Shown: piece by piece, positions 1 through 64,000 of the stretch
How positions within the stretch are numbered: position 1 is the stretch's first letter
Layout: every line of letters starts with the position of its first letter
Origin: Mytilus californianus
Lineage: Eukaryota
Assembly (NCBI RefSeq): GCF_021869535.1
Contig: NW_026262723.1
Span: forward strand, 22,258,001-22,322,000
Direction of reading: 5' to 3'
Length of the DNA: 64,000 nt
The notes under the pieces: model-generated
What the model was told of the DNA's origin: nothing
What the model saw: only the letters and a program-made list of their open reading frames with translations
Database searches by the model: none
Translations under genes and position numbers: made by a program

Positions 1-558
1 ACTTTCTTGGGTAAATTGTTAACTTATTCTTGTCCTAGATATGCATCCCATATTTGCTAGTAGACGTTAAGGCAACACCTCTTTTCTATAAAGGAAAACT
101 ATTGCATAGTTATTTATTTTTACTTAAATACAGAATATCTGAACATGTGTGGTAAATAATCGGTACTTGCTGGAATCCAATACGATAAAATTGAGAATGG
201 AAATTGGGAACATATTTTACGCAGTTGATTGTATCCGGTAAAATGCTAAAGCAAGTATTAGAATGGGGGCGAAAATAACATAAGCTATTTACGAGTAAAG
301 GTCGAAATAAAGCGTTCACATAAATACATTAGCTACCTTGTGAACCAAGTCCGCTTATCTTGTGTGAATAAGCGCGTTTAAATTTCAATTCAGCATATCG
401 GACTGGCAGGTGTTATCATATGAAAAAAAACTCTGGTGTATAGTTATCTCAGTGGCAATCATATCACATATCCTCATTTTTGTATGTATAATTCTAAATA
501 ATCGTGCGATATATGTCGTTTGATCTTTAGAATGCAAACCACAACGTCACAGAAATTA

Positions 559-1165
559 CTAGTAAAACATGAAAATAACATTAATACAGAACTCCAAGGA
601 AAATTCAAAACGATAAGTCCCTTAACAAATGGCAAAATCAAAAGCTTAAACACATCAAACAAATGGAAAACAACAGTCATATTCCTGACTTGGTGCAGGC
701 ATTTCCTTATGTAGATAATGGTGGATTAAACCTGGTTTTATAACTAGCTAATCCTCTCACTTGTATGACAGTCGCATAACATTCCATTATATTGACAACA
801 ATGTGTGAGCAAAACAAACAGACATAATAGGTAAAAATGTCTAAAATTGGGGTACAGCAATCAACATTGTGTTATAATAAACAAACAACTATGTCAATAA
901 AGAAAACCAAAATGGCATGTAGACACTCTATAGACAAAACACATACGCAAAAATGTTAAAATATACAAAGACAAATAAAAAGAACACTGGTATCTTCCGA
1001 TGAACTTTTTTAGAAAAAGAACGAGACGTTCTTTGACATAACCCTGGTTCATCAACTTTCTGCTCAGACACTGGTGACGTTTTATAAAGCCTGACTAGAG
1101 CTGCAAGCTCCTGGATACCGAATGAGTTGGGAAATGTATATCCCATATGCAGGTGAAGTTGGTGA
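559..1165 (-). mobile_element. 5'-truncated retroelement (probably Penelope-like): RT C-terminus plus 3' tail
   Basis: Minus-strand frames give YISQLIRYPGACSS and KRHQCLSRKLMNQGYVKERLVLFLKKFIGRYQ, continuous with a tail sequence that recurs at 7410-7482, 25860-25925, 36840-37117 and 43425-43680. The clade assignment is from motif recall. Confidence 0.75.
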
Positions 1166-1382
1166 AGTAAACAATTAGTTTATTACTTGAGTATCTTTTT
1201 TTTTTCTTCATTTCAAGTAATTGCATTCGCCAAAGTCCGCCAAAACAAATATTCATTACATGCAATCTCGTTCTTTATATTTTAAGATCTCTTGTTTTGT
1301 TTTACAAACGGCCCTCTATTGTTCCTGGAAAACAGCTAGGACATACTCTTATCAAAACTTAAAATTATGAAGGAAGAAATAC

Positions 1383-4300
1383 CTTAATACATATATCTTG
1401 TAAACCTTGAAAAAATTGTGGTGAGGCAAAGTTATCTCCTCCCTCTCCCTGTATTGGCTCTATAACAATCCCAACAATCGGTTCACTCTTTTTCTTCCAC
1501 GTTTCAATTAAATCTTCAACCTTAAAATGATATACATAAATTGAATTAGTAAGACACATAAGGTAATTCTAAATTTCTTAATCATTAATTAAATAAAAGG
1601 CCATACGTCCGATAAAGCTTTTGCATAAAACGTGCTTGCACATGTAAATTACATCTTTTATTTTTATGAAATTTTGTTAAATACCTAAATCAAATTACTA
1701 TGAAAACGAAAGAGCGTATGTATCAGTGAAATTTTCAGACATTTTAATGCAAATACGTGTGGATTTGAAAAAAACTTCAGCTGTTTAGCGAAATAAGACT
1801 TATGTTATACATAAGTTAGACATTATTCCCCCAGAATAATAAGATTGATTTGTATTTAACGCCACTTTCAGCACTGTTGGCTCTTTTGTGGCGGCCAGTT
1901 TTTATTGGTGGAAGAAACCGGAGTGCCCGGAGAGAACCACCGACCACCGGTATGAAAACTGACAATCCCAGTCAATTAAGACTTGAGTCGAATGCACCTG
2001 CCAAGTGCGGGACTCGAATTCACAACTTTAGTGTAATACGCATAATAATACGAAACAAATCAGCTAATATATACAACAAAGATTAAACTTAAACTTTCTT
2101 ATGCACATTAAGCCCATATTTGATTTTATTTCTGTTCATAATTACAAACATTTATAAATAAAATATATATTATAATAATAATCATGACATAAAAAAAAAT
2201 CTATTCTTTATAGGATAAAACTAATCTAAACCGTGGAGAAAAACATCTTTATTTACTTTTTATTTTTTTGGTATGATGTACCAAAATAAAAACAAAGTTA
2301 TAAAAAAATTATTGTGTTTAAAGCGAAGATTGTATATTTCCATAACAATAGAGTACAATATACTACCTCTTCAAGGCATCGTTTCTCCTCGGCTTGATTC
2401 TCCCTGACGTTGTCCTCTAAAGGATACTTTAACATTGGAAAAGTAGCAATAGGCCATTTAGGTTGTGGTAAATCTAGTTTATGCATCGGTTTAGTATGTG
2501 TAAGAGCTAATGCACCTACAAAGTTAGATTAATTGTGTTTTTTCTTAAAATTAAATAAAAAAGAAAGACAACGGCAATTTAGGTGCAATAGAAAAAATGT
2601 AGAAAAATGATAACTTCGTTTCAATGTTTCGATACAACTACCATGTAGTTGTCTAAATGCTATACTAAGTAATGAAAAACAAGGCGTAATCTATTTTAAG
2701 GCGTTAGACCCAGAAATATGTTTCTTTTAATATGGAAACACCCTATAGCAACGTGTGGTATAAAATGTTACAAATTTACTATAAGAAATAAGCCTTCTTG
2801 AATTATCAAACACTGATCCTACATACCCATAGTACGCCCATGAAAAGCATTTTTAAAAGACAATACAGACAAATTAGGGGTGCCTGGAAGTTCATTTGTT
2901 TTACACGATTGAAGTTCCTCTTGTGTTGGTGGAGCGCCTCCTCGTTTTCTTCTCTACAATTCAAAAAAAGACGTGCGAAGTAAAAGTAGGTTGCTTACAG
3001 AAATGACATTTTTCTAATTTGTCAAGTTATAAAAGTGAAAATTTCAACGTGCGTGTCTCCTTGAAAAAAATATAATATATTACGGAAACTTCACAAGATA
3101 TAATGTAAAGAAATGAAGACACCATTGGCATTTCGATCAACTGTTAAAAATAATCATTCGTAATTAATATTTTACCTGAAAAGCAATGAACATTGCCTTC
3201 TGTGCATGTTCAACTGAGCATGCTCCACATGCCATGGTCTGTACTTCAGAAAGACCAGGCGGTGCAACCTATATAAACAATTGAAGTTCATTAATACTAT
3301 GCTTACCTTGCTATGTATCAGCAACATTTACATGAAGGTTTTTAGAATGCAAATCCATACAAAATCATATATTACATACTCGAAAACTTTACCTCGTTTT
3401 GGATGGTTGAACAATATATTTCATGTGATGACGTTCAGACAATACCCCCCTCGTTATTAGACATTGACGAAAGAATCCATTGCCAGTCGCTGGTATAATA
3501 AAAAATCAATGTTTCTTCCATACTTCTAGCAGAAAATGACTTCTCACCTGAAAATCTCTCACACCGTAGCACTTAACATTGTACAGTTCCGGATTAAATA
3601 TTAAATCAATCGCTATAAATATAGTATATAATAATCCTTGTTAAAAAAGACGGCTATTACGTTACAAAGGTAACGGACAGACGGACACAAAAAAAATCCG
3701 TTCTTTATGTTAATATGGAAAAGTAATTCAATGTAACCTATTGGTTGTGTATGCAAACTACTATACAAAACCGACAGTTACATAAACAATGCGTTTTTTT
3801 AACAATAATACAGTTCAGTTGATATGAAATATTAGGTCTCAATGTAGTCACCCTGTCATCTATGTACGCTCAATTACTTAAGAAGTTCTTTGTACAAATT
3901 GATGTTTACATGTTATAGCTAACTCGTGTTTTCATTTTCATTCTGTTTTTGTTTCATTTCCAACAGTATAAATTTTGACAAATGCTCAATTAATCAATTT
4001 TGTTACTTTGTAATTTTTAACCCCTTCTGATACAGTTGGACTCGCACAGTTTTGGTTATTCTTTGTATGCAGTTTTGATTACACAGCTCTTCACATATAT
4101 CTTACACTTTATAAACATTGGGTTTCGAACGTTCATGAAGAAGGTTAATTCAAAAAATAAATTTGGACGCAGCAAATTTGCTAGGTTTTATTTTGATATT
4201 TTCTATTCTTGATTCAAGTTTAATCTTTTCCTTTCTTAACATAATAACTATAGTCTCAGAGAATAGAATAACTATCACATATATAAATTTAGAAATTAAC

Positions 4301-7300
4301 TTTGGTTTCAATTATGACACTTTCAAATTAGTGTTCTGAATAAATACGTACCGCTAACAGTGATGTTTGTAATCTTGTGATCCAATCTCGGGGTGGGTAA
4401 CATCCTAGTGCTGGTCGGTTTACAAAAGTGGACTGAAAAATAAAAAAGCTTGTGGTGGGTAACATCCTATTGCTGGTCGGTTTACAAAAGTGGACTGAAA
4501 AATAAAACATCAAAAACATGCAGCAGAATCCTGAAAAATTTTAAGAACAAAGAGAAAAATATTTTTATTCAAAAAATATTTCTGTAATTTGTAAGTAAGT
4601 TATCAATGTCCGCTAAATGAGAGTAAAAAAATCCAACGTTCGACCTTAACCCGTCAATAACATCAAATGTCAAACAGGAAAAGATATATTTTTCGAAGAT
4701 TACGCCAAAAATCGATGACATTAGATTGAATTCATAGACTTTTACATGATATACGCGAAAGGAAATTGATTGCCATGTGTACATGTTATTAAAAAGAATC
4801 TAACACTTTTTCAACAAGAATGTTACAGACAGCGATGAATATAATTGTCTTTCTATTTATTCTAAATCATGTAGAGCCAACTATATTGGAATACAATAAC
4901 TCTGCTATTTCACAGGAATATTCTATTGATGTTAAAGTCTTCTTTTTCTGTTTCTTTTTTAAATGGTTCTATAAGCAATAATAAAAATTGTTTCTTTGTC
5001 AAAGTAATTTACTTAGTATCATGAAATTTCGATGTTTGATAAGCTTTTATAATTCTAAATATATATTATTATTCAAATTTCTATAACTGCACTGTAGTTA
5101 TTTTTCTTTAAAAACAAAAGTTGGCCTCATAATAGTTATCAAAGGTACCAGGATTATAATTTGATACGCCAGATGCGCGTTACGTCTACATAAGACTCAT
5201 CAGTGACGCTCAGATCAAAATAGTTAAAAAGCCAAACAAGTATAAAGTTGAAGAGCATTGTTTCAGTTTAGAAATACAGTGTATAACCGCCAATCATATA
5301 GATATACACAAAACACAAAAATTCGAGAAATTTCAAGGATACCAAACCTGACTATTAAAAAGCATCCTCAGTTATTTAAAATTATGACTTGCAGCAGTAA
5401 ACATTGATTTGAATTTGAAGCAAAATATTTTTATTATAAAACATACAAGGTTGAGTATTGTATTTATTTCTGTGAGTCGAACACATCTCTAAGTCCGATA
5501 CAATGAAAATCAGCGAAACAAAAATAAAAAAAGAAAATTATAAAATGGTACCAAATTGCCAATAAAAAAAACCAGCATGACCAAAAATCACTCTTCTTTC
5601 CAAGCGCGTGTCATTTAAATTCTAAAACCCTCATATAAAAAGAGGAAGGTTTTTTAAACATTCACTATCGAAGTTGTACAATCATCATTAAATGATGTGC
5701 TTAATAATTGAGAGGCAACAGCAACCTAAATTCGTAAATCCAACAGAATATACAAGTCCATCAGAAACAACTGAGGGAATCGCATGAACTCAATAAGGAG
5801 CGAGTCCGTCTGCGTCGACAGGAAAAGGCCCCTCCGGCTAGACATGCAACATCGGCCATGCGAATCCGCCATGCTACACGACTATTCTTTTTTTTAAGAT
5901 CGACAAGTTGGAACGAATAAAAATAATAATAAGTAATAAAAAGCAGGAAGAGTCTAAATGGTACTGTTTTATAATACAAACATACCAAATTGTCTTCATT
6001 CTTCACAGCATCAATCAAACTCTGGTGGTTATAGCCTGAGGAAAAGGAAAATACAAATCGATGTTATAGTTTTCATGCCTTATGATAAAAACCAGTTTAA
6101 TATGATTTATAGTCAAAAAGGTGAAGAAGATACCAATGTGAAGGCTGACGTCTGATGGGTGTTTTGGACTTGCAAACGGTGGTCAGACGTCAGAGCTATC
6201 TCGGACTACTCTTTGTGGAGAATGGTGGCATACCTATTGTAATAGGTGGAACATACTCATTCATAACTACCCTTTTGTGTAAAATGGTACATACCTATGG
6301 GAATAGAAGCAATCTGTGTGTACAGATCCAACAAACAATTATCGTCAACGTCAACAAGGTAGTTCCCGTAACTCTTGTCATAGTCAGCAAAGAACTGTAC
6401 CGCTCCTGTATTCTGTAATGATAATCATTCATAAATATAAATAATAAATAATCCTTGAAACCAATATGGTGAAATCTAGGTCACTTGTATTGCAAGGTTG
6501 GTGTCTCTTAAACGACCTTTTTTTTAATTTCTGTTAGCCATTTAGTTAGAACTGATGTTAAAATTGAAAATTAAAAGATATATCCATATTCTAAATATTT
6601 TAAGGAAACTTTTTTGCTGCTGAAACAGTGATTTTTTTAATTGTTAATGTCGTGAACGCATGTTTTTTCTTTTATTTCTCTATTCAAAAGGTTGACAAGG
6701 GTGTAGAAATATGGTCTTCCTTTGGGCATCACTCGTTCAGCAGTAAAACTATTGATAACGGGCGTCCGTTCGGCTGTCAGGGATGTATCTATACGCATCT
6801 ACTATATATAAAAAAAGAAGATGTGGTATGATTGCCAATGAGACAACTCTCCACAAGAGACCAAATGACACAGAAATTAACAACTATAGGTCACCGTACG
6901 GCCTTCAACAATGAGCAAAGCCCAGACCGCACAGTCAGCTATAAAAGGCCCCGAAATGACAATGTAAAACAATTCAAACAAGAAAACTAACGGCCTAATT
7001 TATGTACAAATTATGAACGAAAAACAAATATGTAACACATAAACAAACGACAACCACTGAATTACAGGCTCCTGACTTGGGACAGGCACATACATACAGA
7101 ATGTGGCGGGGTTAACATGTTAGCGGGACCCCAACACTCCCCCTAACCTGGGAAAGTGGTGTAACAGTACAACTAAGAACGAACTATAAAAATCAGTTGA
7201 AAAAGGCTTAACTCATCAGATGGAGAAAAATACAAATAATACAAATACAAATAATACGTCCGCTCAGAATAAAGACGTTGATTCCGATACCTCTTTTGCA

Positions 7301-9184
7301 GAGAGTGCCACATTCTGTGTGTGCACGTTAAAGAGCCCTTGCAAGAACACTAATGGGTCCGTAGATCGCCTGATAGAGGCATAATTTCAGCCCAAATCCA
7401 ATATACTCTAATTGTCATTGTCAAGGGACTTTTCGTTTTGAATTTTCCTTGGAGTTCGATATTTTTGTTGTTTTACTTTTTTTCAGTGGCAGTAGAAATT
7501 CATAGTAGTGCATCAAGATAGAACTACTTTACAGAACCTATCTATCTTATTGATTGTTAAACTTTCATGAAAATACATGAGATATTTGCCATTGGACGTT
7601 AAGCAAACGGAAATCATCTAACCTCAAAGTCTCCTTACACCTTACACCCTACACGTAATCTACAAAAAAAAAATTTTAAACATTGCTCCTCAAATGAAAA
7701 AGGGTATTAATTGTTTGTCTTGATCGTCCTTGTGAATTCCTTTGTGATGACATTGATCACATTAACCAATTTAGTAACACTTTCTTCGTTCTCTCAGGCT
7801 CGTATCGATAATTCCAAATACCCTAAATAATATTGGATGTATGTTTACTTTGTCATTTGTTTACATTTTATGTTACTAGCATCTAAAAAATTGATTCTCG
7901 AATAATCTGATATTGTCTTCTTGGTTATTGAAAGCAACGGACAGGATTATTTCCTTATCGGATAGGTTAGTTTCCCTGTATAAGATCCTAATGCCATATT
8001 TTACACAATCTAATTAAAAATAGACCTCGATCCGTTCTTGCTATTATGTTTCGTCGCAGAAAGCCCACACAGTGACTTAGCATAGAAAGTGAGCAAGTGC
8101 GGATATCTAAGTTTTAATTAAATTGTATTTTACAAGAGATTGTAAAACATGATGATGCAGTGTAAATATTTATCTCATTCATGAGGTTTTAAAACAAAAC
8201 TTGATTAGAAACAAAATTTTAAAAAAGTAGTAGTATATTTACACGAGGTTTTAAAAGTTGAAAATGTTATTCGAGGCACCAAAACCCGGTTAAGGAGAAA
8301 ACACATGTATCCCAAACTGATGCAGAATATTTCAACGACGCTAACACACCATATTTTGAAGAAATATAACACCTTGAACAAACCTGAATACGATCCAATT
8401 CTTTTAACAGTTGTCGAGACTTTGGTCCAGGAATTTCTGTTCGAACGTTAGGAGACGATGGCTCAGTTGTTGCAATTTTTTGTGAACAATAAGCTGGTCT
8501 ATGAAAAGCTGAAAAAAGTTTGTAGATGGTACAATACAACATGTGTATACATACTGTTAGTATATATTTGATATAGTTCATATGTACATAGTTAACTATT
8601 CAATGAATCATGTTCACTGTCAAGAAAAAGTGCAGTGAAATGATTATCTGGTCATAGGGTCTCTGGTACACTGTTAATATTAAGACTGTGTACTTTTTGC
8701 TTTTTAGTTGTATGTAAGCGCTTCGGACGAACGAGATGTATATGTTATTCTCGTTTTGAAATGAAGCTACTGTATATTTATTATTAATTAGGGGTTGTCT
8801 CACACGGCTCATCGTATTTTTCCTACATTCAATCAGGGTTATGATAATGTCACCAAAATTACACAAATTGTACATGTACATGTATCTAAATGACCTTAAT
8901 CTTGAGAGTTGCTTGCGACAGAAATCAATTTCATTAATGTTTTGAACAAAGATTATTTTACGCTTTAATTAATAAAATTACATTTTCACGATTGACGAAA
9001 AAGACTGTGATTTTGTTTACGGTACCATGTTTACACACATGTCATTTATTTCTTTCTCTACAATTCGACATCAACAACAAATCAATAAACAGATGAAAAT
9101 AAAAGAAAAATATCACTCACCTTGTGAACTTCTGAGTGGATTAAACCTAATGAAAGAAAGGCAATTTTTAGTATAGCAATGCAT
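1383..9184 (-). CDS. ABAT: 4-aminobutyrate aminotransferase (GABA transaminase), mitochondrial; 5' 315 codons, remaining exons beyond the left edge
   Basis: Exons (minus): 9184-9121, 8508-8384, 6412-6295, 6035-5986, 4432-4352, 3268-3176, 2953-2827, 2515-2367, 1520-1383. All junctions are GT-AG with matching phases (945 nt). Translation includes [26 protein letters not shown] (presequence-like), [60 protein letters not shown] and [11 protein letters not shown], colinear with animal ABAT. The DEVQTG and PLP-lysine exons were not found in 1-1382. Confidence 0.96.
1845..2035 (-). mobile_element. tRNA-derived SINE with V-domain-like core
   Basis: Minus strand has B-box-like GAATTCGAGTCCC and GGTTCTCTCCGGGCACTCCGGTTTCTTCC, which matches the V-SINE core motif. 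Confidence 0.7.
4392..4507 (-). repeat. 54-bp direct duplication of the ABAT exon-5 acceptor plus first 41 exon nt
   Basis: 4392-4445 and 4454-4507 differ at one base; 8-bp spacer aagcttgt. Confidence 0.95.
5131..5270 (-). mobile_element. Short interspersed repeat carrying a degenerate minimal type I hammerhead ribozyme
   Basis: Minus strand: gcgtca-CTGATGA-gtct(tatgt)agac-GTAA-c-gcgc-aTC-tggcgt; GAAA is mutated to GTAA. Same family at 21990-22140. Confidence 0.75.
6800..7253. mobile_element. Abundant interspersed repeat (aagaagatgtggtatgattgccaatgagacaact family)
   Basis: Near-identical stretches recur at 10415-10947, 19690-19820 (inverted), 25681-26130 (inverted), 45905-46258 (inverted) and 49121-49690. 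Confidence 0.85.
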
Positions 9185-9859
9185 CTCGTAAAATGGGTTA
9201 AGCTTATGTGTACACATCCATGTTTGTTTCTGTTGAACAAGTATCTTATTATCAGGTCATTTACACGAATAGATAGATTACATTTAAGTCCCGCAGAACT
9301 TAAATAACTTATATTGATTGATTTGCTGTTTGCTTAACGTCCAGTGGTAAATATGTCATGTATGTTCATTAATAATAAATACAATATGAAGGTCCTTTTA
9401 TAGAGGCCGGCCGTCCAGGTTGAAGGCCGAGGAAATTTGGGCTGCCACTGGAAAATAAAGGTATACTTGATATGGACAGAAATGTTTCCTTGCAACAAGC
9501 TACATAGGGCCCATCAAAGATCTAGTTGTTGCAAGGGTTTTTAACGTATAGAGAGCGCGGCACTCTCTTTTCACATGGCATCGGATTTATCGTCCCCATT
9601 CTGACCGGACGTGACTGCGTACTTATATATCCCTACGCACAACTAAACGGACGCCTGACTTGGCAAGGGTGTTATTGCCGGTCAGATGGAGGCCAAAGTG
9701 AACATATTTCTATCCCCCATTCACCCTTAGGGTGAAAATAACTTTTTTTTATATAAAAATCTACCAAAAATATTGAATTTCGTTTTTTGTTGTTGTTGTT
9801 TTTATGGTTCAAGGTAAACTTCTAGATAATATGTATGCTCATTCCATTCCAGGTATCTA

Positions 9860-10175
9860 TTTATCGAGTGCGGTAGGAAGTGGGTTTGATCCCCTTTCAT
9901 GTCAAATAAAAGACTTGAAAATTGTGCATTATAAATTAGCATTTTGCTGCTTCTAAGCTAAGCACGCGGCATTTACAAATGATTGATGAGTAAGAGCAAA
10001 AACTGGTCGGCTCGGGGTCACAAAAATGTGCTCGGGTTCCTTATGAAAATAATGCTAAAACTCTGACAAACTTGTCAGTCGAGTACAGAGGAGGGTTAAC
10101 GGTCATATCACATTTAGCCTATTATTGGCCTAAATGCATGTAATATTTGCCATTGGATGTTAAAATCATCACCAT
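9860..10175 (+). mobile_element. tRNA-derived SINE, MetaSINE-like core (tentative)
   Basis: B-box-like GGGTTTGATCCC followed by aaagacttgaaaattg..tttgctgcttctaagctaagcacgcggcattt; second copy at 48222-48397. Confidence 0.6.
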
Positions 10176-11897
10176 CATCATCTGAACTCTAATTTATTTA
10201 AAAATGCCGCTGCTTTCTATCATTTCTTTAATTTTAAGATGAAAAATGCGATTTGTTTTCCTTCAAGTAGTAATCACACAACATATTTGGCATGTGTTGC
10301 TTTTCCGAAAGCTTTGGGAACGGACAAACCAAACGACTACAAAATATTCGATTTTGCAGCATGATTTCCATGTTCGTTGATGGTAAGTATCACGTAGTTG
10401 GATAATTTGCACTATAAAAAATGGAGATGTGCCACCATTTTGTGGTATTGAAACAACGATCCAACAGAGTCCAAACGAAGCGGATTTAAAAATTATAGGT
10501 CACCGCATGGTTTTCAAGAATGTGAAAACCCCATACTTTATACTCAGGTGTAAAAGGCGCCGACGTAACAAAATGTGAAACAATTCAAACGAAAAAAACA
10601 ACAGCCTGTCAGTAATTTATGACAAAACAATTAACGAAAAACATATTTGACAGACAGCAACCCATGACAACCACTGAATAACAGACGACTGACTTTAGAC
10701 AGGCACCTAGAGAATGTGGCGAGTTTAAACATGTCTGTGAGCTCGCAACCCTCCCCTAACCTGGACAGCAGTGATTTAGCACAATAGAACAAACTATGAA
10801 AATCAGTTGCAAACGGCATTACTCATTTTATCGACACGATACAGTACATATGAAATAGAAGATGTGGTATAATTATTAATGAGACAACTCTTAACAACAG
10901 ACCACATGACATAGAAGTTAACAACTATAGGTCACCGTACAGTCTTCATATATGTTTAAATATGTTTCAATTTATCAAATACAAAATCATTATTAGAACC
11001 GATATATATTTGAATACATGTAACGACCAATCGAAGTAAATTATATAATATAATTATTGAAAATAGAGAAAAAAAAATAGTATACCAGTAGTTAAAAAAA
11101 ATAACACTTGATGAATTTGATGCGGCCGAAACACTTTCCTGGATTAACATCGGGAACGCTCAAAACTCAAAAAATTGAAAGTCAAAGATGTACACATATT
11201 TGAATACTTCAGATGCTATACATGAATAAACGGTCCTAAAAAGAATAGCCACATACACCTTAGGACCAACTTATCATATTGTATTCAAATGAATGATAGA
11301 GTTAATGAAACATTACTGTAATATTTTATTAGTCCACAACTAACTTGTAAAGTGTATAATTATTATGAACCAGGTCAAAAAAATAATAAGCATGACTGGC
11401 AATGGTCAACTGAATCGTTTGTATATATGGTTTTAATTTAGTTTAAATCAATTCCCTATCATTGTGATACTGGGCGATTAAATATAAACTTGAATTGCAT
11501 TTTAATACATATTTACAACAAACATGTGACTATTTCTTTATTTTGATTTATGTTAAAAAGAATGTTCCAAATACAAAATCTTTTAGTCTTGCCGCGAATT
11601 ATATGGACACATGATGTCTGCATTATACGTCTGTTGGTGTAGTTCAAATATATTGTACATACCATTATTATTTTTTTTTTATGAAATATTTTTAAGGTTA
11701 AACGATCCTACGTGTATTTAACAACGTGAACAATATCCGACATATGTTCCTATTTTCCGGTTTTCCTTCTGTTTTGAAAAATGATTGATAATAACTAATC
11801 GCCAAACACTTGACTATATCCGATCAACTTGGCTTGACAGATTTTCACTAAATATTTTACTTGCAAATAGGATGTGTAACGTCTAGTTGGGGTAAAC

Positions 11898-14800
11898 ATG
11901 GATAGGCTGTTTTCTGTTTTGGTTGTAACGGGTCTTTTATTATACTGCGTAGAAGAGGGCGTCAGCGGTAAGCTTTTCGATTTTGCATGACCTTAAACGA
12001 ATTTAAGTTAACATTTTACCAAAAAAAAACATAATTGTGCAGTTTTTGAATGAAAATCTTAATTGCTCTTATGCCTATTTACATCTCTGCAGTAGGCCCG
12101 TCTTAAATGAATTGTCTTCGACCATGGACAACAATCTAAACGCAACTTATTTCGAAGTCTACAAATAAACTAAAAACCTTTTCATAAGAATGTATATCGA
12201 ATGTTATTTTGAATTTTCCAGTATGCAGCCAACAAATAAACTCATCATTAGGAACAATTCAGCCACCTAAAGATCGAAGGAATATAAATTGTACATATGT
12301 GATAAATTCCCCTTCAGGAGATCCAGTCATATTAAGGTTTCTTAACATCAACATTCAAAAAACACCAGGATGTGTAAAGGATTATATAGAGGTAAAATAT
12401 CTTCAGTTTGTCTTTTTGTAAGAGTGACTATTTATTAGGAAGATATTATGTAAAAACAAACATGTTACAAGGAAAACTATACTACGCACGGGATACAACT
12501 ATGATTATAATGCGTCATTGTGAAAGAAGAATGATAAGCAGTTGCACGCCTCTGTTTTAACCATGAATCATATAACATAATTTGCAATAGATTTAAAGAG
12601 GCTCCCTGACAGATTTGCACACTTTTGCAAGCATATAAAATTTAATAGGACTCGGTGACTTCAGACAAATCTCTTCGCGATCTTAACGATACTTTTTAAG
12701 GATAAGGGAGAAAATTGTATATCAAGATATTTCCAAGATCGTTCTCTTTCCCATCATTTCGCATAAAGCGTGATGTGAGTGCCACGCTATATGTACGTTA
12801 AAGAACCCTTGCAAACACTCTCCGATGACAATTCAAATTTCCCGCCCTACATCCCCGTCGACCTATCTCGCTGACGCTACTTATTGTATTAATTGTTAAT
12901 CCAGCCATTTATAAAAGGGGGGTTCCAACCCAGGATAAAGGGAGGGGGTCCAACAATATGTCCCCATTCAAAAGCATTGATCGTCAAACAAAAGGGGGTT
13001 CCAACCCCCGGAAACCCCCTCCTGGATCCGCCACTGTAATTTGTTCTTGTATATATTTGAATAAGAAGATAAAGGTTATTAAAAACAAAGTTTGTTCAAT
13101 ATAACATTTTTTTTTAATCCGGAGATCCATATAAATAGCACTAAAATTTTACTGCAATATGATAGACGATTGGATGATGTCTGCCGTCTATTTCACGGTT
13201 GGAATCATTTTTCTTTTCTTTTTTTTTTTTTACATTTTACTACTTTTGCATTTGAATAGATATTTGAAGTACTGCCATCGTCCGTTATTCGTTAATAAGA
13301 TTGATGTGACCTTACTAACAGTACATATTTTAAAAGCTTATTGATATATTAACAACAGTATGGACATTTCGCTAGCATTCTCTAATAAATTAATAATGTT
13401 TAAATTGTCCAGTTAACACATGAGGGTATGGATGGGGGTCCTTTATTTTTGTATTCTTTAATTTTTTTTACGCTATTTTTCTCTATTCTTTATACTTTTT
13501 GCCCATTATTCTCTATTCTTTATATTTTAGCACCTCATTATTCTCTATTCTTTATTTTTTTTTGGATCCATTTTTCCCTATTCTTTATAATTTTGCACAT
13601 TATTCTCTATTCTGTGAAACCCCATCCACACCCTCACACATGACGTCTTCATCAACGTCGAATATAAGGTTTATAGTTGGTCGTGACTTCAAACAATTCA
13701 TGATTATTTCAACGTCGTTCAACGTCTTCTTTTGATATTTTAAAATGGTAGATTTTTAAAAACGACGACGACGAATAGACGAAAACAATTGAAGAATTTA
13801 ATTTTCTTATACTTTTCTAACGCATGCATAACGATCATAATTCAAACACAAAAAAATCCAATCAAACTTTCCTACCCCAACTCCTAATTTCCTCTTCTAC
13901 TACCCCCCCCCCCCCCCCACCTTTTTTTTTTACCCCCACTTCCCTCCCCCTTACTCCGGATCCCTGAAGAAAATCGGTAAAAAAAATATTTCCAGCATAT
14001 CCCTATTTTCACTCCACCTCTTCCCCTGACTCCCGCATTCCGCCACCTCATTCCCATGTTCCCATACCCCTGTCCACCCCTCGTATCTAGGTGAACTAAC
14101 ATTGGACTAAAAACGTAACAAATAGGTTACGAACGAAAACACAACACTGTGTACGTTTATCCAAATAAAAGTGGGTTGGACCATACAATTTTGTAAACAT
14201 AATTACAAGCCAGTACAAGTAGAACGCAAGTTTAATCAAACTACAGAATGAGCAACTTTAACCTCACTGCAATCTGTCTACAAACTAAATAAACAAAACG
14301 TGTCGGGCAACCCACGAATATTAAGTGAGGAAAAAAGAACTTATTGAAACTACAACAAACGTCACGAAACAGTATTTGCTGGAAAAAAATAGTATTCATC
14401 GAATCCTTCAAAAGTCATTATTACTTAATTTTTAATGCAAATACTAGTATTGAAAAATGACATAACAATCCTCTTCACACGTGTGTCTTCTAGTATATCA
14501 GGAATATTATCCTAGCCATTCGCTTGACCTTTATCTATGTTACTCATTTGACCTGTATTTATGTAATTTATTTGGCCTGTGTCTATGTTATGAATTATTT
14601 ACTTTTCTTTAAGGTTAAAGATGATACAGAAGACACATATAAGCCAGTAAGAATTTGTGGAAATTCTATCCCAAGACCTATTTTTGCAGTCTCAGGAGTT
14701 TTGACACTTACATTAGTATCCAAAGCGCCTGTCGACTCTAACACATTTAAGGCAGAGTTTTACAGTAAGTACAAATATCAGAAGAATTTATAATGATCAA

Positions 14801-17800
14801 CGTAGTACAACAATATGGAAAGTCTACTAATCATTTCTAGATGATGGAATGCGAATTCCTTTAACAAATAGGAACCGTATTAAACATGCAGTGAGGTGAG
14901 AGATTTTGCTCCGTGTTGAAGGCCTCATTGTGACTTTGAGATGAGGAACAGCAATACAAGCGCTGTTATTTTGCTTTTTGTGGTTTTTTGCTGTGCATGT
15001 ACCGATTTTGTGTCATGGATGGATATCCCATCTCCTTTCTGTTCTATTATATGCTCAGTTGGTTAAGTCACGGGGATCTTCATACAAGAACGCATGACAA
15101 CTGAATAGGTAACTTTTACTTTCCTTTTGTGAATATTCCGCTTATTGGTTGGTTAATATTACTTTGCTTGTTTTTATAGAGTATAAATTTCTGATCTGGT
15201 AAGATATGATCGGGATATAAGGTTCCAATGAACTTTCTCTGGATTTATCTCAAACTAGAGGCCCTAAAGAGTCTGTGTCGCTCACCTTGGTTTATTTGCA
15301 TATTCAACAAAGGACACTCTCCAACATTGTAGACGAGAATATAATTAATGACAAAAATCTGTTTTGTTGATCTTGTATTGCTGATCATTTAGTCTGTTTA
15401 GTTTCTCTCTATCTTCTTCAGTTTTTTGCTCAGAACACAAAACAGGGTAAAAAGAAAATCCTCATTTAAGGACAATCACTCCTTTAAAGAGTGACAGTCT
15501 ACTAACTATATTGGAAAAATTTTACTTGTTAATAGATCTTGCCTTGCTGATCATTTTTGTGATTTAAAGGGTCTATCTATCTATTAAAATTTTTATCATA
15601 TCCTATCAGACAAAATGCTAAAAAAATGGTAAAAATTGTCATTAGACGGCAATAACTCCAATAAGGAGTCGTCAGACGATTTCCTCCATATTTTCTTAAT
15701 TGTAGATCTTGTCTTGTTGATCATTTTTGCTTATTTAAGTTTCTATCTATTTATTATAATTTTTAAGATAAAAGGCAAAAACGCAAAAAATTGGTAAAAA
15801 TCATCATCAATGGGCAATAACTCTGTAAGGAATCGACTGACGATTTCGACCATGACTCTTATCTGTATATCTTGTCTTGCTGATCATTTTTGAAATTTTA
15901 AGTTTCTCTCTATCTATTTTAGTTTTCAAGAAGGCAAAAATGAAAAAAAATGGTAAAATTTGTCATTTAAGGGCAATAACTCCTATAAGAAGTCGTCTGA
16001 CAGTTTTGAACAATTGGTAGACTAGAGCTCAACATTATGAACATTTTTGCCCTTGTCAGATTTTCTCTATATATAACGGTTTTCAAAATAATAGACAAAA
16101 CTTGCATTTAACCCTATGTTCTATTTTTAGCCATGTCGGCCAACTTTGGACACAATTTTTAAATTAGATACCCAAATAATGATTGTGGCCAAGTTTTGTT
16201 AAATTTGGCCCAGTAGTTTCAGAGAAGATTTTTGTAAAAGTTAACAGACGACGGACGACGGACGCCAAGTGATGAGAAAAGCTCACTTGGGCCTTCGGTC
16301 CCGGTGAGCTAGTAAAAAGGTTTATTGTAGAACTATGATTCATCTTACACAGTAAGAGTTGTATTCTTTTTAATATAAAAAGCATAAGACTTTAAAGCTT
16401 GACGATCTCTAATTCCATTACGAACTCTTGATATAGTGTATTGATGCCGACTGCACCCTTTGTTATTCGATTATTTTATCAATTGATACAATGTGTATTT
16501 TCTTGTATTTTGTAAGTGGCGTTGGTTGAAATTGTTTGTATTATTTCTGGTTTATTTTGCCGAAGTTATACATAACTTACCTAGTGGAAGTTGTTACTTA
16601 CTTAAAACGTTGAAGATGTCTTAAATTTACCATAATCTCGTTACTATTTTAATCTGTCGTCGTTCTGAAATTCCATGTTAAAGTTCTTTTTCACAGTTTA
16701 TATTATTTTCAATAACCACGTTGATCTTATATATGTAGGCTGTTCGGATTGTATAAAGAGGATCAACAGTACAGATCAACAATTAGATTATGTCTCTGAT
16801 CCCAACAGAGACCCGTCAATCACAGATTTTGTTTATCTTATTGAAAATGATCGTCCAGTTATACTGAAGTTCACATCTATTAACTTGGACGAAAGTAAAG
16901 GATGTACATTTGAATATGTTCAGGTATGTGTAAAGTTCATAATTTTACAATTATCTAACTTAATCCAAAATATTATCAAACAAAACCAAAAAGCTTTCAT
17001 TGACTATAAATATACTGGTACAAATAGCTTTGTTAATTTCGATTGAAGCGGATATCTATATGATATCTAATTTCTAACCTGATATTTTTCAAGTTCCAAG
17101 AAGAAAAGGTGTATCGCTTGTGTCATACATATGTAATAATCCGTTTTTGGATACATGGATAAAATTCTTCATCCCGGTAACCCGGATGAAAGGTACCAAA
17201 TAGACTTTGACAAAAAGAAATTGCGAACTAACAACATTTTCCAAACATCCTAAAAAACAAACTAAGACATGAATAACTATCAAACAGAATTGAAGATAAA
17301 GCCATCAAGAGTAATTCCAAGTAACGGCCAGCATATTCTGACACACAAACCAAGAGTAATTCCACGGCCAGCATATTCTGACACACAAACCAGGAGTAAT
17401 TCCACGTAACGGCCAGCATATTCTGACACACAAATCAAGAGTAATTCCACGTAACGGCAAGCATATTCTGACACACAAATCAAGAGTAATTCCACGTAAC
17501 GGCCAGCTTATTCTAACACACAAATCAAGAGTAATTCCACGTAACGGCCAGCATATTCTAACACACAAATCAAGAGTAATTCCACGTAACGGCCAGCATA
17601 TTCTGACACATAAATCAAGAGTAATTCCACGTAACGGCCAGCTTATTCTGACACACTAATCAAGAGTAATTCCACGGCCAGCATATTCTGACACACAAAC
17701 CAGGAGTAATTCCACGTAACGGCCAGCATATTCTGACACACAAATCAAGAGTAATTCTACGTAACGGCCAGCATATTCTAACACACAAATCAAGAGTAAT

Positions 17801-20709
17801 TACACGTAACGGCCAGCATATTCTGACATACAAATCAAGAGTAATTCCACATAACGGCCAACATATTCTGACACACAAATCAAGAGTTATTCCACGTAAC
17901 GGCCAGCATATTCTGACACACAAATCAAGAGTAATTCCACGTAACGGCCAGCATATTCTGACACACAAATCAAGAGTAATTCCACGTAACGGCCAGCATA
18001 TTCTGACACACAAATCAAGAGTAATTCCACGTAACGGCCAGCATATTCTGACACATAAATCAAGAGTAATTCCACGTAACGGCATGCTTATTCTGACACA
18101 CTATTTAAGAGTAATTCTACGTAACGACCAGCATATTCTGCCACATAAACACTGAATTTATCGTGGACCTTAAGTTTTAACTTCCGTTTGCCTTCTTATT
18201 AGTTGATAAATCTTTCGCTTTAACATTTTTTTTTTCTATCTCTTTTTGAAACAGATCAAACAAGGAACTAGTTATAACTCTCCGGAAGTAGGCACATACT
18301 GTGGGCAAGACATACCAAAACCTATTGTTCTAACTCCAGGACAATTTTCTGTCGTATATCACACAGAAGAACCTTACGGAAATCATGGATTTACTGCTTA
18401 TTTCTACGAAGGTATTATATTGTTTTACTGTTACTGTAATAAGTTAACACCTATTGCAATTTCATTTGCAGATTTAGTTTTAGTCTATTTTGAAATAATG
18501 CTCTTGTCCTCTAAAAAATACTGAAGGTTGAAGTCTCAATAATGTAAAGGTTGTCAAGTCCGCGGACAATTCAGAATGTGAAATATGGTATACACTTGTC
18601 TTTTATTAAAGATATTTGTTTCTCTCTAGATGTTCCTTGGCTAATTGTGTTTAATGGTAGCTTTCTGAATGAACAGGCGTATATCCAAAATGTCTTTTAA
18701 ATCAGTGTAAGAGTATATTGTTGTCAATTTTGTGTTTTCTTTTTAAATTTAAAATAGAATTAAAACAAATACCGAGATTTATTCATCTGAAAATCATCAC
18801 TACATGTTATTTATCTAGAGAATAGTACGCAATCCTTACCAATTCCTAGTCAAGTTCTGGAAGGAAAGGGAAAATATGTCGAAGAAACAACATCAAGGAC
18901 AGGTATGTGAACTATAACACTAAAAACGTATGCTACCAATGCTACAGTAAAAAACGTATGATACCGATGTTACAGTAAAAAACGTATGATGCCGATTTTA
19001 CAGTAAAAAAACGTATGATACCGATGTCACAGTAAAAAACGTATGAAAACGGTATCACAGTAAAATAACATAACGTGCCGATGTTACAGTTAAACATGTA
19101 TGATGCCGATGTAACAGTAAAAAACGTATGATGCAGATGTAACAGTAAAAAACGTATGATACCGATGTAACAGTAAAAAACGTATGATACCGATGTAACA
19201 GTAAAAAACGTATGATGCCGATGTTACAGTAAAAAATGTTTGATACCGATGTTACAGTAAAAAAAAATGTATGATACCGATGCTACACTAAAAAACATAT
19301 GATACCGATGGTACATGCAGTAAAAAAAACGTATGAATCCGATGTCACAGTAAAAAAACGTATGATATTGATGTTAAAGTAAAAAAAAACGTATGATACC
19401 GATGTTACAGTTAAAAACGTTTGATACCAAAAACGTATGATACCGATGTAACAGTAAAAAACCTATGATACCGATGTTACAGTAAAAAACCTATGATACC
19501 GATGTTACAGTAAAAAAAGATATGATACCGATGTTACAGTAAAAAAACATATGATACCGATGTTACAGTAAAAAAACGTATGATACCGATGTTACAGTAA
19601 AAAAACATATGATACCGATGTTACAGTTAAAATACGTACGATACCGATGTTACAGTTAAAATACGTATGATACCGATGTTACACGAGTTTCCAGAATAAC
19701 CTTTTCGTTTGAATTGTTTTACATTTAGTCTTTTGTGGCTTTTTAATAGCTTGCTGTGCGGTATAGGTTTTGCTCATTGTTGAAGGTTTATATATGTTCA
19801 CATTCATTCTATTGTCGTTAGAAATCTGAGCACGTGAGTTAATGTGTTATATTCTTTTTCAGCTATCTATGTGATAAGTACAGTTGGATTTTGTATTGCA
19901 ACTGTCTTTGTAGTCAACGGATTAATCATTTGGAAAAGGTATTTACTGTTATTGCAAATATCAACCAATACGCTAAATTCACATTTATATAACAAACATA
20001 CAAAAAGTATGAGCATATTTTGTTTGCTTCAATGTTAAAATGTATCTTTGTTTATGTGTTATTTGAAATTTAAGGACCTATCTTTGTTCAAAACATGTTT
20101 TAATCTAATTTCAGTAAACACATACAATATCTAATTAATAAACAACTTATTACCGTGTTTTTTTGTTCTCGTGCAACACTTTTAATGTAACACTTATAGG
20201 ACGTTTTTCTATTCAATAGAAGAAGCAGGCAAAAGAAAAATAAAGTAGAAACTGGTCTTGACAAGTATGCCACATTACAGAAGAAAGAACAAAATCCACC
20301 AGACGATTATCAGAACGAAAATATAAACATAATTTACAACCCAAACTATGTCGTAGCAGGCAGTCCGGATCCTTGCGTTATAACAAAAATTGAAAACGTT
20401 GACAGTTCTACCCCTAGTATCCTTGACGACGACAGTATATCACCCGCTGATCTTCAAACTGTTAAGAATAGTGGGGATGCCGACATAGACTACGCTTTAG
20501 AAGAAGGCTCGTACTATGTTTTAAATATCTCATCCAAAAATAAAGCTTTAACATCTGGCAAAATGGGTGACAAAAACGAGCGCAAAACATCACGTGAATA
20601 TGCAGACGTTGGATTTGAGGATGATTCTCGTTTGCATTCCACGGATACATCTGATAAAATATTTGAAGGAGTTACATTGAAGATAAGTGATGTTCATCAC
20701 AACCTATAA
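11898..20709 (+). CDS. Type I transmembrane protein with two CUB domains and a tyrosine-rich cytoplasmic tail (460 aa)
   Basis: Exons 11898-11967 (signal peptide MDRLFSVLVVTGLLLYCVEEGVS), 12222-12391 + 14614-14764 (CUB1: CSQQ..NCTYVI..VILRFLNINI..GCVKDYIEV..RICG..LTLTLVS..FKAEF), 16739-16923 + 18255-18411 (CUB2: VILKFTSINL..GCTFEYVQI..TYCG..FSVVYHT..GFTAYF), 18819-18902 (stalk), 19863-19938 (TM IYVISTVGFCIATVFVVNGLIIW), 20220-20709 (RRSRQKK stop-transfer, tail, TAA). All GT-AG; phases 1,0,1,0,1,1,2; total 1383 nt. Confidence 0.9.
13422..13635. mobile_element. MITE with 16-bp TIRs and 6-bp TSD
   Basis: TIRs gagggtatggatgggg / ccccatccacaccctc (1 mismatch); flanked by ACACAT on both sides (13416-13421, 13636-13641); internal degenerate ~29-bp repeats. 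Confidence 0.85.
15253..16312 (+). mobile_element. Helentron-associated (HINE-like) non-autonomous element with internal ~165-bp array, in CUB-gene intron 3
   Basis: 5' subTIR gctcacc (15280-15286) and 3' ggtgagc (16303-16309); 3' hairpin agctcac..gtgagct; (gacg)n-like tract; about 4.5 internal units (gatcttgtcttgctgatcatttttg at ~15369, 15535, 15705, 15867). Confidence 0.75.
17304..18148. repeat. 45-bp minisatellite (~19 copies), CUB-gene intron 4
   Basis: Unit atcaagagtaattccacgtaacggccagcatattctgacacacaa, some units lacking 5 nt; explains the periodic ORFs at 17228-18085. Confidence 0.97.
18921..19682. repeat. 28-bp minisatellite (~27 copies), CUB-gene intron 6
   Basis: Unit tgttacagtaaaaaacgtatgataccga, starting about 20 nt after the exon-6 donor. 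Confidence 0.97.
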
Positions 20710-21989
20710 GATAAAACAATAAATACAAACTCTTCTCATGTATATTTTGTGTGCTTACGCTTCAAAGCTATTGAAAATCTTGGTATTGTGAGTTTCCTTC
20801 AGAAGTAATTAAACAATGTCTTTTTGATACTTCTTTAAACAAGGGTCATAAAATACAAAATAAGCAGACAGTGAACAAATGTTTGCTAAGATAATTTCTT
20901 GATCAGACAAAAAAATGGAGTCTGTCATGTCTTGAGCCTGGAATAGAAACATCATATCATCATAGTGATAGTGCTGTCTATGGCTCATAGTCTGATGTCA
21001 TAGTGCTTTAAGTTGGATCACTTTCTGCAAGGTCTGTTAGAGTCTTAATTATAATCCATGATATTTTGTGGAAATACATTCATTGGAATGACTGGTAGAG
21101 AAGCAGAATTTGTACTATTTAATTTCTATTAAATATTCAGCAATGCAGAAATACAATCATGGATGCGCAAGAACACTAACCAAAGAATTTGTAAAGTTTT
21201 CATAAAAAAAACTTTTCAGCGGTTTGAAAAAAAGTTGAATAGACAAATATCATTGTACAGCGAGACCCTAGATTTGTCCGGGTTTTGGATTAACTTTTGG
21301 TCTTCTTCAAAGTGTATATTAAGTTTTTGAATTTCTAATATGACATTAGTTGTGGAAATGGGCACCTGGTGTAGTATATTGATACCGTTGAGGTAATTAC
21401 AACAAGAAAAGGGGTAAAAACTGTTTCACGATACAGGGTCTTAACTTGACTTTTAATACTTTAATTCAGTCTGATGCAGAAACAAATTGTAGAATGCACA
21501 ACTTCAATACATATAGAAAAAAAAGTCATATAGTTATACTGAAATCCATTCTCGCGATTGTGTCGATTGAAAATTGTATATAACGGACAAACGAATAATG
21601 TTTAACCAAAGATTATATTTTTAAATAGTTCTTTAAACAATATGCATTGGTTTTCATCGTGTCGAGGTGAATTTCTCTGATGATGGACAAACACATTTAG
21701 AAGGAAACGCATTGGGGAAGGATAAACATATCCTGCTACGAATGTTGCTACCTTTATATTGGTCGGAAAGAAGTCATCAAAAAGCAAATAATATGTGATG
21801 TCCGATAAGTACGGATATCATTAGAGAAATATTGATACAATCATTTAAGTAAAGTTAGTCTTTTAGGTTAAGTATTAAATGGTTTATAGCATTTTTAACC
21901 GATCTCTACTGATGACCCCAACTATCATGAATATAAATTTTGCTCTGACTTAGAAGTTAATGGACCAGTTAAGTATAAGTCAATCTAAT

Positions 21990-22140
21990 TGACAATAAAC
22001 TCGTCAAAGATACTACTAGTAGGCTTAAAATTTTGTACACCAGATGCACGTTTCGTCTAGAAAAGACTCATCAGTGACGCTCGAATCAAAAAGTTAAAAA
22101 GGCCAAATAAAGTAAGAAGTTGAAAAGCAACTAAAAAGTG
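21990..22140 (-). mobile_element. Short interspersed repeat with minimal type I hammerhead ribozyme motif (core intact)
   Basis: Minus strand: gcgtca-CTGATGA-gtct(tttct)agac-GAAA-c-gtgc-aTC-tggtgt; same family as 5131-5270. Confidence 0.75.
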
Positions 22141-23137
22141 AAAATAGAAGTATTTGAAACGCAAATTCCGTGCACAAGACGCGTAACTATATTACTATTC
22201 ATCAAAGTCATATTAATAATAATACCAGTCTCTTAAATCGGTGTGATTTCTAATACAAAATTGCGATTTTTCTTTCCTAAAACACATATTTTCTGTCATT
22301 CTGTGTATTTTGAATCACATTTCTTTTTAATCTTTTGATACATTCTTTGTAAATGGCAATCATAAATAAATGTATTATTTCCTTAAAAGGTAGGGCGAAA
22401 ATGCCATGTTTTTGTTTCCCTCACAAAGTCAAAATCAGAATGTTGTTGAAATCTATTAAAGATATGAATAAACTGAAGAGCAGACGAATACGTCAACAGG
22501 ACGGCAAACACAGAACAAAAGTAACCAAAAGAAATGTAGAGAGCAAAATACAGTCTTTCACAGTAGACAGGTGTCTATTTAGAGTATAGATATAATATGC
22601 TTTACATATTTTTCAACAATTTAACATCTCTTTATACAAATTAAGCAATATATCAAATTATACGAAGGTTTGGACTGGAGAATGAGGACTGTCATTTGAA
22701 CAAGGGTGTTACATAGGGGTCGGAATTCAACTCTGCAACATTCCATCTACAAACTTGTAGTTTTATTTTATTTGTACTTCTGTGAGCCAATCTTATTTGA
22801 TAATTATATGTGCTAATATTTGTATGCTTATGTGTACTTTCTTTGATGGAACTTAGCTTAATGTGATGTGTTGTATATATTTTATAGTGTGTTGTAAGTT
22901 TTCTTAAGCTCATGTTTCATTTGTTAATTGAACATGCATGTGCCGACACTTTACAATACCGCGTCTTTTTCATACATGGACACTTTCAAACCGTTAGTTG
23001 TACATATGTGACAACTCTAAATAAAGTTTACTTACTTGCTTACTTACATAGTTCTTTAACTTGTCGAGAGAGTAAACACTCTTCAAATACGTGGCATCGG
23101 AATAATTCACCATCATATGTTGGTGTTTGAACAATAA

Positions 23138-23312
23138 GGGAGCTACCATTTTATTTTTATGGGGGGAGGGGGGTTTATTCTGACTTTTTTTTTTTTTTGC
23201 CAATTTGCTCATCCTGCTTTTTTTTCTCAAAACTCCTGTCCTGCTTTTTTTTCAAATTTCATCGTAGCCCCCCCCCCCCCCCCCCCCCCCTAAAAATCAA
23301 ATGGTAGCTCCC
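23138..23312. mobile_element. PIF/Harbinger-type (Tourist-like) MITE
   Basis: TIRs gggagctaccattt.. / ..aaatggtagctccc with TAA on both flanks (23135-23137, 23313-23315). Confidence 0.8.
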
Positions 23313-23413
23313 TAATCTCCAAATCTAAGAATTATTGTAATCACATTAACGGTACCCATTTTTCTGCACCAGATGCGCATTTCGACAATAAATGAAAATC
23401 CAAAGGTTATTAA

Positions 23414-24927
23414 AAACAAGAGTGCACACGCTAAAATGTCTAGCCTGTTTCCTTGCTATTTATTTCATGTAGAAAGTCTTAAAGATAAAGGTTTTACTAC
23501 AAGTATCACAAAAACTTAACATTTTTAAATATCAATGGCAATGCAGTCAAGGTCAGATAATCCTGTCAGACAGACAGACAGACAGTACAGTACACCTTAC
23601 AATTATTATTCAATATACCAAATATAGTTGACATATTGTTTATGGTAATTGAAAAACAGACCAAAACACAAAAACTTAACATTGACCAATGAACCATGAA
23701 AATGATGTCAAGGTCAGATGAAACCTACCAGACAGACGTGTACACCTTACAATAATTCCCTACACCAAATATAGTTGACCTACTGCTTATAGTATTTGAA
23801 AAAGACCAAAAACACAAAAATTTAACATTGACCAATGAACCATGAAAATGAGGTCAAGGTTTGATTATACCTGCCAGACAGACATGTACACCTTACAATC
23901 ATTCCCTACACCAAATATAGTTGACCTACTGCATATAGTATTTGAAAAAAGACCAAAACACAAAAACATAACATTGGCCAATGAACGATGAAAATGAGGT
24001 CAAGGTCAGATGAAACCTGCCGGACAGACATGTACACCTTCCATTCATTCCATACACCAAGTATAATTGACCTACTGCGTATAGCATTTGAAAAACAGAC
24101 CAAAACACAAAAACTTAACATTGACCAATGAACCATGAAAATGAGGTCAAGGTCAGATGAAACCTGCCAGACTGACATGTACCCATTACAATCATTCCAT
24201 ACACCTAATAAAGTTGACCTACTGCTTATAGTATTTGAAAAACTGACCAAATCACAAAAAACATAACATTGACCAATGGACGATGAAAATGAGGTTAAGG
24301 TCAGATGAAATCTGCCGGACAAACATGTACACCTTACAAGAATTCCCTACACCAAATTAGTTGACCTACTGCTTATAGTATTTGGAAAAAAAAACCCACA
24401 AAAACACAAAAACTTAACTTTGACCAATGAACCATGAAAATGAGGTCAAGGTCAGATGAAACCTGCCAGACTGACATGTACCCATTGCAATTATTCCATA
24501 CAACACATATAGTTGACCTACTGCTTATAGTATTTGAGAAAAGAACCTTATCACGTAACTTTAACCTTGATCACTGATCCATGAAATTAGGTCGAGGTCA
24601 GGTGAACCCTGTCTGGCTGACATGTAGACGTTGCAAGGAACCCATATACGAAATATAGTTATCCTATTACTCATAATAAGTGAGAAATTCACATGACAAA
24701 AACACTATAATTTTTTTTTCAAGCAGTCGCTGAACCATGAAAATGAGGTCAAGGACAATGGACATATGACAGACGAAAACTTCTTAACATAAGGTATCTG
24801 CATACAAGATATGAAGCATCCAGGTCTTCTACCTTCTGAAATATAAAGATTCATACAAATAGCTTACGCCGCTGTCGCCGCTGCCGGATCTTGCATACTG
24901 CGAATTTCGTTGAAGGCGAGACAAAAA
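23414..24927 (+). mobile_element. HINE-like element with internal ~147-bp tandem array (~8 units)
   Basis: subTIR tgtctagcct (23437-23446) vs aggcgagaca (24914-24923); the aaaatgaggtcaagg motif or variants at 23699, 23845, 23991, 24138, 24286, 24437, 24585, 24740. Confidence 0.8.
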
Positions 24928-27352
24928 TGAAGATCTGTTTAACTAAAGGACAAAAAGGTATAGCCAAAATTGGGGAAGGAATCAGAGCTTTGCATGAGGG
25001 AGATATATATTCCTTAACTTAAAATAATTTCTCCAAAAAAGAATTCTTGTAACTGTAAATGCTCCAAATTACCGAGCCCCCAAAAAATGTCAATAAATTA
25101 AACAGGCATCAAAAGGTTTAACTGGGGTATAGAAATAGGGTCAGTCTGTTTGGCTGTGCATAATGAGGGTCACGTTCACTGTAGATTAAAGAACCCATGC
25201 AACGACTCTCTGAAATGTCAGTACGTGGCCTGTTTCAAGGCAAAATGTCTGTCACCTTTACAACATACCATTATTTCAATAGGTATTTGAAATTCCTGCT
25301 TTTTATCCCGTCCACCCTATTGATTTATTTAGTTTATTTGTTCTCATGTTAAAGTGTATGTAATACTTACTGCTAGACATTTGGCGAACAAAAAACAATT
25401 AATCATCACGTAATTCTCCAAATGACAAACCTTTAGATATAACATAAGACATTCATTGAAGACAGGAACATGAATATATGCAAGGTTTAAATTAATTTAT
25501 TTAGATTTCTACCTTTCTGTCATCGTTAAAAAAACTTTTATGAAGATTTGGTTATTGTTGGCCGGTGTAGTTTGCTTGGGAGTCAATATTTTGGGAAATT
25601 CCGGATATATTTCCAGTAAATCATGTGGTTCCCAATAAAATTTTCTAAATTGAAAGGGTTGCACAAATTCACATATAATGAATTGGGAGTCTGTAATTCA
25701 GTGGTTGTCCTTCGTTGCTCTATGTCATATTCGTTTTTGGTTTATTTTTTTGTACATTAATCAGGCTGTTGGTTTTCACTTTTGAATTGTTTTACATTAT
25801 GTCATTTTCCGGCTGTTTATAGCTTACTATACATATGGGTCTTCATAGCTTTTGATTTTGTCAGTTTTTATGGACTTCCCCTTTTTGGGGGTTTGCCTTG
25901 GAGTTCTGTATTTTTGTTGTACTTTTTTGCCACAGGCACATGTCTCTGAAAATTTCCTATATACCTCAACAAAAATGTTATATTAAGGTAAATAGGAAAA
26001 CATTTTTCAGAGACAAGTGTCTGTGTTTTTGCTCATTGTTGAAAGCCATGCAATGACCTATGGTTGCATACATCTATTTATTATGTCTCTGGTGGATAGT
26101 TGTCTCATTGGCAATCATACCAAATCTTTTTTATGTATATATTGTGTACAACTTCTAGCTCTACTGTAGATGTTGAAAGTAATCTTAAACAAAGGCAGAA
26201 ATTCTGGCCAAATAACAAAAATAACAAGTACTAGGAAAATACTATTTATTCAAGTGTAGAAAATTAGGTGAATTTCTAAAGCTATGTAACAATAAGAAGT
26301 ATATCTTTAAGCATTTGTAAAGGAATGAGGAAAACAGATAAAATATAAAAGTGGAATGTTATTTCCATTGGTAAAGCAAATAAATTCAGACTGAATATCA
26401 ATATGAAAAATCAACCTTTGTCTAATGAACACTGAATCTTCTCTTAACTGTTGTTCAATTCTAAACACATCAGCATCAATAATTCATTTGTCCTGATTCT
26501 TAAATCTTTGTTAGTTAAATTAAGAATTATAACTATTATAAATTTTGATCACTTTTCAGTATTATTAAATTGGGGGAAAAACAAACAGAATATAAAAACA
26601 TAACTAATTTACATATGCTTTCTTTTTAAGCTCTATAAAATCTGAGTTCAACTGAATGTTTCTTCTTTTTAAATATTCTTATTAGATATTTTCTTCTTTC
26701 AAAAGAAAAATTTTACTGATTCTAATTTTTTCCCCCTATCATTCAATGAATTTGTCTTTATAATCATGTTATCTCAATTTGCAGTTGTTCGATGACTGTC
26801 CATAAGGATTCACTATTGGTGTCAAAAGAGTTTGCTATGCCAAATCTCCACTTAAGAAGAGTTTAAATGGTGAGACCCACCTCATGAAGTAGCTCTTTAA
26901 TGTAATTCTTACAAAGTTTTAAATGCTCTGGATCTCTAACATATACAGTTCAACCCCTGAAACAGAACTCTTGTTCATGAATGTATAGTATCCTTTGTTC
27001 ATTTCAGTTCCTCAACACTTTTGAAAACTTACAAATACAATATTTCACCCAGAATGCTTTACTGATGAAGAAGCTTCAATGTTCAACAAAAAATAGTTGT
27101 AAACTCTAAAATCAAGAATTTGTCTATCAAGCCAATACTATATTGTTCTACCAATTTTTACACATCTAAAATGATTTCCTTGATAGTATTACAGATATAA
27201 AAACAAAATGTTTGATTCTGAACTAAGTACAACAAATACATATTCAATATGGTTTATGATACATGATAAATGTACAATTTGTAAAAAATCATCACAACAA
27301 CTCATGTGGGACAATGAACAATACAAACTATGGGTATTTATTGGACAATAGA

Positions 27353-27535
27353 ATTCCTACTATGGCATAAATCATAGTAATTATACAATATTATTCCTAC
27401 TATGGCATAAATTGCAGTAATTATACAATATTATTCCTACTATGGCATAAATTGCAGTAATTATACAATATTATTCCTACTATGGCATAAATCATAGTAA
27501 TTATACACTATTATTCCTACTGTGTGGCATAAATC
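27353..27535. repeat. 40-bp minisatellite (~4.5 copies)
   Basis: Unit ttcctactatggcataaattgcagtaattatacaatatta. Confidence 0.95.
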
Positions 27536-30500
27536 AATCTGTATAAACAACTTTTTCAAAGAGATATTAAAGTAACATCACTCAATTATTCTGTACAATT
27601 TCTGAGATTAATATTGCAGAATTTTCTTCTTGTACTTAATGTTATACAACTCCATATACATGCTTAACAACCAGTTCAACTTGTTTTCAACTTAAAGTTC
27701 CACTTAATTTAAAGTCAATTTAAAGCAAATTTTATTACATCAATTCCGATAGACAATTTTAAACATTTCATGGCACAAATTATCAATTTTCTTATTCCAA
27801 GCTGTCTTTTTAAAGTTTTTCCCAATGGGATAGTAATGTATTGTAATTTTTTTTTTATGTCTAGTTGATTTTAACATATTTTTAAGCTTTGACTTTGTTG
27901 ATACTTGAAAATTTTTATTTAGCCCTATAGTGTTCCATGATTATACTATTTCTTCACTTATGCTTATAAATGATCATAAAGTCTAGGGTTTATATTATTT
28001 CCCAGAAGCGACAAAAAATGAATTCAAGAAACAAGGAACATCTTTAGAATGTAGTATTTTTTTTTGCCTTTGGCTATTTAAAACATGTTTTACCTCCCTT
28101 CGTATTCCAAAAATTGATAATATTTCCATTAATTTTGCAATAACATGAGCATGAACATAGCAGTAACGTATTTCAATCTTTGCATCAATCTTTAATTTGA
28201 TGTATGCTAATAAAACATAACCTACTCTGCTAATTTCCCAACATTTAATCTTTGACTGATGACATCAAAACACATTACCATTATAAGCTTAATTATCAAA
28301 TCTAAAAACGGATTTTTAAAAATGCCCTATCAAGACTACTTATCTTGATTCAGAAATAAAAAAAGCTGGAAAAATCAGTAAAGCATGGACATGATAATAG
28401 TCTTTCGAGACAATTTTATTGAATAACTGCAATTTAACAGTTGTCATGTGTATTAAAGGTTTTTTTCTAAAATTGGAGATATCGCCATCAAGTTTGTCTA
28501 AATGGCTAAGTAAAGAAATGTAAATAATTTCATAAAGTAAAATTTTTATCACTGATATAACACAGATTTGATCACTGAATTTAACGTAAACATCTAACAC
28601 GATACATTTATTTACAATGAAAATGATAATGTAAGCAATGATTTGTTATCTATAAATGGACATCAGATTACACGTGTGAAAACTTGGAATAACTAGTGAT
28701 AAAATGAAATGTCAACATCGAAGCTCTGTATATTTGTGTAGAAACGACTAAATGCAAAGTAACATAAACAAAATTATCAGATCTAGACTAGCAGATCATA
28801 TACATATATCTATTGCAAACTAACCTCAAAATAATTCCCAGTACTTTCTTACATCTACTTGTTTCCCAGTTAATTTACGATCTAAAATAGAGCCAACTAA
28901 AATAAAAATTGACTCTTTAAATATTTCATACAAATATTCTAAGTTAATTTGTTCCCTCAATGTTTAGTATTATTCATCTGAACAGACTTTTGCTCCCCAA
29001 AATAATGGTCAAATTATGTCACACATTCCAACTTCTTGCAATGTTTAATAGTAGCAAACAATAGTTCTAATAAAAACATACTAAGGTGAAACAATACACT
29101 CAAGACTTTTTTTTTACAAAAGATTGTAGTTATAAAAGAACAAGAGGTTGGTCAGAATAAACATTCATTACCAAAACATTTACATCTAAAGGTCAAAATA
29201 TAACCTAAATCAATGAAAACATGTTCACATAATATAACTATTTGTAAATCACAATGAGGCTTGAAGTCATTTTGTTATACTACTCTTGTGTAAAGTTTTA
29301 ATCTGCCTCTAAGGTAAGACAAAAATGATTGACTGTGGTTTCAATGTATCACATAACTTTCTCTCTCAGTTTGATTTTTGGTATCTTAAACTGTATTTTG
29401 ATTAGTTTTTTAATGATTTGGAGGCATTTAAGGTTCTTTTGCCAGTCCAACAATCAAATTTTGTGCTATAAATACATCTTTCATATGGTTCTTTTTATCT
29501 TTTCACTAATTTTTGTACATTGTGATTGTTTTTCTATGGTTTCTCACAGTCAAGATAATATATAGTTGTCTTATTAGTCAAGTTGTGCTGGGCAGCATAT
29601 TTATGTAAAGTAGTGTCGAAGGATATAAATCAAACCAGGGCTTTTGTATTGAAAATGGAACTGATTTATTTCGTAGATGTATTCTTTTTGCCCTTCTTAA
29701 AAAAGCAACAACTAAAAGGTTGTGTTAGAAGAGAATTATTTGTTTTCAAATGCACATCTGAATACTCCTACGTAAAGTTTCTTGGAGGCTGTAACTAAAA
29801 TGGATTGACAGACTAATCTATATAGCCATCTTTTGTTTGCAGGTGAAATATACCAATTTCATAAAAACTATATTCAAGTGAATAATTATGGTTAAAAAGA
29901 TAATAATACACAATCTATAATATGAAAGGTCTGTATAAAGTTAGTATATGCTTATTTATAGTCATGGAAATTACAAATGATAATAACAAAACACTCTTCC
30001 TGTGTTTCAAACTATAAGAATCTAATTATTAACTGGAGCTGATTACTATAACATCAATTGCAGAACATCCATCTCCCATCCCTATTCAAATAGTTACCAA
30101 ATATAATCCCTTAACAACAGTTACCAAACATAATCCCTTAATAAATGCTAATGTAGCTGCTATTCAATCACCTTTGTAACTAGATCTATTTATCAAAGTG
30201 AGGAATAAAGTAATTGGTAAAAATAAGATGGACCAGTTCATATCTGATAAGGAATAGTTCCTTGTTAAATCTTATTTTCTAAAATTGTGAATATGTATAT
30301 GATCACCTTAAGGCATGTTTAAATTTGTAAATTTCTAATTAGAACTATCTCAAGTCATACCAAAACTGACTCAAGAAAATTGTTCTTATTGGAAAAGTAA
30401 GGGAATCAACATAACACAATCAAGCAACTGTATATCTGCTCCTCTTTTTTTAAACTAGCAACCGAAAATCTTAAATTCCAAATACCAAACCTCTAAGTAA

Positions 30501-33500
30501 TTTAACATTCCCTTTTTTAAGTTTTCAGACATGACATTTATCTGTACTGAACTCAACAATAATCAATTCTATAGAATAAGCACTAGAGTGTTCATAACAA
30601 TGTAAAGGAAATAAATCTTTCAAAGCCAACAGAACATTTTAACAGCATTGTAAAATTATAGCATCTTATTTACACGGACTCAAATGTTTAAATCAAGATG
30701 ATGTGTAATGATATAGTTATTTCATTGGAAACAAAGAATAGCATCTAGTAGCTCAATTGAATTGTTATCTTTTAACTGACCGTTAAATGAGACATTTTGT
30801 GATTTATTAAACTTATATAATGAGACAAACTTAAGTTGATAGATAAAATGTAATCCCTCTTTTCAAAAATGTGAAAAAAATATCAGGCAGAAAAGATAAA
30901 TCTTAATCCCCTTTGTTTGAACTTACGGCACTGACCACACAAATTAAAATTTAGAATGCAACGCCAGACAAAACATTTATCTTAATGTCATAACTGTCAT
31001 ATAGCTTCTATAAAGGGAAATATGAAGAATCAAACGCTTTATAAAGTTTAACCTGGAAATTCGATATAATTTATATTGTCTTAGAGTTATTTCCCTTTGA
31101 TCATAGAAATTTCCACTTTACAAAATTTGCATTTGCATGAAGAAAGGCTAGGTTCTGATATTCATTTTATTCACACATTGAAAAATATGAACTGAAATCA
31201 AACGAATTTCAATCTGCCTGATCTGTTCCCACTCAACAAAATTAAAATAAGATGACCCATAATGATCCCATCAATGACATGTTAACAACCTTTCTCTAGT
31301 TTTAAAATTAAAAAAACAACATAAAATGTCCATTAGAAAGATATACATTTATATCCTGCCTTTAATTTCAGTTACGGATTTGTTCAAAAATATTCAAAAT
31401 TTGATCATCATCACTATTTAATCCATTTAAGATAGGGTCATTTAATTCTTGTATGGTCTATTTTGCATGGATTCATTATTGAGTGTTTTAGCAGGTTCAG
31501 AGGTAAACAAATATCTGTTTGAAAAATGATAGTTCCACATTTAAATGCCTTTTAAAATTTCCTACCATGTAAATTATGCTAAATAGTTCCAAAATAGTCT
31601 TACAAGTAAATTTTTAAAGTTATATTCATATTTGTTTATTAATAACATTCCACAACTATATCTAATTGCATAATTATGTTTTCTTTATCTGTTATGAAAA
31701 AGCAATCAATTTATAATAGGATTTAAAGATTAATTTTATATTAGATCAAATTCACAATTATAACTTTTCATTAAAATGTGTTAGTTGCGGGAATATACCT
31801 CTCTTAGCATTATCTATCGATACATACACAAATTCATTTATATAAAAATACAATTTATAATATTTACAATTATACTATAAACAATATCTACCACTTAATT
31901 ACACCATCAATGTGCACATTTTCTGTGATGTAAAAATAATTCTATATACAAAATAATCTGCAGTAAACAAGATATACATATTAATTTGTGCAACAATTTA
32001 GTGTAAATCATGTATAAACTGTATATATTTGCATAATATATAGAAACAAAAATAAAACAAACACATTTTAATAAGGTCATTCAAAACAAATTTAATTTTC
32101 AATATTTTTTTTAGCTATCATGTTATTTATAATACATTGTATTGTTTATGTTGGGCAAACTAAAAACACGACTTTCGATCCCTACCTTTAAGATAAATAG
32201 TATTTTCACTGAGTTTGTGTGTCTTTAACCTCATAAAAAAAATGTGATCTGAAAGTTGAAGATTTAATATAAAAAATGTTATCTCATATAAAAAACCTGA
32301 TATAATCTTTTTCTTTTAGATGAAAAATAAATCTATGAAATGGTGTTATGTTGTAAATCGTAAGATCCAAGTTCCCTTCTTAATATTGAGATGAAACTTA
32401 CACATTTCACAATAGTCAAATTCACAGTATTGCATTAGTGCAATATTGTTTGAAAGTGTTGATGTAAATAATGGTTACATATTGTTCATGTCAACTGAAA
32501 CTTTTGATTGAAGTAAAGGAATATTGCACAAATATTGGTTAATACTATTCCTCATAGAATATTAACTACAATCTCCTGACAACAATATTCACAATATTTG
32601 TGCAATAGTTCTACAAAAAAATGTTGGTTGATTTTAACTTATAAATCATTATTATTTCCATTATTGATGATATATTAAGATTAATTCAAGTTGAGTGACT
32701 ATAATTAATTTTTTACCTTTTAAAGGAAGGCTTGGCTATCACTATTGTTTTTTGTTTCAATACATATCTACTAATACAAAACTATACAAATTAACCATTT
32801 ACAAAAAATATATATAAATTTGTAGATCATTTCTCAAAACATGTCTCTTGGTAAAAAATTCATAAATATCATCTAAATCAAAGTCAGATTCAAAGATCAA
32901 AAAATTTGAACTCATTTCTCTGTGAATTTTGTAAAAACTTTTTTTTTTAAAATAACCCCCCAAAAGTATTTGCATGATCCATTATGAACAAATTCTTATT
33001 TTGCACTACAAGATGGCTATACAAATTTATCAAAATTATGAAATAAAACCTTTAAAATGAGGCATGTTTTTAAACATAAGAAACAAGTCATAAAAATATA
33101 TACAGACATCGGTTTGATTATAACTATCAATAATAAATGATTGAAATATCTTCATCTATTAATAGTGTATTTTACACATTTGTTCATGAAGTTCATCACA
33201 ACCATTTCTAAAAAAACAACAACATAAGAATTCATTTGAGTATATGTATACAGATCTATGTTGTGGATGTTCCATAAAATTATACCAAGAAGGCACGTTG
33301 AATTTTCAAATATGGGTGGGTGTCAAGTGCAATGAAAATGTAAGTGCAATTTTCAAATTTCCACTATAGGTAAATACCCCTTTTGAAAGTGCCTTCCTTG
33401 AGTACCATGCATGTTTAAATGATACAGCCCTTAACTGATTGAAAAAACCTCTCCTTCAATAAATCATCAAGTTTTTTATCCAAATACTATTGATTTGTGG

Positions 33501-35581
33501 TTTTCTAAAAAAGAGCAATTATATAAACTCCTTCTAATGGAAAATATATTTTGGTGATTTCAATAGAAACAAGATAAACACATGATGATCACTTTGCAAG
33601 ATGTCTTATTTTCACATAATATTAACACCTTTCTTAAATATTAAAATTTTTTTAAATCGTAAGTTTACGGTAAACGGACACTTTTAAAATGAGCAACTAT
33701 GAATGCCATCATGATGTATATCTTACTTATTTTATTAGTCAGTATCATATTTTCTTTTATTTGGAAATCGTGAGACTAATAAAGATTCTATTGTTTTTTT
33801 CTTGGACATTTAATCACTGAAGCATTTAAACATTTTCTTAAACGTGTGTTCTAGAATATTGAAGATTCATAAAAAAAAGTAAAGAATTTGGCGAAGAGAG
33901 GTAACAAAAGTATTAAATTAAGGGGAGACAATTTAACTGGATATTACTACAAATCACCCAGTTTTTACACTATTTTGTTATATATCAAGAAAACAAGAAC
34001 TCAAACCCAAAATTTCCTTTTATCATTCTAAAGCAGGGGTTGTCCTAAAAGAAATCTCCTTCAAAAACATATCGTCTTAATTGGGGTTTATATAAATACA
34101 TACTCCTCCAAAAAAATATATATATATGTTTGTTTGTTTCACCCAGGAATTAATTCCCCCTTTGTCATATCTAATAATTACATTTAGAACCCTTTTTTTT
34201 TCCAAATGGTACGGTGATCTATATTTTACAAATTAAATGGTAATATATATATGTTTACTCTTTTTCGGAAAATTTCAGAAAAAAACTTTATTTTACTGTC
34301 TTTCTGACTCTTATACTACTTATAATTGTATCTTAATAATTTGATAAGCTCAAGACAATCTACTTGTGGTCAGCAAAGTCTGCAAAAAATATGACAGAAA
34401 AACAAGTAAAGTTCCCTAATATAGTATAAAAATTTAATAAGGTGTCTTTTTCATTGAATCTTAGAAATCCGAATGTCATATTCAAGATTAGTTTCCCAAT
34501 GAAGCACAAATCCCAGACAGCATATGTTTCCATGACAATGCCTTTGATACTGTACACTATGGTACAACAACAGTGTTGATTGCGTAGCAATTTTTCAGAA
34601 CAATTTAGATGAAATATTTAATTTAACTAATAGATTTCTGCTTTTTTAACTGTGAAATGTAAATTAAAAAAAAAGATTTTGAAATTTCACAGGGTAAACA
34701 AGCATAAAGTGATTAACATAAATTTTCAGTATGAAGTCATAGTGCTTACAAGTTTCATATAAAATGTGCCACTATCAACACACTTTTACACAACTGAAAT
34801 TACGAAAAGATTCATTAAATTTTTGTTACAACACACATTTGTTTAATCCTCTTGTGAGTAGTAAAAGTCGTGTTATATTGAACCAGATCAAAATCCAACT
34901 TCAAATGATTAATCCATTGAATGTTTTTATGTGGTCTTCAAGTGATCAGAGGTGTATATACAGGCAAGAAATTTTTAGTCCTAGTAGACAGAAAATTAAA
35001 CTAGGACAACATAACATTGCATTTTTGTTTAGAAATGAGATCATTTTTCTTAAGAAACATCAACATGTCAAAAATTATGTACAATTACACTGCATTTAAA
35101 GATACCAGTAAAATTTCTTTATCTTATTACAATTAAGAATTTATATTATTTGTCAATCATAACCATGGTAATAACAACTAGTTTCTATAGTGACTGACAG
35201 ATGTCCTATTAACCTACAATTCACCTAATAAACGCATACCTGTCAATTATGGATTATAAAATTCTTCTGATCTGACCAAGAGAATGAACGGTAAAATTTG
35301 ACCTATGATTAGAAAAAGAATTTTCTATGTATTTCTTAATCCTGGTATAACTTCAAAGCAAAAAGAGTGAAATTAAATGTATCTAAATAAATAAATTTTA
35401 GGAAAAATAGGAACATCTTCGAAACTATTTTCAACATTTGTTAACGTGCACAAAAAATTATAACAATATAAAACAAACATATAACAAACAATAAGGTATA
35501 TCTAGGAATGTACAAAAAATGCATGGTTTTGTACTATGTATGATGTCATCAAGTGTCAACTATGATGTCATCAAATGTCAA

Positions 35582-38500
35582 CTATGATGTCATAGTGAAT
35601 CCACTACTGGATGTTGATGTCTTGTCTTGCAATGATTCTGTGTGGTTTGCTGAAGAGAGCTGGTCAGCTACTTGACAATAATGTTTGTTCCTAATGTGCT
35701 CAACTAAGGCATTAGTATTGGCACATTCCTCGTGACAGAGCACACACTGGATGTTACTTATTGGAAAAGGTAACTTCTGGTTCATTGCGGATTGGCTAAC
35801 AGGTAAAATGGCTGAAAATAGCAAAAATTTCATTAATTTTGGTTTTTTTCCCCTCTTTTTGAACTGTTGTTGACAATTCAGGAGGTCAGAGGGTTAACAA
35901 AAATCAATTTTGTCATCACATGGTTTATTTTTTTAAGGTGGTACCTAACACTACAGGGAGATAACTCTGTAAAAATCAGCTAAACGTTTTAATTACCTTG
36001 TATTGTTAAGGAGATATTAAGCTTCTCTATGATCAAAGAAAGTGTTAGTCAAACTGCTATATACATGTAACCAATGAAATTTTTCTGAGAAAGTGGTTGG
36101 TTCAAATTTTTTGAAATTTTCATATTTTTGTCAAAGGGTCAAAGTAAACATTTTGTCAAAATTTTATGAAAATTAAACAAGCCGAATTAATATTAGTCGA
36201 GGTGTTGGGTACCACCTTAATTCAACTTTTTAAACAAACACTAGTACTGTTATCTGAAACATACACATATATTTTGACCTAATATTTGAATCACACATAC
36301 AAATGTATATCACTCATAAATAATTGCAACAAATGAAATGTAAAAAACAACAATAAAATACATGTACAATAAATACATGAAAATGTTAACTAAAACTTTG
36401 ACTTCTACTCTCTATTCAATACATAACCAGACATATGTATGTGCATTTGTGTTTATAGAGAGTGAAGGAAGCAACATATCAATTAAATCATTTAGTAAAA
36501 CAACTATTAAATTTTGCATTGGTAAATGTACATGTATATGCTTTTTTATATATAAATTTGCAGATAAAATTTGACAATTACGAACCCTGATAAGGTCAAT
36601 ACAAAATAAAATATTTTGTGTATAGTTTTTATAAATGAAATTGTGAAGAAAAGAAAATTTCGCACAATGAAGATTATTTTTTTCAATTGCAGTCATTTCA
36701 ATTTCACTGGCCATATAAGTATTTTCAAATTCAATTGGTCATGAGCATTCCTAATGAAAGTGAAATCAGAGAAGTGCTGGGGCAGCTGCAAACTGTAGTA
36801 CAATGTATGTTTCATTATATCCACAATTTTCTTCAATCAAAAATATGAGTCGTTCATTTTGTTGATATGCTTGATTTTGTCAGGTTTTATGAACCCCCCC
36901 CCCCCCTTTTTGAATTTACCTTGAAGTTCTGTATTTTTGTTAATTTACCTTGAAGTTATGTATTTTTGTTAATTTACCTTGAAGTTCTGTATTTTTGTTA
37001 ATTTACCTTGAAGTTATGTATTTTTGTTAATTTACCTTGAAGTTATGTTTTTTTGTTAATTTACCTTGAAGTTATGTATTTTTGTTAATTTACCTTGAAT
37101 TTCTGTATTTTTGTTAATACTTTTATATTAATAATAATACCTGGAATAAACCTTTTATCATCTTCACTGGTATGTGGTTCAGTTTTGATGGGGACACTGT
37201 ACTGGAGTCTGATTCCATCTTCTTTTTTCACTGCTTCATCATAAGTAGGTAATTTAGCTGTAGCACCATCTTCAGTTTTAATCTCACTGACCATATTATC
37301 TCCCACAGACTGTTGTTCTTCATGTGACCGTGTGTTGTTTTCTATGGCAGCAGCATATTCTAGTAAATTACTGACTGCTGTTGATGATTCTAAGGCCCCA
37401 GCTTCTAATGCAGCCTTTTCTGCGTCATTTTTACGTTGGACGTTAAAAACACTGAAATCCTCAGCATTAGTAGACTTTGCCTCACCCTCTTTTTTAATAG
37501 TTTCAGTTTCAGATCTCGGTTGTACATTGAAGATATTGAAGCAGTCATAGGCAGACTGGCTTCCATCCCCACTGAGTGTTTCTTTCTCCCCTTCCTGTCC
37601 CTCATTCTGAGCCTCAATAACTTTGTTAACGTATGGAATGCCTGAAAGACAGTATGTGGTTTGATCTCCTGGTACTGTATACAAATATTGCACGTTAGAA
37701 CTACCTCCTGCTTGTTCAGACACACTACTTAAATGTATGTCTAACATGTTAGCATTATCAACAAGCCAGGCCGAAGCAGATTGTGCAAATTCTGGTGGAA
37801 TCTGAACACCATTTTCTCCTTGTAACAATTTGGCTATCTGTTGATAGGACAGATCTTTTGGTTCAATGGCAGGTTGCTGGTAAGATTGTTCAACAGATGT
37901 GTTCGGAACTTGGTAGGACTGTTCACTTGTCGTACTTGGTACATGATGGTATGCTTGTTGTGAAAGCTGACTGTTTAAAATGGGGTATGTCTGTTTAGTT
38001 GATGGTTCTATTTTGATGGTTTCCGTAGTAACAACTTGATGATGAGGATGATTAACAATTGTCTGCTCAGTCGGTCTTGCAGTTAAAACTACAAAATACA
38101 TAAATAGAATCTAGACATGTATTGGATTTTAAATTTGACAAAGATAAGATTGAGTCAGCCTCATTTTTTTTATTCATCTCTGTTCATGTATAGTATGTAC
38201 AACTTCATTTCAAAATTCATCTTAACTTCCCCAAAAAGCAACAATTATGCAACTGAAACTTAAAAAAACCTTTATAGATTACCAAAAATCAGTAATGCTA
38301 GCAATGAACTTTTGCTACATTGAGTCCCTAAAATAAATAATATTGCCATGTTTCAAAATAGTTACAGTCCTTAAAAAATAAATAACTAAAAATAAGATTT
38401 TTGAATAATAGGCAGGGCTCACTCTACTTCAGAATGATAGGGTGGTGGGACTTCTCTTTTTGAAACTGATAGGGAGAAGTGGTGAGACTTAAAAGACAAG

Positions 38501-41500
38501 TGTTTGTTCGCTCGTGGCGCTATAATGTTTTTACAATAATTATTTTATAAAAAAGAAAATACAATTAAAGTAACATTTGTCTCAGTTTATGTCTTAAATT
38601 GTCATTTATAGTTACATAATTATATTTTGTCTACGATTTATTTAACAAATAACAAACATATGTTACTACAGATTTAGAAAATTTAAGGAATAAAGAGTAG
38701 ATAACTCATGAAAGTATCTGTAATAACACATGCAAGATATTTTCTCTAATAACCCTATAGAGTTATATTCCTGACTGAAAATGGGATGGAAGGAAAGACG
38801 GATGGTCAAGGGTAAGACTTAATGCTTCCGTCGTCTATGGCGGGGGCAAAATAAAAGAAAATAAGAGAAGAATGTGTCTGACGACATGAATGCTCTCGCT
38901 CAAGCTTTGCAACAAAAATTGGTCGGATGGAGAGACGAAAGGACGTATAGATGGAAGGTCAAGGGTAACACTTAATGCCCCCGTCACCTACGGCGAGGGC
39001 ATATAAATTATACTTCATCAATTAAAGTTCAATGAGGAAAACTATTCTGTTTATGAAACTCATTGTTTTTCATTAAAAAGATATTTTATTTAGGGGTATA
39101 TCTTTGTCAATATCTTGTTCCTGGTTGTGTCATTGGCAATCTTACCACCTGATAAACTGATATACTGTTGACAAAAAATTCTAAATTACTTGGGCTCCTT
39201 TCACAAAGAATCTTGAGACTAAAATGGATCTGGAGTTATACTGAAATGTTAATGAGAACTTCCAACTTTGTCTGTTCAAAATGGGGGTTTACATACAACT
39301 TCAATAAAACATGTGTAAATAAATAATTATACAGTGCTAGGTTTCAAAACTAAAGGTTGATTTATGTAGAAACTGAGGGTACATAATATGGGATTTAGCA
39401 ATCAACATCTTAAATTCTGTCACAAACCATACCTTTCATATCATGATTATTTTTTACTTTTGATTTGCTTAAAAGTTCAATTTCTTGGCAATGCATGTGT
39501 AATAATAACTTTTTTTTTACCTTACAGAACACTGCTGCTTGGTTTTCAATTTACCTTTTGCATTAGGCTTTTTCTTTTCTGCTTCCACACTTTTACTTCT
39601 GCTCTTTTTCTTATCTCGATCTCTACCTTCAGCATTTTTACACCATGCTTGGTTTCTATGTTGACTGAAAGAGCCAGAATGGGCAAATCGTTTTCCACAC
39701 CATTCACAATGGTAAGGTTTTTCACCAGTATGTAGTCTTTCATGTTCAGTACGATGATGTTTGTGTTTGAATGCCTTACCACAGGTACTGCAGGCAAACT
39801 TTCTGTCAACTGTAAATGTAAGTATTGTATAAGTACTTCAGGTAAACATTTTGCCAACTGTAAATGTAAGTATTGTATAAGCACTGCAGGCAAACTTTCT
39901 GTCAACTGTAAATTATGTAAGTTTTGTATAAGTACTGCAGGCAAACTTTCTGTCAACTGTAAATGTAAGTATTGTATAAGTACTGCAGGCAAACTTTCTG
40001 TCAATTGTAAATGTAAGTATTGTATAAGTACTTCAGGAAAACTTTTTGCCAACTGTAAATGTTAGTATTGTATAAGTACTTCAGGAAAACTGTTTGCCAA
40101 CTGCAAATGTAACTATTGTATAAATACTGTAGGAAAACTTTCTGTCAACTGTAAATGTCAAATATTACTGTATATAGCCCTGATCCTTTAGAATCCCAAT
40201 TACTGTATATAGCCCTGATCCTTTAGAATTCCCTATTACTGTATATAGCCCTGATCCTTTGGAATTCCCAATTACTGTATAGCCCTGATCTTTTAGAATT
40301 CCCTATTACTGTATATAGCCCTGATCCTTTAGAATTCCCTATTACTGTATATAGCCCTGATCCTTTAGAATTCCCTATTACTGTATATATATAGCCCTGA
40401 TCCTTTAGAATTCCCTATTACTGTATATAGCCCTGATCCTTTAGAATTCCCTATTACTGTATATAGCCCTGATCCTTTAGAATTCCCTATTACTGTATAT
40501 AGCCCTGATCCTTTAGAATTCCCTATTACTGTATATAGCCTTGATCCTTTAGAACTCCTTATTACTGTATATAGCCATGATCCTTTAGAATTCCCTATTA
40601 CTGTATATAGCAGAGATCCTTTAGAATTCCTTATTACTGTTTATAGCCCTGATCCTTTAGAATTCCCTATTACTGTATATAGCCCTGATCCTTTAGAACT
40701 CCCTATTACTGTATACAGCCCTGATCCTTTAGAATTCCCTATTACTGTATATAGCCCTGATCCTTTAGAATTCCCTATTACTGTATATAGCCCAGATCCT
40801 TTAGAACTCCCTATTACTGTATGTATACAGCCCTGATCCTTTGGAATTCCCTATTACTGTATATAGCCCTGATCCTTTAGAATTCTCTATTACTGCATAT
40901 AGCCCTGATCCTTTAGAACTCCTTATTACTGTATATAGCCCTGATCCTTTAGAATTCCCTAGTACTGTACATAGCCCTGATCCTTTAGAACTCCTTATTA
41001 CTGTATATAGCCCTGATCCTTTAGAATTCCCTATTACTGTATATAGCCCTGATCCCTAGAATTCCCTATTAGTGTATATAGCCCTGATCCTTTGGTATTC
41101 CCTATTACTGTATATAGCCCTGATCCTTTAGAATTCACAATTACTGTACATAGCCCTGATCCTTTAGAATTCCCTATTACTGTATATAGCCCTGATCATT
41201 TAGAATTCCCTATTACTGTATATATATAGCCCTGATCCTTTAGAATTCCCTATTACTGTATATAGCCCTGATCCTTTAGAATTCCCTATTACTGTATATA
41301 GCCCTGATCCTTTAGAATTCTCAATTACTGTATATAGCCCTGATCCTTTAGAATTCCCTATTACTGTATATAGCCCTGATCCTTTGGAATTCCCTTTTAC
41401 TGTATATAGCCCTGATCCTTTAGAATTCCCTATTACTGTATATAGCCCTGATCTTTTAGAATTCCCTATTACTGTATATAGCCCTGATCCTTTAGAATTC

Positions 41501-41897
41501 CCTATTACTGTATATAGCCCTGATCCTTTAGAACTCCCTATTACTGTATATAGCCCTGATCCTTTAGAACTCCCTATTACTGTATATAGCCCTGATCCTT
41601 TAGAATTCCCTATTACTGTATATAGCCCTGATCCCTAGAATTCCCTATTAGTGTATATAGCCCTGATCCTTTTAAATTTCCTATTACTGTATATAGCCCT
41701 GATCCTCTGAAATTCATGACCACTAGTATTCTTCCTGTCAATCTAAAACCATTCAAAAACTTTCCAGGGAAAACACAGAAAACTGAGTGTATTTATATAT
41801 ATGTTCTCTTCCTTAAGTACTTACTAATATCTTCTTTACTGCTTTTTCTCCTTTTCACCACTCTTTGCAAGCTCTGGACTTGCACTTCTTGTTCCAT
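35582..41897 (-). CDS. ZEB/Zfh1-related zinc-finger protein lacking a homeodomain (501 aa)
   Basis: Exons (minus): 41897-41825 ([24 protein letters not shown], in-frame TAA upstream of the ATG), 39809-39555 ([56 protein letters not shown]), 38088-37141 (Q/S/E-rich, contains PKDLS), 35811-35582 (C2H2 [25 protein letters not shown]). All phase-1 GT-AG introns; total 1506 nt. Confidence 0.88.
35937..36216. mobile_element. Kolobok-type MITE in ZEB-like intron 3
   Basis: TIRs ggtggtacctaacac / gtgttgggtaccacc, flanked by TTAA on both sides (35933-35936, 36217-36220). Confidence 0.8.
36912..37117. repeat. 29-bp tandem array (7 copies) derived from the retroelement 3' tail
   Basis: Unit aatttaccttgaagttctgtatttttgtt at exact 29-nt spacing; similar to the tail at 7441-7480 and, inverted, at 575-605. 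Confidence 0.93.
38862..39006 (+). mobile_element. Miniature internally deleted HINE-like element (a second 3' end lies at ~38780-38848)
   Basis: subTIR atgctctcgc vs gcgagggcat; 3' ggtcaagggtaacacttaatgcccc..hairpin, repeated just upstream. Confidence 0.55.
39787..40158 (-). repeat. 48-bp tandem array (8 copies) made of the ZEB-like exon-2 splice acceptor
   Basis: Minus-strand unit cttatacaatacttacatttacag|TTGACAGAAAGTTTGCCTGCAGTA; the copy nearest the exon is the real acceptor and exon start. Confidence 0.96.
40165..41712. repeat. 36-bp minisatellite (~43 copies) filling ZEB-like intron 1
   Basis: Unit ttactgtatatagccctgatcctttagaattcccta; source of the periodic [12 protein letters not shown] ORFs. 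Confidence 0.98.
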
Positions 41898-43144
41898 TTT
41901 ATAATTTTTTTAAACAGTCATATCAATCGACAGAATCACAAGGAGAAAGTTGAAATCTTGTCTCTGTTGACTATATGCTGTACATTTATAGCATCATGAT
42001 TTTTTTTTTATCTGTAATGTATATAAAATCATATAAAATTCATATTCAATTTCATTTTGAGAAATGGTTATACATGTTATAACACATATTTGTACATGTA
42101 CAGATAAGAATAGCACAAACAGACAGAGAGATACTACAGTCTACATCCACAACTTACAAATTGATATGCCCTTTTTTTTTGGAAAAAAATGTATTTAAGT
42201 CAAGTGAACCTACACCTCCTGGTGGTTGAAGCTGGTAGAGTAATCAGGAAGGATAGTGAAGTATGCTTTGGTTGTCTTAAAACACCACAAATCCAAACTT
42301 TAAAAAAAACAACATCCTGGTTACTACAAAGAAATTATTATATTGTGGTCAACATGTTTCACCACTTAAGAGTGGCTTCTTCAGGACAATATAAAGTTTG
42401 GGAACAAATACTCGTCCATAAAATGAGGTTCATGTGGGGTTACATAAAGGTTATATATAAATTAACAGGGGAACAAAAATGTTACATGTATATGTAGACT
42501 TTAACTGCCATGTATAAATATAAAAATCTAGAGAAAATCTCATCAGACGATGATAGAATGTTATCGTGTATATACCCTTTTCATAAATGAGGTGACATGG
42601 TTAACATGAGTTGGTAGACATAAGGACGAGTTTGTCTTGCTTCCAAATAAATTGTCTTTTTCTCTGAATAAATTAATGATGATGATAGCCACTGTTGTGA
42701 ACACACTGGTGACTACATGTAGTGATTGCTTTTGGCAATGAGGCACATGTGTAGCAATTCACAAAATAAACAATATGAAATCTAATTGAACTTGTCATTC
42801 AAAATATCGAAGAAAAGAGAAATAAGAAAAGCTGTATTTAACCATATTTAAAAACATCTTTGACAATATGTGAAATATCACATACATAATGTTGTTACTG
42901 TTTATACAACAACAGTTTATCATTAAATTTCAAATTTTGAATTATTAACGCTTTTAAATTAAGTTTTAGCTTTGAAAACTTGGTAAATATTTTTAAAATC
43001 GAGTAGCAGATTCTTGATTTTAAACAAACAAATGGCTTCGCGTGAAAGCACACAATTTCGTATTGCATTTGCTTAAAATATTCCAAAAATAGCCATTCAA
43101 TATGTCAAAGAGTATTTCATTGTTGTTTATACTATGTTTTCATA

Positions 43145-43292
43145 CCTGTACATAGGTATTTAATGCAATTTTACCTGTAACACAGGTGAAAATTTACAAA
43201 GCGAAGCTTTGGTCGCCAATTTACCGGAAGTGATTAAGTCTGTCTAAATACAAATCAAAGCCGGACTATTATGTGTTATATTTTCCGGAAAT
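43145..43292 (-). promoter_or_regulatory. Putative promoter/first non-coding exon of the ZEB-like gene
   Basis: ETS-type CCGGAAGT (43224-43231) and CCGGAAAT (43285-43292) in a locally CpG-containing patch, followed on the minus strand by donor-like CAG|GTAAAA (43174-43173) and CAG|GTATGA (43145-43144). Confidence 0.4.
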
Positions 43293-44249
43293 GGACACAC
43301 CTTAATCGATTGCAACATATGATGACTCATTTTTAAGATCTTTTAACTGATATGATATTCAAAATTTAATTTAAAGACAAGACAGCATGTGCAATAGTTA
43401 GTGCCACAACATAGATATAATGAATAGTAAAAAGTAAAATCACAAAAATACTGAACTCCGAGGAAAATTCAAAAAGAAAAGTCCCCAATCAAATGGCAAA
43501 ATCAAAAAAACAAACACATCAAACGAATGGATAACAACTGTCATATTCCTGACTTGGTACAGGCATTTTCTTTTGTAGAAAATGCTGGATTAAACCTGGT
43601 TTTATAGCTAGCTAAACCTCTCACTTGTATGACAGTCGCATCAAATTCCATTATATTGACAACGATGCGTGAACAAAAACTTGAGGAGTAAAGGAGAGGT
43701 GGAAGATATCAAAGGGATATTCAAACTCATAAGTCGAGTCCATGACACGTCCATGACAAACCGACAACGCCATGAAAATTCATGACAAGATCGAAAAACG
43801 AAATACAAACAACATCGAAAACTAACTACTAGACAACACGAATCCCACCAAAAACCGGTCGCCTATAAAATTGTATTTCTAATTTTGAAATCAAACCCCA
43901 AAAACCGTGAAAGAACATGCATGTACATATGAAAATTAGCACTATGTAAACAATATGTACATTTGATAACCATTAAAGTGAAGGGTAGAAAAACTTATGG
44001 GTCATAGCAGATTATGGTATCATGGTCTTCAAACCCTCTACTGTATTACATGAAACAATTTGTTTTGGCAATTGATTCAACTGTGTTATACTGTACGTGT
44101 TACTGTACGTGGATAAAATGAATATTTGTAGCTGTCTCTGTTTGGTTTTTTTTTTTTTTTTTGCCTAAATGAGTGTGAACTGATGTGTCTGGTTCTATTG
44201 TCTAGTGGGATGTAGGGACTGCAACGATTTGATGGATAATTTGGTAAAT

Positions 44250-45060
44250 GATCTTTATAGTCTTATTTCAAGTGGGTACCAGTTTAGGCCTTCCCCATGT
44301 TAGTAACTAAGCTGGTGTTATGGAACTTGCTGTTGCTTGTGTATATATAGGTTTTCGTTTTTTGTTGCTCTCAGAATATTCCATTTATCAGGGTGAAAAT
44401 GCATGAGCCAGAACCGCTCCCATCTGTTGGCCGCTTCTAAATCCGACTGTAATTTATGAGTGCCGTTCGTTTTTTTTTTTCGTTTGTAAATAATGCTATC
44501 GTCTGCAAATAATCGCAGTGTGCTATGTTTTATATATTCTGACAAACCTTTGATATAAACAGAAAATAAGATAGGTTCCAGTACTGTGCCTTGAGGTACT
44601 CCGGATGTTACAAGAATATTGTTATTTGATGTTTCGAGATCTCCTTCAAGGACTTCTATTTTACTTCTACTCTGCTTCTTAAAAATTTTTGAACCCAGTG
44701 TAATGCATTACGATTTATACCATATAAGCCGGTTTTATACATGAGGCAAGGGTGTAAAACTTTGTCATATGCTTTTGCAAAATTCAGAATTTTGATGTCA
44801 TTTTGGATGTTTTTATTATTTGAATTTGCAAGGTCTTGAATGAATGATATTAATTGTGTTTCACAGGAACGGGATGACCGACACCCATGTTGGAAGTCAT
44901 GTCGAACTTTATTTTAGGTATTTTCATAATATTGAAACTACAACGGTTGTTTCATTTGTATGTTAAAATGATATGGGCAAGAGTTTATTTGATCGTATTT
45001 GTCGCCTTTTTTAATGCTGGACATACATGTCTTGCACTCTTTTAAAATTTTGACATGTAT
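44250..45060 (-). mobile_element. Degraded CR1/L2-type LINE reverse transcriptase fragment
   Basis: Minus-strand motifs in order: KKGD, FQHGCRSSRSCETQL, NFAKAYDKV, VTSGVPQGTVLEPILFSVYIK, LRLFADDSIIY, WLMHFHPDK; frameshifts and stops present. Confidence 0.9.
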
Positions 45061-47248
45061 GAGATCAGGTCCGGAAGCCTCACGAGATAAGGACAAGGGT
45101 TTGTATATATAACTATCTTTGATAAGGTTATTTTTTTTGTTTTTCTATGTTTTGATTAGTTTGATTAAATAATATTTCATTTCAATAACTAAGCACTTTG
45201 ATTGGGCGAAAGTCATCAACATTAAACTTATCGATTTAATGAACCAGTGACGAAGGAGTATATAGACAAAAAAGTGAGGAGCGTTGGACTTCTGAAAGTG
45301 ACAAGCAAAAAACAACCCATAGTCTTATAGTCTAGAAGTAAGACAGTGTCATCTTTCGTTTTCATTTTTCTTTTCAATAATCGTTTGTTGCCTAAATGTG
45401 TAGAGGGGGCTCTTACCCTTGGCTCCATCGCCCTTGTGACACAAAATACTTTATCGTTTTTTAGTTACGGTTTCGAAACTATATGCATCATTTCCAAACA
45501 AAAGCGTTTTAATATTGATTTGTATAATAATGTTTATTAGATTATTAGATAGAAATATTCTTTGATTGTAATATAATGGACATTTTAGGAAGAAATGCAT
45601 AGCATATTCAACAGGAGAACCCGGTTATCCTATTTAGATTGTTCACTACATTATTTTAATGTAGGTTAGCATTTGAGAAAAATGCACTGGTGTCCAAGCA
45701 TGGAATGCATGCATTCTGTTAAATATTTCGGAACATTCATGTTGGTGCTTCATTTGTGATAACCGCTGCTTTGGTTTTCTTTGTGTTGGAATCTATAACA
45801 TGTATAAGCCATGCTTATTGCCAATACTTTTAAACTACAACAACAATAACAATTATACTTTATTTTGAAACACTCAGACACATATCTTTCTTTGTTGTAA
45901 TTAATGTTACACAACTATTTTCAGGTTAGGGTGAAGGTTGGCGCCTGTTAAAATGTTTAAACCCGCTGCATTTGTTTGCACCTGTCCTAATTCAGGAACC
46001 TGTTTCAGTGGTTGTCGTTTGTTGATGTGGTTCTTAATTATTTCTCGTTTTTTATATAGATTAGACCGTTGGTTTCCCTGTTTGAATTGTTTTACACTAG
46101 TCATTTTGGAGCCCTTTATAGCTTGCTATTCGATGTGAGCAAAGGCTCCGTGTTGAAGGCCGTACTTTTACCTATAATTGTTTACTTTTTACACATTGTG
46201 ACTTGGATGGAGAGCTGTCTCATTGGCACTCATACCACATCTTCTTATTTCTACATATACATGTGTAACAAGAGGCAAAGTACATAATAATATTTATGGT
46301 TGCTACTGAACAATGTTAACATAATCATATAATTGAGAGTATAATTACAATATTTTAACTAGTTTGTTAATGAAAAGTTATAAGTTCTTCATAACTTTAA
46401 TGTTGCAAAATGAAAGCAGCCCTTTCATTTTCTAGACACATGGATACATGTGGTAATATTCTGAAATATGCTTATTTCTTATATTTCTAACATTAAGAGA
46501 CTGGCACTCAAATAGATAGTGAAATTCATTTCCAATTGACAAGGAGCAGAGATGACACTGTCTTTGATCTCTAGGAATTCCATTCCACCTTTCTGTTTCT
46601 ATTGGGATTTTAAGGTTGCAACATCGCAGTTTAGTAATATTTTTACGATCTGCAAAATGAGAGCCTTACTAAATATTTTTCTAATCCAAAGTCGATTTTG
46701 AAAAGACCATAATATTCCCTCCTCGATGAGTTTTGGATTTGACTGTGCCATTGTTGGATGAATTCGTCTGTTAATCTTTGCTTGATATTTGTTTTATCTG
46801 AATTGGATCTATCTTCGACAGCTCATTATAAATATCAATTTCTATTCTTTCTACCATAATATGAAAGAGAGGCGTCACATGAAAACAAACGTGCCAAGTT
46901 ATTGAGGTTTTCTGTAATGTAGTAATCTATAACAGAAAAATAATAAAGGGCCAAAAAGAACCATTTGGAACTGCTGCCTTGCTTTCGCCTGAGTTTGTGG
47001 TTTCATCGTTCATAATTAAATCCAACTCGTTGTCTGTTGCTGATGCAGTCCTTAACCCAGTCTAATATACTTTACTAGATATTCCATACGAACGTAGTTT
47101 TTGTATAATGCATACATGCCAGACTCTATCAAAGGCTTCTGATATATAAATATGAATAAAAGGAGGTCTGGGAGTAAACGTCAATAAGACTTCAATACAA
47201 CGACAAAAAATAACCAAAAGAGGGCAACATATACAGTCTTCAACAATA

Positions 47249-47529
47249 GAAATTCACAATCTGATTAAAATAAAGATCCTATGTCCAAGCTTTGCTTACA
47301 AGGATCTGATAACACTACTTTATACTCTCTGTTCTGATAATAATATTACATCAACCAATGAAATGTCAGTCTTAAAATTTTGAAGGTGTGAATTGATTCG
47401 ACAAAACCAAAGGATCTCGAAAGGTCTTTAAAACAGCAAGTAGAACGGGGCGTTTTCAGATCGATCCTTGTAAGCAAAGCTTGGACACAGGATCTTAGGA
47501 TCTGTATTTAAATGAGATTGTAGAAATTC
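47249..47529. mobile_element. Foldback-type MITE with long TIRs
   Basis: aagatcctatgtccaagctttgcttacaaggatc (~47273) and gatccttgtaagcaaagcttggacacaggatctt (~47464) are inverted copies with 1 mismatch; weaker similarity extends outward. Confidence 0.75.
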
Positions 47530-48397
47530 AAAAACCAATAGGACAAAGATGTAAACAATTACAGGTCACCGTATGCCATTCATATTTAACTTCGAATTTG
47601 TCTTAAGTTTGTCCTAAATCATTTTTGTTTGTTCAATTAAATCATTAACATTATATACTGATTGGTATTTTGTTAAATAAAAGTTTGCAACAAGAATAAT
47701 CACATGCGTCACAAGCGGCGAGAGCAGGTCTAGTGACCCCTCCACACATCCTCTGGTCCCTCATTTATACTCGAAATATATGTATTGTGGTGATTTTATG
47801 TACATTTGGTTAAGATTTACCTCTCTTGTATCATATTTACCTCTGTGCTGCTACTAACTGTAATGTTTGACTAAATTTGCTATGGACACAACAAAACACT
47901 TTTTGAATGAAATTAACCAATACCTGCAGATATTAATATGTTGTCGAAATCGCAATTTTCCTAAATGAAATTTGCAACATGATGCGAAGGTATCAATAAT
48001 TTACCATATAAGTCACAGAGATTCAATTGTAAATACCCAATTCAACGTTCGCTTCGAAAACAACACATAATTTAGCACTCTTTTCTTGAATTTGTCGTAG
48101 TGGTGAGTGCATTGAAATAGAGACTCTAAGCGAAAAGGTGCATGAAGAGGAATTGTTCAACATATGTGTGCCATGTGACTTTATAAACATTGCATCGCCT
48201 CGATGGTCTCGTGGCACGAAAGGTCGTGGATTTGATACACAGCCGGGTCAAACCGAGGACTTGAGATATGCATTTGCTGCTTCTCCGCTAAGCACGCTGC
48301 ACTTACGAGTATGAGCAAAGACATATCGGCTCGTATAATCAAAATAAGATTCCCAGGTAAGGTGACTTGTCTTCCTGCGGTCTGTTATATGCCTCTT

Positions 48398-49113
48398 CTG
48401 CTAGTCAAATGCGTTTTGTTAAAATATACTTTTTCACTTTTTTTGGTCTTTTGGAAAATGTTGTTTGTGCTGTATTTAGACCCCTCTACCAAGAAATTTG
48501 TTTTGCATGCACACTTATAAAAATTGCGGTTTTTATCCAACGCAATCATAGGTTTGAACGTTGTTTTCAATTTAGACTTGTTTATATTTTTTCGTTTGGG
48601 CTTGTATTATATTTGCCATCGGGTTTAAATGATCCGTTCATCCTATTTCGACTCGTCAAAATTCAAGAGTCTATCCTAAATTGAGGTAAATTATATGGCC
48701 TTCCAAATACCGTTTCGATTCCTTACATCACTGAAGAGACATTAATTGTCGAAATCTGCAGATTGTGTACTAATTTTTGCACCTTTTGTTTGCAGTATAC
48801 CATCTTTTTCGCAAGTTTATTGTTTTCTGTTTGGTATTAGATTAATAGTTAAGATCCATTTTGTTACATCTGGTGATCTGTTTATTTGGCAATCGCCAAT
48901 GGCAGTCAGCAGGATTTAAAAACATCCGTTGTTCGACCTGCTAGTCAAATGCGTTTTGTTAAAATATACTTTTTCACTTTTTTGGTCTTTTGGAAAATGT
49001 TGTTTGTGCTGTATTTAGACCCCTCTATCAAGAAATTTGTTTTTGCATGCACACGTATAAAAATTGCGTTTTTTATCCAACTCGATCTTAGGTTTGAACG
49101 TTGTTTTCAATTT
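48398..49113. repeat. Two direct copies of a ~175-bp segment (48398-48572, 48938-49113)
   Basis: Both start ctgctagtcaaatgcgttttgttaaaatatac and end ggtttgaacgttgttttcaattt; offset 540 nt. Confidence 0.9.
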
Positions 49114-51084
49114 TTCAAATATACATATAAGGAGATGTGGTATGATTACCAATGAGACAACTATCCACCAAAGTTCAAATGAAGTGGATGTAAGTAATTA
49201 TAGGCAACCATACGGCCTTCAACGATGAGAAAAACCTATACCGTATAGTCAGCTATATAAGGCCCGACATAAAATATATTCAAACAATTCAATTGAGAAA
49301 ACTAACGGCCTAATTCATTACAAAAAAAGATTTACGAAAAACTATTATGACCGACATGAAGCAACGACAACCACTGAACTACATGCTCCTGACTTGGAAC
49401 AGAATATGGCGGGGTTAAACATGTTTTCTGGCGCCAAACCCTCCCCCTAACTTGGAACAGTGGTGTAACAGTACAACATAAAAACAAACTATAAAAATAT
49501 GTTGAAAAAGGCTCAACTCATCAGATCCATACAGAGCAGAAATACATCTAACAAACACACAACCGGACGTGCCAGGTTATTTATATATCCCTAACAACAA
49601 AAAAGACAGACCTGAGAGTACTCGCAGTTACTGACAGCTAGGTCAAAGCCAATAACAAATAATTAAAAAAAATCATGTATCTAGACTTAATTGCCTGCAA
49701 GTTGACATGTGCAGAAGCTACTTCAATGTTAAAAAAAAAACACAACGTTTCATCGGTATCATAACCTGTCCAAATCATTAACATTACTGATATAGGGATT
49801 TTTGTAAAAGGTACAGATACAGATAATTTTATCAACCAATCAAGGTGCTCTTTGAATAGCAGATTAATTAAAATGTAATTATTCGTAACATAATAAACAC
49901 ACTGAGGCCTCACTGTGACTTTGAGATGAAGAACAGCCATAAAAGCGCTGTTCCTTTGCTTTATGTGTGTTTATTGCTGTGCATGTACTGATTTTGTGCC
50001 ATGGATGAATACCCAATATCCTTTGTTTTCCTATTCTATTAAAACAATAATGGTTCAATAGAGTCATAATTGTATATACTGTATATACACTTTTAAGTTA
50101 ATTATAAAATAAAAGAATACAAAATCAAAATTAATGTATATATATTGGGGAATGTATTATTCGACTTAAGCAATTTTGCATTTCCATTTTGTGTATATCA
50201 TTGAAGATCGTAAGATGATGTTCTTTAACCATTCGTCACAACTCGGCCGATTCCGTACCTTCATCGGATAGAAGGAGAGTAGCGGATTCACCCGAGGATT
50301 GTCGATTGGTTCTTTAATTTATGGTTTGGGTTGATGTAATTACGTCTATTGATATCATTCACTTTTATTGTGAATATATTCTCTGTGGTGACGCTTCACT
50401 TTATAATTTAATTTATAGACATATGAATTTTTCTTCCTTTCAATAACAAACTGTCTGGCCATTTATGAGGTGACACTAAAAAATAAGTACACATGTACTC
50501 AAATAAACAAATTCCGACAACAGATATAATGATCATATAAAAAATATGTTACCTTAATTTTGAGACCAAATAACTTTGCAAGACCTTTCGTTTAACATGT
50601 TTAATAGGTATACCAGAATTTATTATCTATAATTTTTATTTTTTATAAATTTTTAAATATATGATGGTTGACCAAAGCGATAACTGAACTGATACGTGGG
50701 AACGCATGTACAAAACATCAGTCATGAAACAAACTATTTTGTCAGTTTAAAAATAAACAAATCTCGATATATACTCTTTGAATATGATGTTCCTCTTTTT
50801 GTTTTTTTGTTTTTTGTTTTTTTGTTTTTGTTTTTGTTTTTTTTTTTTGTCTTTCAGTTTATAGTTAGTGTAATCCAATAATTCCATAGTTCAAATCTAA
50901 AGACATAACTGGTATAGTCCGTTTGGATTGCATCAATCTTCAACAAACATAAATATGCAACAGGGATCTACTAAGATTTCAATTTAAAATACTCTAAAAT
51001 TTTCCATCTCTTTCTTTTATTCTTTTCCATTTAGCACAGTCCCGACAACGTTAATAACAAAATCCTCTTTAGAATGTTCTTGTA

Positions 51085-51924
51085 TTAAGCACATTTCTTC
51101 ACGTGACCATTTAACTGCGTTTGGTTGGTGGAATCACTGAACTCAAAATCCTTTCGTATAAATAGTTGTGTCGTCTTTTTATATGTCCAGTAAGGTGTCA
51201 ACACAAAAGTAAGCAACAACGCATATGTACAACTAAGTAGATACACTGGTACTGTTAACTCGGAGAGCAGATCATTTCGGTATTTGAAAAATACGTAATA
51301 GCAAAATGTGATTTCTATAAAAGATCGAAAATGGTAAACGTGTACTAATAAACATTGGTTTAGTTTCCATATAGTCGTGTTTCCTTTCCCAAATTTCAGT
51401 AATATCCAGCATGTAAAGGTAAAAGGCGCACTCAATTCCAAAAGTAACAACCTCGCAGCGAAAAAGTGGCCAACGTTATGTAAAACTAGTTGTAACAAAA
51501 TAAGCAAACCTATCCAATGATGGATTTGTAATAGGAAACTAAACTTTCTATTACTGATGTCAGAAAATGTTAAAACAGTACATTCAAAAACAAAAAACCC
51601 AAGAGCTGAGATAACTATGATAAAACTGGTCGGTGTTGTTTCGTACATTACGTTTTCTTGGAGTTCTTTATCGACAAATAAACACCGTAAACAGACCCCT
51701 ACACAGACTATTGTATAGCACGAACGAACAAATCCTGAATTCCAAAATATTTGTTCCTTTTTCGATAGATTGACGTACGTTGTTGATGATGTCGAAAATA
51801 GTCCAGAAATAACAAAACCGATGGCGTATGTAACAAAGAAGACGACAACAAGTAGAAGTTTTGATGACTGTTGGCTATAATCTATATCTTCTAAAGCAGA
51901 AAGGATGTAACGTATCCATCCCAT
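51085..51924 (-). CDS. CLN8: Protein CLN8-like, TLC (TRAM/LAG1/CLN8) domain ER membrane protein, 279 aa
   Basis: Uninterrupted ORF with motifs colinear with vertebrate CLN8: DYS, TYVNL..KEQIFW, GFFVFE, IHH, GH, LLLELSAPFT, WILLKFG, WKLNQ, PYWTYKKTTQL and C-terminal KKCA (KKxx ER retrieval). Acceptor ttttcag sits 12 nt before the ATG (exon starts 51936). Confidence 0.93.
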   Translation of the reverse strand: MGWIRYILSALEDIDYSQQSSKLLLVVVFFVTYAIGFVISGLFSTSSTTYVNLSKKEQIFWNSGFVRSCYTIVCVGVCLRCLFVDKELQENVMYETTPTSFIIVISALGFFVFECTVLTFSDISNRKFSFLLQIHHWIGLLILLQLVLHNVGHFFAARLLLLELSAPFTFTCWILLKFGKGNTTIWKLNQCLLVHVYHFRSFIEITFCYYVFFKYRNDLLSELTVPVYLLSCTYALLLTFVLTPYWTYKKTTQLFIRKDFEFSDSTNQTQLNGHVKKCA

Positions 51925-52898
51925 GGTGATTTGATCCTGAAAATAATAACAAAAAAATAATAGAAAAAAAAAAAAAAAAACAGGTCCAGGATTACAAATA
52001 ATGATAAAATGGACTACAACAACAATTGATAACTTGAGCTGATTTAGAAAATAAAAAGATTAAACTGTTTTGAGAAAATTTAATTTAAAGTAGAAAGAAG
52101 AATATTCACGAAGGGTCAATACCGACACTAAAATTCGATGAAAGTTATCAAAAACATTTACTGAAAGTAGCTGCATGGCAAATACATAATCAATAACCTT
52201 TGTCATCTTCCATCAGTAATTTCATTATAATAACGTGTACACTCTTATGATGAAAAAATCATATCTATGACCTAGCTACACTAGGAACTAATTTTTTAGG
52301 ACGATTTCATGTGCTTTCTACACTAATGTACATCTATTTTGAAAAAAAAAAAATCATTTAATAATATTTCTGCAAAGAAAAGAGACTAATGCCTAATTTT
52401 CTCCGATTTTCATTTCAAGCTTAACATAATGCAGTTTTATTCAAAATTTGATAAAAATCTGTGACATGACCCGTTTATTGTAATTTGACCTCTAGATGCG
52501 AGCACTAATCCAAATATATAACTGTCAAAGAAAAGTAAAAATGTCTTCACTCCGCTTTTTCCAATTTGTTTAAATGGCTATCCAATTTGCTGACCGATTT
52601 ATTCAAGTAAATGAATGCTTTACATTTGTTTTGAGCCTTTTTGGACATTGATTGGACATTTCTTTTTATAGACATCATTGTCAATCAAAAAGAAAACATT
52701 ATAAAATATAATAAAACGTTTTTATATGTACTCCTATTTGTATGGTTTATCTTCAACTGAATGTTCTTAAAATACTATAATTATTTTTTTCGAGCGTACA
52801 ACACGTATTTTTGGAAAATTTCCTATAACAATAAAAGTGATTGTAAGAATAATGCAAATACTGATAAATAAAAACTTATAAACCTAGATTTAACTCAC

Positions 52899-53000
52899 CT
52901 TTTTCAATATTTTGTTATTCTAATGAACGTATCACAAAAAAATAAAACACTACTTTCGCCACATAAAGACGACAGTTTAACGTCCTCGAGGCTTTATTAA
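52899..53000 (-). other. Putative non-coding 5' exon of CLN8
   Basis: Strong donor AAAAG|GTGAGT (GT at 52898-52897) about 1 kb upstream of the acceptor at 51937; the upstream boundary is a guess. Confidence 0.4.
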
Positions 53001-53103
53001 ATAATATGATTAAATTTTACATGTACAACAGGGAAGTTTCCACGGAAATGCAGGTACATGTTTTTTTAGGTAGACAGGGTGGAAATTGTAAAACATTATG
53101 ATG

Positions 53104-53139
<36 letters not shown>

Positions 53140-53140
<1 letters not shown>

Positions 53141-53525
53141 ACTACTCATAATACCAGCACAATCATGTTAAATCTGCGGAAGCAAATTTTTGTTCCTCCC
53201 TCGCCGGGATTCGAACTCATGCTATTGGGATAACGAGACAACACCGCCTCCACTGTGTCCATCGCTCTACACCACTCGGCCACCTAGACTGAACTTATAA
53301 TTCAGCTTTCGGTGGCCTAGTGTTACCTTTCCTCATCAGTAGAATCTTAGAGTTGTAACACAGTACATGATATATTAGGCATGAAGATAGTATTCATTGC
53401 CGATTAGCTAAATATTATCGTAAAGGATCGTAAGATACAGTCACAGAAATAAAGTACGTCTAAACAAGTGACAACATCAGAAAAGTAGACGAATGTAGAA
53501 CTCTGGATGTTATTGGTTCTTATTA
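53140..53525 (-). mobile_element. tRNA-derived SINE/retrozyme-like element with A box, B box and upstream hammerhead-like core
   Basis: Minus strand: A box TGGCCGAGTGG (53282-53272), B box GAGTTCGAATC (53218-53208), CTGATGA (53339-53333), GAAA (53310-53307), GTC (53289-53287); ends at a (TA)n tract (53105-53137). No acceptor stem, so not a tRNA gene. Confidence 0.7.
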
Positions 53526-53731
53526 TATTATATTTCTTTGCAAAACGACAAAAATCCCAAATTGCCACGGTCGACTAGATTTATAAATAAAAAGTTAATA
53601 CAACTAAAGAAATGATAGTTAACAAAATTCTATTTGTTTCTTAGTTTTTATAATTCACGTGTTTCATAAAAATGAAAATAACACTAAGTCTTTATAAATT
53701 TCGTGCGTCCGAAGCGCTTTTCTGGATTTAA

Positions 53732-54120
53732 GGATGTTAGCTCCTCTCGTTTTTGAATTTTTGCGAGATATTCGGAATCCTCAGGTTTTATCCATGTAGT
53801 GCCATTAAAAAATTTTGCCCACTAACCCCTGCTTTTCTTTTCATAATTTGATTACATATAGTTTAAATGCCATCTTTAAAAATCTTATAAAATCCTTGTT
53901 ATTTTTTCATTCTCTTTGACAGAAAAAAGGTGCCAATGTTAAATGATAGAAAAATCTAGAGAGAATCATTTCCCGCCAAATCTTCAATGACATATATCTC
54001 GAAAACAAGCACACGGACCCTTCATTTTTTTCTACTTTTATAGTTCCTTTATTTATATACTATCAATTTATAACAGTCTTTTTAAAAGCTTGTTATTTTG
54101 AAACAGAGGAGCGAACATCC
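53732..54120. mobile_element. Kolobok-type MITE nested in a hammerhead-bearing repeat
   Basis: TIRs ggatgttagctcctc / gaggagcgaacatcc; flanks TTAA (53728-53731) and TTAT (54121-54124). Confidence 0.7.
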
Positions 54121-54440
54121 TTATCATGAACGATCAAATGTTTTAACCTAAATATTTGAAAGTCAGAGGTGTATAAATACGAAGAATGGATAGGAGCGTT
54201 ATGATCAAAAATGACTAAAATAAAAGCCAAACTCGGTTAAGATCAACTTTGACTGAGGGAGTTAAAACCATAGTTTCTTGAAATATAATTTTCATGAAAT
54301 TTAAGGAAACTTATGAATAGTTTCGTTTTTCATTATTGATGGTTGATTAACGGCCATTAGCAAATACGTGTATGTCATGCATATTCAAGACTTTAAAAAA
54401 AATGACCTGTTGATATATATTGTATATGTTCTTTACCACC

Positions 54441-54735
54441 AGGAAGCTACTTATTTGAATTTGGATGTAACTCGTCTTCTGATTGGCTGAAAGTTTTTTG
54501 TCTATCAGTTCATAGACATAATTTTGTCATGTGACCGTGACGTCATCAACGTTTTTTTTTCATGATTTACTCCTTAAAAATGGAATTTAGAATTAAATTT
54601 TAAAGAATGACTGTAATATTTTTTTTTCTGTCTATTCGAAATAACCTCAACAATGTGATGTACACTTTTAAATAACCCGCTACGCGGGTTATTCAGTGTG
54701 CACCACATTCTTCATGTTATTTCTTTATAGACAGT
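54441..54735. mobile_element. Interspersed repeat with internal palindrome, class uncertain
   Basis: Perfect 10-bp inverted repeat aataacccgc-tac-gcgggttatt near 54671-54693; starts with a ctgattggctg motif. Repeat status is from recall of bivalve repeats. Confidence 0.4.
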
Positions 54736-55452
54736 CATTCCTTAAATAAACAAGTGTATACACTCTTCTTGATTTTAAAAACTCAGGCCTTTGGAATAAA
54801 ACAAAACTTAGACGGCACATGCATCCACTGAGGTGTTCATGTCTGTGAACTGCATATCTTGTAAATATTCATGCAGTTACGCAAAAGCAGAGTCCTCACG
54901 TGACCTCTCCATCCTCTTTTTATGTACTCGTCTGATATCTAATTCACCGAATTCATTTCAATGAAGTTCATTCTAAGCTTTCATGAGATGTAAAAATTTA
55001 CCATAAAAAAGAATGTATATATAGTTTAGATGTAATTTAATTCTTGTGAAGGCTTTTAGCAGTAAATGTATTCGTGATTATCTATTTCACAGATGACATC
55101 ATAGGTTGATCATCTTGGGAAAAGATTTAACATGTTCAATATATGTTTTATAGCTATTTGATAGAATTTTATAGAATATCAAAAAACCTATTCATATTTC
55201 CATTAGACAGTAAAATTCTTTCATCGATCATGTCTTTCATCAGAAAATTAGAAATTGTCAATTTTCATTCCTATTTCGTCTGAATATTGAATTCAAAGCT
55301 ATCCATTTTTCAGGTTTATCAGGAACGGTTTGACACCGTATGCACTTTAAGTTTGTCATATTTCTGGTTTTTATTTGCCTTATAGCAAATGATTTTCACA
55401 ACTTCGAATAGCAAAAATATAATATAGTAATTTCTGATGTATTTTCGTGTGT

Positions 55453-55926
55453 GAGGGTGTTGATAAGTTTTACAGAATAGAGACTATGTAGGTCAAATAT
55501 AGAGGAAAATGGACAAGCAAAAAATATATAATATATATAGAGATTATGGCAAAAATATATAAAAGAATAGAGATTATGGAAAAAATATATAAAGAATAGA
55601 GATTATGGCAAAAATATATAAAGAATAGAGATAATGGCAAAAATATATAAAGAATTGAGATTATGGCAAAAATATATAAAGAATAGAGATTATGGCAAAA
55701 ATATATAAAGAATAGAGATTATGGCAAAAATATATAAAGAATAGAGATTATGGCAAAAATATATAAAGAATAGAGATTATGGCAAAAATATATAAAGAAT
55801 AGAGATTATGGCAAAAATATATAAAGAATAGAGATTATGGCAAAGAAGATACCGAATAGAGAAACATTACATAATCGTTAAACATTTACAGAAAACAGAT
55901 ATGAATTACCTCCCATCCAGACCCTC
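55453..55926. mobile_element. Second, inverted copy of the 13422-13635 MITE with expanded internal 29-bp array
   Basis: Ends gagggtg.. / ..cccatccagaccctc; flanks gtgtgt and gtatgt; about 11 units of atagagattatggcaaaaatatataaaga at 55540-55845. Confidence 0.8.
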
Positions 55927-58900
55927 GTATGTTATCATTGTAATTTTAATAATTCAGAAAACTGTACGATTATCTAAGATAAGACAAGAAGACTGCTTTT
56001 CGAGTACTAATTAGAATATTTAAAATAAATTATAATTAAAGTAAATTTTAAAATATTTGCTACAAATAACACCGCTATGTAAAGATAATTATATGCTATC
56101 AAAATTAAAGGGTTATGGTAAAAGAGTTACTCGAAAGGATTTGAATAACTAGACGTTCTGGCAGCAATACTCTTTCAATGGTTAGCATCTGTATTGGTTT
56201 GGTTGTGAGTATTGATTTCTAGTCAGAACGTCAACTCGAATTTCCTGTTTTTAGATAACATCCTCAAAGCTGTCTGTAGGTCTCCCGTTCAACAATTCTT
56301 TCACAGATATTGCTCTTAATCTTTAGTGGCAGTGAAACTTACCATACTATATATTCCATTTCCACGTCTTTTGGAGCCAGAGTGATTTATTGTTTGGTTG
56401 ACTCCTTACGGAATCTGCATTAAATGTTGCCACTCGACTTTTGGAAACCAACAATCAATCAATCAATCGATTAATTACCATCAAAATAAGAGCGACCAAA
56501 ATGAGGATAATTTTACAGATCTTGTTGTGAAGATTTTTTCACTTGCCAAATCAATGCTTTATGTCAACACTATAAAACTGATAATTCAATCAAGTTCAAC
56601 ATATATGTATCAATTGTGAACGTATTTATAGAACTAATGAAATTATTGTCTGCTTAAAATCGCCAGGGACGTATGTTATACCACAGGAGAGCCTCAATCT
56701 GACGTTGATCAGAAATATCAAATTTAAAAATGAATTCAATGAGAGCGGTTATTGGTTAAAATAGAGAAATGCCGTCTGCATGAAAACTACATGGATGTAT
56801 GTGGTTCTAAGCTTTTTTTTTTAAATTGAAACCGGAAAAACATGAAAAGAAAGAGATAATTTTATATGAAACTGTCGGAAATTTAATAATTAATCTACTA
56901 GTATTATTTTTCTTGTAAGATGCATCATTAAAACAGAAATATATGTATCAACAACATATAATTTTACAAAGATATAAAGCAATTATTTTCTTTTCGATCA
57001 ATGGTCCTGGAATTTTTTTTTTTCATGGTTTTGTACTTTAATGATCGTATTGATTTGCTTTGGAAAATTATTTTAAGATTTTTATTCTTTTTACATTAAA
57101 CCATTAATCAAATAAAATCTTAAAAATGAAGAAATTGTCATTTAAAAATGTGATGAATTTCTTCTGAAATCCTTTAATTTCTATAACCAATTTCTTTGTC
57201 TCATTTGAATTAAAGTAAAGGCAACAAGATAATGTGCGACCAGTTTAATTACTATGAATATTTTCTCTTATAAATCCACTTTGTCGGTTCTTAGTTCAAA
57301 ATAACAACATTGTTTTCATATGTTAAATTCGTGAACGAAGCCACAATCGAACTTGTAAGTTTATAGTGGCTTTGTTTTATCGTGAGAATCACTAGGGTGT
57401 AGACAACGGGATAGAAAGCGTAATAAGACGCGGTTGCGGCCAGTAAATGCCAGTAAATGCCTCGTTAAATACTTCGGATATATATGCTATGACAATGATT
57501 TCTTCTATGCTGTTCCAGTATGTTTGGTCAATGGATGATTTTCGTATTCTTACAGCTTTAGTAAGATATGAAAATAAAGGTTGAAGATACCAAAGCGGAC
57601 AGACAAAACCATAAAATCGAGGGAAACAGTGACAACGCCATTACAAAAATAAAAACTGAAAGACGACGACGTAAATACTAACTGGAATTCTTATAAGTCT
57701 TTGTTATGCACAGTACATTATGTTTTGAGGTAGATTAATCGTATACTGTCATCTTGGATTGTAAAATAGCAGTACACAATCGGTCTAGTTCTCATACTTT
57801 ATTTCAAAATTCTATTGCATAGATTATTTCTTTTTCACAAAGAAAGTTTTTTTTATGAATTATCTATACAAATTTTGCATGACTTGTAGCTTGGAAAACA
57901 GCATGGTGACCTATACTTTTTATTATATTCAAAAACAAAAAGCATGATTAAATCTACATTTTGGCAAACTATAAGAAAATTCTATCTGAGGAAATATATT
58001 TCGAAGATCCACCTTAATACATTGAAATTTTGAAATTTATAACAATGTCTTCCTTATTTTCTGTAACATCAATCTCAATTATCTAATATTCAACAAGCAT
58101 AACGTAATATTCTGCTGTCATACTTGGACAATTCAGTATACTTGTAAGTCATTAGGACTATACCAAATCTAGTTCAACACATATAGGCGACAATATGGTT
58201 ACAAATCCCTGTCAAATATTCAAATTCAGTTATGCGATTGTCTGTATCAATCGATTACTTTAATTTCAATATGTCACAAAAAGAAAAGTAACAACAGAGT
58301 TTGATGAATATTCAAAGAATACTTGATTATCAGTCAGTCTTGATGTTTTGTTTTGACTTTTAGTCATATTTGTCTTCAGTGCCATTTTATTAATTTCCGT
58401 CTAGAGAGAAAGATTATTGGAAAATTGAATTTATATAACTGTTTACATCAAAAGATAAATTATAATAGATTTATCACTGAGAGAAGCAAATCACAAAACT
58501 ATACAAAGAACTTTGACGAATGGCATGTAATCGTCGTATTGAAAAAGCTTTGTGTAAAGTTTGTAACGTTTTATAAATCAGGCTACTTTTATTTGATATA
58601 TTACATGCAAATAGATCATTGCTTAGCCGGAAACTGTCAATAAATCAGTGTTTCTTAAAAACTCCAGCGTCTCAGCTTTAATTGCTGTCTTGTGCAATTT
58701 TATCTTTTGCTGTCTGTTGTTTATACAGGCAACAGTTGTGTCTAACCTTTGTCCTGCAAATCTCTGCTTTCATTTAGGACTTTCAAATTCGGTCCAGTGT
58801 TATAGGGTTAGAGAATTTATATTTAACCGATGTGTTATGAATTTGGTGGTGTTTTAGGGTAAGTCGACATATATTTACCAATTAAATAATCAATGAACGT

Positions 58901-59761
58901 ATCTCTTCAACGTATTTTAATAGAAGTAATACGATGGGTGTCACTAGGTGAGCTGGAATTGCTAAACTCTTATGAGCACATGAATTCACACCCAGTTTTT
59001 GGTGAGGTTCGTATTTTGCTTTTTCTATTGGTTTCTCTGCAGTGTTTTGAGGACTGTTGTCATTTCATCGTTATTATTTCTGGCAATGAAAAATTCTGTA
59101 GTTTTCAACATACGGTTTTGATTGGCCAATAATGTATAGTTTCTAGGTGAATTTTAATGCCTAAATATGTGCAAAAATGGCTACTTCTGGTTTACTTAAA
59201 ATGTCTCCAAACAATATGCAAAATAGCCCATGTCTTCATCATGTACCAGTTTCACATACCAGTATGAAGCTTAAATCAACAAATCATATTATTATCTAAA
59301 CATTACGAGGGCAATAACTCTTTTGAATCATCGGATTGGTTTGAATAAATGTATCAAAATCTAGCCATAATGTTCTACACATTTTGCTCCATTCTTTCTT
59401 GGTCTAGCTCTTACAGTGCTAACAAATGTTTTGTTTTTTCCCACGTTACCACTCGCCAAGTAGCCAAAACTTCTGTACCCACAAGCAAATTTAACTTCGC
59501 TTTTCTTACATTTTGTCATGTGCGTAACCGATGAGACATTCTAGAAATACTTATTGAGCGCGATTAAATAATATAGTACTTTGGTTTTTAAGAAGGAACA
59601 AATCATACGTTGTCAGACAAACACTGTAATATTCAATTTCTGTAAATGATATCACCTAGAAATTGGAAGTTTGATTAAATGAATGTATTTGTTATGTTTT
59701 TGAACTTTATTATGAACAGTCAGTCGACAGTCGGCTTACATTTGTTATCCAATTGTCCTTG

Positions 59762-60146
59762 CCGACTTATTTATTAAGAAAGACTAAAGACTGAGCAACA
59801 CGAACCCCACCAAAACCGTCGGCGATCTTAGGTGCTCCGGAAGCGTAAGCAGATCCTGCTCCGCATGTGGTCGATCATGTAAGTACAAACCCGGTGATAT
59901 GTCTAATTCGGTATGTCACATTCGAGGAAAAGAGGACGAGATTACGGTAACGATAATTGAAACATATCCGTCGTCATCTGTGAAAAAGATCAAAAAGGTC
60001 AACCGACTCGTGAAGGTGTCCGTAAAATGTTCGAACGGATGATTTCAATTAATATAAATGAGGCATGCTGCATTCAGGGACTTCTCATGTAGAAGGAAAG
60101 GTTGCTAGACCTATCCTTTAACTTCACATTCCGCTGTATAGATGAC
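59762..60146. mobile_element. Penelope-like retroelement remnants in opposite orientations
   Basis: 59762-60058 on the minus strand encodes LKSSVRTFYGHLHESVD plus 3' UTR (related copy at 58915-59035, plus strand); 60060-60146 on the plus strand encodes IQGLL..SFNFTFRCIDD (RT YIDD region). Confidence 0.7.
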
Positions 60147-61759
60147 CCCCCTTCAATATTTATAAAACAATAATTCAAATTTGAGTACTTGTTAATCACA
60201 ATTATCCCATTGAAACTGAAGTTATGAGGTAATCATGAGTAATATGGGGAGACCCCAATAACAGTAGAAATGTCAATAAAAAAATCAATACTGTATACTA
60301 ATGAACTCAATTTTTTTCCCTAACCGTTGCGCTAACCCTGTTCCTGTTCTGTTGAAGGACCCTGTCATATTGTTAAGTCATGCGATTTCCCGCGAAAAAT
60401 TGTATATGTGATTACCAAAAATAATAACGACAACAGTACAATGAACATGAAATTCATAAAACGGATTTCGTCCTCTTTTACAGGAACACCTGCATCATAT
60501 TAAGGCTCCCTTCATATCTTGACTTAAATGAATAGAAATCAACCGAGTCGTTTGAGGACTAAAAATTACGTCAAAGGAAATGATTTAATTCGAATATGCA
60601 CCTTCCATATTTAGAACAGTATAATATTATGTATATTAAAGTTGAATCGATATACCAGAGCTTTCGTTTCTATGAAAAAGTATGTCAGACTCAATAGTTA
60701 AAACTTACTACTGGATCTAAACGGTGTTGTCAGTATTAATTACAGCATATACATCTATGATGAAGACCAAGAAGTCAAACTAGGGTGAATTTAATAATGA
60801 AACATGTCAATCTAGCAGCGAAACTTTTATAAGAAAGAAGCTTCTCTGTGTTTGTATCAGCAATATTGCGATAAAAATTCATGAATTATATAATGTCACA
60901 AATTCCAAGAAATGCAAGCTTTGGTCAATTTTCTAATTATGGGAGCTAAAAATTAATATTCATATACAACAAACTAAAAAAGGAAAGTTGGATCAAGACT
61001 TTTTTTAACCATTCATTCAGTGCTTTAACAGAATCCAATAAACCACACATTCTTCGAAGATAAACTAGATTTTCAACATGGACTTTTGTAAGAACATTTT
61101 ATTACAATTATGAAACTGTAATTCTCTTTTTTATTTGTAAGAAGTTTGATATCTTGATAATATGCCATCGAGTATATTTATGATTGAATCTAAGATAATA
61201 AAAAGGGTATAAACCATCGGTTTGATTCATGTCTAAAATGTCATTGTATTTATTTTATCGATATATGAAACATATAAAAACTTCCTAATTTTCTTTTGAG
61301 AGATAACTATAATGTTACTTTAGCATGTTCAATCTGTATAGAAGATGACATCCAAGGTGAGATTATTAATGTTACAATCATTAATAAATGTACTATTATC
61401 ATATACAGGGAAAACAAATACATCGAAACGTTTTGTTCTTTAATATTTGACATTTAATCTTAATACAATCTGTTTTATGGTAGATGAACTGCCTGAGACA
61501 AATGACTAAGTTATGATATCATGACATCTCAATATAACATCTATTTTTTATTACATGTGATGGCCACTTAAATAAGTAAAGCCGGTGGGTTTTGGATATT
61601 ACTACAATAGAAACTGAAGGTGAGGCTTTAGTAAATCCCAATTGACAAAAGAGACTTATTCGGACAGTTGCGTATCCGAAAATCATTACATACTATATAA
61701 CCTCAGTCTTATTATGTGTAACGGCATGATGATAACTCATAATAACTGACATACAAACG

Positions 61760-63230
61760 GGGAATAACTAAGTGCAAATAGAATAAACACTGGGGAAAAC
61801 TGACAGACAATCGGAATAACCACTGGGAATAACTGACAGACAATCTTAATAACCACTGCGAATGACTAATTGAAAAACGGAATAACTGACAGACAATCTT
61901 AATAACCACTGCGAATGACTAATTAAAAACGGAATAACTGACAGACAATCTTAATAACCACTGGGGAAAACTGACAGACAATCGGAATTATCACTGGGAA
62001 TAACTGACAGACAATCTGAATAACCACTGCGAATGACTATTTGAAAAACGGAATAACTGACAGACAATCGGAATAATCACTTGGAATAGCTGACAGACAA
62101 TCTTAATAACCACTGCGCATGACTAATTAAAAAAACGGAATAACTGACAGACAATCGGAATTACCACTGGGAATAGCTGACAGACAATCTTAATAACCAC
62201 TGCGAATAACTAATTAAAAAACGGAATAACTGACAGACAATCGGAATTACCACTGGGAATAGCTGACAGACAATCTTAATAACCACTGCGAATGACTAAT
62301 TGAAAAAAAGAATAACTGACAGACAATCGGAATAATCACTGGAAATAACTGACAGACAATCGGAATTACCACTGGGTATAACTGACAGACAATCGGAATT
62401 ACCACTGGGAATAACTGATAGACAATCGGAATTACCACTGGGAATAACTGACAGACAATCGGAATTACCACTGGGAATAACTGACAGACAATCTTAATAA
62501 CCACTGGGAATGACTAATTGAAAAACGGAATAACTGACAGACAATCGGAATAATCACTGGAAATAACTGACAGACAATCGGAATAACCACTGGGAATATC
62601 TGATGAAAAAACCGAATTACTACTGGGAATATCTGACAGCTAACGGAATAACCGATAGACAAATGGAATATTCAGTAGGAAAACTGATGAACAAACGGAT
62701 TAACCACTAGGATTAACTGACAGACAATCGGAATAACCACTGGAAATAACTGGCAAAAAATCGGAATAATCACAGTGTATAACTGACAGACAATCGGAAT
62801 AACCACTGGGAATAACTGACAGACCATCGGAATAAACACTTGGAATATCTGACGGAAAAACGGAATAACTACTGGAAGTATCTGACAGTTAACGGAATAA
62901 CCAATAGACAAATGGAACATTCAGTAGGAAAACTGAGGAACAAACCGAATAACCACTGGTAATAACTGATGAACATAGAACAGAGACAAAACGGAATTAC
63001 CAATGGGAATAACTGACAGACACATGGAATCACCAATGGGAAAAACAAACAAATGTTATCACCGTTGGGAATATCTGACAAATGGAATAACTGCTGGGAA
63101 TAACTGACTTAAAAATGGAATAATCATGTGGAATTAACGACAAACAAAATAATCATGGGGTAAAACAGACAAATGGAATAAAGTTAGTTAACACTGGGAA
63201 TGACTGACAGACAAACAAAATAACTACTGG
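61760..63230. repeat. 33-bp minisatellite with higher-order structure
   Basis: Basic unit gaataaccactgggaataactgacagacaatcg interleaved with a longer ~55-57-nt variant containing gcgaatgactaattgaaaaacg; degenerates toward 63230. Confidence 0.95.
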
Positions 63231-64000
63231 TGAAAACCTGGGACTATTATATTAACGTTTAGACGTTATGCACGGTATTGCGTCTCAATTGGTAACGACG
63301 TAATTTGACGTTTTCAACCAATAATCGGGGACGTTTATTCTTTTTCTTTTCCTTTTTCATTGGCAAAGTTGTGTGTAGTCAATTTTGATACTTCTAAGTG
63401 TAAGAGTAAGATAATAAGGCATATCATGTAATAAAACTCGATGATTTCCCTGTTTTTTGCGGAAAGAAGGAAGCGTCCCCCAATTTTGATTTAAATGAAG
63501 CAGCGGAGATTTTGTTACAAATGAATAGAGTCATACTTAAAAGGTGAACACGATTAAATAATCAATACTCTACCAATTTTGATATTTTGTAAATTAAATT
63601 TTAAAAGAAAAGAATTATGGGAAATATAATTGTATTGTTCTAATATAGTTACAGACTTATATAATATCAAAATCAAACTCTTCAGGAGCAACAGTTGTGT
63701 TGTCACTTTCAAGATCTACACATACATACATGAAACATATTGCAGCACAATAACAAAATGCAATTTTATGTCGGGTCGGAAGATTTAATAAAGAAATGGC
63801 ATATTTCAATTCGATCATAATGTTATAGAGCCCTTCGCCAACTTTCGAAACTCTGTCGAACGAACAGCACAAATCATATAAACACTTTCGTCGATAGTAT
63901 GGTCTTGCTGTTACTTTTTAAAGCCTGGATCCTCTGCTAAAACCGTAACCACGATGTTCAGTCAGCAAGAATTTGCTAATGAAATCATAAATGAAATATT

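What the first reader, a model, noticed from the sequence alone, without database searches (positions are those of the whole stretch)
35582..41897. 'Mini-ZEB': one ZEB/Zfh1 finger pair plus a CtBP motif, no homeodomain or second cluster
Seen: a complete 4-exon, 501-aa ORF. Its exon-2 fingers carry the ZEB helix residues (KHKHH..EH and HSGS.SQH at positions -1, 2, 3, 6). PKDLS sits at 37861-37847, basic NLS-like runs (VKRRK, DKKKSR) are present, and one unrelated C2H2 finger lies near the C-terminus. Established: ZEB/Zfh1/ZAG-1 have two separated finger clusters around a homeodomain, bind bipartite CACCT(G) sites and repress via PxDLS-CtBP. Inference: a short paralogue that could bind single E-boxes and recruit CtBP, or compete with full-length ZEB. 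No further ZEB exons were seen between 41.9 kb and CLN8, and a stop precedes the ATG in frame.
Basis: partly seen in the sequence, partly recalled or inferred. Interest (0 to 1): 0.8.

Follow-up and report, generated by a model that had tools for sequence, protein, structure and literature searches.

The report
Mussel-only protein with borrowed ZEB fingers
This is a real, expressed and conserved gene, found so far only in mussels, that borrowed the last two DNA-binding zinc fingers of the ZEB/Zfh1 regulator and attached them to an otherwise unique, disordered protein; the proposed CtBP docking motif occurs in this species only.

Summary
A 4-exon, 501-aa gene lies on the minus strand (ATG 41897, stop 35582; all introns GT-AG, phase 1). 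Its protein is identical to RefSeq XP_052071950.1 (Mytilus californianus LOC127710226). RNA contigs show all three splice junctions.

Orthologues of 501-528 aa occur in five Mytilus species and in three more distant transcriptomes. Each of those three transcripts has an in-frame stop ahead of the ATG. dN/dS against M. coruscus is 0.08.

The two exon-2 fingers are of the ZEB C-terminal-cluster type:
- They are 64-75% identical to ZEB/Zfh1 fingers and carry the same residues at the DNA-contact positions.
- They sit on the C-type side of a 100/99 split in the tree.
- The exon starts at the phase-1 intron position found before CZF2 in a bryozoan ZEB gene, so the module equals ZEB's last coding exon.

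Bivalve SMARCE1/BAF57 proteins carry the same module.

The rest of the protein matches nothing outside its own family among 1.84 billion representative proteins, and is predicted to be disordered.

The CtBP reading fails. PKDLS occurs only in M. californianus (AKDLS or TKDLS in other Mytilus; no P in the three distant orthologues), whereas most true ZEBs checked keep PLDLS/T.

Verdict: interpretation partly supported. This is a new variant of a known kind, of moderate interest. Automated annotation already calls it "ZEB2" or "uncharacterized", and it has not been studied.

The parts
41825..41897 (-). Coding part of exon 1 (24 codons plus 1 base; Met, then the invariant VKRRK basic run at 41844-41858). 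The 5'UTR runs collinearly to at least 42006.
   Evidence: donor TTA|gtaagt, phase 1. The X3 contig overhang at 39809 equals 41825-41854. The M. coruscus transcript L007 aligns to 42006-41825.
40163..41706 (.). 36-bp satellite (about 43 copies) that fills most of intron 1.
39785..40166 (-). 48-bp minisatellite (about 8 units) that repeats the 3' splice site and the first bases of exon 2. Only the last unit is the real acceptor.
   Evidence: RNA contigs use the acceptor at 39809. Unit count differs between species: 7 in M. californianus, 10 in M. coruscus, 2 in M. trossulus.
39555..39809 (-). Exon 2, a symmetric phase 1-1 exon of 255 nt. It holds the ZEB C-type finger pair (finger 1 at 39730-39792, finger 2 at 39640-39708, the latter a C2HC form with H-x5-C spacing) and a basic tail (DKKKSR at 39598-39615).
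   Evidence: (Pfam zf-C2H2 29.1 bits against a cut-off of 25.2).
37141..38088 (-). Exon 3 (948 nt). It encodes a family-specific region predicted to be disordered, with invariant short motifs. Conserved psi-K-x-E sites lie at 38006-38017 and 37178-37189. The species-specific PKDLS lies at 37847-37861.
   Evidence: (joints).
35582..35811 (-). Exon 4, coding part including the stop codon. It holds the invariant lone C-terminal C2H2 finger at 35681-35746. The 3'UTR runs to at least 35456.
   Evidence: (joint 35811 to 37141).
51085..51936 (-). Upstream neighbour on the same strand: the coding exon of a CLN8/TLC-domain gene (acceptor before 51936, ATG 51924, 279 aa). It is not part of the zinc-finger gene, but one RNA contig joins it to the exon 2 donor.
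   Evidence: PF03798. The same gene order is seen in M. trossulus.

Best explanation
LOC127710226 of Mytilus californianus is a functional gene known so far only from mussels (Mytilus and three unnamed relatives).

Origin (shown for the fingers, inferred for the event): the last coding exon of a ZEB/Zfh1-type gene, which encodes C-terminal-cluster fingers 2 and 3 behind a phase-1 intron in the finger 1/finger 2 linker, was copied. It became an internal phase 1-1 exon of a new protein.

Build of the protein:
- a short N-terminus with an invariant KRRK run, likely a nuclear import signal;
- the two ZEB-type fingers;
- a basic tail;
- about 330 residues of conserved but disordered sequence, with short invariant motifs and two conserved psi-K-x-E (SUMO-consensus) sites;
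- one invariant atypical C2H2 finger near the C-terminus.

Likely mechanism (inferred): the residues at the contact positions of both fingers are those of ZEB (H, H, H, E and H, G, S, Q at positions -1, 2, 3, 6). The protein would therefore read one CACCT(G)-type half-site with one 'hand'. At such sites it would either occupy them in competition with two-handed ZEB, Snail or bHLH factors, or bring in partners through its family-specific motifs.

CtBP docking is not part of the conserved mechanism.
For: Shown here:
- Gene model and splicing, and identity to the RefSeq protein.
- Complete ORFs of the same build in five Mytilus species and three distant transcriptomes, each transcript with a stop ahead of the ATG.
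- Purifying selection: dN/dS 0.08 at dS 0.10 against M. coruscus, and 0.07-0.26 in each of the three regions.
- Fingers are 64-75% identical to ZEB/Zfh1/ZAG-1 fingers.
- Residues at the contact positions are the same as in ZEB C-type pairs.
- The tree separates N-type from C-type pairs at 100/99 support. The family is a 100/100 clade on the C-type side.
- The Watersipora ZEB gene has a phase-1 intron at HSG|ERPFPC. This is the same place and phase as here (I|DRKFAC) and in M. coruscus SMARCE1-ZF (S|PRRYPC).
- A profile of the non-finger part found only this family among 1.84 billion representatives.
- AlphaFold2 folds only residues about 26-85 with confidence.
- psi-K-x-E sites at about residues 134 and 410 are conserved in all orthologues.

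From the literature: ZEB binds CACCT(G) through its finger clusters and binds CtBP at PLDLS repeats (PMC8304685).
Against: - No DNA-binding data exist for this protein.
- Finger 1 has Arg at the usual hydrophobic core position 4 (KHKHH-R-TEH, where the ZEB pairs compared here have L or M), invariant in the family.
- Finger 2 has lost the His that ZEB has three residues after the first His, so it must use Cys81 as its fourth zinc ligand. Either change could alter stability or specificity.
- CZF1 is missing, and two fingers alone may bind weakly.
- The effector side is unknown: no known co-repressor motif is conserved.
- The taxa of the three distant orthologues are not named, so 'mussel-restricted' rests on similarity and on the absence of hits elsewhere.
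- I could not show a canonical Zeb gene in Mytilus; one search listed only insect proteins.
Confidence: 0.6

Rival explanations
1. One reading: a mini-ZEB repressor that recruits CtBP through PKDLS.
For: PKDLS is present at 37861-37847. PxDLS is the CtBP-binding consensus, and ZEB uses PLDLS repeats (PMC8304685). The flanking xKDLS is conserved within Mytilus.
Against: The proline is found only in M. californianus: A in M. coruscus, T in M. edulis, M. galloprovincialis and M. trossulus, and no P in the three distant orthologues. No other P-x-[DNS]-L-[STV] occurs in any family member. Lys at position 2 is atypical. Most true ZEBs checked keep PLDLS or PLDLT. At most this is a recent gain in one species.
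Confidence: 0.08
2. The fingers no longer read DNA like ZEB. They, or the lone C-terminal finger, serve RNA or protein binding, or read a different DNA site.
For: Family-invariant changes at structural positions: L-to-R at core position 4 of finger 1, and H-to-Q with an H-x5-C ligand arrangement in finger 2. The C-terminal finger matches only zf-C2H2_2 and JAZ-type models, and weakly. Most of the protein is disordered.
Against: All eight residues at the contact positions are the same as in ZEB and invariant across the family. AlphaFold2 folds the pair as canonical fingers with pLDDT about 80. The linker TGEKP is intact, and basic flanks are conserved.
Confidence: 0.2
3. It is an exon set or isoform of a longer ZEB gene, or a decaying partial duplicate (pseudogene).
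For: Only part of a ZEB is present. Automated pipelines named the orthologues 'ZEB2' or 'zinc finger homeobox protein 1/2'.
Against: Full-length transcripts in four other taxa have stops ahead of the ATG, and stop codons and 3'UTRs. There are no further finger or homeodomain exons in the 64 kb. dN/dS is 0.08. All splice junctions are confirmed in RNA. The one aberrant joint goes to CLN8 out of frame, not to ZEB exons.
Confidence: 0.03
4. On origin: the module was copied from the bivalve SMARCE1-ZF gene, or the reverse, rather than directly from Zeb.
For: The two share H-x5-C spacing of the last ligand, a lack of CZF1, a basic run before the pair, a phase 1-1 internal exon and the same acceptor position.
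Against: The tree leaves the C-type pairs as a polytomy and does not join the two groups. The intron position is also that of a ZEB gene, so it does not discriminate. No mollusc Zeb C-cluster was available for comparison.
Confidence: 0.3

Closest known systems
[quoted passage not shown]
   Same: The last two C-terminal-cluster fingers are shared: the [16 protein letters not shown] and HSGS.SQH signatures, 64-75% identity, and the same residues at positions -1, 2, 3 and 6. The phase-1 intron before the pair is at the same place.
   Different: It has no N-terminal cluster, no CZF1 and no homeodomain. It has no conserved PLDLS CtBP motif and no RRKQxxP NuRD motif. About 400 residues are family-specific, and there is an extra lone finger. 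The module is an internal exon here, not the terminal one.
Bivalve SMARCE1/BAF57-like proteins with a C-terminal ZEB-type finger pair (for example M. coruscus 'SMARCE1', C. virginica LOC111103115, Pinctada imbricata)
   Same: Both carry the same C-type pair without CZF1, with H-x5-C spacing. In both, the pair is encoded by one phase 1-1 exon that starts 5 codons before the first Cys. The pairs are 60-63% identical by BLASTP.
   Different: Those proteins carry an HMG box and a coiled coil and are BAF57 orthologues. Nothing outside the fingers is shared.
Amphibian 'ZEB1-like / zag-1-like' proteins without a homeodomain (600-700 aa)
   Same: They are ZEB-derived proteins that lack the homeodomain.
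   Different: All eight checked keep fingers in both the N- and C-terminal regions and a PLDLS motif; four show the RRKQ N-terminus. They are therefore still two-handed, CtBP-type ZEB paralogues.

Membership tests
ZEB/Zfh1/ZAG-1 | N-terminal zinc-finger cluster (KFKHH / SSH..SKKC-type pair) | tested here: not met
   There are only three fingers in the protein and in the 64-kb window, and none is N-type.
ZEB/Zfh1/ZAG-1 | C-terminal zinc-finger cluster (three fingers; the last two carry KHKHH..EH and HSGS.SQH) | tested here: inconclusive
   The last two fingers are present and of C-type. The first finger of the cluster is absent.
ZEB/Zfh1/ZAG-1 | Central homeodomain | tested here: not met
   No Pfam homeodomain in any exon. 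No WFxNxR signature in any frame of the window. Precomputed Pfam for all orthologues lists fingers only.
ZEB/Zfh1/ZAG-1 | Conserved CtBP-interaction motif(s), PLDLS or PLDLT | tested here: not met
   PKDLS occurs only in M. californianus and is absent from all other family members. 8 of the 12 true ZEBs checked have PLDLS/T.
ZEB/Zfh1/ZAG-1 | N-terminal NuRD-interaction motif, RRKQxxP | tested here: not met
   The family has VKRRKSSK, without Q or P. Bryozoan, beetle and several frog ZEBs have RRKQxxP.
ZEB/Zfh1/ZAG-1 | Binding to CACCT(G) E-box-like sites | not testable with these tools
   The residues at the contact positions are the same as in ZEB. There is no binding assay, and no ZEB finger structure appeared among the 60 best PDB matches shown.
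C2H2 zinc-finger proteins (Pfam PF00096 / PF13465) | Match to zf-C2H2 above the curated cut-off | tested here: met
   PF00096 scores 29.1 bits against a cut-off of 25.2. PF13465 scores 38.8 against 40.
SMARCE1/BAF57 with ZEB fingers (bivalves) | HMG box and coiled coil ahead of the finger pair | tested here: not met
   No HMG match. BLASTP similarity to P0086 and P0077 is confined to the fingers.

The most novel reading that the evidence does not exclude
In bivalves the terminal ZEB exon (fingers CZF2-3) became a portable 'E-box reader' cassette that was captured at least twice. One capture was by the BAF57/SMARCE1 subunit of the SWI/SNF remodeller, which would give that complex its own sequence-specific targeting. 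The other was by a mussel-only orphan protein, which would act as a one-handed antagonist or modulator of ZEB, Snail or bHLH factors at CACCT(G) sites through partners still unknown.
Probability: 0.25. Interest if true: 0.6.

Novelty: new variant of a known kind. Interest (0 to 1): 0.4.

Why it matters
ZEB factors are the textbook two-handed E-box repressors of epithelial-mesenchymal transition, and their build is very stable across animals. This case is clean and backed by transcripts. Only the core finger pair, exactly one exon, was re-used in a new protein and then kept under strong purifying selection in a group of mussels. The same cassette sits on the bivalve BAF57 orthologue.

That gives a natural experiment on what a single ZEB 'hand' can do, and an example of exon-level domain shuffling in a transcription-factor family. 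It also corrects the database names 'ZEB2' and 'zinc finger homeobox protein 1/2' for a protein that has no homeobox. It is not a new kind of system, and no function has been shown.

Tried and rejected
1. The third word-index search, with Rhodnius zfh1 as query, was meant to find a full-length Mytilus Zeb. Only the 8000 candidates sharing the most words were scored, and the 120 listed were all from insects. It gives no information on molluscs.
2. Paper searches for mollusc or bivalve ZEB found nothing on this gene. Only Paps et al. 2015 lists an oyster Zeb homeobox.
3. ESM Atlas look-alikes of residues 105-501 gave only generic zinc-finger clusters with few shared features, so they were not used.
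4. AlphaFold2 on a 9-sequence alignment gave mean pLDDT 33, with only the fingers confident. No fold search was worth running on the rest.
5. The PDB sequence search returned only generic C2H2 structures among the 60 best shown, and no ZEB fingers.
6. The short (263-274 aa) members of the 90% cluster were considered as possible isoforms. They are exon-3 ORF calls running into intron 3 on genomic contigs, so they were rejected.
7. The two M. trossulus loci were considered as a tandem duplication that could explain the exon 2 to CLN8 joint. They lie 10 Mb apart and are 94-98% collinear over most of the 25 kb, including CLN8. That fits a segmental duplicate or an uncollapsed haplotype, not a tandem pair.
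9. An exact look-up of C. virginica SMARCE1-like P0077 found no gene on record.

Read laying was given 4371 letters that avoid the long intron-1 satellite.
Full report
**1. What is there**

On the minus strand a four-exon gene runs from the ATG at 41897 to the stop at 35582-35584.
- The exons are 41897-41825, 39809-39555, 38088-37141 and 35811-35582.
- Every intron is GT-AG and phase 1. The CDS is 1506 nt, giving 501 aa.
- A TAA lies five codons upstream of the ATG, in frame.
- The window has no N.

A six-frame scan of all 64 kb found only this gene's three C2H2 fingers, plus two spurious matches. It found no homeodomain WFxNxR signature.

**2. It is a real, annotated, expressed gene of Mytilus californianus**

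A search with exon 3 found a 506-aa M. trossulus protein (92% identity) and three complete 505-528-aa proteins on transcript-like Logan contigs of 1.8-2.1 kb (55-60% identity).

The 90% cluster holds the orthologues of M. californianus, M. coruscus, M. edulis, M. galloprovincialis and M. trossulus.
- My spliced model is letter-for-letter XP_052071950.1, 'uncharacterized protein LOC127710226 [Mytilus californianus]'.
- The gene spans 6316 nt on JAKFGE010000007.1, with a TLC/CLN8-domain gene upstream.
- Other pipelines named the orthologues 'ZEB2' or 'zinc finger homeobox protein 1/2'.

RNA evidence in organism A:
- Contigs of X1, X2 and X3 join 35811 to 37141. Contigs of X1 and X2 join 38088 to 39555. 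Both joints read CT..AC, which is GT-AG on the minus strand.
- The X3 contig that ends at 39809 continues with 30 letters that are exactly 41825-41854. All three junctions are therefore confirmed.
- Stranded raw reads (X22) cover the exons thinly, with the first mate on + only. That fits a minus-strand RNA.

Orthologue transcripts:
- The M. coruscus transcript L007 maps onto the window as 42006-41825, 39809-39555, 38088-37141 and 35811-35456, and has an in-frame stop in its 5'UTR.
- The three distant transcripts also have stops ahead of the ATG.

No transcript links these exons to homeodomain or N-cluster exons.

**3. Selection and range**
- dN/dS against M. coruscus is 0.08 at an unsaturated dS of 0.10. 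It is 0.07-0.26 in each of the three regions: N-terminus with fingers, middle, and C-terminus.
- A profile of the non-finger part (alignment A1) was searched with HMMER against 1.84 billion representative proteins. It found only this family and four exon-sized fragments of it.
- Pfam finds nothing in exon 3.
- AlphaFold2 folds only residues about 26-85 with confidence (pLDDT about 80). The rest scores below 50.
- Even so, the middle region has many invariant columns in short blocks. Two psi-K-x-E sites, at about residues 134 and 410, are conserved in all orthologues.

The gene therefore looks restricted to mussels (Mytilus and three unnamed, deeply diverged relatives), and it is under constraint along its whole length.

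**4. The fingers are ZEB fingers, specifically C-terminal-cluster fingers 2 and 3**

In the region search, ZEB/Zfh1/ZAG-1 proteins of flatworms, rotifers, bryozoans, insects, fish and frogs match at 64-75% identity. Generic poly-ZNF proteins match at about 45%.

In the 71 ZEB-like pairs extracted:
- N-cluster pairs read K[FY]KHH..EH.RIH and HSGSYSSH..SKKC.
- C-cluster pairs read KHKHH..EH.RLH and HSGS[YF]SQH.

The mussel family has the C-type signature.

A maximum-likelihood tree of 55 distinct pairs splits N-type from C-type at 100/99 support. It puts the mussel family, itself a 100/100 clade on a long stem, on the C-type side. That side is otherwise an unresolved polytomy.

Family-specific departures:
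- Arg stands at core position 4 of finger 1, where the ZEB pairs have Leu or Met.
- Ala replaces Ser before the HSGS of finger 2.
- Gln replaces the His that follows the first His of finger 2. This leaves Cys81, at H-x5-C spacing, as the fourth ligand. Trp80 and Cys81 are invariant.

**5. Origin of the module**

In the bryozoan Watersipora the ZEB gene has a phase-1 intron in the Gly codon of the CZF1-CZF2 linker (HSG|ERPFPC). Its last coding exon therefore encodes exactly CZF2, CZF3 and the tail.

Exon 2 here starts at the same place and in the same phase (I|DRKFAC).

Bivalve SMARCE1/BAF57 orthologues carry the same C-type pair at their C-terminus. These include C. gigas, C. virginica, Pinctada and M. 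coruscus.
- In M. coruscus the fusion is seen on a single transcript contig, L005.
- There the pair is one phase 1-1 exon that starts at S|PRRYPC, again the same position.

The simplest reading is that the ZEB terminal exon was copied and turned into an internal symmetric exon at least once in the bivalve lineage. I cannot tell whether the mussel gene took it from Zeb directly or from SMARCE1-ZF. The two share H-x5-C spacing and the loss of CZF1. However, the tree does not join them, and I had no mollusc Zeb C-cluster to compare.

**6. The CtBP idea**

PKDLS is present in M. californianus only.
- M. coruscus has AKDLS.
- M. edulis, M. galloprovincialis and M. trossulus have TKDLS.
- The distant orthologues have NKDQLS, AKEMT and TKDMS.
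- No other P-x-[DNS]-L-[STV] occurs in any family member.

Of the 12 true ZEBs I checked, 8 keep PLDLS or PLDLT. The two bryozoan ZEBs, the Tribolium one and four of the frog ZEB1-like proteins also have an N-terminal RRKQxxP. ZEB2 binds CtBP at repeated PLDLS sites (PMC8304685).

So the motif here is a recent single substitution next to a conserved KDLS. It is not part of the conserved function. The family's KRRK run lacks the Q and P of the NuRD motif.

**7. Most likely mechanism**

Shown:
- It is a conserved protein whose only confidently folded part is a ZEB-type finger pair. The pair is flanked by basic runs, one of them an invariant N-terminal KRRK run that looks like a nuclear import signal (nuclear localisation was not tested).

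Inferred:
- It reads one CACCT(G)-type site with one hand, because the residues at the contact positions are unchanged. It acts by occupying such sites or through partners of its own motifs.
- SUMO-consensus sites are typical of repressors, and ZEB2 itself is modified by Pc2 (PMC8304685).

From my own knowledge, not checked here:
- The last two fingers of each ZEB cluster are the ones needed for DNA binding.

My rough odds:

| Claim | Odds |
|---|---|
| Real functional gene | above 0.95 |
| Fingers are ZEB-derived | about 0.9 |
| Restricted to mussels | about 0.8 |
| Binds CACCT(G)-like sites | about 0.6 |
| Acts mainly as a competitor or repressor | about 0.3 |

**8. Comparison and novelty**

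It fails membership of the ZEB family. It has no N-cluster, no CZF1, no homeodomain, and no conserved CtBP or NuRD motif. It does work with ZEB's own reading head.

The frog ZEB1-like proteins without a homeodomain are still two-handed and keep PLDLS, so they are not a precedent.

The gene is in the databases under automated names, but I found no study of it. I class it as a new variant of a known kind, of moderate interest.

**9. An unexplained side observation**

The X3 contig that carries exon 1 and exon 2 (depth 26.5) does not continue into exon 3. It continues into letters identical to 51906-51935. These are the first bases of the CLN8-like coding exon, behind its acceptor.
- CLN8 lies upstream on the same strand, so a downstream donor is joined to an upstream acceptor at exact splice sites.
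- The reading frame is out of frame with CLN8 and stops after about 20 codons.
- Possible causes are a tandem structural variant in that animal, trans-splicing, or back-splicing of a read-through RNA.
- This rests on one contig in one run, and I had no second read-laying run.

Noticed in passing
window 39555 joined to 51936 (CLN8-like exon 51085-51936, minus strand): One RNA contig of run X3 (687 nt, depth 26.5) joins the exon 2 donor of the zinc-finger gene to the acceptor of the upstream CLN8-like coding exon, at exact splice sites. The order is the reverse of the genome order and is out of frame with CLN8. It could be a tandem structural variant, trans-splicing or a back-splice.
   Followed up: partly
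L004:26657-26845 and L005 (M. coruscus SMARCE1); proteins P0073-P0086: Bivalve SMARCE1/BAF57 orthologues (HMG box plus coiled coil) end in a ZEB C-type finger pair encoded by one phase 1-1 exon. The fusion is seen on a single transcript contig. A SWI/SNF subunit with its own E-box-type fingers may be worth a study of its own.
   Followed up: partly
window 39785-40166: A 48-bp minisatellite repeats the 3' splice site and the start of exon 2 about eight times. RNA contigs use only the last acceptor, at 39809. The nearest upstream copy would bring an in-frame TGA. Unit number differs between species: 7 in M. californianus, 10 in M. coruscus, 2 in M. trossulus.
   Followed up: partly
window 40163-41706 and 36913-37118: A 36-bp satellite (about 43 copies) fills intron 1. 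A 29-bp tandem array (7 copies) starts just after the exon 3 donor, in intron 3.
   Followed up: no
window 35930-36225 (intron 3): This stretch has very high depth in all RNA runs (thousands in contig depth, about 200 in raw reads), with many variants and loose ends on both sides. It looks like a highly repeated, transcribed element such as a SINE or MITE, not part of this gene.
   Followed up: no
window 44318-44545 (minus strand): A 75-aa ORF with a reverse-transcriptase-like FADD motif, probably a fragment of a retroelement lying between the zinc-finger gene and CLN8.
   Followed up: no
L008 and L009 (M. trossulus CM071708.1 at 25.53 Mb and 15.68 Mb): M. trossulus has two copies of the whole CLN8 plus zinc-finger locus, 10 Mb apart on one chromosome. 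They are 94-98% identical and collinear over most of 25 kb, introns included. This is a segmental duplication or an uncollapsed haplotype in the assembly.
   Followed up: partly
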